DNA of 64,000 nucleotides from Verrucomicrobiota bacterium (GTDB taxonomy: Bacteria; Verrucomicrobiota; Verrucomicrobiia; Limisphaerales; SIBE01), in contig JAIPJX010000004.1 in the NCBI GenBank assembly GCA_021733945.1, positions 12,579 to 76,578 of the forward strand, written 5' to 3'. The notes under the pieces are model-generated. The model was given only the letters and a program-made list of their open reading frames with translations, was not told the origin of the DNA and made no database searches. Of the stretch, positions 1 through 64,000 are shown piece after piece (position 1 is the stretch's first letter; each line of letters starts with the position of its first letter). The position numbers were made by a program, and so were the translations under genes.

Positions 1-655
1 CTTCCCAGCTCCCTTCGGCCGTTTTCGGAGTCTCGATCAACGGCGCGGTCGGAGGCGTCACCACCCGGTCGTTCTCAATCCAGGCATACGGCGGGAAATT
101 CGGGACGTCGTCCCCGAAATAGGAATCAAAACCGTGACTCACCGGACCGCCCGGAATCTTCGCCGTCCAATCAAAATCCCCCGGTGCGTAAGCGGACGCC
201 CTCGCCCCCGGAATCGGCTGCGGCTTGGCACCAGCTCGCTTGATCGCGTCCCAGTCCCAACCCAGGTGCCATTTGCCGATGCACGCCGTTTCGTATCCGG
301 CCGCCTTCAGCATTTCCGGAAGCGTCAGCTCCGCGTCGTCAAACGATGGCGGTCCAAACACACCGACAATGCCATGAAATTTTCGCCAATGATACCGCCC
401 GGTCAGCAGGGCGTACCGACTTGGAGAACAAATGCCGGAGGAACTGTGTGCGTCGGTGAAGCGGGTTCCTTCGGCTGCCAGACGATCCAGGTGCGGCGTC
501 GGAATCTTCGAACCCGGGTTCTGCACCGCCAGATCGCCGTAGCCCATGTCGTCCGCATACAGAATGACAATGTTCGGCAGCGCAGCGACCGCACGACACA
601 CCCCGGCCGACAACACCCATCCCAGGACCATCCAGCACACGCTCCTCAACATCAT
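1..655 (-). CDS. Arylsulfatase, N-terminal part (runs off the window edge)
   Basis: Manual translation: signal peptide, then PNIVILYADDMGYGDL...TPHLDRLAAEG...SGICSPSRYALLTGRY (CxPxR sulfatase motif); purine-rich RBS upstream. Confidence 0.9.
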   Translation of the reverse strand, partial: MMLRSVCWMVLGWVLSAGVCRAVAALPNIVILYADDMGYGDLAVQNPGSKIPTPHLDRLAAEGTRFTDAHSSSGICSPSRYALLTGRYHWRKFHGIVGVFGPPSFDDAELTLPEMLKAAGYETACIGKWHLGWDWDAIKRAGAKPQPIPGARASAYAPGDFDWTAKIPGGPVSHGFDSYFGDDVPNFPPYAWIENDRVVTPPTAPLIETPKTAEGSWE

Positions 656-677
656 CTCAACCTTCCTTTCACACGAA

Positions 678-2204
678 TCAATCCGCCCTCTGCATCGCCG
701 CTTTCGACGGACGCGGCCGCACCCGGTTGGCAAGCGGCGTGCCGTCCCCGCGATCAAACTCATCGGCCGTGCGATGCGCCGGAGTGATGTCCCCTGTCTT
801 TTGTTTCCAACCGGTGAGCACCGCCCGGAGACGTTCGAGTTCGCTCCACCAGGCTGGTTCGCCGGCGAGGTTTTTCATTTCAAACGGGTCCGTGGCGGTG
901 TCGTAGAATTCCTCCCGAGGCCGCGGTTTCCCGAAACAGACCGATTGTTCGGGCGTCAACTGCCCGGCCTCCCGAAGCTGCCGCATCGCAGTGTAGGTGG
1001 GGCTGCGCACGCCGTCGGCCGGGGGAGTCAGGGGCAGGTCGTTGTATTCGTTTAGAATGTACTTGTACCGGGCCGTGCGAACGGCCCGGCTGCGCGCCTC
1101 GTAGTCATGCCAGTTCTGCTCCGCAAAAACAAATTCACGCACGGTCGCCCTGGGATCCTTCAGAAGCGGTGCAAAACTGACCCCTTCGAACAACGCCGGA
1201 GCGCGCACTCCGGCGAGATCCAGAAACGTGGGAGCCAGGTCCACGGAACTGACGAGGCTGGCACAGGTGCTGCCCGCTTCGACCCGTCCAGGCCATCGCA
1301 CGATCCAGGGAGTCTTGATGCCACTGTCATACACCGTGGTTTTGTCGCGGGGAAACGGCCGCCCGTTGTCACTGATGAAGATCACGAAGGTATTGCCCGT
1401 CTCCCCCTGTTTTTCCAGCTCCGCCAGCACCTCGCCCACATAGCGGTCCAGACGCGTGATTTCATTGTAATACAACGCCAGATCCTTCCGGGTCTTCTCC
1501 ACATCCGGAAGATAAGGCGGCACGCGCACCTCACCGGGGCGATAGGGGTTGGGAATAATGTTCTCTTCGTAATCCCGATGCGGATCAAGCGCCGCCAGCC
1601 AAAGAAAAAACGGCCGGTCCCGCGGCCGATCCCGCAACACCGGCACCCAGTCCCGACAGCCGCTCTGGAGATCATCCGAACCTTTCTCCACCATCCGGGC
1701 CTTCTGCGCGGCGGCACCGGAGGGCAGCTGAAATCCCGCCGTGCCAATGTCGAGAACCCGGTCGAAGCGGTTGGTCATGACGTCTCCCAAATGCCATTTA
1801 CCGGCTGCAGCCGTCCAGTATCCGGCCGTCCTGAGCTGCTCCACAAAGGTGATCTGTTCCGGGGGCAGCGGCCAGTGCAGCTGTTCGGCGTCGGTCTGAT
1901 GCGGATAACGTCCGGTGATGATGCTCGCGCGGCTGGGACTACACGAACTGGCGGTTAAAAAGGCGCCGTCAAAACGCATGCCATCCCCTGCCAGCCGATC
2001 GAGGTTGGGCGTCCGGATCCCGGGATGCCCGTAGGCACCGCAATCATCCCAGGCCATGTCATCGGCGATGAACAGGATGAAATTGGGTCGGGCCCCGGCG
2101 GCAACGCTGCGTTGCACCGGCATTCCAATGGACAGGAACAGCAGCGCACAGACTGCCAGTCTGGGCACAGGGAAAACGATCGATCTGGAGGCGGGGTTGT
2201 TCAT
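678..2204 (-). CDS. Sulfatase (N-sulfoglucosamine sulfohydrolase-like)
   Basis: PNFILFIADD, CSPSRASIITGRY, GKWH and SDNG motifs; start uncertain (the ORF extends to 2282). Confidence 0.9.
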   Translation of the reverse strand: MNNPASRSIVFPVPRLAVCALLFLSIGMPVQRSVAAGARPNFILFIADDMAWDDCGAYGHPGIRTPNLDRLAGDGMRFDGAFLTASSCSPSRASIITGRYPHQTDAEQLHWPLPPEQITFVEQLRTAGYWTAAAGKWHLGDVMTNRFDRVLDIGTAGFQLPSGAAAQKARMVEKGSDDLQSGCRDWVPVLRDRPRDRPFFLWLAALDPHRDYEENIIPNPYRPGEVRVPPYLPDVEKTRKDLALYYNEITRLDRYVGEVLAELEKQGETGNTFVIFISDNGRPFPRDKTTVYDSGIKTPWIVRWPGRVEAGSTCASLVSSVDLAPTFLDLAGVRAPALFEGVSFAPLLKDPRATVREFVFAEQNWHDYEARSRAVRTARYKYILNEYNDLPLTPPADGVRSPTYTAMRQLREAGQLTPEQSVCFGKPRPREEFYDTATDPFEMKNLAGEPAWWSELERLRAVLTGWKQKTGDITPAHRTADEFDRGDGTPLANRVRPRPSKAAMQRAD

Positions 2205-2288
2205 GACGGTTTCAAAACGAGCCTTACACGCGCCGCTGCCGGTGGTTAAACACATCCCCGGCATGGGATGGCCCCCACGCACGGCCGG

Positions 2289-3221
2289 CTAATTATTCTC
2301 GGGCAATCCCTCCCGATGGCCGACGTTCTTCACCGGCTCGAAGATGGCCTGCACCTCGCCAAGCAAGTCCATGTCCAGCGGTTGCTCAAGCCACGCGGCC
2401 CATTTGCGGATATTGTCCGGATTGGCTGATCCCGCCACGCTGGTGGTGATGTCCGGGTGAGCCACGGAAAACTGGAGTGCCAACTGGGCGATGTCAACGC
2501 CCCGGTCCTGACAGAGAGCCGCCGCCTGCCGGGCAGCCGCCTTGACCGGTTCAGGCTCCTTCAACCAGGCCGGCAGCGGTGCGTTGGTGAGCAGTCGCGC
2601 CGAGAACGGGCCCGCATTCATGATCCCGACTCCCTTCGACTTGAGATAGGGGACCAGCTCATCGGCAAACCGGGTATTCTGCAGGGTGTACTGGTTGTAG
2701 CTCAGCACCACATCGACGTCCGTCTGATCGAGCACAAACTTGAAGGCTTTCATCGGGTAGCCGGAGATGCCGACAAACCTGACCTTGCCCTGCTGCTGGG
2801 CTTTGCGCAGGGCGGGAAGGGTGACATCGACGATCTGCTGCATCGGCACGAACTCAATGTCGTGGCAGAGGCAGATGTCGAGGTGATCGACCTTCATCCG
2901 GTGCAGGCTTACATCCACACTTTCAGCAACCCGTTTGGCCGAGAAATCGAAATGCTGCAGATCATACCGGCCGAGCTTCGTTCCCAGGATATACCGCTCC
3001 CGTGGAATCTCCCGGAGAGCCACTCCCAGCAGCACCTCGGACATGCCACGCCCGTAGAACGGCGAGGTATCTATGAAGTTGAGCCCCAGGTCGAGGGCAA
3101 CGTTTACGGAACGAACCGCCTCTTCCAGAGTCACGTTGCGGAATTCCTGTCCGAGGGACGAAGCGCCGAAGCTCAGGACAGGCAGTTCGATCCCGGTATT
3201 GCCAAGTTTGCGAGTGCGCAT
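2289..3221 (-). CDS. Aldo/keto reductase (sugar dehydrogenase-like)
   Basis: LGNTG...LSFGAS, IDTSPFYG.G.SE, TKLGRY, CHDIEF motifs. Confidence 0.88.
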   Translation of the reverse strand: MRTRKLGNTGIELPVLSFGASSLGQEFRNVTLEEAVRSVNVALDLGLNFIDTSPFYGRGMSEVLLGVALREIPRERYILGTKLGRYDLQHFDFSAKRVAESVDVSLHRMKVDHLDICLCHDIEFVPMQQIVDVTLPALRKAQQQGKVRFVGISGYPMKAFKFVLDQTDVDVVLSYNQYTLQNTRFADELVPYLKSKGVGIMNAGPFSARLLTNAPLPAWLKEPEPVKAAARQAAALCQDRGVDIAQLALQFSVAHPDITTSVAGSANPDNIRKWAAWLEQPLDMDLLGEVQAIFEPVKNVGHREGLPENN

Positions 3222-3272
3222 GTGGCCGCTATTAAACCACAGAATCGCTTTCCCGCAAGAAACACCCGCGTT

Positions 3273-4103
3273 TCAAGCCGGCCCCTGAGCACCGAAATAC
3301 TGCTTGAAGGCCACCATGGTCTGCCTCGCCGCCTCCTCGGACGAGGGCAACGGCAGCGCCTCAGCCGAAGCAAACCCTGCGAATCCCGTCTCTTTCAGCG
3401 CCGTGACCACCGGCGCAAAGTCGATGTGCCCCATTCCCGCCGCCCGTCGGTTGCTGTCCACAAAGTGCACATGGCCCAGTCGCGACCCGTAGGTGCGAAT
3501 CGCGTCGGCAATCGAACCTTCCTCAATGTTCATGTGAAACAAATCGGCAAGCACCCTGACATGCTCTGTCTTGATCGATTCAAGAAATTCCACCGCATCC
3601 GAAGCGCGGTTGATGAGGTTGGTCTCGTAGCGATTCAGCGGCTCGTAAAGGAGCGGGGTTCCGTACTGCTTGGCGTGTTCCCCGAGTTCGAAAAGCCCAT
3701 CCCTCAGCCAGTCCAGAGCCTGGTCCCGGGTCATTTCGCCTTCAAACCGACCCTGCATCGATCCGACAATCGCCGAAGCACCAAAATCGCCGGCCAGATC
3801 GATGACCCGCGAAATGAACTGCCGCGCCTGCTGTCGGACCCTGGCCTCGGCGTGGCAGAGGTGCCATTTGTTCAGAACCCACCCTCCGCCGGTGCCAACC
3901 GCCGCCAACCGCAGGTTATGCTCGGACAGCAACTGCCGCAGGGTCTTTACCGGAACCGAATCAACCGAGGGCGGAAAAATTTCGATCGCATCGTAGCCCA
4001 TGGAGGCTGCTTGTTCGCAGGCAAGTGCCAGGTCATCCCAATAGACAAACGGGCCTCCCTTGGCTTGGGACACGAGTGAGACAGTGACGCAGGATTCAAT
4101 CAT
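3273..4103 (-). CDS. Sugar phosphate isomerase/epimerase (xylose-isomerase-like TIM barrel)
   Basis: EPLNRYE, DLFHMNIEE, HVHFVDSNR metal-binding motifs. Confidence 0.88.
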   Translation of the reverse strand: MIESCVTVSLVSQAKGGPFVYWDDLALACEQAASMGYDAIEIFPPSVDSVPVKTLRQLLSEHNLRLAAVGTGGGWVLNKWHLCHAEARVRQQARQFISRVIDLAGDFGASAIVGSMQGRFEGEMTRDQALDWLRDGLFELGEHAKQYGTPLLYEPLNRYETNLINRASDAVEFLESIKTEHVRVLADLFHMNIEEGSIADAIRTYGSRLGHVHFVDSNRRAAGMGHIDFAPVVTALKETGFAGFASAEALPLPSSEEAARQTMVAFKQYFGAQGPA

Positions 4104-4109
4104 GGAGAG

Positions 4110-4499
4110 TTAGGCCGATTCGATGATGAGGTTGCCGTAAGGAGTTGCGTCACCGGTGCGGATCAGTCCAATCGCTCCAGGAACACGTTTCTTGAACTGG
4201 ACATGAGGCTCGCGGGTCACCTTGAGCCCCCTGAAAACCCGCCCGAAGGCGTTGCGCACCGGTGCCTTGTTGGTTGCCAGAAACTCTTCCGCCATAAAAA
4301 CCTCACCAATCTTGAAGTTCGGACGGAGCAGTTCCATAACCTGAATGACGGTCGGGATTCCCTGGGTCAGGGACAGATCGACCGTCTCGATCGACGGCCA
4401 GAACGGGAAGGCCCAGTCGGCTATCACCAAAGTGTTCGTATGCCTCACTCGTGCCAGGAGCGAAAGGACCGCCGGATTCAAAATGCCTTGCTGGAGCAT
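4110..4499 (-). CDS. RbsD/FucU family sugar pyranase/mutarotase
   Basis: GILNP...HTNTLVIAD..FP and IRTGDATPYGNLII. Confidence 0.88.
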   Translation of the reverse strand: MLQQGILNPAVLSLLARVRHTNTLVIADWAFPFWPSIETVDLSLTQGIPTVIQVMELLRPNFKIGEVFMAEEFLATNKAPVRNAFGRVFRGLKVTREPHVQFKKRVPGAIGLIRTGDATPYGNLIIESA

Positions 4500-4650
4500 G
4501 ATTCAGTATTCAATTGCTTCGCCACCCAAATGATCATGGGCGACGAATGCGTCATCTGGATGAAGAACAGAGCCCCACGCCAAAAATGTAAAGCCTCTTT
4601 TTCGAGGTGCCCGGACCAAATCCCACCTCCTCGAACCAGTCTCCAGAGAT

Positions 4651-6267
4651 TTATTCGACCGTGATTCCAGCCAGAAACAACCCCTGGCGAGCCATCCGCC
4701 CCACCACGTCGACCGATGCAACGGAACGGTTTGGATTCGGATTCTCCCAGACATGACTGAACAAACGCACCGGAGTCCCCGCGCTCTGAGTGGTCCACGA
4801 AACCGAGGCGCGGGTCGCCTCCGGAGGTTCTCCCGGGAAGACCCACCAACTCCTCAAATCCTCGCCATAAACGATCGGTATCTCGATCGTCTCGCCGTCT
4901 GCATACCGAACCACGTAGCTGCCAATCCGGGTACCATCCGAGGCACGTCCACCCGGGCCCGCTGCATGGAGAAAATGGATGCGTTTGCACTTCCTTTCCA
5001 GTTGGATCCCTGAAACCCGATCCGGCAGACGGCCGGTGGCTCCCGGTGCCCCCCCCAAGCCAGCCAACTGCACCAGGCCGGCCACCTCAAACTCAACACC
5101 CTCGCCGGTCTTTAACGGGGACTCGAACTCGTAAGTCCCTTCGTCGGTCCGTACCATGCTGGAAAACTGGGTGTTTACAAACTCCGCCAGATTAATCCGG
5201 CTCGGACGAGCGGGCAGTCCCGCACTCTCCCTGGCTTCCAGGCTGTCGATAGTTGAAAAGCGCGTCTCCAGATCCAGATTGACCGCCATTTCGATCGGTT
5301 GACCACCAAGCTCCGGTCCCGCATTCAGATGAACCACCTGCTCCGATCGCCCGGAAAGATAGCCGCTGGGAACCGGCGAAGTCCATTGAACCCGGATCTC
5401 ACCGGAAGCCACCAGCTTGAGGGACTCCAACCTCGCGGACATGCCAGCAGGAAGCCCCGGCAAATTGCCCACCTTCTGATCACCCGCGTTTTCCCGCAAT
5501 CCCACCTCCACCGTCGCCCCCTCATCGTTGAATTCCTTCAGGGAATAGATCACCGTTTTCCGGGTCACCACACCCCGGGTGTCGGATTCGGGAAAGGTGA
5601 CTTCCCATTTCGCCCCCCGCCCCAAAGCCTCCTCCGGAAATACCACGGAGGCATCCTGAACACCCGATTGCATCTGCTTGATCTGCTGACCCAATCCGGG
5701 ATCAACGCCCTCAGGCAACTTCGCGGAAAAATCAAAAACCATGCCCCGTGCCGTCTGACGGTAGCTCCAACGCAGGTCCTCGTTGAATCCGGGCATCAGA
5801 CTTTCCAAAGGATTCGGCTCCCCTGCGCCCCCGGCGAGGAGATTATCGCCCAAACGGATTTGCCCCAGCCTGGCCGATACATCCGCCACCCGGTCCGGTC
5901 CAACGCCCGTGACCGCGACCTCCGAAATCGAACTGACTTTTGGGAGCGCCATGGCCGGCATCTGGCCAGCCGCTCCCATGTTGCCACCCATCTTCATCGT
6001 CACCTCGGTCTTCGACGCTATCGGGGTGCCGACCGCAAACTGAAACCGCATCGGCCGTCGTGGTTCCTGTCCGGGTGAGATCACCCGCACCCGGAGTTGG
6101 TCTTCGGGAGCTCCCGCTCCGGTTCCCTGGGATCGACCGGGCGCGAACGACGCGGCAACCCACACAAAGACAAACGCCAGGGGAATGCGACAAAAAAGGA
6201 ATCTGGAGAGTTTCATAAGGAATACGAAAGTCAATTTCACACGACTGCCACGATCGATGCCCGACAC
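4651..6267 (-). CDS. Secreted two-domain hypothetical protein
   Basis: 538-aa ORF with an N-terminal hydrophobic signal; beta-rich N domain (FPEEALG.GAKW) and C domain IHFLHAA...YVVRYADG..IPIVYGEDLRSWW; start may be near 6216. Confidence 0.7.
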   Translation of the reverse strand: MSGIDRGSRVKLTFVFLMKLSRFLFCRIPLAFVFVWVAASFAPGRSQGTGAGAPEDQLRVRVISPGQEPRRPMRFQFAVGTPIASKTEVTMKMGGNMGAAGQMPAMALPKVSSISEVAVTGVGPDRVADVSARLGQIRLGDNLLAGGAGEPNPLESLMPGFNEDLRWSYRQTARGMVFDFSAKLPEGVDPGLGQQIKQMQSGVQDASVVFPEEALGRGAKWEVTFPESDTRGVVTRKTVIYSLKEFNDEGATVEVGLRENAGDQKVGNLPGLPAGMSARLESLKLVASGEIRVQWTSPVPSGYLSGRSEQVVHLNAGPELGGQPIEMAVNLDLETRFSTIDSLEARESAGLPARPSRINLAEFVNTQFSSMVRTDEGTYEFESPLKTGEGVEFEVAGLVQLAGLGGAPGATGRLPDRVSGIQLERKCKRIHFLHAAGPGGRASDGTRIGSYVVRYADGETIEIPIVYGEDLRSWWVFPGEPPEATRASVSWTTQSAGTPVRLFSHVWENPNPNRSVASVDVVGRMARQGLFLAGITVE

Positions 6268-6491
6268 CCGGGGCTCGCCTACGATCTGTCATCCCATCGC
6301 AACGGTCGCTCAAAGCTCCGGAACCATACGCCGACACCGCATTCGAAACAAGAATTCAATCATTTTCGGAATGCCGCAGTCCCACCGGGGAACCCCATCG
6401 CAACCTTTTTGATCGCCCCTCGCCTCACACAGGAATCCGGCCGCACCGACCGCTTTCGTCTTGGATTCGGTCCACACCGCCTTTAGGGTAA

Positions 6492-6974
6492 ATGCTCGAT
6501 GCCATGAAAAGCCTGCTCGACCGAGACACTCACTGGGCTGACTGGGCCAGGAAAGCCGGATACAGGGCCAGAACGCTCGCCCGATTGCGCGGCGTCTCGC
6601 AGCGGCATCTCGAGCGTTATTTCATCGATTACTTCGGACGCCCCACGCAGGAGTGGCTCGACGAACTCCGCCTCGTCAAAGCCGCCGTCCTTCTGACTCG
6701 GGGATCAACGGTCAAGGAAACCGCCGGCGAACTTGGTTTCGAGTGTGTCTCGCATTTCTCGCGGAAGTTCGCCCGATACCACGGATGCCGCCCCTCGCAA
6801 CTGATTCAAATCCATGATCGTCGACGTCAGGAACGCCAGCGCCAGTTCGAGTCCTGGTTCCCCGGCGAACCCGTCCCGGACGAATGGCTGGCTGATCCGG
6901 CGCTGAACAAACCCTGGGACCTGCTGCTCCAGCAATCACGCCGAATTCCGCTGGTACGGTCCACAAATCGATGA
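6492..6974 (+). CDS. Stand-alone AraC-family HTH regulator
   Basis: LARLRGVSQRHLERYF...TVKETAGELGF..VSHFSRKFARYHG; no ligand-binding domain. Confidence 0.85.
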   Translation: MLDAMKSLLDRDTHWADWARKAGYRARTLARLRGVSQRHLERYFIDYFGRPTQEWLDELRLVKAAVLLTRGSTVKETAGELGFECVSHFSRKFARYHGCRPSQLIQIHDRRRQERQRQFESWFPGEPVPDEWLADPALNKPWDLLLQQSRRIPLVRSTNR

Positions 6975-7013
6975 AATGTCGCTCAGAGACTACAAATGTC
7001 GCTGAGAGACCAC
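6974..7013 (+). promoter_or_regulatory. Tandem 20-bp direct repeat, candidate AraC binding site
   Basis: AAATGTCGCTCAGAGACTAC / AAATGTCGCTGAGAGACCAC directly after the AraC gene stop. Confidence 0.5.
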
Positions 7014-7118
7014 AGATAGCCATTGCGATCCGCCCAGGTTCGTTGGATCTTCTTTCCTACACGGAGGTGGGGTTGGGGGGGTGGATTTTCATTCGAGAAA
7101 ACGCCCGGGGAGGTCAGC

Positions 7119-7508
7119 TTACTGTTTGAATCGTTCGATCAGTTCGATTTCATAACCCTCCGGTGCGTCTACGAACGCAAATCCACCCCCACCTTCCTTC
7201 ATGTGCGGTCCGTCCGAATACTTCAGCCCCACACTTTCGAGATGCGTGCCAAATTCCGCCAGACTGTCGACTTCAAACGCGAGATGCGTCAGATCCTCCT
7301 GGACCCGCACCGGACCGCTCGCCGGATACGAACAAATCTCGATCAATTCTTCGCTCTCTTCGGCTTTTAGAAACACCAGCTCGGATCCCCGGGGGGACCG
7401 GTGGCGACGGATTTCCTGAAGGCCGAGCACCTCCTTGTAAAAGCGAATGGTTCGCTCCAAATCTTCAACTCGGTACCGGGTGTGCAACAGCTTCTTGACA
7501 GTTTTCAT
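7119..7508 (-). CDS. gloA: VOC family protein / lactoylglutathione lyase
   Basis: LLHTRYRVEDLERTIRFY..VLG, HLAFEVD, FVDAPEGYEIELIE. Confidence 0.8.
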   Translation of the reverse strand: MKTVKKLLHTRYRVEDLERTIRFYKEVLGLQEIRRHRSPRGSELVFLKAEESEELIEICSYPASGPVRVQEDLTHLAFEVDSLAEFGTHLESVGLKYSDGPHMKEGGGGFAFVDAPEGYEIELIERFKQ

Positions 7509-7615
7509 TGCCCCAGCTTAAGGCCACTCCACGGCAAAACAATACCCGATTGGAGAACGCCTCGATCAGATTCTTGTTTCAACCATGCCGGGCAAACCCT
7601 AATACTCAGCGACGC

Positions 7616-8698
7616 ATGAAAACGATCGAATCATCCCGGCGGCAGTTCGCAAGCGACAACAACTCAGGCATCTGCCCCGAAGCCTGGGAAGCCCTGCGGG
7701 AGTCGAATCAGGGACACGCCCGCGGTTACGGCGACGATCAATGGACCGAGAAGGCGGCGGATCTGATACGCGACCTCTTCGAAACCGACTGCGAAGTTTT
7801 CTTCGTCTTCAACGGAACCGCCGCCAACTCGCTCTCCCTGGCCTCGCTGTGCCAGTCCTACCACAGTATCCTCTGCCACGAAATCGCCCACGTCGAAACC
7901 GACGAATGCGGCGCGCCCGAGTTCTTCTCCAACGGCACCAAGGTGCTGCTGCTCTCGGGTGCCAACGGGAAAATCGACCCCGCCTCCGTTGAACAGATGG
8001 TCAACCGCCGCACCGACATCCACTACCCGAAACCCCGCGTCCTCAGCCTTACCCAGGCCTCTGAGGTCGGCACGGTCTATTCGCCGGAGGAAGTGCGCAC
8101 ACTCGGGCAAACCGCCAGGACCCTCGGACTCAGAATGCACATGGACGGAGCCCGCTTTGCCAACGCGGTCGCCAGCCTCGGGGTCTCGCCCGGCGAAATC
8201 ACATGGAAGGCGGGCGTCGATGTGCTCTGTTTCGGAGGCACCAAAAACGGAACGCACGTTGGGGACGCCGTTGTGTTCTTTAACCGGGACCTCGCCCATG
8301 AATTCGACTACCGCTGCAAACAGTCCGGTCAACTTGCTTCAAAGATGCGGTTCCTGGCCGCACCCTGGATCGGCATGCTGCAGGAGGGTGCCTGGCTCCG
8401 GCACGCCAACCACGCCAACCACGCCGCCGAACTTCTCGCCAAGGGCATGCAGGCCATTCCCGGCGTAAAACTGCTCTTCCCACGCCAGGCCAATTCCGTT
8501 TTCGCCGAGCTCCCCGAAACCGTACGCGCCGGAATGCGGGAACGCGGTTGGTTCTTCTACACCTTCATCGGACGCGGAGGATGCCGGATGATGTGTTCCT
8601 GGGACACCACGGAGGAGGACGTTCGAGCGTTCCTGTCGGATCTGGCCGAACTCAGCGCCGGCTCCCCGAAGCATGGATCGGACACGGGGTCGCGTTAG
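7616..8698 (+). CDS. ltaE: Low-specificity L-threonine aldolase
   Basis: FASDN, NGTAAN, HMDGARFANA, FGGTKNG (PLP lysine). Confidence 0.9.
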   Translation: MKTIESSRRQFASDNNSGICPEAWEALRESNQGHARGYGDDQWTEKAADLIRDLFETDCEVFFVFNGTAANSLSLASLCQSYHSILCHEIAHVETDECGAPEFFSNGTKVLLLSGANGKIDPASVEQMVNRRTDIHYPKPRVLSLTQASEVGTVYSPEEVRTLGQTARTLGLRMHMDGARFANAVASLGVSPGEITWKAGVDVLCFGGTKNGTHVGDAVVFFNRDLAHEFDYRCKQSGQLASKMRFLAAPWIGMLQEGAWLRHANHANHAAELLAKGMQAIPGVKLLFPRQANSVFAELPETVRAGMRERGWFFYTFIGRGGCRMMCSWDTTEEDVRAFLSDLAELSAGSPKHGSDTGSR

Positions 8699-8737
8699 CG
8701 CACGGATCGGAGGGCATTCCAACCGGCGACCAAGCCC

Positions 8738-8875
8738 CACTGCCTTCGTTTCAGGGATTCGGAGGGTGGGGCGAATCCGTCCCGGTGAGCCGACAAGCGG
8801 TTGAGCGAAAGTGAGTTGAGCGGCTCAGCGAGGACGCTTCGCCCTACCATTTCAGTTCTTGAACGAATGGCAGTG
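8738..8875. mobile_element. IS4-like MITE (138 bp) enclosing a REP doublet
   Basis: Ends CACTGCC-TTCGTTTCAG ... CTTGAACGAATGGCAGTG; reverse-complement copy of 12397-12534 and 38762-38891. Confidence 0.75.
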
Positions 8876-9215
8876 TCCTTCGCCCCGCCCCAACCAATCG
8901 GACTCCCCACGCCCCCCGCCTCCCGTCGGTCATGTTGACGCGCCCCGATTCCGGGTCCGTCCCGTCTCCGGGTCTGGAGGGCAACGCGGAATGGCCCGCC
9001 CCTGGCGAACCGCGCATTCGGTGGTTCTTTGTCGGATTTGTTTTTATTTGGTGACGATTGACACCGCGCAGGTTGTCACCTTCGAATGGCAGGCGCGCAG
9101 GTTCGCCATCCGAACCTCGCTGGAGGCTTTTGAAATGAAGGGCAACCGCCTTCTCATCACCGGTGCAGAGGCGAATCCCAGGCATCGATTTGCCCACCCG
9201 GGCGGTGCACGACCG

Positions 9216-9995
9216 CTACCGCGTTGATTCAGCGCGGTCAAAGGACTTCAGCTGAATCCCAACCGGGCAATGGTCTGAACCCGGGATTTCCGGCCGGATG
9301 AACGCACTCTTGAGCTTGGGCTGAAGTGCCTGACTGATCAGAAAATAGTCGATCCGCCACCCGACATTCCGTGCCCGGGCACCCGACATCGGGCTCCACC
9401 AGGTGTAATGGCCGCCTTCGGTCTGAAACTGCCGAAACGTATCCACAAACCCCGCTTCGATCATGGCGGAGAAACCCGCCCGTTCCTCCGGCGTGAACCC
9501 GTGGTTCTTCCTGTTGGCCTTTGGATTGGCCAGGTCGATTTCGGTGTGGGCCACGTTGAGATCCCCACAAAAAACAACCGGCTTGGATTTCTCCAGTTCT
9601 TTGAGGTATTTCAGAAAATCGATGTCCCACTCCTGCCGGTAAGGCAACCGCGCAAGTTCGCGCTGAGAATTTGGAACATACGCGTTCACGAGGTGAAAAC
9701 CCTCAAACTCGGCGGTTATGACCCTGCCTTCACGATCGTGTTTCGGGGTGCCGATCCCGTTGCGCACCGCAATGGGACGGGTCCGCGTGAATAGGGCCGT
9801 TCCGGAGTAACCCTTTTTTTCGGCGGAATTCCAGTAGGTCGTGTAGGAGGCCGACCAGAGCTGTTCGACATCTTCGGGTGTACACTTGGTTTCCTGCAAA
9901 CACAGGATGTCCGGCTTCTCCGAATCGAGGTATTCCAAAAAATTGCGTTTCATGACCGCGCGCAGGCCGTTGACATTCCAGGAAATCAGTTTCAC
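9216..9995 (-). CDS. xth: Exodeoxyribonuclease III
   Basis: [32 protein letters not shown]. Confidence 0.95.
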
Positions 9996-10168
9996 GGCGG
10001 CGACTGTAGCCTGGAAGATTGCGGAAGATCCACACTCTAAAAACTATCCCCGAGACATTTTAACCTCGATCTGCTAGGGTGTCCTCCATCCCAAAGCCAC
10101 CCGCCGCGCCGCGAACCTGCTTCCGGGAACATTCGGCGCTCGAATCGGGAAGCCAATCCGGGTCGACC

Positions 10169-12259
10169 ATGAAAAATCAATCGCGTCCAGATCTCCCCCA
10201 CTCGCTCGCACCGTTGTTGAGTCGCCGCAAAATGCTCGGGATCTCCGGGTTGGCATCTCTCGGACTCACGCTCGGTCACGAACCCTTCGTGTCCCTGGCT
10301 CAGGCAGCGGAAACCCGGAACCCGGCGAAGCTTGCCCCGTTGAATCGATTCCCGCGAATGGTTCAGGAGTTTTTTGTCAATGAAGTGCGACGGATCGAAT
10401 CCGCCTCTCACGCCGCCAAGGCCAATCTCGCCACGTCCGCCCAAGCACAAGCCCACGTGCGCTCGGTTCGCAACCGCATCCGGGAATGTTTCGGACCGGA
10501 CCCAGAAAAAACGCCCCTGAACGCAAAGACAACCGGCACCGTGGAACGGGACACCTACCGCATCGAGAACATTGTATTCGAGAGTCGCCCCGGGTTCCTG
10601 GTCACCGGCAACCTGTATCTCCCCAAAGGAAGGGCATTCCCCCTGCCCGGCGTCATTGGAGTGTGCGGTCATTCCGTCACCGGGAAAGCCGAACCCGCGT
10701 ATCAATCCTTCTCACAGGGTCTGACGCGCATGGGTTACGTGGTGTTCATCATCGATCCGATCGGTCAGGGCGAACGTCTGCAATACCCGGGACCGGACCT
10801 CAAATCACGCATCGGGGTCGGTGTCCGTGAACATCTGCACGCGGGCAATCAGCAGTTTCTGGTCGGCGAGTTCATCGGAGCCTGGCGGGCCTGGGACGGA
10901 ATTCGCGCGCTGGACTATCTCCTCACCCGCCCCGAGGTCGATCCAAAACATATTGGCGTGACCGGCAATTCAGGGGGCGGAACTCTGACAACCTGGCTCT
11001 GCGGACTCGATTCCCGATGGACCATGGCGGCACCGAGCTGCTTTGTGACCACGTTCCGCAGAAATCTCGAGAACGAACTTCCCGCCGACACCGAACAATG
11101 CCCTCCGCGTGCCCTCGCGCTGGGATTGGATCATGAAGATTTCCTGGCGGCTCTGGCACCCAAACCGATCCTGATTCTTGGAAAGGAGAAGGACTATTTC
11201 GATGCCCGAGGCACGGAGGATGCCTTCGCCCGGCTCAAAAAGCTGTACTACCTGCTCGGAGACGAAGAAAATATCGGACTCTTTCAAGGCCCAACTCACC
11301 ACGGCTACACTCTCGAGAACAGGGAAGCGATGTATCGCTGGTTCAACCGCATCACCGGAATCTCAGAAGCGCGCACGGAACCCGAACTCACGCTCGAAGA
11401 CGAGAAAACTCTCTGGTGCACACCACAGGGACAGGTCTCGGAACTGAAATCACGGACGGTCTTCTCCTTCACAGCCGCAGAATCGGTTCGGTTGCGCAGG
11501 GTCCGACCCGTTCTGAACAGCCAGGATCTGCTGGCAACCGCGATCCGTGTGCTCCGGATTGGGTCCATCGCTGAAACGCCGGATTACAGGATCCTCAGGA
11601 CCCTGCCCTCGCGTGCTTATCCCCGTCCGCATGCAACCACCTACGCCGTGGCAACCGAACCCGGAATTTATTCCCTCGTCATTCGCTTGTCAGACGAACG
11701 GCATCACTCACGTCCACCCCAATCGGGCCCCGAGGCGCAGCTCTACATCGCGCACCAGTCAAGCGACGCGGAACTGCGGGAGGACCCATTCCTTCGCACC
11801 CTGATCGGGGACTCACCGGAAAAGGAATTCTTCGCGTGCGACGTGCGAGGCATCGGTGAATCACGTCCCGACACAGCGGGACAAAACAGCTTTCTCGATC
11901 CCTACGGGAGCGACTATTTTTACGCAATTCATTCGATGATGCTCGACCGCCCGTATGCCGGTCAGCGGACACTCGACGTGCTGGCGGTCCTGAAGTGGCT
12001 GGCGAGTTTCGGGCACAGCAAGGTCCATCTGGCGGCCAGCGGTTGGGGCTGCGTGCCAGCCACTTTTGCGGCTCTGCTCTCTCCATCGGTCACCCGCGTG
12101 ACTCTGAAAAACCCCTTGCCCTCCTACGCAAACCTCGCGGAATCGGAGCTTTATGAATGGCCTCTCTCCTCTTTCATTCCGAACATTCTGGCGAATTTCG
12201 ACCTGCCCGATTGTTATGAAATTCTCCGGAGCAAACACCTCCAACTGATCCAGGAGTGA
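10169..12259 (+). CDS. Tat-exported double alpha/beta hydrolase (acetylxylan-esterase-like)
   Basis: SRRKML Tat-like signal, GNSGGG nucleophile elbow, second degenerate hydrolase domain. Confidence 0.8.
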   Translation: MKNQSRPDLPHSLAPLLSRRKMLGISGLASLGLTLGHEPFVSLAQAAETRNPAKLAPLNRFPRMVQEFFVNEVRRIESASHAAKANLATSAQAQAHVRSVRNRIRECFGPDPEKTPLNAKTTGTVERDTYRIENIVFESRPGFLVTGNLYLPKGRAFPLPGVIGVCGHSVTGKAEPAYQSFSQGLTRMGYVVFIIDPIGQGERLQYPGPDLKSRIGVGVREHLHAGNQQFLVGEFIGAWRAWDGIRALDYLLTRPEVDPKHIGVTGNSGGGTLTTWLCGLDSRWTMAAPSCFVTTFRRNLENELPADTEQCPPRALALGLDHEDFLAALAPKPILILGKEKDYFDARGTEDAFARLKKLYYLLGDEENIGLFQGPTHHGYTLENREAMYRWFNRITGISEARTEPELTLEDEKTLWCTPQGQVSELKSRTVFSFTAAESVRLRRVRPVLNSQDLLATAIRVLRIGSIAETPDYRILRTLPSRAYPRPHATTYAVATEPGIYSLVIRLSDERHHSRPPQSGPEAQLYIAHQSSDAELREDPFLRTLIGDSPEKEFFACDVRGIGESRPDTAGQNSFLDPYGSDYFYAIHSMMLDRPYAGQRTLDVLAVLKWLASFGHSKVHLAASGWGCVPATFAALLSPSVTRVTLKNPLPSYANLAESELYEWPLSSFIPNILANFDLPDCYEILRSKHLQLIQE

Positions 12260-12339
12260 TCCGGCACGCGGGACAAAACGAGTCCGCCGCACAGCACGTT
12301 CCAAAGCCCCCCGAACACGGGCACCGATTGCCGCTGCCG

Positions 12340-12613
12340 GCAGTAGGGCGAAACGCACTGCCACCGTTGCGTTGGTGGGGGAGGTAGCGCGAACCGCACC
12401 GCCATTCGTTTAAGAACTGAAATGGTAGGGCGAAGCGTCCCGCTGAGCCGCTCAACTCACTTTCGCTCAACCGCTTGTCGGCTCCCCGGGACGGATTCGC
12501 CCTACCCTCCGAATAGCTTAAACGAATGCCGGTAGGGCGAAGCGTCCCCGCTGAGCCGCCCCCCTGCAAGGTCCACATCCCCGAAACCGCTCACCGGGAC
12601 GGTTCGCGCCACC
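12340..12613. repeat. REP cluster (GTAG-headed REP doublets) with a nested IS4-like MITE at 12397-12534
   Basis: GGTAGGGCGAAGCGTCCC(C)GCTGAGCCG and GGTAGCGCGAACCG units; homologous to the 8.7, 22.4, 38.8 and 56.6 kb clusters. Confidence 0.85.
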
Positions 12614-12632
12614 TTTGTGCGCCCTGCCGTTC

Positions 12633-12673
12633 AAAAAAAAACGAGCCCCGCTTTTCAAAGCGTGGCTCGTTTC
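12633..12673 (-). terminator. Intrinsic terminator (possibly bidirectional)
   Basis: A9-CGAGCCCCGCTTT-TC-AAAGCGTGGCTCG-TTT hairpin between convergent genes. Confidence 0.7.
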
Positions 12674-12695
12674 TCAAACTGAGACCGATGCGCGG

Positions 12696-12860
12696 TTAAG
12701 GTTTCTCTTCTGGAGACCAGTTTTCCAATTGGATGTACTGTTTGATTTTCCGTCGTTCATACCGGCTTTTCTGAGGTTTTTCCGGCCTGTCTCCAACTTG
12801 TGAGAACGGGTGTTTCCGACTGCGAATCAATTCGGGTATTGCATCGGGAGGTTTGCTCAT
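12696..12860 (-). CDS. Small basic hypothetical protein (54 aa)
   Basis: MSKPPDAIPELIRSRKHPFSQVGDRPEKPQKSRYERRKIKQYI...; GAAAGGA RBS upstream and a terminator downstream. Confidence 0.65.
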   Translation of the reverse strand: MSKPPDAIPELIRSRKHPFSQVGDRPEKPQKSRYERRKIKQYIQLENWSPEEKP

Positions 12861-13164
12861 AGACTGAGTTCCTTTCGTTGAACTGAGGGAAGGCGCCATT
12901 CGGCGCGTGTACCATGCAGCCTCGTTACAGAGGTTGCCCTTCTTGAAGAACTGACAGTGAATCGCCACTTCATGAAAGTTTCGACCGCTGTGCTGCGCGA
13001 CCGTTCAAACGCTGTGTTTGTTTTTTTGCCCCGGTCGCAGAGCATCCTCAAAACTTTACCACCAGCCAACCCTCAGGCAAGAAAAAAGAAACCCGTGTCA
13101 ATCAGAAAATGAAAATCGAATCACGCGAATCCGCAGGCTCGAAAACATCCCGACTCGGGATCGG

Positions 13165-14067
13165 TCAGGCCACGGAGCTGAACATTCCAGACTGCCATTC
13201 GCCTTCCGCATGCGTGCGGCGAAGGCTCAGGCCGGTCTGTTCGAACACCCATCGCACCTTGGGAAATTGCGTCGTCAGGATTCCCGCCAGAACCAATCGT
13301 CCGCCCGGTCGCAATCGGTTCACAATCCTTTTTGATTCCTGAATCAACAGGGCATCCATCAGGTTTGCGCAGACGACGCCATACCGAACCTTCGCGTGAA
13401 CCGGCAACCGGGTGAGATCCTGAAGCGACAGTTCGATCTTCTGCGCCACACGATTCCGGGTGGCGTTGCCCGTCGCGATCCTCACGGCCTCCGGATCGGC
13501 GTCAAACGCATGCACCGGCCGGTAACCGAGCTTGGCGGCGGAAATCGCGAGAATGCCCGAACCCGTTCCCATGTCCAATAATCCATGCTCCACCATGAGC
13601 TCCCTCGCGTCGTAGAGCTGTTCCAAACAGAACGCCGTGGTCGGATGCCGCCCGGTACCGAAACTCAGACCCGGATCCAGGATCACCGCCTTCTGTCCCG
13701 ACCGACACTTGCGACGGCTCCAGCTCGGTTTGACCAGAAGCCCCGGCCCCACTTCGATCGGCTTAAAATGGCGTTTCCACGATTCGCTCCAATCCTGTTT
13801 ACGCACCTGACGCACGCTCACCCTGCCAGGGGCCGGATCCACACCGGCGCGGCTCAGTGCATCCAGGCCTTCCCGGATAGCCCTGCGATCCACCGACACC
13901 GGGCGGTCCGAGTTTTTCAGATAAACCGAAACGCAGGAAAGGTTCGTGGTGTGATCGACAAAAACGGAGGGCGTCTCGCCAAACTGCGATTCCAGAAGTG
14001 CCACCACCGCCTCTTCCCCTTCGGCACCGGTGGTCACCGCAACGTGCCTCAACAACTCCATTTTCAT
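13165..14067 (-). CDS. prmA: Ribosomal protein L11 methyltransferase
   Basis: DW...WK.HFKP, LDPGLSFGTG.HPTT, LDMGTGSGILAI. Confidence 0.93.
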   Translation of the reverse strand: MKMELLRHVAVTTGAEGEEAVVALLESQFGETPSVFVDHTTNLSCVSVYLKNSDRPVSVDRRAIREGLDALSRAGVDPAPGRVSVRQVRKQDWSESWKRHFKPIEVGPGLLVKPSWSRRKCRSGQKAVILDPGLSFGTGRHPTTAFCLEQLYDARELMVEHGLLDMGTGSGILAISAAKLGYRPVHAFDADPEAVRIATGNATRNRVAQKIELSLQDLTRLPVHAKVRYGVVCANLMDALLIQESKRIVNRLRPGGRLVLAGILTTQFPKVRWVFEQTGLSLRRTHAEGEWQSGMFSSVA

Positions 14068-14684
14068 GAACGATCCCTCCAGGGGGTGAAATTCGCCAGG
14101 TGCACCTCGGTCTTGTGGGGCAGCACCTGCACCACGGTCACACTCGCGTAATCAAATTCAAACCGGGCCATTTTCGGCAGCGGAATATCCAGCAAAATCG
14201 ACAACATCATTCGAATCACCCCGCCGTGGCAGGCCACCGCAATCTGTTGCCCCGCGTGTTTTTCGAGCACGTCCCGCAGCGGAGCCTCCACACGCTCGCG
14301 GAAACCAGCCGCCGACTCCGCTCCCGGAATCCCTCCACGGTCCAATTGATCCAGCCAACGATGCGCCTCCGTTTGAAACCGCTCCTGAACCTGATCCCAA
14401 CTCAACCCTGTCCAGCCCCCAAAATCAACCTCCCGAAATCCATCCACCACGGTGTCCGGACACGACCTGACGCGGTCCCATCCGGCCAGGGTCTGCTGCA
14501 CCCGCTTCATCGGACTGGCGTAGACGGCGTCAAATGACAGGGACGCCAGATACCGGCCCAGGGCCGCCGCCTGCCGCTGTCCTTCCGCCGAGAGATCCAT
14601 GTCGATCCGCCCACCAAACACACGGTGGTAAGGTTCAGCCACTTCAGCGTGGCGAATCAGAAACAGCCGGGTCGGAGTGTCCAT
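14064..14684 (-). CDS. Histidine phosphatase (phosphoglycerate mutase/CobC family)
   Basis: LIRHAE, ASPMKRVQQT, EVDFGGW, CHGGVIR. Confidence 0.88.
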   Translation of the reverse strand: MDTPTRLFLIRHAEVAEPYHRVFGGRIDMDLSAEGQRQAAALGRYLASLSFDAVYASPMKRVQQTLAGWDRVRSCPDTVVDGFREVDFGGWTGLSWDQVQERFQTEAHRWLDQLDRGGIPGAESAAGFRERVEAPLRDVLEKHAGQQIAVACHGGVIRMMLSILLDIPLPKMARFEFDYASVTVVQVLPHKTEVHLANFTPWRDRS

Positions 14685-14694
14685 GGGAATTTGT

Positions 14695-15447
14695 TTACGC
14701 GGGTTCCAGAGCCACTTGCTGGGCTTTGAGCAATTCGCCGATTCCGAGTTTTCCAAGACTGATCATTTCCGCCAGTTGCGATTCGCTGAACGTGGCTTCT
14801 TCGCCCGAACCCTGCACCTCCACAAACTCACCGCCGGAGGTCATCACGATGTTCATATCCACCTCGGCAGCCACATCCTCCGAGTAGGGTAGATCCAGAA
14901 GCGTCCTGCTTCCCACAACCCCCACACTGACCGCAGCCACCGCATGCCGGATCGGATCAACCTGAAGTTTTCCTGATTCCCGGATCTTCCGGATCGCCAA
15001 AACCAATGCCACATACGCCCCGGTGATCGAAGCCGTGCGGGTTCCCCCGTCGGCCTGCAGCACATCGCAATCAACCCACAAGGTCCGCGACCCAAGGGCC
15101 TCCAGATCGACGATCGCACGAATCGAACGTCCGATCAGACGTTGAATTTCCTGCGACCGGCCGTCGATCCGCCCTTTGGAACTGTCGCGCGACTTGCGCT
15201 GATGCGTCGAATACGGGAGCATGGAATACTCGGCGGTGATCCACCCCCCCACCACTCCCTGTTCCTTCATCCATCGGGGCACACCCTCTTCGACGGTCAC
15301 ACCGCAGATCACACGGGTATTTCCCCATTCGATGAGGGTCGAACCGGTGGCGTGCGGCGCAATATGATTTTGAAAACGCACCGGTCGCAGTTGGTCGGGC
15401 AGCCGACCGTCCACCCGGGGGGCCTGGGAAAGATTGTCTTGGGTCAT
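14695..15447 (-). CDS. rph: Ribonuclease PH
   Basis: AEYSMLP, GRSQEIQRLIGRS, CDVLQADGGTRTASITG. Confidence 0.96.
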   Translation of the reverse strand: MTQDNLSQAPRVDGRLPDQLRPVRFQNHIAPHATGSTLIEWGNTRVICGVTVEEGVPRWMKEQGVVGGWITAEYSMLPYSTHQRKSRDSSKGRIDGRSQEIQRLIGRSIRAIVDLEALGSRTLWVDCDVLQADGGTRTASITGAYVALVLAIRKIRESGKLQVDPIRHAVAAVSVGVVGSRTLLDLPYSEDVAAEVDMNIVMTSGGEFVEVQGSGEEATFSESQLAEMISLGKLGIGELLKAQQVALEPA

Positions 15448-15586
15448 GGGATAAAGGGATCTAAACAAACAGGCGCTTCGAATATACGGTCAGCACCCGG
15501 ATTTGGACCGGAACCTGAACCGCACGAAGCGCCAGCAACTGGATTAACTGGATTGAGTCTAATGCCGGAACGAGTGTGTCCGGGCC

Positions 15587-15889
15587 TCAAACCTCGAAGT
15601 CAAAAACAAGCACGGACTCCAAGAACGGAGCCACCACCACCTTGACCCGCTCCTGTTCCGGATGGGTCATGTACGCATCGCGTGCAGGCCGGTCCTGAAA
15701 AGTCATGATGAATCCGTGCGTGAACCCGTGGTTGAGTCCCTCGCTGGTAAAATCGTCGCCAGCCACGTAATCCTCGATTCCAGGAATGGATTCGCTGAGT
15801 TCCAAAAGGTCGTCAAAGACCTGATCAATCTGTTCCGGAGAGGTTCCCTCCTTAAACTTTATTAAAGCAATATGTTTTACTTTGGACAT
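15587..15889 (-). CDS. Dabb (stress-responsive A/B barrel) protein
   Basis: KHIALIKFK, IPGI, GFTHGFIMTF...DAYMTHPE. Confidence 0.85.
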   Translation of the reverse strand: MSKVKHIALIKFKEGTSPEQIDQVFDDLLELSESIPGIEDYVAGDDFTSEGLNHGFTHGFIMTFQDRPARDAYMTHPEQERVKVVVAPFLESVLVFDFEV

Positions 15890-16249
15890 AATCTCGATTC
15901 GCGGCTTCTCCGCGCCCTTTCCGGCTCGTCATCGTTGACGATGGTTAAAATCCGTGCGCTCCGACCTCACATCATCATGGAATCGGCGCGTGTTCAGGCA
16001 GCTCTTCTTCCGGGCATTGCCGCCACACTGGCGCGCCTCCGTGCTAGAAGTCCCCAGAGGAACGGTCGTAACGCCCCACAAAGGCGTCACCGCAATCCAA
16101 CATCGCGTCTGCGCCGCTCACAGACACGGGACCGATTCCGTTCGCCGATTATGGTTGAAGCATCCCTGTTGTCAATGACCGCAATTGATCCGTCTTCAAA
16201 CACCATCGCTCCATCCCTCCCCAACCTTCCCCACGTCCGATGGGATTCT

Positions 16250-16801
16250 TTACTCGCTCTTGTCCGCCTCTTTCTTGATAAACTTCAGCGACACGGAATT
16301 AATGCAGTATCTCAGGCCTGTCGGCGCAGGACCATCGTCAAACACATGACCCAGATGGGCATCGCATCGGGCGCAAAGCACTTCGTTTCGAACCATGAAA
16401 AACGAACGATCCTTCTCCGTCTTAACGTTGACCTTGGACACGGGCGTCCAGAAACTGGGCCAACCGGTGCCCGATTCAAACTTGGTTTCCGACGCAAAAA
16501 GTTCGTTCCCACAGCAGATGCATTGGTAAACCCCCTTCTCCTTGTTATTCCAGTATTCTCCAGTGAATGCGCGTTCGGTCCCCTTTTTCCGCGCGACACG
16601 ATACTGCTCGGGCGTCAGCAATTTTTTCCATTCCGAATCGGTCTTCATGACTTTTTCATCCGTGCCGACTTCTGTTTTCGAGGGTTTCACCGCAGCATCC
16701 GTCGGCTCACCAGCCGCGGCTTCCTGCGGCTCCGCTTTCGCTCCTGCGAATGTGAACGCCGCAATCACAGCGGCCATCAACAGTAATGCAAACGTTTTCA
16801 T
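16250..16801 (-). CDS. msrB: Peptide-methionine (R)-S-oxide reductase, exported
   Basis: [33 protein letters not shown]; signal peptide. Confidence 0.95.
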
Positions 16802-16908
16802 ACCTTCGATTAACCTTTCCCCCGGCCATCCGCGCAACCAAAAAATTCCCCCTATGCCCACCGCGGTTTCGCCCGCAACCACGGCGACACCCCGGACCAA
16901 CAAACCTC

Positions 16909-17530
16909 TCAGACCGATCGGAATTCCCGGTTCCGGATCGGCAACGACCGAATGCGCACGCCCGTGGCGGACGCAAGGGCGTTGGCGATCGCCGGAGCCA
17001 CGGCCACAATCGGGGTTTCCCCGGCACCGACCGACGGCACATCCGGCCGGTCCACAAGCACTGTTTCAATCAACGGCACATCCCGGAACCTCGGCACCCG
17101 ATAACCCGAGAAACGCGGGTTCAATATCCGCCCCTCCGCAAATCGGATCTCCTCGTGCAACGCACCCCCGAGTCCCTGGATGATGCAGCCCTCAATCTGT
17201 TTCCGCAGGTTCAAGGGATTCTGCACCGCCCCGCATTCGAATGCCACGCAGACCTCGGCGACTTTGAACCGCCCCGCGTTCCGGTCCACGGAGAGCTCCA
17301 CACAGGTCGCCACATACGATCCTTTTTCCGTACCGCACGCCAACCCCACGGCTTGAGCCTCGGAACCCTTCACGCGGCTCCGACGCCCGGCCCAGTCGAA
17401 CCGTTCCACGGCAGCCTCCAGAACCGCCCGCAATCGTTCGTGCTTCAAGTGCCTCAACCGAAACGCCAGCGGATCCGCCCCCGCCGAAACCGCCAGTTCG
17501 TCCATGAACGATTCCCGGGCAAATACATTT
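16909..17530 (-). pseudogene. C-terminal fragment of a molybdopterin oxidoreductase large subunit (IorB/xanthine dehydrogenase family)
   Basis: NVFARESFMDELA...DP..FR, QIEG..IQGLG, GAGETP; only about 205 aa and no proper start. Confidence 0.8.
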
Positions 17531-17962
17531 GAGGATGTTTCCGTAACCGCAGCAGCGACAGAGATTGCCATTCATCGCGTCGATGATCTCGCCACGGGAC
17601 GCTTTCGGATTTCGTTCCAAAAGACTGGTCGCGGTCAGGATCATGCCCGGCACGCAATACCCGCACTGCATGGCGTCTTCGTCGACAAACGCCTGTTGGA
17701 CCGGGTGCAGCTGATCGCCCTGGGTGAGGCCTTCGATCGTGCGCACGGTCTTGTTTTGCACGGCGGCCACGGGCGTGAGGCAGGAAGGAGTCGGACTCCC
17801 GTCGATCAGCACCGTACAGGCCCGGCACTGCCCTTCGCCGCAGCCGTACTTGGTGCCGGTCAGCCCGAGATCCTCCCGGAGCACTTCGAGCAACGGCCTC
17901 CGCGGATCACTCCGGACCGCGCGATCCACGCTGTTGAGTTGAAATTTGATTTCTATCTCCAT
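17530..17962 (-). pseudogene. (2Fe-2S)-binding small subunit (IorA/CoxS-like), 3' end lost and running out of frame into the large-subunit fragment
   Basis: GTKYGCGEGQCRACTV, QCGYC.PG, NLCRCCGY; read-through to the stop at 17192. Confidence 0.8.
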
Positions 17963-18062
17963 GACTTCGGCCCTCCTTGTTCGTCAGTTCGATCGACTCA
18001 CTTCGGATGGATGTTGATTTCCCCGATACTGTAACTGATCGCCCCAATCTCACAACTCCCAT

Positions 18063-18099
18063 AAAAAAGCGGGGAGAAGAGTTTCCTCTTCTCCCCGCC
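18063..18099 (-). terminator. Intrinsic terminator
   Basis: GCGGGGAGAAGAG-GAAA-CTCTTCTCCCCGC-TTTTTT on the minus strand. Confidence 0.85.
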
Positions 18100-18143
18100 A
18101 AAGGCCGCACCACAGCCAACCGTCACCCTAAACCGACAACCAG

Positions 18144-18497
18144 CTAGTTCGCCGGACGGCGCCGACGCTGGCCCTGATCCTCTCCCTGCCCAGGTCCACC
18201 CTGTCCAGGACCACGCCCCGGACCGCGACCGGGACGTGCCCCCATGAATTCTTCAGGGGTGAGCTTGCCGTTCTTGTCCGCATCGAGTTTCTTGAGCACC
18301 GCGACGGCGTTCTCGATTTCCTTGGCATCGATTTCCCCGTCGCCGTTGGCGTCGAGCGCAGCGATGATCGCGGGCATCGGACGCTGCCGTCCCTCACCAC
18401 CAGGCCCGGGCTGAGGGCGCCGTTCCGCATCCTGAGCCATCACACCCACGACGGGCATACCAATCAGAACCGCTGCAAGGATAGTTTTTGTGTTCAT
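18144..18497 (-). CDS. Secreted EF-hand protein
   Basis: Signal peptide; DANGDGEIDAKE and DADKNGKLTPEE loops; G/P/R-rich tails. Confidence 0.85.
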   Translation of the reverse strand: MNTKTILAAVLIGMPVVGVMAQDAERRPQPGPGGEGRQRPMPAIIAALDANGDGEIDAKEIENAVAVLKKLDADKNGKLTPEEFMGARPGRGPGRGPGQGGPGQGEDQGQRRRRPAN

Positions 18498-18709
18498 AAT
18501 GATCTTGTGGTTGTCTTCGCCCCCGGGAAACCCGCCTGCGCCGATCGAGGCGCTGGATTTGAGGCGGACGCCAGAGAGCAAAGCCCGAGCCCCGGGACTA
18601 TTGAATCATGTTTTATCTCGTGGCTCATCTTTCTTGCCATCCATCAGACCACGGCTGTGTAAAGATCGTATGAGCACGGAACAGGAGAATTGTTAAGCAA
18701 TTGTAAAAA

Positions 18710-20422
18710 TCACTTCAATCCGCAGATTCCCTTGATTCGAACCAGGGCATCCTCCAGGGAAACCATCTCGGGTTTGGCTTCCTTGCGGAGTTTGAACTCG
18801 ATCTGATCCCCCGTGCGTTTGCTGATCGTGAGCCGGATCGGGAGCCCCAGCAAATCGGCGTCTCCGAACTTCTCCCCCGCGCGGAGGGGCCGGTCATCGA
18901 ACAGCACCTCGATTCCCTCGCTCTGCAACCGGGCATAGAGCGCCTCGCACTGGCGGTTGATTTCCTCGTCCTCCAGATTCAGCGCGATCAGATGCACCTG
19001 ATAGGGGGCGATCTGCGGCGGCCACAGGATCCCGCGATCATCATGGTTCTGCTCGATGCACGCCGCAGCGATCCGGCTCACGCCGATCCCGTAACACCCC
19101 ATCACCACGGGATTCGATTTGCCTTGGGCATCCAGGACTTTGCAGCCCATGGCCTCGGAGTATTTCGTGCCCAACTTGAAGATGTGCCCGATTTCAATGC
19201 CTCGCGCTGATTGCAGTTTCCCCTGGCATTGGGGGCAACCGTCTCCCTCCCGGGCCATCCGGAAATCTCCAAATTCAGGCAAGGGGAGGTCGCGTCCGAA
19301 ATTCACGTTGACGTTGTGATGATCAGTCTGATTGGCACCACACTCGAAGTTCACCCTGCCATTGACATAATGGTCCGCCAGCACCAGCACATCCGCTGGC
19401 AGGCCGATCGGCCCGGCGTACCCAACCTCCGCCCCGGTCAGGGTCTTGATTCGGCCGGGTGAGGCCAGCCGGAGACTTTTGCATCCAAGCCGGTTGACCA
19501 CCTTGATCTCGTTCACATCGCAATCGCCCCGGACCATCACCGCCACCACCTTGTCGTCGGCTTCAAAAATGAGGGTCTTTGTCGTTTTCCAAAGCGGTAT
19601 CTTCAGGAACTCGGAAAGAGGCCCCGTCCCGATCAACCCCTTCCCCAGCACCGCTTCCATCGGTTTGAGCTCGGTCTCCTGCTCAAACTCTTCCAGCCGG
19701 CTGCTGGCTTTTTCCTGGTTCGCCGCACAATCACAGGCATCGCAGAACAGGATCGTGTCCTCACCCGTATCGGCCAAAACCATAAACTCCTGACTGCCGC
19801 TGCCACCGATCGCGCCGGAATCCGCCGCCACGGCACGATACTGAAACCCGATCCGCTCGCAGATCCGGTGATACGCCTTGCGCATGGCTTCATACGCTAC
19901 TTCCAGCCCTGCTTCATCAACGTCGAAGCTGTAGGCATCCTTCATGATGAATTCCCGGGCGCGCATCAGCCCGAACCGCGGCCGGATCTCATCCCGGAAC
20001 TTGGTCTGGATCTGAAACACAGATTTGGGAAGGTCCTTGTACGACTTGAGGTCCCGACGCAGGATATCCGTCACAACCTCCTCATGCGTCGGCCCCAGGC
20101 AGACCATCGCCCCTCGTCGGTCCTTGAATGCGAACATGATACCGTCTATCGCGGTGTATCGTTCCCATCGTCCCGTTTCCTCCCACAACTCCCGGCTCTG
20201 CAGTGCCGGCATCAGCATCTCCTCAGATCCTGCCGCCACCATCTCCTCGCGCACAATCTGTGAAATCTTGTTCAGCGTCCGCAACAACAACGGGAGGTAA
20301 CTGTAGACCCCGGCCGAAAGCTGTTGAATATATCCACCTCTCACCATCAACGCGTGCGCTGCGGATTGCGCGTCTTTCGGCGCTTCCCGCAGTGTTTTTC
20401 CAATATGTCTGCTCTGTCTCAT
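18710..20422 (-). CDS. proS: Proline--tRNA ligase
   Basis: LGPTHEE, KFRDEIRPRFGLMR.REF.MKDAYSF, MGCYGIGVSR, editing insertion present. Confidence 0.97.
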   Translation of the reverse strand: MRQSRHIGKTLREAPKDAQSAAHALMVRGGYIQQLSAGVYSYLPLLLRTLNKISQIVREEMVAAGSEEMLMPALQSRELWEETGRWERYTAIDGIMFAFKDRRGAMVCLGPTHEEVVTDILRRDLKSYKDLPKSVFQIQTKFRDEIRPRFGLMRAREFIMKDAYSFDVDEAGLEVAYEAMRKAYHRICERIGFQYRAVAADSGAIGGSGSQEFMVLADTGEDTILFCDACDCAANQEKASSRLEEFEQETELKPMEAVLGKGLIGTGPLSEFLKIPLWKTTKTLIFEADDKVVAVMVRGDCDVNEIKVVNRLGCKSLRLASPGRIKTLTGAEVGYAGPIGLPADVLVLADHYVNGRVNFECGANQTDHHNVNVNFGRDLPLPEFGDFRMAREGDGCPQCQGKLQSARGIEIGHIFKLGTKYSEAMGCKVLDAQGKSNPVVMGCYGIGVSRIAAACIEQNHDDRGILWPPQIAPYQVHLIALNLEDEEINRQCEALYARLQSEGIEVLFDDRPLRAGEKFGDADLLGLPIRLTISKRTGDQIEFKLRKEAKPEMVSLEDALVRIKGICGLK

Positions 20423-20606
20423 CTCTAGGTTTCTCCTGAATTCCAGTCAAAAAAGTGCCCGTGTCTTATCCCCGGTTCCCGCCCTGATCGCCAGACAATT
20501 CTTCAATACCCCCAATCTGCCCTTTTCCTGAGAGCCGATTCGTGCTTCCATCGCCCGGACCACGTCCATCGCGTAAGGTCGGCCGATCAATCGATTTTAA
20601 ACCAAC

Positions 20607-21770
20607 GTGAGCAACCCAACCCCAGACCAAACCCACGCGTCCGCACCCCGTTCCCTCGGTGCCCCCCGTCCCAAACGATCACGGTCCCTGAAGTTTTGGG
20701 GTACCTTGCTCGCAGCCGTCCCTCTGGCTGGATTTCTCTCCTGTTCCCTGCTCCATCAGGGACCTTACCTTCCGCCCGAACCACTGCCGGACACTCCCAT
20801 CCTGGACGTGCACTGCCACACCGCCGGCATCGGAGCAGGGGGAAGCGGCTGTTTCATCTCCGAATCGATGCAGAGCAGCCTGCGTTTTGATGTCTACCTG
20901 GACAGCTTCGGCACTTCCGTCTCGGAGCTCGAAACCCGGGGCGACGCCCTCATCCTGCAGAAAATCTCGAAGCAACTTCAGGAGAGCAAACATGTGGGGG
21001 GCGCAATCATCCTCGCGCTGGACGGAGTCATCAATGCTCAGGGAGAACTCGACCGCAGCCTCACCGAGATCCACGTGCCCAACGAATTCGTCGAGACCGA
21101 AACCGCGAAATACACAAACCTTTTCTGGGGTGCCAGCGTCAATCCGAAACGACCGGACGCCCTGGAGCGCCTGCAATGGGCGAAGGATCACGGAGCCAAA
21201 CTCGTCAAATGGATCCCCTCGATCATGCTCTTTGATCCCGCCGACGCATCGTTCCGGCCTTTCTACGAAAAACTGGTCGCCCTCAACATGCCCCTGCTCA
21301 CCCACGCCGGGAAGGAGGAAGCGTTCACCCACGCAAAAAACGAGCTGTGCGATCCTCAACGCCTCCACCTTCCGCTCCAATTGGGGGTCACCGTGATCGT
21401 CGCGCACATCGCCTCCACGGGCAGCAATCAGGGCGAACGCGACACGGATCGCCTGAGCCGGATGATGGGGCAGTACACCAACCTCTTTTCCGAAATCTCA
21501 TCCCTCACCCAGCTCAACAAGTCCGGTTATCTCAAGGAAGCGCTCATTCAACCCGAATGGACGGGGCGTTTGCTTTACGGCACCGACTACCCACTGATCA
21601 ACACTCCCCTGGTGTCGCCGTATTTTTACCCCCTCCGGCTCACCCGCAGGCAAATCCGGGAGCTCCGGTCGATCGAAAATCCATGGGACCGGGACGTCGC
21701 CCTGAAGCAGGCTCTGGGCGTGCCCGCGTCCGTCTTCGCCCGAAGCGCCGCATTCTTTCAAACCTGGTAA
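20607..21770 (+). CDS. Amidohydrolase family protein (membrane-anchored, possibly a lipoprotein)
   Basis: DVHCH, LTHAG, VAH, YGTDYP. Confidence 0.85.
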   Translation: MSNPTPDQTHASAPRSLGAPRPKRSRSLKFWGTLLAAVPLAGFLSCSLLHQGPYLPPEPLPDTPILDVHCHTAGIGAGGSGCFISESMQSSLRFDVYLDSFGTSVSELETRGDALILQKISKQLQESKHVGGAIILALDGVINAQGELDRSLTEIHVPNEFVETETAKYTNLFWGASVNPKRPDALERLQWAKDHGAKLVKWIPSIMLFDPADASFRPFYEKLVALNMPLLTHAGKEEAFTHAKNELCDPQRLHLPLQLGVTVIVAHIASTGSNQGERDTDRLSRMMGQYTNLFSEISSLTQLNKSGYLKEALIQPEWTGRLLYGTDYPLINTPLVSPYFYPLRLTRRQIRELRSIENPWDRDVALKQALGVPASVFARSAAFFQTW

Positions 21771-21829
21771 CCTCCGACTCGAGGTTCCTCATGGCTTGCC
21801 GTTGAACGGTTTGGGATCCTGATGGGAGT

Positions 21830-22620
21830 GAGTGGGGTTGCCGCTTCGGGCAGGACCAAAGCGGCGTCGGCGCTGCGCTCTGCCGCGCGCACTCCAAAAC
21901 ACCGTCGTTCTTCGGACGCCATGCCTTGGAATCCATGCCCATGGCAGACATCCGCTCCAAACGGACTGCCCCTGTGAACGATCTCGGCGGCAGCTGCCGA
22001 GCAGGGATAGGGGTCGGTCGCAGCGCGACCAACAGTGCCTCGCAGCGCGAGGCACACCACCTCATGAGCTACACCACTCCGCGGGGTTACTCCACTCGTG
22101 GGAATGCTCCGGCCTTCGCCAGGTTCGCGAAGCGTCATGGACTGCGGCAGTCATCTGCCGCTTTTGGACCTGCCAGCGCCGTGGAAAGCGGCAGAGGACT
22201 GCCGCAGTCGAAGATCTGGCGAAGGGATGAAGCCCCTCCCTGAATAAACCTTCCCGGGTGGACTGGGGCCTGTCGCGCTGCGACAACCGCCTACCCCAAA
22301 GGCGGGACTCCATGCGAAGGGTCCAAGGATGCCCGCGAAACAAAAAAGGCATCTCTGTTGCAGCAAGTTTTTGCGGTTCGCGCGAACCGTCCCGGTGAGC
22401 GGTCAGGGATCTGGACCTCGGGTGGCCCACGGCTCAGCGTGACGCTTCGCCCTACCGCCGAGGGGACGGGGAAAGGTAGCGCGAACCGTCCCGGTGAGCT
22501 TCCCCTGCATCTTAATCCGTGGTTAATTCCCCCTTCCCTGCAACCCGGCTCGCCGGGACGGTTCGCGCCACCCAAAAGCGGTAGAGGACTACCGCCGTCC
22601 AAGACGCTTCGCGAGTTTCG
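21830..22620. repeat. Mosaic of several REP/REPIN families and a ~160-bp dispersed element
   Basis: GGACTGCGGCAGT...AAAGCGGCAGAGGACTGCCGCAGTC doublet; GTAG REP doublets; 21903-22060 matches 41418-41710 (reverse); 22450-22613 matches 56578-56736 (reverse). Confidence 0.85.
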
Positions 22621-22630
22621 GGATACTTCA

Positions 22631-22762
22631 GAGCGTGTCCGAAAATCAGGATCCGACGTAAGACGACTTACTTCTTCAACTGCCAGACCAGGCGATTTTC
22701 AGAGTATTTGGAACCTCGTCACCCCGGCACCTCCCATGGAATGAGAGTTTACAGACAGGCTT
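22631..22762 (+). mobile_element. IS5-like 132-bp MITE (degenerate copy)
   Basis: Colinear without gaps with 30768-30899; ends GAGCGTGTCCGAAAA ... TTTACAGACAGGCTT. Confidence 0.8.
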
Positions 22763-22877
22763 AGCGTTTCGCGTTGCATCCACGCGGGGATTCAGGGACG
22801 ATCGACATTGGAGCCACGCGGGGATGGATTCATTCCTCCGCAACACGGCTTGCGTGCAACTGTTTCGAATCAAAATC

Positions 22878-23759
22878 ATGAAAGAGAATTCCGCTGAGTG
22901 TGTATTGGAAGCGAAGGCAGTCCTGGGCGAAGGGCCTTCCTGGGATGTCAAACGTCAGCGGCTTTTGTGGGTCGACATTGAATCCTCCCTGGTCTGCGTG
23001 TTTGACCCGGTCACCCGCGAGAACAAAACTTTCCCCACCGGCAGTCACGTGGGGTCCGCGGTCCTGAGCGCCAAAGGGGACGTGATCGCGGCCACGCACC
23101 AGGGATTCGTCCGGCTGAACCTAGACACCGGCGCACTCGCTCCGATCTGTGATCCGGAAGCGGATTTGCCGGGCAACCGTTTCAACGATGGCAAATGTGA
23201 TCCGAAGGGTCGCTTCTGGGCCGGATCGATGGGCTACGACGAATCCAAAACAACCGGCAACCTGTATCGATTGAACGAACAGTTGAAGGCCGAGAAAATG
23301 CTGGACGGAATTTCGATTTCCAACGGGCTGGCGTGGTCGGCTGATCAACGCACCCTTTACTACATTGATACGCCCACCATGCGCGTGGACGCGTTTGATT
23401 TCGACCCGGAAACATCCGCGATCTCCAACCGCAGAACCGCCATTCAAATCCCCGAAGGGATCGGTTACCCGGACGGAATGAGCATGGATGCGGAAGGCAT
23501 GCTCTGGATCTGCCTTTGGGATGGCTGGGCGGTGACACGCTGGAATCCCAACACCGGCGAACAACTGGAAAAGATTTCACTGCCGGTCGGCCGCGCCACC
23601 TCCTGCTGTTTCGGAGGCAGGGACCTGAACGAACTCTACATTACTTCCGCCTCAACACGGCTCAGCGAGGAAGAGCTCGCGAAACAACCGCTGGCGGGAG
23701 CCCTGTTCCGTGTAAAACCCGGTGTTTCGGGTCCCCCGCCCTTCCTGTTCGCCGGATGA
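22878..23759 (+). CDS. SMP-30/gluconolactonase family sugar lactonase
   Basis: LGEGPSW, RFNDGKCD..GRFWAG, SNGLAWS, PDGMSMD. Confidence 0.92.
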   Translation: MKENSAECVLEAKAVLGEGPSWDVKRQRLLWVDIESSLVCVFDPVTRENKTFPTGSHVGSAVLSAKGDVIAATHQGFVRLNLDTGALAPICDPEADLPGNRFNDGKCDPKGRFWAGSMGYDESKTTGNLYRLNEQLKAEKMLDGISISNGLAWSADQRTLYYIDTPTMRVDAFDFDPETSAISNRRTAIQIPEGIGYPDGMSMDAEGMLWICLWDGWAVTRWNPNTGEQLEKISLPVGRATSCCFGGRDLNELYITSASTRLSEEELAKQPLAGALFRVKPGVSGPPPFLFAG

Positions 23760-23792
23760 TCCCGCCGGTGCGGCCGGACTGTTTCCGACGCC

Positions 23793-25280
23793 TCATTCCC
23801 GGTTGATCACACGGAGCGACCATTGATCAAAGCGCTCGCGTACGGTCAAAAGCCCGAAGGTATCGAACGTAAAACCGCAGTTCCGACCATAAACGCTGTC
23901 GGGTGCCACGTTGAACGTCCAGACAGATCCATCGGGAACGGATCGAGCCTCCCGCACGTCGAGTGTTTTCCGCAATCGGGCGTCGTCGGCCTCGGGAAGC
24001 GTGTCGTTCTCCTGCCAATGCCTGAAGAGGCCGTTGCCGGATCGGAGACGTCGCATCATTGGATTCACCGCCGACGAATGCTGGTGCGCTCGAAACACGG
24101 CCCGGACATTCCGACCACCCTCCGAGCCGGCACGAAGAGTCGCCCGGGCGGCAGCTTCACCGAACACCCACCCGCGGCCCGCGTCGTATCCAATCGCAGG
24201 TTCGGTCCCAAGCAACGTAAAATCGTTCCACATGAAACCGATCAAACCGGGAGCAATCGGAGAGACGGGCTTAAAATTTCGCCACATCGCGGAATAGCGC
24301 GTTCTGTCGGATCCGGGAATGGACTGCACCAACTCCGGATGCCGCTCCAAAAAGTCAACCTGCCGCAATTCGCCCAGCAACTGAAACCGGGTTTCTCCCG
24401 GAGCGGCGAGCAACCCGGCGGGATCGTAGCCCGGCTCCAATCCGCCGTGATTGCACTGGATAAAATCCGTGCCTGTCCCCAGATAAAGCGCCACCGGGAG
24501 GAAATCGTAGATGCGCGAGACTTTGCGGATGGCGGCCCGGTCCATGCCGAACTTGGCGACGAACTCCTGAATAAACCCGTATCGGCTGGTCAATCCGATG
24601 TCCTCATGATTCCCGCGCGTCATCCACACCCGCTCCGGATTCTCCGTCTTCAACCGAAGCAGCGTGTACAACACCTCCGTCCCGTAGACTCCCCGGTCGG
24701 TGTAATCCCCGAGAAACACGAGATACGTGGTCGGGCGCAGGATTTTAAAACCGTTCAGATACCCCTGCTCGTTGAGCCAGGCAAGCATGCCGGTGAGGGA
24801 CTGCACATCTCCATGGAAATCACCGTGAAAAAAAACCTCCGCGTCGGCCGGAACAATGAGCTTCTGAGTGAACGGCTGAAACGGAATCGCGGGCGGTTCG
24901 AAATAGACCCGGCTTGCATCAAAGAATTCATCCGCCGCCGGTGGCGCTCCCACCCACACGTCGGGGGAACGCATCACTCCGTTCGTGCTCCACTCGAAAA
25001 AGCGGTCCAGCACCACCTCCAGTTCGCTGAAACGCTTCAGAGGCAGAAGGTCTTTGGCAGGCAGACGAAACCCGGACCTCAGATTCGATGGCAGCTTCGC
25101 GCACGCCTGCATCCAGTCGGCAAACGCGATTGCAGACTCGGACTCGGAGGCCAGGGCCGCCGGACGTTCCATCACCACAGCGGATTTCGCTGCCGCGTGG
25201 TTGGCGGGTTCGGACTGTTCCTGGCACCCGGCGCAGACCACTCCGAGCACCAGGCCGTATAAAACTGAACGTGTTATCAT
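23793..25280 (-). CDS. PPP-type metallophosphoesterase, predicted lipoprotein
   Basis: GDFHGD, GDYTDRG, RGNHE, HGG, RAHQ motifs; lipobox-like VVCAG-C; start placed at 25280. Confidence 0.8.
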   Translation of the reverse strand: MITRSVLYGLVLGVVCAGCQEQSEPANHAAAKSAVVMERPAALASESESAIAFADWMQACAKLPSNLRSGFRLPAKDLLPLKRFSELEVVLDRFFEWSTNGVMRSPDVWVGAPPAADEFFDASRVYFEPPAIPFQPFTQKLIVPADAEVFFHGDFHGDVQSLTGMLAWLNEQGYLNGFKILRPTTYLVFLGDYTDRGVYGTEVLYTLLRLKTENPERVWMTRGNHEDIGLTSRYGFIQEFVAKFGMDRAAIRKVSRIYDFLPVALYLGTGTDFIQCNHGGLEPGYDPAGLLAAPGETRFQLLGELRQVDFLERHPELVQSIPGSDRTRYSAMWRNFKPVSPIAPGLIGFMWNDFTLLGTEPAIGYDAGRGWVFGEAAARATLRAGSEGGRNVRAVFRAHQHSSAVNPMMRRLRSGNGLFRHWQENDTLPEADDARLRKTLDVREARSVPDGSVWTFNVAPDSVYGRNCGFTFDTFGLLTVRERFDQWSLRVINRE

Positions 25281-25363
25281 TTGCAATGGAAGCCGTTTGC
25301 GGACCCTTACAAAAAACGACGCCATACGCGGAACCCTAGCCACCGGTTCGTTGCAAGTAAAGC

Positions 25364-25560
25364 CTACCGCCCCGCGAAGAACCAAACCACATCCGAGTCG
25401 CTCAGAATCAGATTGAGTTGTGAGTTCGCTTCGATGCCGTCCGGGATGCCCTCGCCGCCAGCGTCCGGATGACCTGGATCGGTTCCGGCGTCCGTTGCCG
25501 AGACCCGTACGCCGGTGCCATTTTCATCAAAATTGGGCAAACCGTTATCGCTGGCATCGT
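25364..25560 (-). pseudogene. Remnant paralog of the C-terminal part of 26896-28116
   Basis: Translates DASDNGLPNFDENGTGVRVSATDAGTDPGHPDAGGEGIPDGIEANSQLNLILSDSDVVWFFAGR*, colinear with DTDGDGLLDTAETGTGIWVSATDTGTDPANPDTDGDGIPDGVEAGSPLDPNVNDSDVISFFAER. Confidence 0.85.
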
Positions 25561-25600
25561 AAAATGGACTAGACTATTTTACGATGCCAGCGATAATGGT
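25541..25600. promoter_or_regulatory. 25-bp-arm inverted repeat containing a candidate leaderless promoter
   Basis: ACCGTTATCGCTGGCATCGTAAAAT-N10-ATTTTACGATGCCAGCGATAATGGT (24/25 match); TAGACT-N16-GATAAT lies 6 nt before ATG 25604. Confidence 0.65.
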
Positions 25601-25603
25601 CCA

Positions 25604-26803
25604 ATGAATGAGCGTCCACGCTTGTACACTTCGGTCTTGCAGGATCACCTCGAAAGGCACAGGCAGATGGCGTTTGTTTCAGGTCCGCGGCAGGTCGGAA
25701 AAACCACCGTGTGCCGTTCCCTCAGCAATTCGTATCTCAACTGGGACAACTCCGATGACAGGCGAAGCGTCTTACGCGGCCCCGCATCACTGGCCGAGTC
25801 GCTACAATTGAATCGCCTGCGCGGAAAACCACCCGTTGCGGTTCTCGACGAATTGCACAAATACTCCAACTGGAAAGCATTGCTCAAAGGTTTCTTCGAC
25901 ACACATGGTGACAGAGTTCGGTTGATCGTGACGGGTAGTTCCCGGCTGGATATTTTCCGCCGGGGAGGCGACAGCCTGATGGGGCGTTACCTCTTGTATC
26001 GAATACATCCCTGGAGCGTCGGCGAGTGCTTAAGGACGGACTTGCCCGCGCAGGAAATTCAGTTGCCAGGCGAGATATCCACAGCGGATTGGGATGCGCT
26101 GTGGGAGCATGGCGGATTCCCTGAACCATTTCTGCGCCGGGACATTCGCTTCAGCCGCCGCTGGCGTTCTTTGCGACGGGAGCAACTGTCACGGGAAGAC
26201 CTCCGCGAAGTCGCGCACATCACCGATCTCGGCACGATGGAAACCCTGATGCAACTGCTCGCCGAACACAGCGCTCGACAGCTCGTTTATTCGAACCTGG
26301 CCCGGGAGATCCAACTGTCGGTGGACACGGTGAAGCGATGGGTTGACCTGCTCGGCCGCATGCATTACGGGTTCCTCGTCCGGCCATGGTTTCAAAATGT
26401 TGCCAAGGCCCTGCGCAAAGAACCCAAATGGTTTCTCCGCGACTGGAGTGGATTGGCGGACGAAGGGGCGCGGGCTGAAACTTTCATTGCTTGCCATCTT
26501 CTCAAGGCGGTCGAATCCTGGACCGATCTTGGGTTTGGCGATTTCGAGTTGCGTTACTTGCGCGACAAACAAAAGCGCGAAGTGGACTTCATGGTAGTGC
26601 GCGACCGCAAACCCTGGTTCCTGGTCGAGGTCAAGCTCACCGACGCGAACCTATCCCCGTCGCTCGCCTATTTCCAGGCCCAGACGAAGGCAGTTCACGC
26701 TTTCCAAGTGGTTTTGAACTTGCCCTATGAGCAGGCTGATTGTTTTCAGATCCACCGCCCAATCGTCGTTCCTGCCAAAACCTTCCTCTCCCAGCTTCTG
26801 TGA
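25604..26803 (+). CDS. AAA_14 ATPase with DUF4143-type C-terminal domain
   Basis: GPRQVGKTT, LDELHK, VTGSS, GGFPE, EVDF...LVEVK (PD-(D/E)xK-like). Confidence 0.88.
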   Translation: MNERPRLYTSVLQDHLERHRQMAFVSGPRQVGKTTVCRSLSNSYLNWDNSDDRRSVLRGPASLAESLQLNRLRGKPPVAVLDELHKYSNWKALLKGFFDTHGDRVRLIVTGSSRLDIFRRGGDSLMGRYLLYRIHPWSVGECLRTDLPAQEIQLPGEISTADWDALWEHGGFPEPFLRRDIRFSRRWRSLRREQLSREDLREVAHITDLGTMETLMQLLAEHSARQLVYSNLAREIQLSVDTVKRWVDLLGRMHYGFLVRPWFQNVAKALRKEPKWFLRDWSGLADEGARAETFIACHLLKAVESWTDLGFGDFELRYLRDKQKREVDFMVVRDRKPWFLVEVKLTDANLSPSLAYFQAQTKAVHAFQVVLNLPYEQADCFQIHRPIVVPAKTFLSQLL

Positions 26804-26895
26804 TGGGGAAAGCCCACATATCACTCCGGAGCACATGACAGAATTCTTCGGCCAAGCCGCTAGATCAAGGAAATCCTTTAATCCAAAGGGCCGGT

Positions 26896-28116
26896 TCAAG
26901 GGCCGGCAGGATTCGTCCGAAGGAGGTAGAAGAGCAACCCTCTTCCGTCCGACGGGATTTTGATCACCAGATCGCCCAACTCAACTTGAGCGGCGGTTTG
27001 GGGGAGTTGAAGCCTGACCCACGATTCCAGGTCCCGAGATTCCGCAAGATTCATCCGAATCACAAAATCACCGTTCGCATCTTTCTGAAGAAGTGGTGCT
27101 CCGAAGGCCAAACTCTTGGTCCGTTCAGCAAAAAACGAAATCACATCCGAATCGTTGACGTTTGGATCAAGGGGCGAGCCGGCTTCCACGCCGTCCGGGA
27201 TGCCATCGCCGTCCGTGTCCGGATTGGCTGGATCGGTTCCCGTGTCCGTTGCGGAGACCCATATACCTGTGCCTGTTTCTGCGGTGTCCAGCAGACCATC
27301 GCCGTCGGTGTCGAGATCGGGGGGCGGACCATCCGTGACTTCGAGTATTTCGAATACCACATCCCGAGGTTGGGTTGAGAACTTGTCGAGGATCACCAGA
27401 TTGGCTTGAAATACAAATCGGCGCCCGAGCAACGCGGTGTCCCCGAGAAGACCGATCGGGACAGAGGTGACAAACTGTTCCGCGGCAGGAACCACAGGTT
27501 CAGTTCCCGAGCTATTCAAGGTTTCCCCCTCGCGCACGGACCATTGAATCCGGGTAACGGGGAAGTCAGGCAGCCGGGAGAATGAGTGTCGTTGAGTGCG
27601 GCTCCAGTTGCCAAAAGCGTCCATGACCCGATAACCGAACGCGTACCGGCCCGGTAACGAAGGCATCGATTCCGGAACGATCTCCCCGGACAAGGTCTTG
27701 GTGGGCTCGGTTTGAAGGGCAATCGCATTTCCATGCCCCGGATCGTCGCCGATAAAATATTCGGCCCGGACCAGATCCGGTTTCTCCCGGATCGCGAACG
27801 AGTTCAGGAAAAAAGCGTGTGCGGATGGCGCGTTCCAATCACCGCGCTTGTTCTGAGCCCGGAAATAAAGAGTGTGAGACCCATGAGCCAGGTTCGAAAG
27901 ATCCGGCTCCAGGTTCAGCGTGACAGCACCGGAGTCATCCGCTTCGAATAGAAGCGGCGTACCGTTTCCGTGACCCGGATCGATGTCCAGATAGTATTCA
28001 ATGCGTGCTGGAGCGCCGTTGGAATCGTCAAGAGACGGAATGGTGATTCCAGAGACGGCCGGCACCAGGACAAACACCGCAAGCGCGGCACTTAGCTGCT
28101 TTATGCAGAAGTCCAT
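26896..28116 (-). CDS. Secreted protein with two EY(Y/F).D.DPG.GN domains, DxDxDG Ca-binding repeats and an S.DL..W...FY C-terminal domain
   Basis: Signal peptide; IEYYLDIDPGHGNG and AEYFIGDDPGHGNA; DTDGDG twice; ESRDLESW...LLFYLLR. Confidence 0.8.
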   Translation of the reverse strand: MDFCIKQLSAALAVFVLVPAVSGITIPSLDDSNGAPARIEYYLDIDPGHGNGTPLLFEADDSGAVTLNLEPDLSNLAHGSHTLYFRAQNKRGDWNAPSAHAFFLNSFAIREKPDLVRAEYFIGDDPGHGNAIALQTEPTKTLSGEIVPESMPSLPGRYAFGYRVMDAFGNWSRTQRHSFSRLPDFPVTRIQWSVREGETLNSSGTEPVVPAAEQFVTSVPIGLLGDTALLGRRFVFQANLVILDKFSTQPRDVVFEILEVTDGPPPDLDTDGDGLLDTAETGTGIWVSATDTGTDPANPDTDGDGIPDGVEAGSPLDPNVNDSDVISFFAERTKSLAFGAPLLQKDANGDFVIRMNLAESRDLESWVRLQLPQTAAQVELGDLVIKIPSDGRGLLFYLLRTNPAGP

Positions 28117-28123
28117 GGATCGA

Positions 28124-29203
28124 TCAATTGTTGGATTGCACTTCCACTGTGACCTTCAGGCCTTCACCGGCCCCAACCACACGCGGTGCTTCGATTCGGC
28201 TGATAATCGGAAGGGGCGGTTGCAGAGTCGGATTCCAAGCATGAATGCCCCCATAAATTCCAATGTCTTCGCCGTTTAACCCCGCTCCTTTGGCAGGACT
28301 GTCTGAAGTCAAAACATAGGGCTCTCCCCATGCGCCTTGATTGACAATAATGTCATTCAAAGATTCGAATCTTGGGTTGGATGCTGTTGGGAAGCTACTA
28401 GCGAACGAGTCCAGATCGGTGCGAACAAAATTGTTAAACCGCGCTAGAGGATCGCCCACTTTAAAGGTAACCGCTCCACCGCCGATCCTACTGCTAATAA
28501 TATTGTTAAACATTCTCCCAGAAAACTGGATGTTCAGGCCCACCGATCCATATGAAAAATTATTCTCTCTCGCTACCATTAAGATATTGTTAAAGAAATC
28601 ACCGTCGCCGAGATCGCCGTTCAAAAGCATATACTCGCCGTTGACGATATTATTTGCAAAAATCAAGCTGGATAGCGGCCTTTCAGAGCGGATGAAGCTC
28701 CCCTGAAAATAGTTATTGATAACGTGTAGATTACTCACCATTGCACCGACGGGAGCAGCTCCAGCAACACTCATCCGAAATTCCACCGCAGAAAATCGGT
28801 TCCTAAAGAAAGTAATTCCTTTCGATGGAGCATTAACACTTACTGAGCCTTCAAACACCAACCCCGTGAGGAAGACATCGTTCCCCGTGATCGAGAAGCT
28901 TCCCAGTTTAGAATCGACATTGGCGGCCTTTGGAAAAGAAGTTTCCTTCCCGTAACCAGAACCCACAATCGTGACAGACTTCGTTATCGATTCCAGCCCG
29001 TAGCGCGTGCCTGAGGGCATCACATAGATCGTATCCGCCGGCTGCGCCGCCTCCAGGGCTTCCGGAAGCGATTCAAAATCCGCCGCTTGATTCGCAGGAT
29101 CGCGATCGACGACCCATACAGCAGCCGTTAAATCATTCAAACCACCCGCCAGTGCGAGCAGAATCAGGGGTGATGCCAAAGATTTGGTAGTTTTTGTGAT
29201 CAT
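28124..29203 (-). CDS. Secreted parallel beta-helix (pectin-lyase-like) protein
   Basis: ADFESLPEALEAAQPADTIYVMPS, Asn-ladder repeats (NNYF, NNIV, NNIL), SPAKGAG..GEDIGIYGG; AT-rich. Confidence 0.78.
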   Translation of the reverse strand: MITKTTKSLASPLILLALAGGLNDLTAAVWVVDRDPANQAADFESLPEALEAAQPADTIYVMPSGTRYGLESITKSVTIVGSGYGKETSFPKAANVDSKLGSFSITGNDVFLTGLVFEGSVSVNAPSKGITFFRNRFSAVEFRMSVAGAAPVGAMVSNLHVINNYFQGSFIRSERPLSSLIFANNIVNGEYMLLNGDLGDGDFFNNILMVARENNFSYGSVGLNIQFSGRMFNNIISSRIGGGAVTFKVGDPLARFNNFVRTDLDSFASSFPTASNPRFESLNDIIVNQGAWGEPYVLTSDSPAKGAGLNGEDIGIYGGIHAWNPTLQPPLPIISRIEAPRVVGAGEGLKVTVEVQSNN

Positions 29204-29359
29204 GTTTGGTGTCTTAATGGATTCCATTCAGGTTCATTGAGGTTTTTTGGGCAGCGGTCAAATCACTCAACAGTTTGGCCGTGCCCGTGGTTCCAAACCG
29301 ATATTCGCGCGCGACAACCCGCCATGGAGAGGGGAAAAAACGTTTCATTCCACCGCTTT

Positions 29360-29388
29360 CTACGACGCCAGGACCCCGATCTTGCCGT
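29360..29388 (-). promoter_or_regulatory. Candidate ECF promoter for the secreted gene pair
   Basis: ACGGCAAGAT-CGGGGTCCTGG-CGTCGTAG with an upstream T-tract; same motif and spacing at 30517-30545. Confidence 0.65.
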
Positions 29389-29529
29389 TCCAGCAACAAA
29401 ATCTAAAAAAATTTTCAACTGGGTCTGTGGAGGTGGAATTCAGCAACAATAGGAGTGGAGTCCCCAAACGGCCTGTGGCCATTGAGGTCGCGGGCCGTTT
29501 TGGCTGCATTTTTAGCTTCATCGCGTTAG

Positions 29530-29672
29530 GAGCCTGTCTGAAAATTCTCATTCCATGGTAGGAGCCGAGGTGACGAGGCTCCAAAATTCTCTGAAAATCA
29601 CCCGGTTTGGCAGTTCAAGAAGTGGACCTAAAGAAGTGGACCTACTTACGTCGGCACCACCTTTTCACGCTC
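29530..29672 (-). mobile_element. IS5-like MITE copy (reverse) with an internal 14-bp duplication
   Basis: GAGCCTGTCTGAAAA ... TTTTCACGCTC; AAGAAGTGGACCTA twice in tandem. Confidence 0.8.
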
Positions 29673-29776
29673 CAAGAAGGCTTTGACTCTGAGGGCGTTG
29701 CGCATAAACTGCCAGCGCATCGCAGTGCCAGGCGAACTCGGGCGCATCTCAACTCGCGGTGTTGCTGGTACCAAGA

Positions 29777-30517
29777 ATGGAAAGACGGATTCTAAATGGC
29801 GGGCGGTTCGCCACAACTCAGTGGAGCATCGTCCGCACCGCGTCGTCCGCTCCGGATCCCGCGCGGCTTGATGCCCTGGATTATTTGCTCCGGTGTTATT
29901 GCCCCGCCCTGGTCGAATATGTGAAGCGCCAATTTCGATTCGATGAAGACCAGGCGAATGACATGGTTCATGGCTTTGTTGAGGACCGGGTCTTAACGAA
30001 GAATCTGCTCGCGCATGCGTCCGAGGACCGGGGGAAGTTCCGGACATTCCTTCTTCAATCGTTTCGATCGTACACTCTCGACCAGATCAGATTTAGCCAA
30101 AGGCACATACGAAGTCCCAGGGGTGGATTCACGACGTTGGACCAAGCGTGCGACGAATTTGATACGGCTAACCCACAAGATCATCAGGCAGTATTCGACG
30201 ATGGCTTTGCGCGACAAGTGATTGCCGAAGCGATTCACCGCACCCATCAGAAATGCCTGGCCGACAATGCGCCCGAAATCTGGGAGATTTTGTACGCGCG
30301 CGCGTTGGCACCGCATCTTGAGGAATTACCGCCGGAAGAATACTCGGTTCTGGCAAAGGAACTAGAACTCAAAGACATGGCGGAAGCGCACAACAAGCTG
30401 GCTTCCGGAAAACGAATGTTTAAGAAGTTTTTCAAGATGGTTGTCGAAGAATTTGCCGCTGACGAAAATGAACTCGAAGAGGAACTTCGCTATTTGAGAG
30501 GTTTTTTTGACTCCTGA
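29777..30517 (+). CDS. ECF sigma factor of the Ser/Thr-kinase-associated PVC type
   Basis: FATTQWS, ALDYLLRCY, QANDMVHGF, RGKFRTFLL, C-terminal EEELRYL. Confidence 0.85.
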   Translation: MERRILNGGRFATTQWSIVRTASSAPDPARLDALDYLLRCYCPALVEYVKRQFRFDEDQANDMVHGFVEDRVLTKNLLAHASEDRGKFRTFLLQSFRSYTLDQIRFSQRHIRSPRGGFTTLDQACDEFDTANPQDHQAVFDDGFARQVIAEAIHRTHQKCLADNAPEIWEILYARALAPHLEELPPEEYSVLAKELELKDMAEAHNKLASGKRMFKKFFKMVVEEFAADENELEEELRYLRGFFDS

Positions 30518-30545
30518 CGGCAAGATTCGCGTTTGGACGACGTAG
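30517..30545 (+). promoter_or_regulatory. Candidate ECF promoter for the kinase operon
   Basis: ACGGCAAGAT-TCGCGTTTGGA-CGACGTAG with an upstream T7 tract, 20 nt before ATG 30565. Confidence 0.65.
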
Positions 30546-30564
30546 GTACTTATAGGATCTTGCA

Positions 30565-30717
30565 ATGCCAAACAACCCGGAAGAAAAACCTGAGGAACGG
30601 GATATTCGTCATCTCGACAAAAAAAAGATGGCGGAACTCCTGAAAGACCTGATCGATAACGATGATGAAGGTGCAGAAACCGATTCGCAGCCGGATGAAC
30701 GGACCGAAGGACAATGA
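30565..30717 (+). CDS. Small acidic protein (50 aa; below the ORF-track cutoff)
   Basis: MPNNPEEKPEERDIRHLDKKKMAELLKDLIDNDDEGAETDSQPDERTEGQ*; AGGA RBS upstream. Confidence 0.65.
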   Translation: MPNNPEEKPEERDIRHLDKKKMAELLKDLIDNDDEGAETDSQPDERTEGQ

Positions 30718-30745
30718 CCTGAATTGCGCTGTTCTCTTTCCAAGA

Positions 30746-32407
30746 ATGGTTCTCCGAACTTTCCTGAGAGCGTGTCTGAAAAGGTGGAGCCAACGTAAAA
30801 AGGTTCTCTTCTTCAACTCCGAAACCGGGCGAACTCCAAAGCATTTGGAGCCTCGTCACCTCGGTTCCTACCCTGGAATGAGAGTTTTCAGACACCCTCT
30901 GAGGTTTCTCAGCCTGATCCTGCTGGTGCTGGTCTTGGGCAAATCCGATCCGTCCAATTCTCAGAACATTTCGCTTGATGAACCTGTGGAAAAGGGAGCA
31001 CCGCGGTCCTCGGACGCCGAAACGATGTTCCCGGAACCGGCCCATGATGCGGAACTCCGGCGACGCCTGGCCGGATTTCGGGAACGGATTCGCACATCCG
31101 ACCCTACAAACTCGATCCCGGACCTTGCGTTTGAAGCGCTGGGCCTGCTGAGATCGTTGGCGGGCGAACCTGTTTCGAACAATGAGTGGAACCGGCTTTT
31201 GGCTTTTCCTGAGAGCTTAAGCAATTCCATTGCCGAGCTTGAACTCGCATTAGAAGCCGAATCCGCAAAGACCGTTTTCTCAGTGATTCCCGCCACTGAC
31301 ACGACCTCGGGATTGTTGGCATTGAATCCGTGGGGAGGCATCGACCAGGAAACACACTATCAGCCTCGATTTTCTGACCTTAAATACTGGACGGGTTCCC
31401 CTGCCCTCACACCCGTGCCACCATCCCTTCACGATTCTATTCCTTCCCGATATCGACTGGCCGAAATGCTCGGGCTCGGCACAAATCAGGTTCACATCGA
31501 AGTTTTCTTCATCGATGCAAAACTCTTTACAGCCATTGATTACGGGTTCGATATCACACAGCGAATCCGGCACGACGTGACAGGATCTTTTCAGCTCCAA
31601 GAAACGGGCGTCAGCGTCGAAACATTTCGCCGAATGATCGAAAGCAAAAGCCGAATCGGCACCCGCGAGATCGATCTGGGGCCGGAGGTAAAACCGCACA
31701 AGGTGGGCTTCCGATCCATATCCACCTCAGACGCCGCGAACAGCGTCCAAGGCACACGAGCCTGGGAACAAGAACGCCTGGACCAACGTCTGGCCCTGGA
31801 ATCGCGGCCGGTCGGTCCGTCCGCAAGTCAACAAAATGACGAACACCAAAGGAATTCCGCCATCAACGAGGCCATTTCGCGCAAGCTCGAGTCCCTCCAA
31901 GAAACGGTCATCGCAGCCCAGACCCTGTTCCTCGAAGAGTCTCCAAGGGTGGAACGTTTGGACAACACGATTGCCGCCCTTCGAGACTGGGAAGCGAGTC
32001 ATTCGGATTTCCTCTCATGCCTGATTCGTCCGATGTCTCCCAGACTCATCGGCAAACAGATGCTTGAGAAACAAATTGTCGATCAAGGCAAATCCAACTC
32101 GGCGATCCAATTTGACGAATTGCTTCCGGAGCAAATCCGAGCGGCGACTCTAACCATGGCTCACGGACTCCTTCATCGAGTTCCAGAGGCGGTGCAACCG
32201 GTCGCTTTGGAGATTTTCACGGCGATGTTGCAAAACCTTCCATCGCATTCGTTATTGCCCGGGCGCAAGATCGGATATATTCCCCGCGATCCTCGTAGGA
32301 GCCGACGTAAGGAGGCTCATTCTATCCGGATCGAAGGAAGTCAGAGCCACCTCACGTCGGTTCCTACGGTTCAGAGGTTCAAAGCGCGAGAGGTTCCGAA
32401 ACGCTAG
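30746..32407 (+). CDS. Secreted/membrane-anchored hypothetical protein with an in-frame MITE and a REP-derived C-terminus
   Basis: Removing 135 bp gives the signal-like N-terminus MVLRTFLRFLSLILLVLVLG; helical body. Confidence 0.72.
   Translation: MVLRTFLRACLKRWSQRKKVLFFNSETGRTPKHLEPRHLGSYPGMRVFRHPLRFLSLILLVLVLGKSDPSNSQNISLDEPVEKGAPRSSDAETMFPEPAHDAELRRRLAGFRERIRTSDPTNSIPDLAFEALGLLRSLAGEPVSNNEWNRLLAFPESLSNSIAELELALEAESAKTVFSVIPATDTTSGLLALNPWGGIDQETHYQPRFSDLKYWTGSPALTPVPPSLHDSIPSRYRLAEMLGLGTNQVHIEVFFIDAKLFTAIDYGFDITQRIRHDVTGSFQLQETGVSVETFRRMIESKSRIGTREIDLGPEVKPHKVGFRSISTSDAANSVQGTRAWEQERLDQRLALESRPVGPSASQQNDEHQRNSAINEAISRKLESLQETVIAAQTLFLEESPRVERLDNTIAALRDWEASHSDFLSCLIRPMSPRLIGKQMLEKQIVDQGKSNSAIQFDELLPEQIRAATLTMAHGLLHRVPEAVQPVALEIFTAMLQNLPSHSLLPGRKIGYIPRDPRRSRRKEAHSIRIEGSQSHLTSVPTVQRFKAREVPKR
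30768..30899 (+). mobile_element. IS5-like 132-bp MITE with a TGA target-site duplication
   Basis: TIRs GAGCGTGTCTGAAAA / TTTTCAGACACCCTC (14/15 match); TGA at 30765-30767 and 30900-30902. Confidence 0.88.
32294..32368. repeat. REP doublet inside the 3' end of a CDS
   Basis: CGTAGGAGCCGACGTAAGGAGGCTC ... GAGCCACCTCACGTCGGTTCCTACG; same REP family as inside the IS5-like MITE. Confidence 0.8.
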
Positions 32408-32415
32408 TTCCACGC

Positions 32416-34774
32416 ATGTCTGATTCACCAGAGACATCCCCGACTGTTCGCCGCGCGTTTCCAACTTCTCGAAAAGCTCGGAGAAGGAACCGTGGCTTCG
32501 ACGTGGTTAACCCTCGATACTGTTCGCCAGGAACAAGTGATTTTAAAAATACTCCACGAAGATATCGTAAGGGACGCGGGAGGATTTGGAGGATTGAAAG
32601 AAACATTGCGATTCACATCCAGTTTTCGGCATCAATCAGTGCTTAGCGTGTTCGATTTTTCCGAGTCGGAAAATCAGGTGTATTTCAGCATGGAAACGGC
32701 CCGGGGCGAATCGGTGCGCGATCGTATCGATGCAGCGGACAAATCTGGACAACCGATCGATGCCCGCACCATCGGGAAGATCATGTCCACCCTGTTGAAC
32801 ACGATTGCCGAAGGCCGTACGAATACTTTTCCTCACGGCGGGATCAAGCCTGAGAACATCTGGATGGAGCCGAATGACCGTGTTCGGATCAGCGAATTCG
32901 GAATCAACACGCTGGCAACACCCCGGAAACTGCTTTCCACCGCAGCGATTCTTAAGACAGGCCGATACATGGCCCCTGAGATTTACAGGTCCGAATTGGA
33001 ACTTGATCACCGAACCGATCAATTTGCGATCGGCACGGTATGGTCGGAATTATTGCTCGCGGGCGGCGCGGATCCCGCCCAGCGTGTTTTGAAACACCAA
33101 CGACAGGTTATCGCGCGATTGACCGCGGTGAATCCCTCGGACCGCTTTCCGTCGTTCGACACGTTGCTCGAAACGATAAGAGATCGACAAGCGCTCTCCT
33201 TAATAATGGAATCGACTCGGGAGTGGCCTCAGCGTGTCCGCAGAATATTCACGCCGGTTCTCAGTTTGATCGCCTTGGGAAGCGCAGCTCTGTTTTATGC
33301 CAATTCCATTCGCGAGTCGGGAGTCGAGAATACCCGAGTGCTTCAGTCACAGAGTGAGTTGCGCCAGCGGATTCGAGAAGTTGAGCACAGCCGGATGAGT
33401 CTGCTCGCGGAAGGTTTTTTGATGCCAGAGGTAAGCGATGCCCTGGTCCGTTATTTCTCGGCGGACACGGAATACGAGATTCTGGAATCGCTCAGCGAGG
33501 GAACGGCAACGGACGAAAATTTCGGCTCTTCCATGAAAACCCGATTAAACGCGCGAGAGGCCAGCATTGAACTCGCCCACGGAACGATCCGCCGTTTGGG
33601 TGAGATCGAAGGTGGGTTGCAGGCGCTCGGTCGGGTTTCAGACCGGACTTCGAAAAACCACGACGGCATCCCTCTCCCAATGCAATCCCTTCTCAACCGC
33701 GCGATTGAGGAGTTCCAGAGTGGCCAGTTCCATGCGAGTTTGGAAATCAGCGAACAGCTTGTGGCCAAGATCGGCCAATTCTTTGATGACAACTGGAAAA
33801 CAGCACTGGCAAAGGCGGAAGAAAACAAATCGCAATGGAGAACCGCTTTGATTGAACATGGAATCCCCTATTCCGAACCCAACAAGAACCTCACCGGCAT
33901 TCTACTACAAATAGGATTCAGCAACATCGCTTCGACAACGGCCGACGCAATCATCCGTGCCAGGGAAGTGAGCGAGACCTTTCGAGCATGGACAACCGAG
34001 TTGGAGCAACTTCCCCGGCAACGCCCGGGTTCGTTCCGAAATAGTCTGGGAATGCTCTTTGAAACTGTCGGATCCATTCAGGTTTCCGTGTGGGAAACTC
34101 GCATTCTGGATTTCCACGCTTATGTGGAAGCCACGGGATTCGATGCGAATCGTGCTTGGAGGGAAGAAGCGGCTCTGGTTGGACCGACCCATCCGGTAAC
34201 CTCTGTCGCCCGGATCGACGGGGTCACGTTTTGCGATTGGCTCACCGGGAAAGAACACGCGATGGGAATGCTCCCAAAGCACCTGGCCTATTCATTGCCC
34301 ACGGATCTTGAATGGAGCATGTTTGCGGGATTGGAAAACGAAAGGGGCGTGCAACCGTTTCAGCGCAGCTTCGAGGCACCCAGCCTCTATCCCTGGGAAA
34401 GCGACGATCTGGTTTATTCCAACCATGGGAACTACTTCACCCCGTCCAGCGCCAATGAAAGCAATCATTTCTTTGCAATGAAGGACCGCTTTACAACCAC
34501 CGCGCCGGTCGGCCGATTCGCGCCCAATCGAAACGGCCTCCATGATCTGGGTGGCAACGTGTGGGAATGGGTTTCAACCCCCTACTTCGAAGAACCCGCC
34601 GTGCGGTACAAGGGTTCGTATATGGCCCGGGGCGGCGGGTGGCGCACGATCAATCTCGAGCAGATGAAAACCGGATACCGAATCAATCCCCCGGCAGGCC
34701 ATCAAGAGATTGGTTTTCGCTGCATCATTCGGTCGAAATCCAGAGCGACGGAAAAGCCGGACAACCCACAATGA
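32416..34774 (+). CDS. Ser/Thr pseudokinase - TM - helical region - FGE/SUMF1 domain (frameshift near the start)
   Basis: HGGIKPEN (no catalytic Asp), EFG, GEGTVA; C-terminal TAPVGRFAPNRNGLHDLGGNVWEW...RGGGW...IGFRC; ATG 32416 is one base out of frame. Confidence 0.82.
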
Positions 34775-37491
34775 GCGACCCTAATCCACCCGCCGGCGAT
34801 CGCCCGCCCAAACCGGTCTGGAAAATTCCGGGGCGGCGTTCCCGAAACAAACACACCCGACGCCCAGGGCCTGAAACCGGCGATAGACTGCAACTGGATC
34901 TGGCGATCGGATCGATTCGACCCGGTGATCACCTTCGAAACCGTTTCGAGATCAAGGAGCGAATCGGTGTTGGTGGAATGAGCTTGGTCTATCGGGCTGT
35001 CGATCTGAACCGTGGCGAGGAGGTTGCGATCAAGTTTCTCGGTCCAACCCTGCTTCAAGAACCCAACGCAGTGAAGGGCTTTATCAATGAAGCCAGGATC
35101 GCGTCCCGATTGAATCACCCGAACATCGTCAAAATTTATGATGTTCATGTGGACCAAGGCGTTCATTTCCTACAGATGGAACTCCTCAAAGGAACAAATC
35201 TCCGGGAATGGATGAAACGTGTCAGCGCTAAAAACACCAAACTGTCTCTCCGGCAGGTTTTGCCAATTCTTCTCTCGATTTGCGACGCTTTAAGGTTCGC
35301 GCATGAAACCACGGTTCATCGCGACTTGAAGCCGGAGAACATCGGTATCTCGGATACAGGCGAAGTCAAAGTGATGGACTTCGGACTAGCCCAGTTGCTG
35401 CAAAGATCGCAATCCTCTCTATTTCGAGAAACCGTGACTCAGATCAGCGCCGGCACGCCCTACTACATGGCGCCTGAACTTCTGGGTCATAATCAACCCG
35501 TGGATGCTCGCGCCGATCAGTTCTCGCTCTCTGTCATCGCGTATGAGCTTCTAACGGGCGATCTTCCCCTGGGATTGGCAGCGCCGCTTTCCGAACGCCG
35601 ACCCGATTTGCCGTTGAGATTCGCACGCGCCATTGATCGCGGGCTCAGCCATCGTTCTTCCGATCGTTTTCCGTCAATCGGGGAATTCGCCAATGAACTT
35701 CAACAATCCAAACATCCCGAAGGAATAGCCAGTCGATGCCACAGAGAGTTTACGCATGCGCCCCGCTGGTTCAAATCATTGGCGCTATTGTCGTTGATTG
35801 TCGCTATCGGATACCCAGTGCTTCGGCGATGGGATCAGTCGCATAACGCGAGACAGGCCCGAACCGATCAACTCAACCATGCCATTGAGGACGCCGAACT
35901 GAGTTTCGCCGGACTCAGCGAACGAGTGCGCGAAGCGGAACTCACGAAGAACATTCTCACCCGGAGACTCGAAATCGAAACGGTTGCCCAAACCTCGGGA
36001 ACGGCGGATTTCGCGCAGGAATCCCGGATCTACACCGTCTCCAATCAACTAAACGTCGCATCCGCTGTGTGGAATTGGATCGATCCGAGGGTTACGTCTC
36101 AGCGCGTCTTCATTGAATTGGACGAATGGCTAAAAGCAGCACGCTTCGCAGTTCGTAACCATCGGTTTGATGACGCGCTCGAGATCTTATCCCGCCTTCG
36201 AACAAAAGCCGATCTCCTTGAAGGCAACATGCCGCGGATCAGAACCGCGCTGGCCGCCAAAGATCGTATTTCATGCCTGCTGCTGGAAAAACAAAGCCTC
36301 GACACGATGACAACTGAAGGGTCTTTCGATAAACCCCCGATTAGTGGAGGACCGACGTCCCCGGAGGCCGAAAAACCAAATGACACCATCCATTTTCCGG
36401 GCTCGGAGACGTCGTCCCTCCAAAGCCAGTTCAAGGCCGCTCTTGCAATGCTCGAACGAGAAGAATGGCGTGACACCGTTGATCACTTGGAAGCCATCGA
36501 GCAGATCCTGAAAAGCGATCTCGAAATGCAATTTGCAGCCGCGGAAGCGGCGTTTAAAATGAGCCGCTCTCTCTGGATGGACCTTTTCCCGAAAGAACTC
36601 GGAGCGCCCGATCTTAGCTTTCTAGCGGACGTGGCGGGCATGGGTCGAAAGGCGAAGGAATACCATCAAACGGAACGATACGCTCTGGCAACCCGGGAAC
36701 TGGAATCCGCATCCAACTATTACAACCGGTGGGCAAACGACGTCGTGTCAATGAGACAACGAACGGAGAAAAGCTGGTCTGAAGCGAAGTATAAGATCCA
36801 AGCCCTGGGGATGCGCTTTATCCGAATCGACGGAGTCTACTGGAGCGTTTGGGAAACACGGGTGATGGATTTCGCCAGGTGGCTGTCGGACAATCGGGAG
36901 ATTTCTCATGAGGTACTGAGCTCAGCGAATCTCGCGAATGCCGACATCGGCCCCACGCACCCGATCACGGGCCTTGACCGCCTCACAACGGTGAATGTCG
37001 CGAACTGGTTTGGCTACAATATGATTCTTCAAGCAAGGCCGTACGGAAGGCTGCCCACGCAAGAGCAATGGGCGAGTCTTCATGCCTCGAATGAAATTGA
37101 CGCCGAATACAAGTTCGGAATCTTCCCGAACAACAACAGACAACGCATGCTCATTGTAAAGCAGTATTACAGTGATTCGAATCTGGATCCGTCCGCCTAC
37201 ATCAAGCCGGTGGGCCTTGGCAATCCGAGTCCCGGAGGACTTTACGATCTCACTGGCAATGCCTGGGAATGGAGCAGCTCAACCGTTCACCTCGAAGCGG
37301 CGGAATCTTTCAATAGGGAACCCCTGAAGTGGATTCTCCATGGTGGCGGCCGATTCGGACAACACCGCTTCCACGAAAACGAACCCCCACGAACCAACTC
37401 CGTTTTTGTGTCACGGGAAGACGCGATCGGGGGACGGATCGTCCTCGTCCCCAACGCGGAACTGGATACCCAATCCGGTTGGGAAAACTGA
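34771..37491 (+). CDS. Ser/Thr protein kinase - TM - helical region - FGE/SUMF1 domain
   Basis: GVGGMS.V, VAIK, HRDLKPEN, DFG, GTPYYMAPE; C-terminal GLYDLTGNAWEW; ATGA overlap with the upstream gene. Confidence 0.9.
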   Translation: MSDPNPPAGDRPPKPVWKIPGRRSRNKHTRRPGPETGDRLQLDLAIGSIRPGDHLRNRFEIKERIGVGGMSLVYRAVDLNRGEEVAIKFLGPTLLQEPNAVKGFINEARIASRLNHPNIVKIYDVHVDQGVHFLQMELLKGTNLREWMKRVSAKNTKLSLRQVLPILLSICDALRFAHETTVHRDLKPENIGISDTGEVKVMDFGLAQLLQRSQSSLFRETVTQISAGTPYYMAPELLGHNQPVDARADQFSLSVIAYELLTGDLPLGLAAPLSERRPDLPLRFARAIDRGLSHRSSDRFPSIGEFANELQQSKHPEGIASRCHREFTHAPRWFKSLALLSLIVAIGYPVLRRWDQSHNARQARTDQLNHAIEDAELSFAGLSERVREAELTKNILTRRLEIETVAQTSGTADFAQESRIYTVSNQLNVASAVWNWIDPRVTSQRVFIELDEWLKAARFAVRNHRFDDALEILSRLRTKADLLEGNMPRIRTALAAKDRISCLLLEKQSLDTMTTEGSFDKPPISGGPTSPEAEKPNDTIHFPGSETSSLQSQFKAALAMLEREEWRDTVDHLEAIEQILKSDLEMQFAAAEAAFKMSRSLWMDLFPKELGAPDLSFLADVAGMGRKAKEYHQTERYALATRELESASNYYNRWANDVVSMRQRTEKSWSEAKYKIQALGMRFIRIDGVYWSVWETRVMDFARWLSDNREISHEVLSSANLANADIGPTHPITGLDRLTTVNVANWFGYNMILQARPYGRLPTQEQWASLHASNEIDAEYKFGIFPNNNRQRMLIVKQYYSDSNLDPSAYIKPVGLGNPSPGGLYDLTGNAWEWSSSTVHLEAAESFNREPLKWILHGGGRFGQHRFHENEPPRTNSVFVSREDAIGGRIVLVPNAELDTQSGWEN

Positions 37492-37587
37492 TAACGCAGG
37501 CCGTGGTCGCGGCCGCAGGTTCGCCAACCGCAGGTTCGGCGATTGACGCATCCCCCCAGCGGGAATAGGTTCGTATCCGACAAAACT

Positions 37588-37974
37588 ATGATTGCATCCA
37601 GTTCCAAACCACCAGGCGCAGCGCCCTCGTTCCGCGTCGGCGACGAACGGCTGATCAAGGTAACCGAGAACGCCGCGACGAAAATCCAGTCCCTGCTCAC
37701 CAAACAGGGGCGGGCCGGAGGTGTCCTGCGGGTCGCCGTGATCGGTGGAGGATGCTCGGGGCTTCAATACAAGATGGACTTGCAGGATCAACCCGCGCCC
37801 CGGGACATCCTTGTGGAATCGGCAGGCATCAAGGTGGTCGTCGACCCCAAAAGCGCCCTGTATGTGACGGGGTCCGAACTCGACTACAGTGACGCGCTGC
37901 AGGAGGGCGGGTTCAAGGTTGCCAATCCAAACGCAGCCACAAGCTGTTCCTGCGGAGAGAGCTTCAGCGCGTAG
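37588..37974 (+). CDS. iscA: A-type Fe-S cluster carrier (IscA/HesB family)
   Basis: GGGCSGLQY, NPNA..SCSCGESF. Confidence 0.9.
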   Translation: MIASSSKPPGAAPSFRVGDERLIKVTENAATKIQSLLTKQGRAGGVLRVAVIGGGCSGLQYKMDLQDQPAPRDILVESAGIKVVVDPKSALYVTGSELDYSDALQEGGFKVANPNAATSCSCGESFSA

Positions 37975-38064
37975 AACCGTCTCCCGGGCAACCCTGAGCT
38001 ATCGTCTGATCCCAGCGCTCTCATTGCGACCGGGGCCCAAGAACCAAAGCCCTCCGTTTGCAAG

Positions 38065-38685
38065 ATGATCGATCATTTCGCCACTTTCGACCAACCGCGC
38101 CGACCCTGGCTTGATCTTGAAGATCTAAAAAGCCGGTTTCATTCGCTTAGTTCACAGGCTCATCCGGACCGCAAACACGATGCGGACGCAGGGGAACGCC
38201 AGGACGCGCACGACCAATCGACGGCGCTCAACGCGGCCTACCAATGTCTGAGGGATCCCAAGAACCGACTGGCCCACCTGCTGGAACTGGAGCTTGGAAG
38301 AAAACCCGGGATCGTCGAAGAGATTCCCCAGGGATTGACTGATCTTTTTTTTGAAGTGGGAACCCTGTGCCGACAGGTGGACACGTTTCTCAAAGAGCGC
38401 GAATCCTGTCAGTCGCCGCTGGCGAAAGTGGCGGCGTTTGAAAAGGGACTCGCGTGGACGGATTCCCTGAATGCGTTGCAGGAGAAAATCAACGCGCGCC
38501 ATGCCGGGAGCGTGGCAACACTGGAATCGATGAACCCGGCCTGGGAAAAGGCAGAATCGACTCCCGGACCGGAACGGCTCGCGCGGCTGCCGCTGGCCGC
38601 AGCGGAAGAGGTCCACCGCGACCTTGGATTCACAACGCGCTGGATTCAGCAGCTGCGGGACCGGATTGTCCGACTCTCGATTTGA
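38065..38685 (+). CDS. hscB: HscB-like J-domain co-chaperone
   Basis: HPD, LNAAYQCLRDP..RL.HLLEL; adjacent to iscA. Confidence 0.8.
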   Translation: MIDHFATFDQPRRPWLDLEDLKSRFHSLSSQAHPDRKHDADAGERQDAHDQSTALNAAYQCLRDPKNRLAHLLELELGRKPGIVEEIPQGLTDLFFEVGTLCRQVDTFLKERESCQSPLAKVAAFEKGLAWTDSLNALQEKINARHAGSVATLESMNPAWEKAESTPGPERLARLPLAAAEEVHRDLGFTTRWIQQLRDRIVRLSI

Positions 38686-38761
38686 AGGCCCGGCGGCCTG
38701 ATCTCCCCAAATACGCGATCGAAGCAGCAGATTTCCCCCCGGGGGAAGGTGGCGCGAACCG

Positions 38762-38891
38762 CACCGCCATTCGTTTAAGAACTGAAATGGGCGAAGCGTC
38801 CTCGCTGAGCCGATCAACTCACTTTCGCTCAACCGCTTGTCGGCTCACCGGGACGGATTCGCCCTCCGAATGGCTTAAACGAATGGCAGTG
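38762..38891. mobile_element. IS4-like MITE (130 bp) inserted into a REP with a 10-bp TSD
   Basis: TIR CACCGCCATTCGTTTAAG / CTTAAACGAATGGCAGTG; GCGCGAACCG at 38752-38761 and 38892-38901; host REP doublet continues to about 38970. Confidence 0.85.
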
Positions 38892-39052
38892 GCGCGAACC
38901 GTCCCGGTGAGCGAATCGAACACAGCGGCTTCGGACACCCCGCGGCTCAGCGGGGACGCTTCGCCCTACCGCCGTTGGGAGGTATTCGCCCCCTGCCCCG
39001 GACACCTCCAAAAAGCTCGTCGTTCGTTCCAGATTACCAGCAGGGGCCGACA

Positions 39053-41086
39053 CTAATTGCGCATCGCACGCGGCCTCGGTCCCACCGAGCTCATGTCGAT
39101 CGGACGAAAGCCCATCTGCAAGGCTGGCGAAATCGAACGCAACCGGAAATCCCCTTTCTCAGGGGCCTCGAACAACGGATCGGCAACCACGGAATGAAGA
39201 TCATGTCCGCGCTGACGCCATTGTTCCAGGGAAACACCCGCAAAAACCATTGACTCCGGAGTCGCTCCAGGTCGCGCGTCAAAATAGAGATTGCCGTCGA
39301 TCAGGTAGTTGTCATTTGACCAATTGCTCCCCAGCAATTTGCCCGAATTGAAATAGACGATGTTGTTCGTGAACACAAACGACCGATGAGCTTCGGCGCG
39401 GGTACGCATCACCTGAAACTCACGGCCAAAAGCAAAGATGTTGTTTCGCACCACATTGTCCCGGCCATAATGTTGGTGAAATCCCGCGCTCTTGGTCCGA
39501 TACACCACATTGTTCTCCCAGAGAATATCCGTGCTCCCTTCATCCGGATACAGGCCCCAACCGCCGTAGGTAAACGCATCGACGTCGTGGATGAGATTGT
39601 TCCGGATGACGGTTCCTTTCTGAATGCCCAGCGTGTAGACCGCACCCATGTCGCTGAGCCTGGCCTGCCCGATGTCGTGCAGGTGGTTGAACTCCACCAC
39701 ATTCTCCCGGCACGGCGTCTCCCGGTATCCCCAGTTCCATCCCACCGAAATCGCCGTGTAGAACAGATCGTGAATATGATTGTGTGTGATCCGGTTCCCC
39801 CCGCTCTGGAGCACAAACACACCGACAGCTGGAGGGTAAACGCGACCCAGGGCGTGCATGTGATTGTCACTGACGACATGACCGTGGTTGGCTTCAAAGG
39901 CGGATTCCCGAATCGCAGGTTCACCCAGGCGCACCCCGCCCGCGCCGAGGTCGACCATCTCGTTCCCAACAATCCGCACGCGCCGGCAACCCCGCCCCAA
40001 CTCGACGGCGTATCCGGCGAGATGACTGAATACACAATCCTCGATCACGCAGTCCTCCATGCCTTCGGCCCGAATATCCCCGGGTGTCGCAATCGCAGCC
40101 TGGGTGTCGGCGTATCCGTTCTCCCCCAGAGTCCAGTCGGTGTGCGAGAAGGTCACCCCCCGCAACACAACATGCGCCACAGGTCGTTCCCCGGACAGAT
40201 CGCCCTGGAACCGCATCAACTCCTCCAACCGGGGTGCCACGACTTCGATCCCGGTCAAATCCTGCCCTGGCAATGCCCAGTACGTCAGCACACCACTCTC
40301 CCGATCGAGGTACCATTCGCCCGGTGCGTCAAGGGCGTCGGGTGTGTTCTCGATGAAGTAACGCGCGTTTTTTTCCTTGTTCGACGGACGCGGATCCCCG
40401 GAGAGCGTTGCGATCTGTCCGGCTTCGTCCACGCTCCGGATCTGCATCCGGATATCCGCCCAGGCCAAAAGCGCGATCACCTCAACATCCCCCCGGTCGG
40501 CCCACTCCCTTCGGATGTCACCCGGTGCGAACTTCAATTTCACCGGTTTGTCCTGCGGGCTCTCCCCCTGGATCCGGAAATACCCGTCGTTCGGCGTTCG
40601 AGCGCGCTGTGCGCGTTGTCCGTTCACAAACAATTGCCGGAAGTACCAGCGCCCCTCCTTCACGCCCGGAACAGCCACACGCCAGGCTCCCGGGCGTCCG
40701 TCAACCCGTTCCCATCCGGTGATCCTGCGACCACCACTCAGGATCGGTTTTTCGCCAGGATAATTCTCGATCACCATCGGTTGATCAGCGGCAACGCCCG
40801 AGTCCTCAGGGCCCAGCACAACGGGTTTCTCGAGTTCATACACCCCGCCACGGAGCACGATGCGAACACCTCCCGCCGCCTTCCTCTCCTCCGGTGACAG
40901 GGCACGGACCGCCTGGAGCGCGGCCTCCAGCGAAGCGAACGGTCCGTCCCGGCGATCAGCCGAGGCTTCCCTGGGTTGACCGGACCACGCGTCGTCCCCA
41001 TCCGGCGCAACATGGAACCGGAGCGCTGCCTCATTCACACCAGGCATCAGGAAGCAGGCCAACAGAAGCAGAGAAATCGCTTTCAT
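39053..41086 (-). CDS. Secreted right-handed beta-helix protein (GH141-like glycoside hydrolase)
   Basis: HVAPDGDDAWSG...DGPFASL, LFVNGQR..RARTPN, LDAPGEWYLD, DMGAVYTLG, YPDEGS. Confidence 0.82.
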   Translation of the reverse strand: MKAISLLLLACFLMPGVNEAALRFHVAPDGDDAWSGQPREASADRRDGPFASLEAALQAVRALSPEERKAAGGVRIVLRGGVYELEKPVVLGPEDSGVAADQPMVIENYPGEKPILSGGRRITGWERVDGRPGAWRVAVPGVKEGRWYFRQLFVNGQRAQRARTPNDGYFRIQGESPQDKPVKLKFAPGDIRREWADRGDVEVIALLAWADIRMQIRSVDEAGQIATLSGDPRPSNKEKNARYFIENTPDALDAPGEWYLDRESGVLTYWALPGQDLTGIEVVAPRLEELMRFQGDLSGERPVAHVVLRGVTFSHTDWTLGENGYADTQAAIATPGDIRAEGMEDCVIEDCVFSHLAGYAVELGRGCRRVRIVGNEMVDLGAGGVRLGEPAIRESAFEANHGHVVSDNHMHALGRVYPPAVGVFVLQSGGNRITHNHIHDLFYTAISVGWNWGYRETPCRENVVEFNHLHDIGQARLSDMGAVYTLGIQKGTVIRNNLIHDVDAFTYGGWGLYPDEGSTDILWENNVVYRTKSAGFHQHYGRDNVVRNNIFAFGREFQVMRTRAEAHRSFVFTNNIVYFNSGKLLGSNWSNDNYLIDGNLYFDARPGATPESMVFAGVSLEQWRQRGHDLHSVVADPLFEAPEKGDFRLRSISPALQMGFRPIDMSSVGPRPRAMRN

Positions 41087-41417
41087 AAGTATTTAAGAAT
41101 CCAAAAACCGTCATCAAACCTTGAACAGAGCAAACCACGAACCGGGCTGCAGACGAAAGGCCAAACACCGCGAGCGTTCGAGTGCTGCAGGACCGATGTC
41201 CACACCAATCAATCGCACTCATACCGAATACGGAATGTACAAGTTACCGGAAGATTGGTGTCTGCCGGGGCATCCGGCTTTGACAAACATCAATCCTTCA
41301 CACGAATTGGTGTGATTCCCAGGAAATCTCACACCACGGCCATCCGGCCACGAAAAGGTGGCGAGTACCGCCCTGCCATTCGTTCGAGGGATTCGGTGGC
41401 GGTGGGCGCGCCGCGTG

Positions 41418-41710
41418 GGTGTGTTGCACCGCTGGACGCGGCGCTTGTCTGTCGCAGCGCGACAGACTCCACCCTGCTGCATCCACCCTGCTGCATCCAC
41501 CCTGCTCCATCCACCCTGCTCCATCCACCCTGCTCCATCCACCCTGCTCCATCCACCCTGCTCCATCCACCCTGCTCCATCCACCCTGCTCCAGACTCCG
41601 CCCTGCCCGGCAGCTGCCTCCGCCGAGATCGTTCCCGGCGGCAGTCCGTTTGGAGCGCATGTTTGCAATCGGGATGGATTCCACGGCATGCCCCCCGAAG
41701 AACGACGTCC
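41418..41710 (-). repeat. Dispersed element (homolog of 21903-22060) containing a VNTR
   Basis: Shared CGTCGTTCTTCGG...GGAATCCAT...CGCTCCAAACGGACTGCC...GAACGATCTCGGCGG. Confidence 0.75.
41468..41593. repeat. Tandem repeat, 9 x 14 bp (TCCACCCTGCT(C/G)CA)
   Basis: Counted directly; units 1-2 have G, units 3-9 have C. Confidence 0.95.
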
Positions 41711-41771
41711 CCGGAGGCCGATTCGAAGCCGGCTCCTTTGACAGAGCACCGGATCGCTGGTATGGAATGAC

Positions 41772-43859
41772 ATGTCTCAAACGCCATTACTCCGGTGGTT
41801 TTCCTGCCTCCCAATCCGAACAACGGCAGCCTTGAGCCTTGCGATCCTGTTCACCCTCCTCTGCCTCGGAAAGCCAACGCATGCGGGCGAATGGTTCGTC
41901 GCCACGGACGGCGATGACACGTGGTCCGGCACGTTGGCGAAACCCAACGCCGGTCACACCGACGGCCCCTTGGCGACCCTGAACGCCGCCCGCGACAAGG
42001 TCCGGCAGCACACAACGAAGGAACCGGTGATCATCTCCATGAGGCAGGGCGTTTACGCTCTCAGCAGCGCCTTCGAGTTGACTGCGGCCGACTCCGGCAC
42101 GGCGCAGGCACCCGTAGTTTTCCGAAGTTATCCCGAAGAAACCGCAACGATCTCCGGAGGCCGGGAACTGGCGGCATTCCACAAACTGACGGATGCAAAT
42201 ATTCTGGAGCGTCTCCCGGCATCCGCCCGGGGCGAAGTGTGGGTGACCGATCTTTCCCGGGAAGGCGTCGTGGATTTCGGCACTCCGACGAGCGCAGGCA
42301 CACGGGCGGAACTGTTTTTTGATGGCGAACCGATGACGCTGGCACGCTGGCCGGACGAGGGGTTTGTGAAAGTACAAAAGGTGGTTGGAGGCAATCCGAT
42401 CACGGTCCACGGCATCACGGGAGATTCGATCGGCAAGTTCGTTTACGAAGGCGACCGCCCCGAACGCTGGAAAGCGGAGACGGATCTCTGGGTGCACGGC
42501 TATTGGTTCTGGGACTGGTCGGACGCATTCCAACCCGTGCAGGCAATCGACACCGGGGCCAGGACCCTTGATCTCAAGCCCCCTCACCACAACTACGGCT
42601 ACCGCAACGGACAACGTTACTACGCGCTGAATGCCCTGAGCGAACTCGACCGTCCCGGCGAATGGTACCTCGACCGAACCGCAGGGCGGCTCTACCTCTG
42701 GCCCCCCGCCTCTCCGACCGATCACCGGATTGTTTTTTCCGTATTGCCGACGTTGCTCCGCCTCAAGAACGCCTCCTGGATCACGTTTGAGGGGCTCACC
42801 TTCGAGGCCAGTCGGGGCACGGCGGTGACGATTGAAAACGGCACCGGAAACCGCATTTCAAACTGCCTGCTGCACGACATCGCGGGCTGGGCCGTGTCGA
42901 TCTCAAACGGCACCAACAACGGTGTATCCGGATGCGAAATCACGCAGGTCGGCGAAGGAGGCGTTTCTCTGAGCGGCGGAGACCGCATGCAATTGGTCCC
43001 CTCCGGGCATTACGCGGAAAACAATCACATCCACGGATTCGGCCGTATCTTCCGGACCTACCGACCGGCGGTGGGAATCGACGGGGTTGGCCAGCGTGTG
43101 GTTCACAATCTGATCCATGACGGTCCGCACAACGCCATTCAGCTCGGCGGAAACGATCATCTGATCGAGTTCAACGAGATTCATCACGTCTGCTACGAAA
43201 CCGGCGATGTGGGCGCGTTCTACATGGGCCGGGATTGGACCGCGCGGGGGACGGTCATTCGGCACAACCATTTCCACGACATACAGGGCCCGGGCCTGCA
43301 CGGTGCGATGGGCGTCTACCTCGACGATTCAGCCAGCGGCATCACCGTGTTCGGCAATGTTTTTCATCGCGCCGGACGGGCGGCTTTCATCGGTGGCGGC
43401 CGCGACAATCTGGTCGAGAACAACATTTTCGTCGACTGCACCCCCTCGGTGCATGTCGATGCGCGCGGTCTGGGTTGGATGCGCGATCACGTGGAGGCGG
43501 GCGGAGTGCTCCCCCAACGCCTGGCCGCGATGCCAACCTCGAAGCCACCCTGGAGCGAACGTTACCCGCGCCTCCTGGGTCTGCTCGACGACGAACCGGG
43601 AGCACCCAAGGGAAACCGGATCGTGCGCAACATCAGCGTGGGCGGCACCTGGAAGAACATCGAGAAAATCGCGGAACCCCTGGTGGTTTTCGAAGACAAC
43701 TGGGTTGATCAGGAGCCGGGCTTCATTGATGCCGCCCGGTTCAACTTCCAGCTCCGCAACGATGCCCCCGCCCTGCGAACAGGATTTAAACGCATTCCAA
43801 TCGAACAAATCGGACTGCTGCCCCGTTCGGAACGATCGGCGCCACCACCGCGGCCCTGA
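41772..43859 (+). CDS. Secreted right-handed beta-helix protein (GH141-like)
   Basis: FVATDGDDTWSG...DGPLATL, LARWP, LDRPGEWYLD, DVGAFY.GRDW, YLDD. Confidence 0.82.
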   Translation: MSQTPLLRWFSCLPIRTTAALSLAILFTLLCLGKPTHAGEWFVATDGDDTWSGTLAKPNAGHTDGPLATLNAARDKVRQHTTKEPVIISMRQGVYALSSAFELTAADSGTAQAPVVFRSYPEETATISGGRELAAFHKLTDANILERLPASARGEVWVTDLSREGVVDFGTPTSAGTRAELFFDGEPMTLARWPDEGFVKVQKVVGGNPITVHGITGDSIGKFVYEGDRPERWKAETDLWVHGYWFWDWSDAFQPVQAIDTGARTLDLKPPHHNYGYRNGQRYYALNALSELDRPGEWYLDRTAGRLYLWPPASPTDHRIVFSVLPTLLRLKNASWITFEGLTFEASRGTAVTIENGTGNRISNCLLHDIAGWAVSISNGTNNGVSGCEITQVGEGGVSLSGGDRMQLVPSGHYAENNHIHGFGRIFRTYRPAVGIDGVGQRVVHNLIHDGPHNAIQLGGNDHLIEFNEIHHVCYETGDVGAFYMGRDWTARGTVIRHNHFHDIQGPGLHGAMGVYLDDSASGITVFGNVFHRAGRAAFIGGGRDNLVENNIFVDCTPSVHVDARGLGWMRDHVEAGGVLPQRLAAMPTSKPPWSERYPRLLGLLDDEPGAPKGNRIVRNISVGGTWKNIEKIAEPLVVFEDNWVDQEPGFIDAARFNFQLRNDAPALRTGFKRIPIEQIGLLPRSERSAPPPRP

Positions 43860-43860
43860 A

Positions 43861-45204
43861 CTATTCCTCCGCCTCCGGGTCCTCAGGCACCACGGCACGT
43901 TCCAACCGGAGCCGGGAGACCCGCATGCCGTCCAACTCCTCGACATGGAGTTCGTGTCCACGCAGCGGGATTCGGTCGCCCACTTTTGGAAAACCGCCCA
44001 ACAAATGGGTCACGAACCCACTCGTGGTGGAGATCCCCTCCTCCTCGAGCGTCTCCCCCACCAGATCGGACAGGTCATGGAGAGGCAAAGCGCCGTCCAG
44101 CTGCCAGGTGCGATCGGTAAGCTTTTGAAGCAGGGGTTTTTCCTGGTCGAACTCATCCTGAATCTGGCCGACCAGTTCCTCGAGAATGTTCTCAATGGTC
44201 GCCATGCCGACCGTGCTGCCGTATTCATCGACGACAATCGCCATGTGGAGCCTACGTTCCAGAAACAGCTCGAGCAGTTTCTCCAGCCGCGCGGTCTCGG
44301 GCACGTAGATCAGTTTGCGCACGGAACCGACCAGGTCAGCACCTCGTTTGGCCGTGTCGCGCACGGCGTACAGATCCTTGATATGCACGACGCCGAGGGT
44401 GTGGTCCAGGTCGCCCTTTTCACAGAGCGGGAACCGCGAATACCGGGACTTTTCGGCCACATCGAGGCATTCGGCGATGGAGAAATCCGTGTCGAATTCC
44501 ACGATCTCGTGCCGGGGACGCATGACATCGCGGGCCACACGGCGGCGCAGATCGAGCGCGTTGAGCACGATCGCGCGTCCCAGCGAACTGCGCCCACTGG
44601 TGCCATGCGGGGAAGTGAACAAGAGCCTCAGTTCATCCTCCGAATGCGAGTGGGCGGCCTCCCCCTCCATGACCAGGCCGAACCTTCGCAGAATCCACCA
44701 CGAGGCGCGGTTGAGCATCCAGATGAACGGGAACGACGCGCGATGAAACCACTCGAGCGGCTCGGCCAGCCAGAGGGCGGTCGGCATCGGTTTCTGAATC
44801 GCGAGCGATTTGGGGGCCAGCTCACCGGCTGTGATGTGGAGGAACGTGATGATGGAGAAACCGACCACCACGGAGATGGATTCACGGACCCCTTCGGCAT
44901 GAATACCCGCCCAATCCATGATCGGGCTGAGGATGGCGGCAAACACAGGTTCCCCGACCCAGCCGAGCCCCAGACTCGCCAGGGTGATCCCCAGCTGACA
45001 GGCGCTGAGGTACGAATCGAGGTTGGACACCACCCGTCGGGCGATCTTGGCGCGGCGGTGCCCCCGGGAAACCAGGGCATCCAGCTGGGTGTCCCGAATC
45101 TTCACCAGCGCAAACTCGGCGGCGACAAAGAACCCGTTCAGCAGGACGAGGAATGCGACGATCAGGAGCTTGAAGCCAATGGCGAACAGAAGATCCGGGT
45201 TCAC
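43861..45204 (-). CDS. CNNM/CorB-TlyC family protein (DUF21-CBS-CorC)
   Basis: NGFFVAAEFALV, GELAPKS, YSRFP, VVDEYG, EELVG.IQDEFD. Confidence 0.9.
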   Translation of the reverse strand: MNPDLLFAIGFKLLIVAFLVLLNGFFVAAEFALVKIRDTQLDALVSRGHRRAKIARRVVSNLDSYLSACQLGITLASLGLGWVGEPVFAAILSPIMDWAGIHAEGVRESISVVVGFSIITFLHITAGELAPKSLAIQKPMPTALWLAEPLEWFHRASFPFIWMLNRASWWILRRFGLVMEGEAAHSHSEDELRLLFTSPHGTSGRSSLGRAIVLNALDLRRRVARDVMRPRHEIVEFDTDFSIAECLDVAEKSRYSRFPLCEKGDLDHTLGVVHIKDLYAVRDTAKRGADLVGSVRKLIYVPETARLEKLLELFLERRLHMAIVVDEYGSTVGMATIENILEELVGQIQDEFDQEKPLLQKLTDRTWQLDGALPLHDLSDLVGETLEEEGISTTSGFVTHLLGGFPKVGDRIPLRGHELHVEELDGMRVSRLRLERAVVPEDPEAEE

Positions 45205-46184
45205 AAGCTGACCTCGCCGAAAATCGATTTAAGGATGTCCTGAAGGCTTACGATTCCGATCTCGCGCTGGTCGATGCCCACGACAATCGCCAGGCGTTGT
45301 CCGGCTCGCTGCATCCTCTGGAGGACCTCCTCCAGACGGAGATCCTCCCGGAGATACAGGGCTGGTTGCACAAAGGCACCCGCCGGCTTCGATTCATCCA
45401 GCTCTTTCAGGTAAAGCATGCTCCTCAAACTCGCAATCCCCATCACACGCCGTCCCGCCCCTTCGGGCCGCCACACCGGCAGACGGGTAAAACCCGAATC
45501 GCGGCAGAGCTGGAGCAGCTCGCGCGCGGGCGTGTCGACCATCACCCCGACCACCTTGGCAAACGGGACGGTGACCGAACGCAGGGTGATGGTCTGGAGA
45601 TCGAGCACCCGGTTGATCATGGCCTTCTCCTCGGAGGTCAGGTCGTAATCCGCCTGCTGCATCACCACCCTGAGCTCACTGCGGTTGCCAAACACATGCC
45701 CTTTGAACTGGGTGCCGCCGCTCAACCAAAGGAGGCTGTTGGAAATCAGCGTCATCAGCGAAACAATCGGCGAGAGGATAAAATGAAAGAACCGGAACGG
45801 GAGCACCAGCAGCAGACACAACCGGGTGGGAAACAGTCGGAACAACATTTTTGGCAACAAATCGAACAGGGCGTGAACCACAAACGCCACGGCACCAAAT
45901 GCGAGAACAAATGCGATCGGGAAACCCGACAGCGCCTTGTGCAATCCCACGCCAAGAAGACTCAATGCCGTGAACGCAGCCAGGGAGTTCCCAACAAGAA
46001 TGGTCCACAAAAAATCTTCCGGTTCCTCCAGGTACCGGTGCAGGACCAGCGCCGAACGTTCTCCGGCGCGCACCTGCTGCCGGATCCGCAATCGGCTCAG
46101 GGCGAAAACCCCGGCCTCCATGCCGGAGAACAGAAACGATAATATGAGGCAGACCCCAATGAGAATTGCCAAGGAAACATTCAT
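45201..46184 (-). CDS. CNNM/DUF21-CBS protein lacking the CorC domain
   Basis: FSGMEAGVF, TILVGN, DLLPK, FTRLPV, DIL..IFGEV. Confidence 0.85.
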   Translation of the reverse strand: MNVSLAILIGVCLILSFLFSGMEAGVFALSRLRIRQQVRAGERSALVLHRYLEEPEDFLWTILVGNSLAAFTALSLLGVGLHKALSGFPIAFVLAFGAVAFVVHALFDLLPKMLFRLFPTRLCLLLVLPFRFFHFILSPIVSLMTLISNSLLWLSGGTQFKGHVFGNRSELRVVMQQADYDLTSEEKAMINRVLDLQTITLRSVTVPFAKVVGVMVDTPARELLQLCRDSGFTRLPVWRPEGAGRRVMGIASLRSMLYLKELDESKPAGAFVQPALYLREDLRLEEVLQRMQRAGQRLAIVVGIDQREIGIVSLQDILKSIFGEVSL

Positions 46185-46232
46185 TCAATCAATGCACCCA
46201 TACCGAGTCACCGCATCCCTTTTTAAAAAGTT

Positions 46233-47465
46233 TCATTTCCTGAAGACTTCCACCTGCAATTCCTTGATCCGTCGTTCATCCACAACCAGCGCCTTGAGGC
46301 GCAACCCGCCGAATCTGGCCGACTGCCCCTGAACCGGCACCACCCCCAGCTTGAGCAGCAGTAACCCGGCCATGGTATCCACTTCCGGCACCTCGCCCAG
46401 GGCGGGGTATTCCCGACGGAAATCGTCCAGACGCATCGTGCCATTCACGCGCCACTTGCCGTCCCCCAGCTTTTCCATGATGAACCCTTGAGCCTCACCC
46501 TCACTGTGAATCTCGCCCACCACCTCCTCGAGGATGTCCTCCATGGTTACCAGACCGGCGGTGCCGCCGAATTCATCCAGCACAATGGCCATCCCCCGTT
46601 GCTGGCGCTGCAGGCTCTTGAAGAGTTGCAGCAGATTCATGCTCTCGGGCACAAACGACGGGAATTCGATGGCTTCCGACAGATCGATCTGCGGGTTGAG
46701 CAGGAGCGTGCGCGTATTCAGAATGCCGACAATGGTGTCCGGCGTCTCATCAAAGAGAGCGATGCGGCGGTGCCGGAGAACCCGGGCGGCCGCGATCATC
46801 TCTGAAACGGGAAGATCGTCCGGAATCGCCGCCATCTGAGCCCGGGGCCTCATCACATCTCCCACGGTGCTCCGGTCCAGGTTGACCACCTGCAGGATGA
46901 TCTCCTTTTCCGATTTTTCCAGGGCACCCTGCTGATAACCCATCTCAACCAATTCCTGATATTCAGAATCGGTCAGCGTGGGACGGGCATGAAATGACCT
47001 GGGAACCAGCACGCGCAGCAGGAGCGTGTTCAACCGCGTGGCCACACCCCGCATCGGACCCGTCACCGCCCGAACCAGAAGGACCGTGCGCGCCAGGCGC
47101 AGGGACCACTGCTCCGGGGACCGCACCGCGAGGGATTTGGGGACCACCTCACAGACAACCAGCACAAAGACCACAAGTCCCGCAATCGTCCAGGCGATCG
47201 GCCACCCCTCCCGCAACGCCACCCAGAGGGAGATCCCGATGATCGCGGCATTTGAAAAGGTATTGCCAAGAACGAGAGTCCCGAGGAGGTCCTGCGGCGC
47301 CTTGAGGAGGTTGCGGACGCTCCCGCCGGACTTTGGGAATTCCGATGCCAGCAGGTCGATCCTCCATTTGCCAAGCGAAAAGAGAGCCGATTCAGCCAGG
47401 GCAAAGAAGAAACTGGCTCCGGCAAACAACAGAACTCCAATGAGCTCAACAACAGGCAACTGCAC
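46233..47465 (-). CDS. CNNM/CorB-TlyC family protein
   Basis: AESALFSL, EVVPKSLA, VLDEFGGTAGLVTMEDILEEVVGEI. Confidence 0.9.
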   Translation of the reverse strand: MQLPVVELIGVLLFAGASFFFALAESALFSLGKWRIDLLASEFPKSGGSVRNLLKAPQDLLGTLVLGNTFSNAAIIGISLWVALREGWPIAWTIAGLVVFVLVVCEVVPKSLAVRSPEQWSLRLARTVLLVRAVTGPMRGVATRLNTLLLRVLVPRSFHARPTLTDSEYQELVEMGYQQGALEKSEKEIILQVVNLDRSTVGDVMRPRAQMAAIPDDLPVSEMIAAARVLRHRRIALFDETPDTIVGILNTRTLLLNPQIDLSEAIEFPSFVPESMNLLQLFKSLQRQQRGMAIVLDEFGGTAGLVTMEDILEEVVGEIHSEGEAQGFIMEKLGDGKWRVNGTMRLDDFRREYPALGEVPEVDTMAGLLLLKLGVVPVQGQSARFGGLRLKALVVDERRIKELQVEVFRK

Positions 47466-47656
47466 GTAGCCGGAGTATCCTCCATAACTTCAGCTTACAA
47501 AAGGCAAAAAGCGTCCCAATCGAGATTCAGTTCCGATTTTCCCCTTCCTCCCCCCCACCGACCCGCGAAACCCGCCCCAATTCGCACTGACTCCGGGAAA
47601 TGACGGCTCAGGGAGCCCGGTGAACCCCGCACCCGCTTCTTCGACTGCCCCCCTTT

Positions 47657-48583
47657 TCAGGGCATTGCCGCGCCTTTCCGGATCCAATCGAGGATCATTC
47701 CGATTTCGTCGCTGGCCAGGGCCTGTTTTCCGGACGGCGGCATCACATCGTCATCGTCAGGTGGCAGCAGGATCCGTTCGACCAGGTAACTCCGGATCGG
47801 ATCGCCGGGCACAATGGCAGGCTCGCCGCTGTCGCCTCCTTTGAGCGCGATCTCGGGGAGATCCAGCCGATAGCCGCCCTTCTGCTTTTCAGGACCATGG
47901 CAGGAATAACATTTCTCCTTGAGAATTGGCATGATCGTCTCCACATACAAACTCTGTTGATCACTTAAACCGGAAGTCTGGACCTGGGCCGCAGCCTCAG
48001 GCTCGACCAGCTCCCGGATAAACGCCGGAGCGTTTTTCACCAAATAGTTGGCACCGTGTGTCAGGTTTCCTCCCAGATGCCCGGCGACACCCACCAGCAA
48101 AAGCGTGCCCACCAGCACCCCCCGATAGAGGCCGATCCAGATCCGGCACGAATCGTTCCGGAAGGCCAGTTTCTGGAAAACCAGGGTCGCCAGCGTCATC
48201 ACTGGCACCGCCATGCCGTAGGTCCGGTGAAGCTCGACAGCCTCCAGATCATACCCGCCCGTACCGGCTCGCATCCAACCGAAACCCGCAGCCACAATCC
48301 CCGCCCCAAGGCTGAGCCACAGAATCAGCGCAATGACCGGCCGCAGGGCTTCGCTGGGTCGGATCATTCGGTAGAATTCCAGAATGCCCACCACGGTCAG
48401 GAACCCGATTGGGAAATGCAAAACCACCGAATGGAACGGTGCCAGAAACGGGCTCCAATGAAAAAGGTCGGAACTTCCCGCCGGATCAGCGGCTTGAACC
48501 GACAGGCCGGACAAAATCATCAGGGAGAACAGACCGAGGGCGGCAACACAAGAATTTCTCTGAGTTAGATCACGACGATGCAT
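47657..48583 (-). CDS. DUF2231-like membrane domain fused to a planctomycete-type cytochrome c
   Basis: H.VVLHFPIG, GHLGGNLTHG, CYSCHGPEKQKGGYRLD, MPP..K...WI..GA. Confidence 0.85.
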   Translation of the reverse strand: MHRRDLTQRNSCVAALGLFSLMILSGLSVQAADPAGSSDLFHWSPFLAPFHSVVLHFPIGFLTVVGILEFYRMIRPSEALRPVIALILWLSLGAGIVAAGFGWMRAGTGGYDLEAVELHRTYGMAVPVMTLATLVFQKLAFRNDSCRIWIGLYRGVLVGTLLLVGVAGHLGGNLTHGANYLVKNAPAFIRELVEPEAAAQVQTSGLSDQQSLYVETIMPILKEKCYSCHGPEKQKGGYRLDLPEIALKGGDSGEPAIVPGDPIRSYLVERILLPPDDDDVMPPSGKQALASDEIGMILDWIRKGAAMP

Positions 48584-48975
48584 AATTTGGAAGCCAAGGT
48601 TCAGCCTCCCCAGTAAGCAGGAAGGTCCTCCTTTGTGTCGAGAAGGATTTCTCGGATCGCAGACAACGCGCCAAGGAGGCGCATCCGGAAAACAGGGTTC
48701 ATAGGCTCGGGCCATTAACACGCCCGGGGCCACAATGTGCCATCACAAATCTTGCTGAACTGCCACCAAATATTGTGAACATCCCTCGCGGGGACGTCGC
48801 AGGCTTGTAACTTGGTCGCCGATCCGGTTGATTGGGATCGAAGGATCGGTTTCGGCCATGAAGCCGATCCCTGGAACCATGCCTGTCCGGGAACTCACAA
48901 ACATCGCGGGCCGGGTGCCTGGGACGGACAAGGATGTTTCAAACAAACGCTGCGAACCTCTCCGGAGGAAACCAT

Positions 48976-51336
48976 ATGAACACTGATTCACACAGATTAG
49001 GGGACGAAAGAACGACGCCCGGACACCGCGCAACCGGAGCGCTCCCGGGGCAATTTCGGGCTTGGTTACCGGTTGGGGCATGGACACTGGCCTGCCTGCT
49101 TCTGACGAACGGAGACAGGCCCTGCCAGGGGGCCGACTCCATCGACGCGCAGAATGTGGTCTGGACCACGCCCAGCAAGGATTCTTCGGGTTCCATGCCG
49201 ATTGGCAATGGCGACATCGGACTCAACGTCTGGGCGGAGGAGAATGGGGATATTCTGTTCTACATCGGAAAAACCGATGCATGGGACGAGCAGGCCCGCC
49301 TGCTCAAACTCGGCAGGGTCCGACTCCGGTTCACCCCCAGCCTGGCGGGAACATCGTTCCGACAGGAACTGCGGCTGCGCGAGGGTGAAATCCGAATCGT
49401 ATCCGGTCCGTCCAAGTCCCCCATTGGGATCCGGCTCTGGGTGGATGCCAATCATCCTGTAATCCGTGTGGAAGCCGAGGGCGACGCCCCGTTCTCGATG
49501 CGTGCAGACCTGGAGATGTGGCGCACCGGGATGCGTCCCTTAACGGGTGCCGAAGCACACGGTGTGGACGGCTTGGGAAAAGCACAGAGTCCGTTTGTTT
49601 ATCCGGACACCGTGGTCGAAGCCCCCGGTGACGGGGTTGTCTGGTATCATCGGAACCAGTTCTCCATCTGGCCGACCACCCTCCGGCACCAGGGACTGGA
49701 CAACCTGGGATCCGATGCCGCAGATCCACTTCTTCATCGCACCTTCGGTGGATCGATTGAGGGCAAGGGCTTCCTCCGCGTTCAGCCAACGACGCTGGAA
49801 TCCCAGTCGCCCCAGCAACGGTTCGAGCTGCGCATACCGGTGCATGCGGCCGCAAACGCCCGTCCCGAAGCCTGGTTGACAGGCCTGAACAAACTCCGAT
49901 CCCAACTCGACGCAGAGCCGCTTGAAGCAAGCCGCTTGAAGCACCGCCAATGGTGGGCTGACTTCTGGGATCGAAGCTGGATCCGGATCCATCGGCTCGG
50001 GGCCGAGGAACTTGTAAAAAACGGTTTCCGCGATGAAACACGCGACGTGGTGAACGGGTATGTCCTGCAGCGTTACATCAATGCCTGCGGCGGGCGAGGG
50101 ATCCATCCGATCAAGTTCAATGGATCAATCTTCACGGTGGACACCTTCCGGCAGCTTGATCCCGATTTCCGGCGCTGGGGCGGTTGCTACTGGTTCCAGA
50201 ACACCCGCCTCATCTACTGGCCCATGCTGGCATCCGGAGACTTCGATCTGATGCGTCCACTCTTTCGAATGTACCGGGAGGCACTGGACCTTGCAAAAGC
50301 ACGCACACGGGAATACTACCAACACGACGGTGCCTTTTTTCCCGAAACCCTGTATTTCTGGGGCACCTACTCCAACGGGGAGATGGGATACGGCTGGGAT
50401 CGCGAAGGCCTGGCCCCCGGCGTCGCAGCCAACACCTACATCCGCCACTACTGGTCGAGCGGGCTTGAACTCACCAGCCTGATGCTCGAATACCACGCCT
50501 TCACTCACGATGAGACCTTTCTCGCAGACACCCTGCTGCCGCTGGCCAGATCGATCGTGCAATTCTATGATCTGCACTATCCCCGGAAACCCGAGGGCAC
50601 GATCCGGTTCGCCCCCACCCAGGCGCTCGAAACCTGGCGTGACTGCGAAGATCCCATGCCGATCATCGCCGGGCTTCGCATCGTGTTGAGCGGTCTGTTG
50701 AATCTGTCTGCCGAACAAACCACCCCGGCCGAACGCACCTCCTGGGAACGGCTGCGTTCCGAACTGCCACCGATCCCGGTTCGATCGGTGGAAGGGTTCA
50801 GTTTCCTGGCTCCAGCCGCAAAATTCGACGGTCGGCAGAATCAGGAAAACCCGGAGCTTTACGCCGTGTTTCCGTATCGCGTCTTTGGAGTTGGCAAACC
50901 GGACCTCGAGCTAGCCCGGAAAAGTTTCCTGCAGCGCGAATTCAAGGGCACCCGGGGCTGGCACCAGGATGACACGCAGGCCGCGCTGCTGGGCCTGACG
51001 GATTCGGCGCGGGACTATGTGGTGCGGAGGTTCTCAGACAGGCATCCGGAAAGTCGGTTTCCGGCGTTCTGGGGACCGAACTTCGACTGGGTGCCCGATC
51101 AGTCCCACGGCGGAAACGGACTGATGGCCCTGCAATCCATGCTGCTGCAGTGGGACGGGGACAAGCTGCTGCTGCTGCCGGCCTGGCCGGAGGACTGGGA
51201 TGTCGACTTCAAACTGCACGCTCCTGGAAACACCGTCGTACAGGGCACCGTGCGCAACGGCAAACTCAGCAAGCTGCAGGTCACCCCTCCGGCACGGGCC
51301 GGGGACGTGATCGACTTGTCGGCGCTCCAGCCATAA
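48976..51336 (+). CDS. GH95-like/DUF5703 glycoside hydrolase
   Basis: SMPIGNGD, KFNGSIF, WFQNTRLIYW, ENPELYAVFP, LLPAWPEDWDVDFKLHAP. Confidence 0.82.
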   Translation: MNTDSHRLGDERTTPGHRATGALPGQFRAWLPVGAWTLACLLLTNGDRPCQGADSIDAQNVVWTTPSKDSSGSMPIGNGDIGLNVWAEENGDILFYIGKTDAWDEQARLLKLGRVRLRFTPSLAGTSFRQELRLREGEIRIVSGPSKSPIGIRLWVDANHPVIRVEAEGDAPFSMRADLEMWRTGMRPLTGAEAHGVDGLGKAQSPFVYPDTVVEAPGDGVVWYHRNQFSIWPTTLRHQGLDNLGSDAADPLLHRTFGGSIEGKGFLRVQPTTLESQSPQQRFELRIPVHAAANARPEAWLTGLNKLRSQLDAEPLEASRLKHRQWWADFWDRSWIRIHRLGAEELVKNGFRDETRDVVNGYVLQRYINACGGRGIHPIKFNGSIFTVDTFRQLDPDFRRWGGCYWFQNTRLIYWPMLASGDFDLMRPLFRMYREALDLAKARTREYYQHDGAFFPETLYFWGTYSNGEMGYGWDREGLAPGVAANTYIRHYWSSGLELTSLMLEYHAFTHDETFLADTLLPLARSIVQFYDLHYPRKPEGTIRFAPTQALETWRDCEDPMPIIAGLRIVLSGLLNLSAEQTTPAERTSWERLRSELPPIPVRSVEGFSFLAPAAKFDGRQNQENPELYAVFPYRVFGVGKPDLELARKSFLQREFKGTRGWHQDDTQAALLGLTDSARDYVVRRFSDRHPESRFPAFWGPNFDWVPDQSHGGNGLMALQSMLLQWDGDKLLLLPAWPEDWDVDFKLHAPGNTVVQGTVRNGKLSKLQVTPPARAGDVIDLSALQP

Positions 51337-51375
51337 CGCAGGCGTCATTCCCACGGGGAATGGACTCTTGTCGGC

Positions 51376-51413
51376 AAAAAAATTGAGGCGAATTGATATC
51401 AATTCGCCTCAAT
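51376..51413 (-). terminator. Perfect 32-bp palindrome with a U-tract, terminator between convergent genes
   Basis: ATTGAGGCGAATTGAT|ATCAATTCGCCTCAAT at 51382-51413, preceded by an A-run. Confidence 0.75.
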
Positions 51414-51451
51414 CTGAAATTCGATCCGGCAGGGTTCAACCCCGCTCGCGG

Positions 51452-53080
51452 CTAGGCGGCCTTCTTGGCCTGCCCACCTGCGCCATCGATGTGCAGCGGT
51501 TTATAACCGCCGATCGCCTTGAAGTACAACAACAGCAGCAGATAAATCAGCGCCATCGTTGCCGGAATTGCAGAATCCGCCCTCAAGGTCTTGCGATCCC
51601 CCTCAATGGAGGATTTCTGAACCTGACGTTCGGTCTCGCTGAGCTTGTCAAGAGCGGCCTGAGGATCGGTGTTCCCGGCTGCGGCCAATGCCGTGCGGGC
51701 ATTCGCCAGTTTTGTCTGCACTTCGCCGAGCTTGGCACCGTCCAAACCATGCACCTCGCTGAAGAAGAGAAACTTGCTCGGTGCGGCGGACTTGTATTCG
51801 GTGAAGGCAGCCGCGTTTGCTGTTTGAAGGGATTCGCCGGCGAAACGATCCTTGGCATAGCCCAACCCGGGCGAACCGATCAGACCGGCGCTCATCATGC
51901 CGATGCCGCCCATGATGCTCATCGCAACCGCCCCGGTCCTCGGGAACCGATCTCCCACGACCGCCAGCATGGTTGGCCAGAAGAAGGTCTTGCCAAGGGC
52001 ATAAACCGTCAGGGCCAGAATGGCGGTGGCGAAGGTGGTGATGCCACTGACCAAATTCAACCCGACGATGGCGAGGCACGAACACACCAACAGAATTCCA
52101 ATCGGGGAAAGTTTCAGCTTCTTCTCAATAAAATCGGCGGTGAATCGAAGCGTGAACATCACCAGAGAGGTGAACACAAACAGGATCTTTCCCTGAGCCG
52201 GAGTCAGGATGTTTCCGGTGATATTCTGGATCCATCCGTCGGTTCCCAATTCAACGGCACCCACCAGGGAATGCGTGAGGAAGAGCACAAATATCAACCA
52301 GGCACCCACGGAGAACTTCGTCAGGTAACCCAACACCAGCAACAGAGCGACCGCAAGCGCAGCACCAAGGCCGGTTGAGAGACCGAGCGCTCCACTGAAG
52401 AAAAGATAAAGAACGAAGCAGACCACCAGACTGCCGAGAATTCCAACGTCCTTGTACATCTGGCCGAAGCTCAAGCCCTTCTGGGAAGCTTCGGATTTGG
52501 GCATGTGCTGTCCGAGGAACATCAGACCGTAGATGGCGGTGGGAACCAGGAACAGGGCCAACTGGACCTTCCAATGGAAGGATTCTCCCATGGTCCAACC
52601 GATCAACCCCCCAATCACCAAACCGGCGGGCCAGCTGGCATGGAGAATGTTCAGGTAATGGGTTCGGTTTTTCGGGAACAGGGTCGCGACCAGCGGATTT
52701 GCGACGGCTTCCAGAGTGCCGTTGGCGATCGCAAAAATGAAGGTTCCCCAATAAAGATAACTATACGCGGTATCCGGTGACGATGCTGCAAAAGTAACGA
52801 CAGCCGACAGGACGTGAAAAGCAAAAGCGGCGAAGACGAGTTTCCCGTAACCGATCTTGTCGACAATCACCCCGCCAATGATGATCCCGAAACAGAATCC
52901 CGTAAACCCGGCACCATTGATGGCCCCGAGCTGGGTGGCATTAAAACCGAAAGAGGCACCCCAGTTGGCAAGGATGCCACCCCGGATGCCGAAACCGACA
53001 CCGGCGGCGAGAATCGCCATAAATCCGGCCCACAACAAACGCGCTGAATTGGGCGCTATTCCGTCTTTCTTAATGTTCAT
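51452..53080 (-). CDS. MFS sugar transporter
   Basis: About 12 TM segments, [25 protein letters not shown]. Confidence 0.88.
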
Positions 53081-53138
53081 AAAGCTACTGTTTTGGGTTG
53101 ATACGAACTGCTGTCTACTTCTGGAAAGTCAAAAACCA

Positions 53139-54263
53139 TCACTGCGTGAACGCGGGGAGCCTGACGATCTTGCCACCAGCGAGAGCCGACTCATGGGCGC
53201 AAAGGCCCACGCAGGTCCAGTTGGCTGATTCCCGCGCATTGGGAAACGGATCGCGATCCTCGAGGAGCGCCGAAACAAATTCATGCACCAAATGCGGATG
53301 CGAACCGCCATGCCCCGCGCCCTGGGTGAAGCTGAGGTGGGTCTTTTTACCCAGGTCGTAGACACCCTTCGTGGTAAACTGTCGGATCGGCTTCGGAAGC
53401 AGCTTCGCGTAGTCCGGCACTTTGACTTTCCTGGGGATCTTGTGCTCGGGCAGTTTGGCGGTGTGCAACACATGGGGTTCGTGCTCGATCAGACTCCACT
53501 CAAAGGAACGTTTCGATCCGAACACATCGATGCTCTCGCGATACTGACGCGCCACATCGAACAACGAACGATGAATTCGGGCGGCCAGATCCGAGTTCTT
53601 GAACTTGATGTGAGTGGTTTCGACAGCGAACGGGGAATTGTATTTCTTGATCAGCTCCTTGCGAATCGTGCCCGAACCGAAGCACGAGACATACTCCGCG
53701 GTCGCCCGGGTCAACCCGCAAACCGGTCCCACGCAATGCGTCGCATACCACATCGGCGGCAGCCCCGGCCAGTAGTTTGGCCAACCATCCATGTCCTGCT
53801 GATGACTGGCCTGGAGGAACTGAATTTTGCCCAACTTCCCCTTTTCGTACAACTCCTTGATGTAAAGAAACTCGCGGGCATACACCACGGTTTCCATCAT
53901 CATGTACTTCAAACCAGTCTTCCTGACCAGTTGCACGATCTTCCTGCAATCCTCAATGCTGGTCGCCATGGGCACCGTGCAGGCCACGTGTTTGCCCGCC
54001 TGCAGCGCCTGAATCGATTGCGCCGCATGGTCCGGGATCGGCGTGTTGATATGAACCGCATCAATGTTGGGGTCCTTCAACAGCTCTTCATAACACGTGT
54101 ACCGCTTCTCAACGCCAAATGCATCCCCCACGGCGTCCAATTTCTTGCTGGAACGTTGGCAGATCGCGTAGATGTTCGCGTTCGGATACCGCTGGTAAAT
54201 GGGAATAAATTCAGCCCCGAATCCAAGGCCGACAATCGCAATATTCACTTTTTTTGTACTCAT
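53139..54263 (-). CDS. Gfo/Idh/MocA oxidoreductase
   Basis: IAIVGLGFG, INTP...H, AGKHVACTVP, YATH. Confidence 0.9.
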   Translation of the reverse strand: MSTKKVNIAIVGLGFGAEFIPIYQRYPNANIYAICQRSSKKLDAVGDAFGVEKRYTCYEELLKDPNIDAVHINTPIPDHAAQSIQALQAGKHVACTVPMATSIEDCRKIVQLVRKTGLKYMMMETVVYAREFLYIKELYEKGKLGKIQFLQASHQQDMDGWPNYWPGLPPMWYATHCVGPVCGLTRATAEYVSCFGSGTIRKELIKKYNSPFAVETTHIKFKNSDLAARIHRSLFDVARQYRESIDVFGSKRSFEWSLIEHEPHVLHTAKLPEHKIPRKVKVPDYAKLLPKPIRQFTTKGVYDLGKKTHLSFTQGAGHGGSHPHLVHEFVSALLEDRDPFPNARESANWTCVGLCAHESALAGGKIVRLPAFTQ

Positions 54264-54674
54264 GAATCAGTCCGTGCTCGAGTTGTGTGCACACTTTCGC
54301 AGTTCGAAATGCTTCCCGTCCCACTGCCGACCGCCATTGCTACAGCTCGTCCCGCACTCACTCCCGTCCATCCGCACCCGGAACCTGCGCTCGAGACTTT
54401 GCCACGCTCTCCTGCCAAAAGAGCCTCCCGCAATCCCACCCGGACCGACAATACGTTCAAAAAACACAAAACAACTTGATAATCAGAACATTATGACATG
54501 TTCGGTTCCGGCAACCCGGGATTCGGCAAAATCCCCCGGCTGGGACACTGGTCTGGCAATGGGCTGAATGACACCGTTCTCAGGCAAAACTGTCAACGGA
54601 AAACTTCCCCCCGACGGGTTCCGCACGGCCTCTTTCCGTTTGCATCCCAGCTGCGGATGGAGTAAAGGAAAACC

Positions 54675-55784
54675 GTGAATGCCAGGGAGGCATTGATTGC
54701 TCTGAACATGATCGAACACGTCGGACCCGTGCGCCTGCGGCAGTTGCTCGCGCACCTGGGGGATGCCCCCGCAGTGCTGTCAGCCAGCCTGCAGGCTCTG
54801 CGTCGGGTGCCCGGAATCGGCGAGGACACCGCTTCGGCCATCCACAACTGGGAAAAATCCGTGGACCTGGACGCCGAACTGCAGCGCATCACCGACTACG
54901 ACTGCCACGTCATTTCTCAATCCGATGACACCTACCCGGAGTGGCTCCGTCAGATCTACGACCCTCCCATCGTCCTGTATGTCCGGGGAACATTGACTTC
55001 AGCCGACAAAAACGGCGTTGCCCTGGTTGGTTCGCGCATGACCACCCACTACGGGATCGAGACAGCCCGGAAACTTGCTCATCAATTGGCAAATCTCGGC
55101 GTTACCGTGGTGAGTGGAGGGGCCCGGGGAATCGACACGGCCGCCCATCAGGGCGCCCTCAGCGCCGGAGGCAGAACCATCGCGGTGCTCGGAACGGGCA
55201 TCAACCTGGTTTTTCCGCCCGAGAACCGGAGCCTTTTCGACCGGATCCCGGCCAGCGGTGCGCTTCTCACTCAATTCCCATTCAACCGCACGGCGGATCG
55301 CCAATCCTTTCCCATTCGGAACCGGATTGTCGCCGGGATGACCCTCGGAACGGTGGTGGTCGAAGCCAACCTGACGAGCGGCGCACTGATCACCGCGAAT
55401 ATGGCCTTGGATGCCGGACGCCAGGTGTTTGCCGTTCCAGGCCGGGTTGATTCGCCCCGAAGCAAAGGCTGCCATGAATTGATCAAGAAAGGAGCCAAAC
55501 TATGCGAATGCGCGGAGGATATCCTCACTGAATTCGAATACCTGTTCCCTGGCTCCAATCGTTCCGGAGATTCTCCGGCCATCGGATTCGACCCAACCCC
55601 GACCCTTTCCGAAGTGGAACGGACCATCCACGACGCATTGGAGCTCGATCCCGTCACGATCGATCAGGTAATCCAGTCCACCGGACTGACCAGTTCACAA
55701 GTCTCCGTTGCGTTGCTGAACCTTGAGATGAAGCGTTTGGTTCAATCATTGCCGGGCAAACGATACCTGAGAACCCGTGCTTAA
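54675..55784 (+). CDS. dprA: DNA-processing protein DprA
   Basis: LVGSR, VVSGGARGIDTAAH, FPIRNRIVAG, FAVPG, C-terminal winged helix. Confidence 0.95.
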   Translation: MNAREALIALNMIEHVGPVRLRQLLAHLGDAPAVLSASLQALRRVPGIGEDTASAIHNWEKSVDLDAELQRITDYDCHVISQSDDTYPEWLRQIYDPPIVLYVRGTLTSADKNGVALVGSRMTTHYGIETARKLAHQLANLGVTVVSGGARGIDTAAHQGALSAGGRTIAVLGTGINLVFPPENRSLFDRIPASGALLTQFPFNRTADRQSFPIRNRIVAGMTLGTVVVEANLTSGALITANMALDAGRQVFAVPGRVDSPRSKGCHELIKKGAKLCECAEDILTEFEYLFPGSNRSGDSPAIGFDPTPTLSEVERTIHDALELDPVTIDQVIQSTGLTSSQVSVALLNLEMKRLVQSLPGKRYLRTRA

Positions 55785-55785
55785 A

Positions 55786-55850
55786 AGGCGTGCCTGAAAA
55801 GCAGGAGCCGACGTAAGAAGGTTCACTTCAATGAAAGCAACGGTTCGAAG
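55786..55850 (+). mobile_element. Truncated left end of the IS5-like MITE
   Basis: AGGCGTGCCTGAAAAGCAGGAGCCGACGTAAGAAGGTTCACTTC resembles 30768-30815. Confidence 0.55.
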
Positions 55851-55930
55851 AATTTTGTCACCCCCTGCCCACCGGGTTCCGCCGCCGACCTTGACACCCG
55901 GGAACCTTTCCGTGAGCTTGGAAGCCTGTC

Positions 55931-56392
55931 ATGAAGCGCGACCCTATCCTGAAACAATCTCTCATCGTCTTTGTCGGTGTTTTGATCCTGTACACCTGCG
56001 CCTTCAAGGGAATCGAATACTTCCGGACAGTCAAGGGCCCCTGGGAAGTCACCTTCCGATCCGATTCGAACGGCCTGCCCTCCCTGGTAATTTCCCAGGC
56101 CTCGATGGGCCTGACCAACATGACGGTAACGTTCGACGGCGAAGCCATTGACCGGATCAACCTTTCGGAAACGATGCGCTTTGACTCACCGAAAACCAAC
56201 ATTCCTTTTGGGGGCGTCCTGTTTTTTGACACCACCGTGCTGCCTGGCACTCTCACGTTCCATTTGTTCGGGCACGAAATCGAGTTTCTGCCCAGAGTCA
56301 TGATCGCCAACCTCAACGAAGTTGCCTGGAAGTCTGGCGAAACGGTTCATTTCAACGCTTCCAACAAACCTCCCTCATCGCCCGCTCACTAA
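55931..56392 (+). CDS. Membrane-anchored hypothetical protein
   Basis: 153-aa ORF with an N-terminal TM and a beta-rich body. Confidence 0.7.
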   Translation: MKRDPILKQSLIVFVGVLILYTCAFKGIEYFRTVKGPWEVTFRSDSNGLPSLVISQASMGLTNMTVTFDGEAIDRINLSETMRFDSPKTNIPFGGVLFFDTTVLPGTLTFHLFGHEIEFLPRVMIANLNEVAWKSGETVHFNASNKPPSSPAH

Positions 56393-56577
56393 CAGATTTT
56401 TAGAGTGTTAAAACAACATTCCTCCCTCCATCCAGATGACAGCCGAGTGGGCTATCCCATAAAAATCAACCCTATCGTTTCGGATGCCAAATGCTTTGAA
56501 CCTGTCCCTTTGTTTCTGGGTGCATGACAGAATTCTTCGTCGATGACGAACGAAGTTTAGTGCGCGCCCCCCACCCA

Positions 56578-56736
56578 CGCGAAGCGTCTTGGACTGCGGT
56601 AGTTCTCTCCCGCTTTTGGGTAGCGCGAACCGTCCCGGCGAGCCGGGTTGCAGGGGGATTTAACCACGGATTAAGATGCAGGGGAAGCTCACCGGGACGG
56701 TTCGCGCTACCTTTCCCCGTCCCCTCGGCGGTAGGG
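56578..56736 (-). repeat. Composite REP element, near-identical to 22450-22613
   Basis: Direct alignment of the reverse complement; few substitutions and one 5-bp indel. Confidence 0.9.
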
Positions 56737-56965
56737 ATAGGGGTAGGGACGAGGGTTTGAACCTCGCCCCTCCCTCCGAACCGGACTGGCGGATCTCCCG
56801 CATCCGGCTCTCCAGTCGGTGGTCTCATCTCAATCGGCTCGCTTTGTCTCGGGCTAAGGCTAAGGAGATTAACCCAAGTTCCGCGAAGTATGCATTTGGC
56901 CAGCGTTGATGATCTCGTCCCCGCGCTCGTCCTTTTCCCTTATGCCGCCTCCTCAATTCGCTCTG
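56737..56965 (-). mobile_element. 5'-truncated group II intron: RT/maturase C-terminus plus domains V-VI
   Basis: [31 protein letters not shown]; D5 GAGCCGGATGCGGGAGATCCGCCAGTCCGGTTC (56778-56810); D6 ending CCTACCCCTAT. Confidence 0.88.
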
Positions 56966-57030
56966 GTCAAGGGACGGCCCGTCCGCTAGGGTATCACTCC
57001 ATACCGCCCCGATGTAAGCCATCTCATGAC

Positions 57031-57921
57031 ATGAATACACAAGATGTAAATAACCAGACATCCCGAGTCGATTTGCACCCCGGGATGTTTCGTTCTCCGA
57101 CCTGCCCTCTTCAGAGACGGGCCAAACTCGCCTTTACCCTGATCGAGTTGCTGGTCGTGATCGCCATCATTGCAATTCTCGCCGGCATGCTTCTTCCAGC
57201 CTTGTCCAAGGCAAAGGGCAAGGCCCATCAGACAGCCTGCCTGAACAACCTGCGGCAGCTCGGCCTGGCTTCGGCCATGTATCTGACCGACAACGCAAAG
57301 TACCCGGGAACGATCTGGTTCGGATCCCGTGGCCCCGAATATATCTGGCCGCATCGGCTCTTTTCCCAAATGGGCACCAACCGCTCCTCGTTCTGGTGTC
57401 CGGCCAACAAGGCGGAGTTTCGATGGGATGTGAACCTGAACAAATCGTTGAACGGAGATCTGGATTACCTCAGGGCCGGACAACCGGGAGCGGGAATGAG
57501 CTACGGCTACAATGATTGGGGTCTGGGATCACCAAATCTCGATCTGAACCAGCAACTCGGATTGGGAGGCGATATCTTTCCGAACAACCCGGCGGAGATG
57601 CCCGAAAGCCGGGTGGTCTCCCCCTCCTCAATGATCATGCTGGCCGACAGCCGATCCGATGCCGCCTGGGACGGCAATCTGGATCCGCGCGAATCCAACC
57701 AGTGGCCGGCCAAACGGCACAACGGAAACACCGTGCTCATGTTTCCGGACGGCCACTCTGAAGCAGCCCGAAGGAGGGACATCGTCGATCCCAAAAACAA
57801 CAACTGGCGTCGGCGCTGGAACAACGACAACCTGGCCCACGCGGAAAATGAACCCGGCGAACGATACGGCCCACGGATCATCGGGAACTGGACCGGCGAC
57901 GACGGCACTTCGAAGGAATAA
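57031..57921 (+). CDS. Prepilin-type N-terminal cleavage/methylation protein with an H-X9-DG motif (DUF1559-like)
   Basis: [48 protein letters not shown]; start may be 57085. Confidence 0.9.
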
Positions 57922-57977
57922 GCCCGAAGGGTTCCATCCCTCCGCTTCAAAACACCCGGACTCGGGGACTCCATTCC

Positions 57978-59363
57978 CTACGACTTTTCAATAACGTCCG
58001 GCCGCACATAGTGCACCCCGGTATCGTTCAAAGCCCGATCGAGCTCGTCCTTCGGTGAATCGGTCCGGATGGCCACCGTCATGGCGTTGCCAAAAAAAAG
58101 CCTCCGATTGCAGGCGGTGAGCGTCTCATTGATTCGTGAATAAAGCCCCGCTCCCGCTCGATCCACATAGACCGTCAACTGATCGTCCTTGCACGTAATC
58201 ATTCGAACTTCGGGGATTCTCCCGATCCTCCTGACAAACAGTCGCAACATCTGAAGGGGCCGGTTGCGCACATATCGATACACGAACAATCCAACCACTC
58301 CGGCGGCCAGCAGACTCCCCGGCTGGGCGGATCGAACCATAAAGACGATCGCAGCCACCAGGGAAGCAAGACTGATCGAATACCAAGCCATTCGGGAGGG
58401 GGGAACATCCCGGATCTCGCGCAGTGCCACCCGGACCTGTTGTACGAGGGGAACATGCTCCACTTTTCCTGATTCAAGGTTTCGGCGCAAAACCCGCAGT
58501 TCCGTGGCCAGGCTGTGCGCACTTGGGTAACGATCGTCGGCCCGTTTTTCAAGGCACCGATCAACAATTCGTTCCAGCTCCGGAGGAACATTGGGGCGGA
58601 TTGATCGCATGGGCACCGGTTGGTCGAACAGGATCGCGTGCATGATGCTCATGGGATTGCCACCCTGAAACGGAAGCTTCCAGGTGATCATTTCATAAAT
58701 CACCACACCGAGGGAGAACAGATCACTGCGGAAATCAAGCGACTCACCCTTCGACTGTTCCGGGCTCATATGACTGACCGTTCCCAAGGCAAGCCCCGGT
58801 TCCGTCGTGCACCCGGTGTCGATGGCCGGCATCTCCGGCGTGGCCGAATCCGCGCACACGGCGGGTTGCAGCAGTTTCACCACCCCGAAATCGAGAATCT
58901 TGACGTGGCCATCATTGCTCCGAACGATATTGGAGGGTTTGATATCGCGATGGATGATCCCAGCGGCGTGCGCCTTGGCCAGGCCTTCGGCCACCTGAAT
59001 GGCAATGTCGACTGCGGCCAGACAATCGAGATCCCGCTCGAGGATGAGCTGACGCACGGTACGGCCCTCGATCAGCTCCATCGCGATGAACGTGACCTCT
59101 CCTTCCTCGTCCACATCATACACCTGCCCGATCGCCGGATGGTTGACCCGGGCAGCCGCTTGAGCCTCACGCAGGAATCGCTGGCGGCGCCCGACGTCGC
59201 GGGTGAGTTCGGGAGACAGGACTTTGAGCGCGACCGACCGATTGAGCTTCGTGTCGTGGGCCCGAAACACCTCTCCCATTCCGCCTTTACCAAGAGGCGC
59301 GTCGATCCTGTAATGCTTGAGCGTATGACCGATCATCGTGTTGAACGTTTCGATGGGAACCAC
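57978..59363 (-). CDS. Ser/Thr protein kinase with two TM helices and a small C-terminal domain
   Basis: GKGGMGEV, VALK, HRDIKPSN, DFG, MSPEQ. Confidence 0.92.
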   Translation of the reverse strand: MVPIETFNTMIGHTLKHYRIDAPLGKGGMGEVFRAHDTKLNRSVALKVLSPELTRDVGRRQRFLREAQAAARVNHPAIGQVYDVDEEGEVTFIAMELIEGRTVRQLILERDLDCLAAVDIAIQVAEGLAKAHAAGIIHRDIKPSNIVRSNDGHVKILDFGVVKLLQPAVCADSATPEMPAIDTGCTTEPGLALGTVSHMSPEQSKGESLDFRSDLFSLGVVIYEMITWKLPFQGGNPMSIMHAILFDQPVPMRSIRPNVPPELERIVDRCLEKRADDRYPSAHSLATELRVLRRNLESGKVEHVPLVQQVRVALREIRDVPPSRMAWYSISLASLVAAIVFMVRSAQPGSLLAAGVVGLFVYRYVRNRPLQMLRLFVRRIGRIPEVRMITCKDDQLTVYVDRAGAGLYSRINETLTACNRRLFFGNAMTVAIRTDSPKDELDRALNDTGVHYVRPDVIEKS

Positions 59364-59595
59364 CCGTGTGATGTTCGACCGGGAAGATAATCGAGATTTC
59401 GATCAGGATCAACGCTGATACGGTTCCAACTGCGGGGTCCAGCCCGCAGTTGGAACCGGACAACCGAGGCACCAGACATTCATCAAACAACCCACCCGCC
59501 CCCGGAGCGTTCGCTTGCGGATCCATGCGCGGCATGGCCTGGACGCATCAAAATCTGGCGGCCCCGGGGATTTCAAGTATGCTCACCCCGGATCC

Positions 59596-61401
59596 ATGAA
59601 GACGATCATCAATATTGCTGCTTACAAATTTGTGCCTCTGGAGGATCTCCGGATGCAACGCACACGCCTGCTGGCTTTATGCAAAAGCTGGGAGCTCAAG
59701 GGGACGATTCTCCTGAGCGCCGAAGGAATCAACCTGTTTATCGCAGGAGACGAGAAATCGATCGATCTGCTCCTCAGCGAACTCCGGAGCTGGCCGGGGC
59801 TGGAGGATTTGCAGGTCAAAAAGAGTGTCACAGACCGTCAACCGTTCACCCGGATGCTGGTGCGCCTGAAGAAAGAAATCATCGCGTTTGGAGTGGACGG
59901 GATCAATCCCGCGCAACACACATCGCCCAAACTCTCGCCGCAGACCCTGAAGGAATGGCTGGACACAGGACGACCGGTGACCCTGCTTGACACGCGGAAC
60001 GACTACGAGGTCAAACTCGGCACGTTCAAAAACGCGCTACCGATCGGGATCGACCATTTCAGGGAGTTCCCCGAAGCGGTCAGCCGCCTTCCGGAGTCCA
60101 TGAAAGATCAACCGATTGTCATGTTTTGCACCGGAGGGATACGGTGCGAGAAAGCCGGACCGTTCATGGAGCACCGGGGATTTAAACACATTTTCCAGCT
60201 CGACGGGGGCATTCTCAAGTATTTCGAAGAATGCGGCGGCACTCATTACGAAGGCGACTGCTTCGTCTTTGACCAGCGCACCGGCATCGACCCGAGCCTC
60301 AACGAAACCGGGTCGACACAGTGTTACGGCTGCCAGACGCCGTTGACCGAGCAGGAGCAGCAGGATCCCCGATATGTTCCCGGGCAAACCTGCCCCTACT
60401 GTTTCAAAACACCGGCCGAACAAACTGCCAGAAACCTCGCCCTCCGCCACGCCGCCATCGAGCAGGCCATCACCCCCCTCCCGGGGAGCCAGCCCTACGA
60501 CAATTTCAGGCCGATCAATGTCCCCAACGAGTGCGACGGAAAAACACTTCTGGAGGCCCTGTGCCGTGTGGTTGTGCATATTCCGGCAGAAACCTGGCGC
60601 GAGGAGTGTGCAAAGGATCTGGTGCTCACGAGCGATTATACGCCGGCCCGCGCCGATCACACCGTTCGGGCTCGCGAACGGTACCTGCACAAATTTCCGA
60701 ACGTGACCGAACCCGCCGTCAATGGCCGGGTGCAGATCCTTCACGAGGACGAAGCCTTGATCGTGCTGAACAAACCGGCACCTCTGCCGATGCACGCCGG
60801 AGGCCGGTTCAACCGAAATTCACTGCAATTTATTCTCAACCGGGCCTATCACCCCCACAAACCGCACCCTGCACACAGACTCGACGCCAACACCACCGGG
60901 TTGGTGCTCCTGACTCGAACACGACACTTCGCCAAACGCCTGCAACCTCAGTTCGCCGCTGGACGGGTCATCAAGCGTTACCTTGCCCTCGTGCCTGGTG
61001 TCCTGCACGAGACCGAATTCCATTGCAACGCTCCGATCAGCACGACCGCAGGCAGGGCCGGAACGCGCCAGGTGGATTTTGAGAACGGACAGGAGGCCCG
61101 CACCGAATTCCGGGTGCTGGCAAGAACCGCCGCAGGCAACACACTGCTGGAAGCCCGCCCCTTGACCGGACGAACCAACCAGATCCGGGTCCATCTCTGG
61201 CACAGGGGCTGCCCGATTGTCGGAGACCCGGTCTATCTGCCCGGAGACCAGCTCGGGGATACCCAGACTCTGGACATCACGGCACCGCCTCTCTGTCTGC
61301 ACGCCTGGAAAATCGTATTTGACCACCCGCTGAGCGGCCTGGAAATGGAATTCACCGCGCCTCCGCCGGAGTGGGTTCCCGAAATAAACTCCCTTTCATA
61401 G
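59596..61401 (+). CDS. TrhO-like rhodanese (tRNA U34 hydroxylase) fused to an RluA-family pseudouridine synthase
   Basis: LKGTILLSAEGIN, DTRNDYE, FCTGGIRCEKA; NKPAPLPMH, HRLDANTTG, TGRTNQIRVH. Confidence 0.88.
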   Translation: MKTIINIAAYKFVPLEDLRMQRTRLLALCKSWELKGTILLSAEGINLFIAGDEKSIDLLLSELRSWPGLEDLQVKKSVTDRQPFTRMLVRLKKEIIAFGVDGINPAQHTSPKLSPQTLKEWLDTGRPVTLLDTRNDYEVKLGTFKNALPIGIDHFREFPEAVSRLPESMKDQPIVMFCTGGIRCEKAGPFMEHRGFKHIFQLDGGILKYFEECGGTHYEGDCFVFDQRTGIDPSLNETGSTQCYGCQTPLTEQEQQDPRYVPGQTCPYCFKTPAEQTARNLALRHAAIEQAITPLPGSQPYDNFRPINVPNECDGKTLLEALCRVVVHIPAETWREECAKDLVLTSDYTPARADHTVRARERYLHKFPNVTEPAVNGRVQILHEDEALIVLNKPAPLPMHAGGRFNRNSLQFILNRAYHPHKPHPAHRLDANTTGLVLLTRTRHFAKRLQPQFAAGRVIKRYLALVPGVLHETEFHCNAPISTTAGRAGTRQVDFENGQEARTEFRVLARTAAGNTLLEARPLTGRTNQIRVHLWHRGCPIVGDPVYLPGDQLGDTQTLDITAPPLCLHAWKIVFDHPLSGLEMEFTAPPPEWVPEINSLS

Positions 61402-61476
61402 CCCCTTCCGTGGCAGGACGGCGTCGAAACCAGTCCGGATCCACAGCCGGATCCGAGCGAAGAAATCCGAAAACAC

Positions 61477-61517
61477 AAAAGGCCTGCCATTATTTGGCAG
61501 GCTTAAGCCTCTTTTTC
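61477..61517. terminator. Hairpin between convergent genes
   Basis: AAAAGGCCTGCCA-TTATT-TGGCAGGCTT followed by a T-rich run. Confidence 0.55.
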
Positions 61518-61561
61518 TGCCCGGCACAAGACCGGGATCACACCAAAAATCTCCCGAAAGA

Positions 61562-61813
61562 CTAGGAGATGGGCTCGAACAACCTCGCAAGCGAGTTATT
61601 CGTGTCCAACGCCGCCTTCAAGGCCCGGTGAAGAATTCCGACCTTCGACAGCGCCTCGCCCTGTTCGGGATCGGTGCGTCGCGCCACGAATTCTTCCTGT
61701 GCCGATTCGACCCGGGCAGCCTGACCGCCAGACTGTTCACCCGGTTTGGAACCCAACAAGGGATTCTGGATGTGATGAGAAATGCCTGAATTAGCCGCTG
61801 TAACTGAATTCAT
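61562..61813 (-). CDS. Small hypothetical protein
   Basis: 83-aa ORF filling the gap, converging on a hairpin; C-terminal amphipathic helix ILHRALKAALD. Confidence 0.45.
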   Translation of the reverse strand: MNSVTAANSGISHHIQNPLLGSKPGEQSGGQAARVESAQEEFVARRTDPEQGEALSKVGILHRALKAALDTNNSLARLFEPIS

Positions 61814-61919
61814 TGAATCTAGGTATGCCCCAGTCCCTTCCTGGAAGCAAGTATTTTCGAAATAAAACAATCCTCTTTATTTCCAGTTTTCTTCCTGTAC
61901 GTTCGCCACTCAAATTGAA

Positions 61920-63131
61920 ATGAATAGACCTTCCCTGCTGGTCATCATCCTAAGCGTGTTTATCGATCTGATCGGGTTCGGCATTGTCATGCCGCTCCTC
62001 CCGATCTACGGCAAGACGTTCGGGGCAAATGGCTTTGAAATCGGCCTCATCATCGCCTCCTTCTCGGCGATGCAGTTTCTGTTTGCACCGGCCTGGGGAC
62101 GGTTGTCGGACCGCATCGGGCGGCGTCCAGTCATCCTGATCAGCAATGCGGGGTCCACCCTCTCCTATGCCGCATTTGCGATGGCCTCGACATACAGCGG
62201 GTCCACCGGATTCTGGCTCCTGCTTGCCTCCCGAATTTTCGCGGGAATCTGCGGGGCGAACATTTCGGTGGCCAGTGCGTTCATCGCGGATATCTCGCCC
62301 CCCGAGAAACGGACGCAACGAATGGGGTTGATCGGCATGGCGTTCGGGCTTGGATTCGTCTTTGGGCCAGCACTGGGGGCTTTCAGCTACAAGATGTTTG
62401 GACTGGCCGGACCGGGTTGGGTGGCGGCCAGCTTCTGCGGGTTCAATTTCCTGTTCGGCTTGATCGCCCTCGTGGAAAGCCGGAAACCGACGGGAGAAAC
62501 GGCGCGTCCGAGACCAACCTTGTCGCAATGGGCCTACACCCTCCGGCAACCCACCGTCGGCTTCGTGGTCGTCATCTATTTCCTGGGAACGTTCTGTTTC
62601 GCCTGTTTCGAGAGCACGTTCAGCCTGCTGGTGGAGGAGGTCTTTCATTACACACCGGATCACGCCGGTTATCTTTTCGCCTATTGCGGCGTCCTGGCCG
62701 CCTTCATCCAGGCGGGACCGATCCGCCGCCTGAACAAACTGCTTGGTGAACGTCGGCTCATCACTTCGAGTCTGATCATCGTTGCGGCCAGCTTCCTTTT
62801 CATCGCGCTTTCCGCGAGTCTTGCCACTCTCATGCTGAGCGTCGGGCTCCTCGCGATCGGCTGGGGAATGAACCGCCCCCCCGCCCTGGGTCTGATTTCG
62901 CTGAGCGCCTCGGCGGACGAGCAGGGTGCCACCATGGGAGTTGCCCAGGGTGCCGCCAGTCTGGCCCGCATTCTGGGTCCGATGTTCGCCAGCCCTCTTT
63001 ATGCGGGGCATCATGAGCTCCCCTATTTTGTCTGCGCCGGAATTTCGCTTCTCGCCGGCCTCGCCGCCTTTGTCTATCTCTGCCGCCCCAGTCCGGCAGT
63101 AACGACATCGGACCTGGAAAGCGCGGGCTGA
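61920..63131 (+). CDS. MFS transporter (TetA/DHA1-like)
   Basis: DLIGFGIVMPLLP, GRLSDRIGRRPV, GFVFGPALG. Confidence 0.92.
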   Translation: MNRPSLLVIILSVFIDLIGFGIVMPLLPIYGKTFGANGFEIGLIIASFSAMQFLFAPAWGRLSDRIGRRPVILISNAGSTLSYAAFAMASTYSGSTGFWLLLASRIFAGICGANISVASAFIADISPPEKRTQRMGLIGMAFGLGFVFGPALGAFSYKMFGLAGPGWVAASFCGFNFLFGLIALVESRKPTGETARPRPTLSQWAYTLRQPTVGFVVVIYFLGTFCFACFESTFSLLVEEVFHYTPDHAGYLFAYCGVLAAFIQAGPIRRLNKLLGERRLITSSLIIVAASFLFIALSASLATLMLSVGLLAIGWGMNRPPALGLISLSASADEQGATMGVAQGAASLARILGPMFASPLYAGHHELPYFVCAGISLLAGLAAFVYLCRPSPAVTTSDLESAG

Positions 63132-63379
63132 GTTCGGACAGGCACTCCAACCACCTTCCAACGCTCTCCGCAAGTTCGTCGACCACGACGCGGGCGGAAC
63201 GATAAGGCCCAGGAATTCGTTTCCTCCAACCCAGGAATCCGGCCCAGCGGCCTGCCGGGAGGCGCGCTTTTCGGCGTTCTCCCGCCCAGAATAAAAAGTG
63301 TTTTCTCGTCTTCAATAAGCGACTATCTTCACCCGGTTATCGATCAAATCACGAACGAGACGCACAGAAAGGCAGATTC

Positions 63380-64000
63380 ATGGCGAAGCCGAATGAGACT
63401 TTGGAACAGACTCCATCACAGGGAACCGGGGGGCAGCACGGTGGCCGTCCCAAATACCCCGGAATACCCGTTACCTGCAACGGCAATCAGCTCGTCGCGC
63501 AGCACGTCGAAACCCGGGTGACGGACGGAGGGGTCTTCTACCCGATCACCCCGTCCACCGAAGGTGGAGAGATCTACCAGCAATCCTTCGCCCATGGAGA
63601 ACTGAACGTTTTCGGCCAAGCCAAGATCGCGATCGAGTGCGAAGGGGAACATGCGGCCCAGGGCGGAGCCACGGCGTTTTCGGTGACTGGCCGACGCACG
63701 GTGAATTTCACCTCCGGACAGGGCCTGGCCTATGCCATGGAGCAGTATTACCATGCACCCGGCAAACTCTCGACGATGGTTCTCGAAGTCGGCGCGCGGG
63801 CCCTGACCAAACACGCCCTGAATGTACACTGCGGCCACGACGATTTTTACGGAGCGCTGGATGCCGGATGGACCATGCTCGTCGCCAAGGACGCCCAGCA
63901 GGCGGCCGATCAGGCAATTATTCTACGGAAGGTCTGCGAGTTATCCCTGAACCCGGGCATGAATATCCAGGACGGCATGCTCACCACCCATTCCGAGCGA
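63380..64000 (+). CDS. Pyruvate/2-oxoacid:ferredoxin oxidoreductase, N-terminal part (runs off the window edge)
   Basis: Manual translation: YPITPSTEGGE, EGEHAAQG, NFTSGQGL, ARALTKHALNVHCGHDD, QDGMLTTHSE. Confidence 0.92.
   Translation, partial: MAKPNETLEQTPSQGTGGQHGGRPKYPGIPVTCNGNQLVAQHVETRVTDGGVFYPITPSTEGGEIYQQSFAHGELNVFGQAKIAIECEGEHAAQGGATAFSVTGRRTVNFTSGQGLAYAMEQYYHAPGKLSTMVLEVGARALTKHALNVHCGHDDFYGALDAGWTMLVAKDAQQAADQAIILRKVCELSLNPGMNIQDGMLTTHSER

Follow-up and report, generated by a model that had tools for sequence, protein, structure and literature searches.

An IS5-family MITE inserted in frame within a putative signal peptide of a freshwater verrucomicrobial bacterium

MITEs and other palindromic repeats lying in frame within bacterial genes are known from Rickettsia, Coxiella, enterobacteria and cyanobacteria, and the sites at which such repeats are tolerated are usually given as surface loops or C-termini. 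The case described here is of this known kind, an in-frame intragenic MITE, at a site that is new for it: a 132-base mobile repeat of a freshwater bacterium lies in frame within the putative export signal of one gene. The gene belongs to a 64 000-nucleotide stretch of a verrucomicrobial genome (contig JAIPJX010000004.1 of assembly GCA_021733945.1), which we call the window and whose numbering is used for all coordinates.

One parallel is offered by the Rickettsia palindromic elements (RPEs), which, in the parts of the reports available to us (PMC10969869, PMC3733652), are palindromic repeats of ∼100–150 bp found in frame within genes. On that description, both the RPEs and the present MITE add a family-specific peptide at permissive sites and spare the host protein, a likeness that rests on in-frame repeats within intact genes and not on sequence relatedness. 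Unlike RPEs, the MITE is bounded by terminal inverted repeats of IS type and a 3-bp TNA duplication, and a cognate IS5-family transposase can be recognised for it; its host is a freshwater verrucomicrobial lineage, free-living and with more than 5 Mb of genome, rather than an intracellular bacterium with a reduced genome. RPEs occupy surface loops, whereas the three in-frame full copies of the MITE all lie in putative signal-peptide n-regions, which would be removed from the mature protein.

QMITE1 and QMITE2 of Coxiella burnetii (PMC5896051) are, like the present element, MITEs that encode basic peptides and extend into the ends of functional genes. According to the accessible portion of that report, some QMITEs supply C-terminal residues and a stop codon, and their bias towards gene ends was read by the authors as tolerance of protein termini. 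The functional genes affected in Coxiella are, in the same portion, all hit at the 3′ end, whereas here the N-terminal signal peptide would constitute a second tolerated site; the strings 'signal', 'N-termin' and 'start codon' do not occur in that part of the text. A further difference from the QMITEs as described there is that the stop codon itself is the duplicated target in up to 19 of 49 copies of the present family.

The manner of insertion recalls the IS1031 subgroup, e.g. ISLrh (PMC12016507). The available part of that paper defines the subgroup by a TNA target and a direct repeat of exclusively 3 bp, and members measure ∼0.86–0.97 kb and carry one transposase ORF or two overlapping ones, much like the cognate IS described below; by eye, the ISLrh terminal repeat has the pattern GA-C-TGTCT in common with our element. 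In contrast to the IS1031-type ISs, the window element is non-autonomous and 132 bp in length, and its interior consists of a long GTAG-type palindrome rather than of a deleted transposase gene. This interior is reminiscent of the GTAG-tagged REPs (PMC3733652), as the inner part of the MITE and shorter repeats found here have the form GTAGG…CCTAC. In the sections of that survey at our disposal, REPs are also recorded inside genes and the verrucomicrobium Opitutus terrae is rich in GTAG repeats. Unlike REPs, the elements here are longer (75–95 bp), and the palindrome of the MITE is framed by IS5-type ends and a TNA duplication. A literature search, with subscription journals outside its coverage, returned no report of stop-codon-targeted MITEs or of a MITE within the n-region of a signal peptide.

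The product of the MITE-bearing gene (553 codons plus stop; 30746..32407, + strand) begins with a signal-peptide-like segment, has no known function and matches no Pfam family. The likeliest ancestral start is the ATG at 30746..30748 (+), the closest in-frame start on the 5′ side of the insertion, which opens the sequence MVLRTFL; public gene calls take a longer frame of 581 residues starting at 30662. The MITE follows codon 7, occupies 30768..30899 (+; 86% identical to the family majority consensus) and is flanked by TGA duplications at 30765..30767, where the gene frame reads cTG Aga, and at 30900..30902. Its terminal inverted repeats are GAGCGTGTCTGAAAA at 30768..30782 (+) and, in the minus-strand reading, GAGGGTGTCTGAAAA at 30885..30899. 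With up to two mismatches allowed, the terminal-repeat motif matches the window four times against 0.22 expected, a number that none of 100 shuffles reached. The original prediction held that the 132 bp and one 3-bp TGA amount to 45 stop-free codons in frame, and that the right end of the element encodes MRVFRHPLR ahead of the hydrophobic core. Reading the window bears out both points: the frame runs from MVLRTFL through R and the element-coded residues into RFLSLILLVLVLG with no stop anywhere, 45 codons separating MVLRTFL from RFLSLILLVLVLG, and MRVFRHPLR would begin at an in-frame ATG at 30878..30880 (+).

The element-coded peptide is basic, with 11 K+R against 2 D+E. Without the element, the n-region of the window gene would comprise eight residues with a net charge of +2; read through, it would comprise 53 residues with a charge of +11, and a start at 30878 would give nine residues with a charge of +3. 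The core that follows, FLSLILLVLVLG (30905..30940, +), consists of 12 uncharged residues with a mean Kyte–Doolittle value of 3.11. The N-terminus has the Sec pattern of a positive n-region followed by an uncharged hydrophobic core, for which about 10–15 residues are required, and V-L-G ahead of KSDP fits, by eye, the small-residue rule for the cleavage site. These values of charge, length and hydrophobicity come from our own script, not from a trained signal-peptide predictor. From such features of the sequence we infer export, cleavage and the start codon used.

The repeat belongs to a family with 144 nhmmer hits in the genome, 63 of which are end-to-end and 49 of which are full copies; the assembly is 90% complete and in 225 contigs, so that all copy counts are lower bounds. 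Terminal inverted repeats, the 3-bp TNA duplication, the number of hits and the lack of coding capacity of its own agree with its earlier designation as a MITE. The modal size is 132+3 bp (27 of the 63 end-to-end hits), and preservation of the frame is therefore a property of the family and not of the window copy. The terminal ends are conserved across the aligned copies, and the inner palindrome is GTAG-tagged, with GTAGGAGCCGACG at its start and CCTAC at its end. No sigma-70-like promoter was found within the element. Three further copies predicted in the window are real: a full copy of 132 bp at 22631..22762 (+), intergenic, with an SMP-30/gluconolactonase gene 62 bp downstream; an inverted partial copy at ∼29530..29657 (−), in the intergenic region between divergent genes; and a truncated copy at ∼55785..55829 (+), next to a TAA duplication (55782–55784) that is the stop codon of dprA.

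A cognate IS is found in a genome of the same order (G108). It is an IS5-family element of 969 bp with a TTA duplication and a perfect 23-bp terminal repeat that opens with the 15 terminal bases of the MITE; its 273-residue transposase matches DUF4096 (2.5e-26), DDE_Tnp_1 (1.3e-29) and DDE_Tnp_1_2 (4.1e-17), and the same transposase is split over two ORFs in a second genome. The matching ends, the TTA duplication, the IS5-type transposase and the TNA rule agree with the IS5/IS1031 origin that had been proposed from the window, and the putative IS1031 placement in particular draws on the TNA duplication and the size of the IS. Searches of the 90%-complete assembly that carries the window did not recover the parent IS: a tblastn-type search with the G108 transposase and profile searches with PF13586, PF13340 and PF13359 gave no match, and the one DDE_Tnp_1 hit lies in a 471-codon frame. 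None of the terminal-repeat pairs in the assembly appears to be at IS distance. Five pairs are spaced at 300–3000 bp; those of 439 and 458 bp join neighbouring MITE copies and that of 1370 bp joins two window copies.

Perfect 3-bp duplications flank 16 of the 63 end-to-end hits, all 16 being TNA, and many others are one base off. The target logo is Y-TNA-R: among the 49 full copies, the position before the duplication holds C 28 times and T 16 times, and the position after it G 30 times and A 12 times. Between 13 and 19 of these copies lie on the stop codon of a long ORF against 10.8% expected, an expectation taken from a crude ORF map in which ∼90% of the genome is coding; other surviving copies are at the extreme 3′ ends of genes or are intergenic. 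The frame used in the window gene is open in 31 of the 49 full copies and one acidic frame of the other strand in 22, the remaining four frames being open in just two to six. Since 46% of 46-codon windows drawn at random from this genome (59% GC) lack a stop, the open frame of the MITE is not remarkable. The suggestion that the element is 'coding-tolerant' holds insofar as in-frame copies exist; survivorship reads better than design as the cause. What goes beyond chance is the repeat family itself, the TNA duplications and the fact that three putative signal peptides carry the element at the same position.

A genome-wide count of in-frame intragenic full copies, proposed in the original prediction as a check, gave three, every one in a putative signal-peptide n-region, and two more genes parallel the predicted in-frame insertion into a signal peptide. 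These encode a sulfatase and an alpha/beta hydrolase, and in both the MITE has the same orientation and frame as in the window gene and sits between a short N-terminus and a hydrophobic core. In the sulfatase MNRIP precedes the element and GPLFAKSSLCLLLLFLAAARPAIGA follows it, with the Pfam Sulfatase domain beginning at residue 80; in the hydrolase the flanks are MKIRMILR and LAGVVAGLLLPHLAAAP. The MITE-free orthologues in a related genome (G001) begin MNSIKRSSLLLSVFGFALL (sulfatase, 81% identity) and MNRFYTLTLLVAAMLF (hydrolase, 78%), which read as short signal peptides, and the sulfatase residues before the element (MNRIP) resemble the orthologue start MNSIK. Upstream frames of six other sulfatase and two hydrolase homologues have an ATG 9–36 codons before the aligned part and likewise short n-regions. 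With the element, the n-regions of the window gene, sulfatase and hydrolase would be 53, 56 and 50 residues long with net charges of +11, +12 and +13; without it they would have 8, 11 and 4 residues and charges of +2, +3 and +2. The duplications in the sister genes are degraded (CGA/TGG in the sulfatase, GAA/TCG in the hydrolase), and for this reason that they are simple insertions is judged from the alignment and the orthologues. The three copies differ by 8–14% from the family majority consensus and the host ORFs of 289–508 codons stay open, an intactness computed with a stop-rate factor that is a rough assumption.

Other candidates for coding copies were set aside. Of 37 read-through ORFs tested with Pfam, 32 gave no family and read like shadow frames, and in the read-throughs at NTP-transferase, DUF6600 and aminotransferase genes the element lies, by reading, ahead of what is probably the true start. 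In-silico excision on contig C129 gave an apparently disrupted gene of 845 codons, which consists of a tannase gene ending at the duplication and, after it, an antisense frame of UDG.

We regard it as moderately probable that, as a whole, the window locus arose when the MITE transposed into a signal peptide, was tolerated there and came to be read through from the old ATG. A non-autonomous IS5-family (IS1031-like) MITE would have entered the C-TGA-G site formed by codons 7 and 8 (CTG AGG, Leu-Arg) in the signal peptide of a gene for a putative exported protein. Element and 3-bp duplication together add 135 bp and would have kept the frame, and in this orientation and phase the family sequence is stop-free and would encode a strongly basic peptide. 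The insertion would then merely lengthen the positive n-region from eight to 53 residues and leave the core and the mature protein intact. As the n-region would stay cytoplasmic and be lost with the signal peptide, the insertion may have been nearly neutral and have become fixed on that account. Translation would still proceed from ATG 30746 through the element, with ATG 30878 as an optional second start. The same filter acting genome-wide would account for the surviving copies at stop codons (restored by the TNA duplication), at the very 3′ ends of genes and in intergenic DNA.

The window insertion is real and old and appears fixed in several populations. It is present at this site in three other sequence sets: a 5318-nt contig from an independent DNA run spans 30300–31500 with the element and 16 differences, and contigs from two further studies enter or break within the element without showing joints. 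Two public proteins represent the same gene: P0001 is 96% identical and P0003 is identical in 131 of 150 mature residues (101–250). Both keep the element, both ATGs and the open frame, and each matches 42 of the 45 element-coded residues. The uninterrupted homologous frame spans 581 residues in P0001 and 256 in P0003, the latter apparently a fragment. The element-coded stretch of P0003 (42/45) is thus no more diverged than its mature part (131/150), which fits translation, constraint at the RNA level or chance. Among longer public proteins the element-coded peptide matched only these two. The original prediction proposed a search for empty-site alleles, and none came to light in relatives or metagenome contigs: the contigs of four runs, compared with 30300–31500, have no joint across the element, and a scan of metagenome contigs with the mature protein found no relative. 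We therefore infer the ancestral state of the window gene rather than see it. Contigs from an RNA library, which may be contaminating DNA and from which the transcript start is not readable, cover 30501–30781, including ATG 30746, and 31148–31407.

The element had been predicted to supply a replacement start, the insertion having cut off the old one so that translation now begins at ATG 30878 and MRVFRHPLR takes the place of the lost n-region. The in-frame ATG is indeed present and such a start is possible, its n-region of nine residues and +3 being close to the pre-insertion eight residues and +2. ATG 30878 is kept in P0001 and P0003, and the ATG-bearing variant is a minority form of the family, whose presence here could reflect selection. 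The sulfatase and hydrolase nevertheless argue that it is unneeded: no ATG, GTG or TTG occurs in the sulfatase from the element to ∼65 residues beyond it, nor in or just after the hydrolase copy, yet both ORFs are intact. As these genes must be either read from the old ATG or dead, a basic n-region of 50–56 residues is seemingly tolerated and tolerance does not depend on a replacement start. All three lineages of the window gene also keep the upstream ATG and the 45-codon frame in full. The variant that carries the ATG, AATGAGAG, is a subfamily form seen by eye in ∼10 of 54 aligned copies, mostly outside genes, and so was not born here. In the predicted RNA fold of 30730–30930, which is modestly above shuffles (z = −1.9) and too weak to decide the start, ATG 30878 is placed at the base of the hairpin into which the terminal repeats pair, and by reading no Shine–Dalgarno-like motif precedes either ATG. 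On this evidence we consider a switch to the new start rather unlikely; read-through from the original ATG is probably tolerated.

Orthologues of the window gene were sought in 40 relatives and in the whole family (12 genomes) and were found only in G001 (66% identity) and a second genome, G005 (34%), with the kinase gene next in both. On the expectation that MITE-free orthologues would have a contiguous start of the same kind the two disagree: the more distant G005 homologue has a short GTG-started signal peptide, IRQRFLACLLAISLVLQVSS, whereas the N-terminus of the G001 orthologue is not alignable and has no in-frame hydrophobic stretch, its contig ending ∼250 nt upstream. The G001 upstream DNA was tried as an empty site and rejected, as it gives no alignment with the window beyond FPEPAHDAE. 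On present data the signal peptide is not conserved across the genus, to judge from the G001 protein, which lacks an alignable N-terminus and a hydrophobic segment.

These comparisons bear on whether MVLRTFL is coding at all. It might be a chance reading of the 5′ UTR, with the true start elsewhere, such as a non-canonical codon after the element or a GTG or TTG in the hydrophobic stretch; random frames are often open (46%) in a genome of 59% GC, and many family copies lie just upstream of genes (NTP-transferase, aminotransferase, DUF6600) and are crossed by stop-to-stop frames. From the element to the end of the core, however, the only such codons are one GTG and one TTG, both inside the core, and a start at either would destroy it. 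The arrangement recurs at the sulfatase, where MNRIP is similar to the orthologue start MNSIK, and in the G005 homologue a comparable short signal peptide begins at a GTG. We give a non-coding MVLRTFL hardly any credence.

A different challenge to the read-through account is that the window gene and its two sisters are young, undecayed pseudogenes, inactivated or mislocalised by the insertion. The G001 orthologue shows no signal peptide, and the apparent 5′ frameshift of the downstream kinase gene could mean decay of the operon. Such inactivation seems very improbable to us in view of the intact 553-codon ORF, the frames preserved in P0001 (581 residues) and P0003 (256 residues), and the presence of the insertion in contigs of three independent DNA studies. 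The element copies are 8–14% away from the family consensus and yet their host ORFs are open, and three genes have been hit at the sole place and frame that spares the mature protein, as selection on function predicts.

If tolerated read-through is the correct reading, the n-region of a putative cleavable signal peptide would join surface loops and C-termini as a third permissive class, with three occurrences in a single genome, all in the same frame. Its permissiveness would follow from the added residues being basic, cytoplasmic and removed together with the signal peptide. The expendable N-terminal end of secreted proteins would then resemble the stop codon as a landing place where no gene is broken, and the n-region sites, together with the roughly one third of copies on stop codons, suggest how a transposon with a TNA target may persist in a coding-dense genome. 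Gene callers take the longest frame for such genes (581 residues in public records), and signal-peptide predictors probably miss a core that starts at residue 54. Should the read-through form be exported, bacterial Sec signal peptides would tolerate n-regions of 50 residues with net charges above +10. The family could also be regarded as a 'terminus-compatible' transposon with adapted features, namely the Y-TNA-R stop-codon target, the stop-free basic frame and the ATG-bearing subfamily. We consider this a long shot; if true, stop codons would be regenerated, n-regions extended and N-termini re-created by the in-frame ATG, allowing spread through a gene-dense genome at almost no cost, and a strong 5′ hairpin on messages for exported proteins could tune translation or export.

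Upstream of the window gene, between it and a sigma-like gene, is an acidic ORF of 50 codons (30565..30717, +) that matches no Pfam family and is covered by the same RNA-library contig as ATG 30746. The conserved downstream partner is a Ser/Thr kinase gene with an FGE-sulfatase domain (32416..34774, +), the 5′ end of which looks frameshifted. The window gene carries a second palindromic repeat of ∼79 bp in frame within its C-terminal tail (32292..32370), which has GTAGG at its start and CCTAC at its end, a core shared with the interior of the MITE; the G001 orthologue ends ∼55 residues earlier than the window protein. Core palindromes also lie in frame in two kinase domains.

Frame reading of the window gene bears out the proposal of a 45-codon in-frame MITE insertion in its predicted signal peptide. 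The gene opens at ATG 30746 (+ strand), which encodes MVLRTFL before the element; the left target duplication (TGA, 30765-30767, read cTG Aga in the gene frame) is followed by the element itself (30768-30899, 132 bp) and by the right duplication (TGA, 30900-30902), after which the frame resumes as RFLSLILLVLVLGKSDP. Element plus one TGA thus amount to 135 bp, or 45 stop-free codons. The termini are inverted repeats (GAGCGTGTCTGAAAA versus GAGGGTGTCTGAAAA, reverse-complemented), and the terminal motif occurs four times in the window, where 0.22 matches would be expected. The three further window copies of the original prediction are all present: one full (22631-22762), one partial and inverted (about 29530-29657) and one truncated (about 55785-55829), the last lying on the TAA of dprA (55782-55829 with its duplication). 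Public gene calls for this protein (P0001 and P0003) begin at a far-upstream ATG (a 581-residue frame; window 30662-30745) that overlaps a 50-codon ORF. This start is probably a longest-ORF artefact, enabled by the open MITE frame.

A genome-wide count of in-frame intragenic copies, suggested with the original prediction, added two signal-peptide cases when all frames running through a family copy were screened and subjected to Pfam tests. In a sulfatase gene (contig C209) MNRIP precedes the element and GPLFAKSSLCLLLLFLAAARPAIGA follows it, with the Sulfatase domain starting at residue 80; in an α/β-hydrolase gene (contig C81) the flanking segments are MKIRMILR and LAGVVAGLLLPHLAAAP. Both elements have the same orientation and codon phase as in the window gene, diverge from the family consensus (8 and 10%, respectively) and are flanked by degraded duplications (CGA/TGG at the sulfatase, GAA/TCG at the hydrolase), and the host ORFs are intact (508 and 289 codons). 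The orthologues in a genome of the same genus (G001) have no MITE and start MNSIKRSSLLLSVFGFALL (sulfatase, 81% identity) and MNRFYTLTLLVAAMLF (hydrolase, 78% identity). In six other sulfatase and two hydrolase homologues the upstream frame has an ATG located 9-36 codons ahead of the aligned part, so that their n-regions are short.

The n-region of a Sec signal peptide is positively charged, lies on the cytoplasmic side and is removed together with the signal peptide. The 45 element-coded residues include 11 Lys + Arg versus 1-2 Asp + Glu; the second frame in which the element is open encodes an acidic peptide, and none of the three cases uses it. With the element, the predicted n-regions of the window gene, sulfatase and hydrolase comprise 53, 56 and 50 residues with net charges of +11, +12 and +13; without it they would comprise 8, 11 and 4 residues with charges of +2, +3 and +2. 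The hydrophobic cores are unaltered in all three genes. A basic insertion at this position would leave the mature protein unaffected.

The original prediction held that the element supplies a replacement start. An in-frame ATG is indeed present at 30878 (+ strand), where MRVFRHPLR lies ahead of the hydrophobic core, but the sister genes speak against a need for it. The sulfatase has no ATG, GTG or TTG from the element start to about 65 residues beyond, inside the catalytic domain, and the first such codon after the element in the hydrolase is a TTG within the hydrophobic core. With no usable internal start, both genes must be read from the old ATG through the element, or are dead; that both ORFs are intact argues that a replacement is not required, and we consider translation of the window gene from ATG 30878 in place of ATG 30746 rather unlikely. 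The window gene is most likely still translated from ATG 30746, through the element, and ATG 30878 may serve as an additional start. No Shine-Dalgarno-like motif was found ahead of either ATG, and the predicted RNA fold of the region reaches only z = -1.9 relative to shuffled sequences. RNA-library contigs over 30501-30781 and 31148-31407 indicate only that the locus, including the upstream ATG, is present in that library.

The open frame carries little weight of its own. Among random 46-codon windows of the assembly (59% GC), 46% are stop-free; in the 49 full copies of the family, the plus-orientation frame RACLKSRSRRKK... is open in 31, one opposite-strand frame in 22 and the remaining four in two to six. 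Since random windows and family frames are so often open, 45 stop-free codons are unremarkable, and by a rough estimate about one in five random intragenic insertions would leave the host frame open. The coding tolerance originally attributed to the element finds no sign in the composition of the family; the informative point is the location of the in-frame copies, not the openness of the frame.

MITE-free orthologues of the window gene give a divided answer on the expected contiguous hydrophobic start. A homologue in the relative G005 (34% identity) has one, the GTG-started IRQRFLACLLAISLVLQVSS, whereas in G001, source of the closest element-free orthologue (66% identity), the N-terminus is unalignable with no hydrophobic stretch in frame, on a contig that stops about 250 nt upstream; another frame there holds a 27-codon ORF whose end overlaps, as ATGA, a possible start that would read MRGNG. 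We therefore infer ATG 30746 as the probable ancestral start from the local reading, G005 and analogy with the sister genes, and not from an empty site.

The insertion is genuine and old, and it is fixed in the material sampled. A 5318 nt contig from an independent aquatic DNA run covers 30300-31500 including the element, with 16 differences, and in two further studies contigs enter the element or break within it. No contig of the sampled runs joins across the site as an empty allele would, and a metagenome scan with the mature protein as query returned no relative. P0001 (96% identical to the window protein) and P0003 (131 of 150 residues identical over mature residues 101-250) carry the insertion at the same place, with an open frame and both ATGs; each is identical to the window protein at 42 of the 45 element-coded residues.

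The identification as a MITE of an IS5-family, IS1031-like element is supported. A profile built on 54 near-full copies matched 144 places in the 5.4 Mb, 225-contig, 90%-complete assembly, of which 63 were covered end to end, including about a dozen members of a second, 118 bp family that differs at the ends but has the same core. Among these 63, the length is 132 bp in 27 and the 3 bp duplication is perfect in 16 (TGA eight, TTA three, TCA two, TAA two, CTA one), many of the remainder differing by one base. Bases flanking the duplication in the main family (49 full copies) are mostly C (28) or T (16) on the 5' side and G (30) or A (12) on the 3' side, defining the target as Y-TNA-R. PMC12016507 describes TNA as the preferred target of IS1031-subgroup members and a 3 bp repeat as the only kind that they form, in support of the assignment, as does a cognate IS in another genome of the order. 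Allowing no more than one mismatch, 37 of 121 genomes of the order have the terminal motif, several of them at contig ends. In G108 (L151:463-1431) two inverted copies 969 bp apart enclose a 273-residue ORF matching DUF4096, DDE_Tnp_1 and DDE_Tnp_1_2. Their terminal repeat, 23 bp without a mismatch, opens with the 15 end bases of the MITE, and the duplication is TTA. The same transposase is split over two ORFs in G082 (L153). Autonomous IS5-family elements with this terminal repeat exist in other genomes of the order; no full-length IS or such transposase was found in the 90%-complete assembly of the window. The element-coded peptide has 61 matches in that assembly, one in G001, one weak match in the relative G006 and no match in any of 38 further relatives covered by the search, and the MITE family is nearly confined to this lineage. 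The second family (about 118 bp, about 12 full copies, e.g. C63:36667-36784 and C7:19130-19247) has different ends (CAGCCCGTTAAAAAAG) and CTA/CTAG-like flanks; the inner GTAGGAGCCGACGTAAG core common to both suggests that such repeat families may exchange modules.

A further lead is the position of copies relative to stop codons. In 19 of the 49 full copies, the stop of an ORF with 150 codons or more falls on the duplication or at most one base off: exactly on it in 13, as a TAG formed by its last two bases and the first G of the element in four, and one base further out in two. Fifteen of the 19 ORFs have Pfam families (PriA, PurK, PyrF, TsaD, MazG, tannase, M42 peptidase, ABC-F, Hsp70-like, PSCyt2/PSD1, Calx-beta, Ig_3, kinase-WD40 and two FG-GAP proteins) and three of the 18 tested have none. 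Three more genes (Lnt, an FG-GAP/ASPIC protein and a CBM48/α-amylase protein) end 9-28 bases inside the element. A crude null, with even insertion on Y-TNA-R sites that are intergenic or at stop codons in our own ORF map, places 10.8% of copies on stops; for the 49 copies the binomial tail is 0.0017 when the 13 exact cases are counted and 3e-7 when all 19 are. The excess may reflect insertion preference or selection against promoter insertions; orientation relative to the gene is unbiased (11 same, eight opposite).

In-frame MITE fusions are already known: the accessible text of PMC10969869 calls them 'not unusual', with RPEs as the extreme case, and that of PMC5896051 describes Coxiella MITEs coding for basic peptides, whose overlaps with functional genes are at 3' ends only, whereas the present family occupies N-terminal predicted signal peptides as well as stop codons. 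The word 'signal' is absent from the accessible text of both. REPs within genes, and GTAG repeats in a verrucomicrobium, are described in the part of PMC3733652 available. A literature search, with most subscription journals and supplements outside its scope, returned no account of a MITE within the n-region of a signal peptide and none of a stop-codon-centred MITE family. Insertion into the predicted n-region, repeated in three genes, is a clean example of a permissive coding site.

The gene order of window 29759-34774 is kept in G005 and partly in G001: a sigma-like protein with no Pfam match, a small ORF, a predicted exported protein and a kinase with an FGE-sulfatase domain. This conservation suggests a signalling module. 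The downstream Ser/Thr kinase gene has an apparent 5' frameshift (32416-32495): MSDSPETSP and LFAARFQLLEKLGEGTVASTW lie in different frames, whereas G001 has MPDSPNPRQLFATRFELVEKLGEGTVASTW without a change of frame. Use of the following in-frame start, GTG 32492, would cost the glycine-rich loop. Either a misassembly at a C run or a genuine lesion could account for the frameshift.

The C-terminal tail of the window gene includes, in frame, a 79 bp GTAG-type palindrome (32292-32370) with the core of the MITE interior. In G001 the orthologue is about 55 residues shorter at this end and the gap to the kinase ATG is 8 nt, as in the window; the repeat therefore seems to have lengthened the ORF. Two Ser/Thr kinase genes of the assembly (L093, C134:31479-31565; L095, C215:18011-18109) likewise have the core palindrome within their kinase domains, in frame. 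Orthologues of the former in three other genomes have a loop of variable length and sequence at this position, with no clean empty site; the palindromes in the two kinase domains have perfect stems of about 22 bp.
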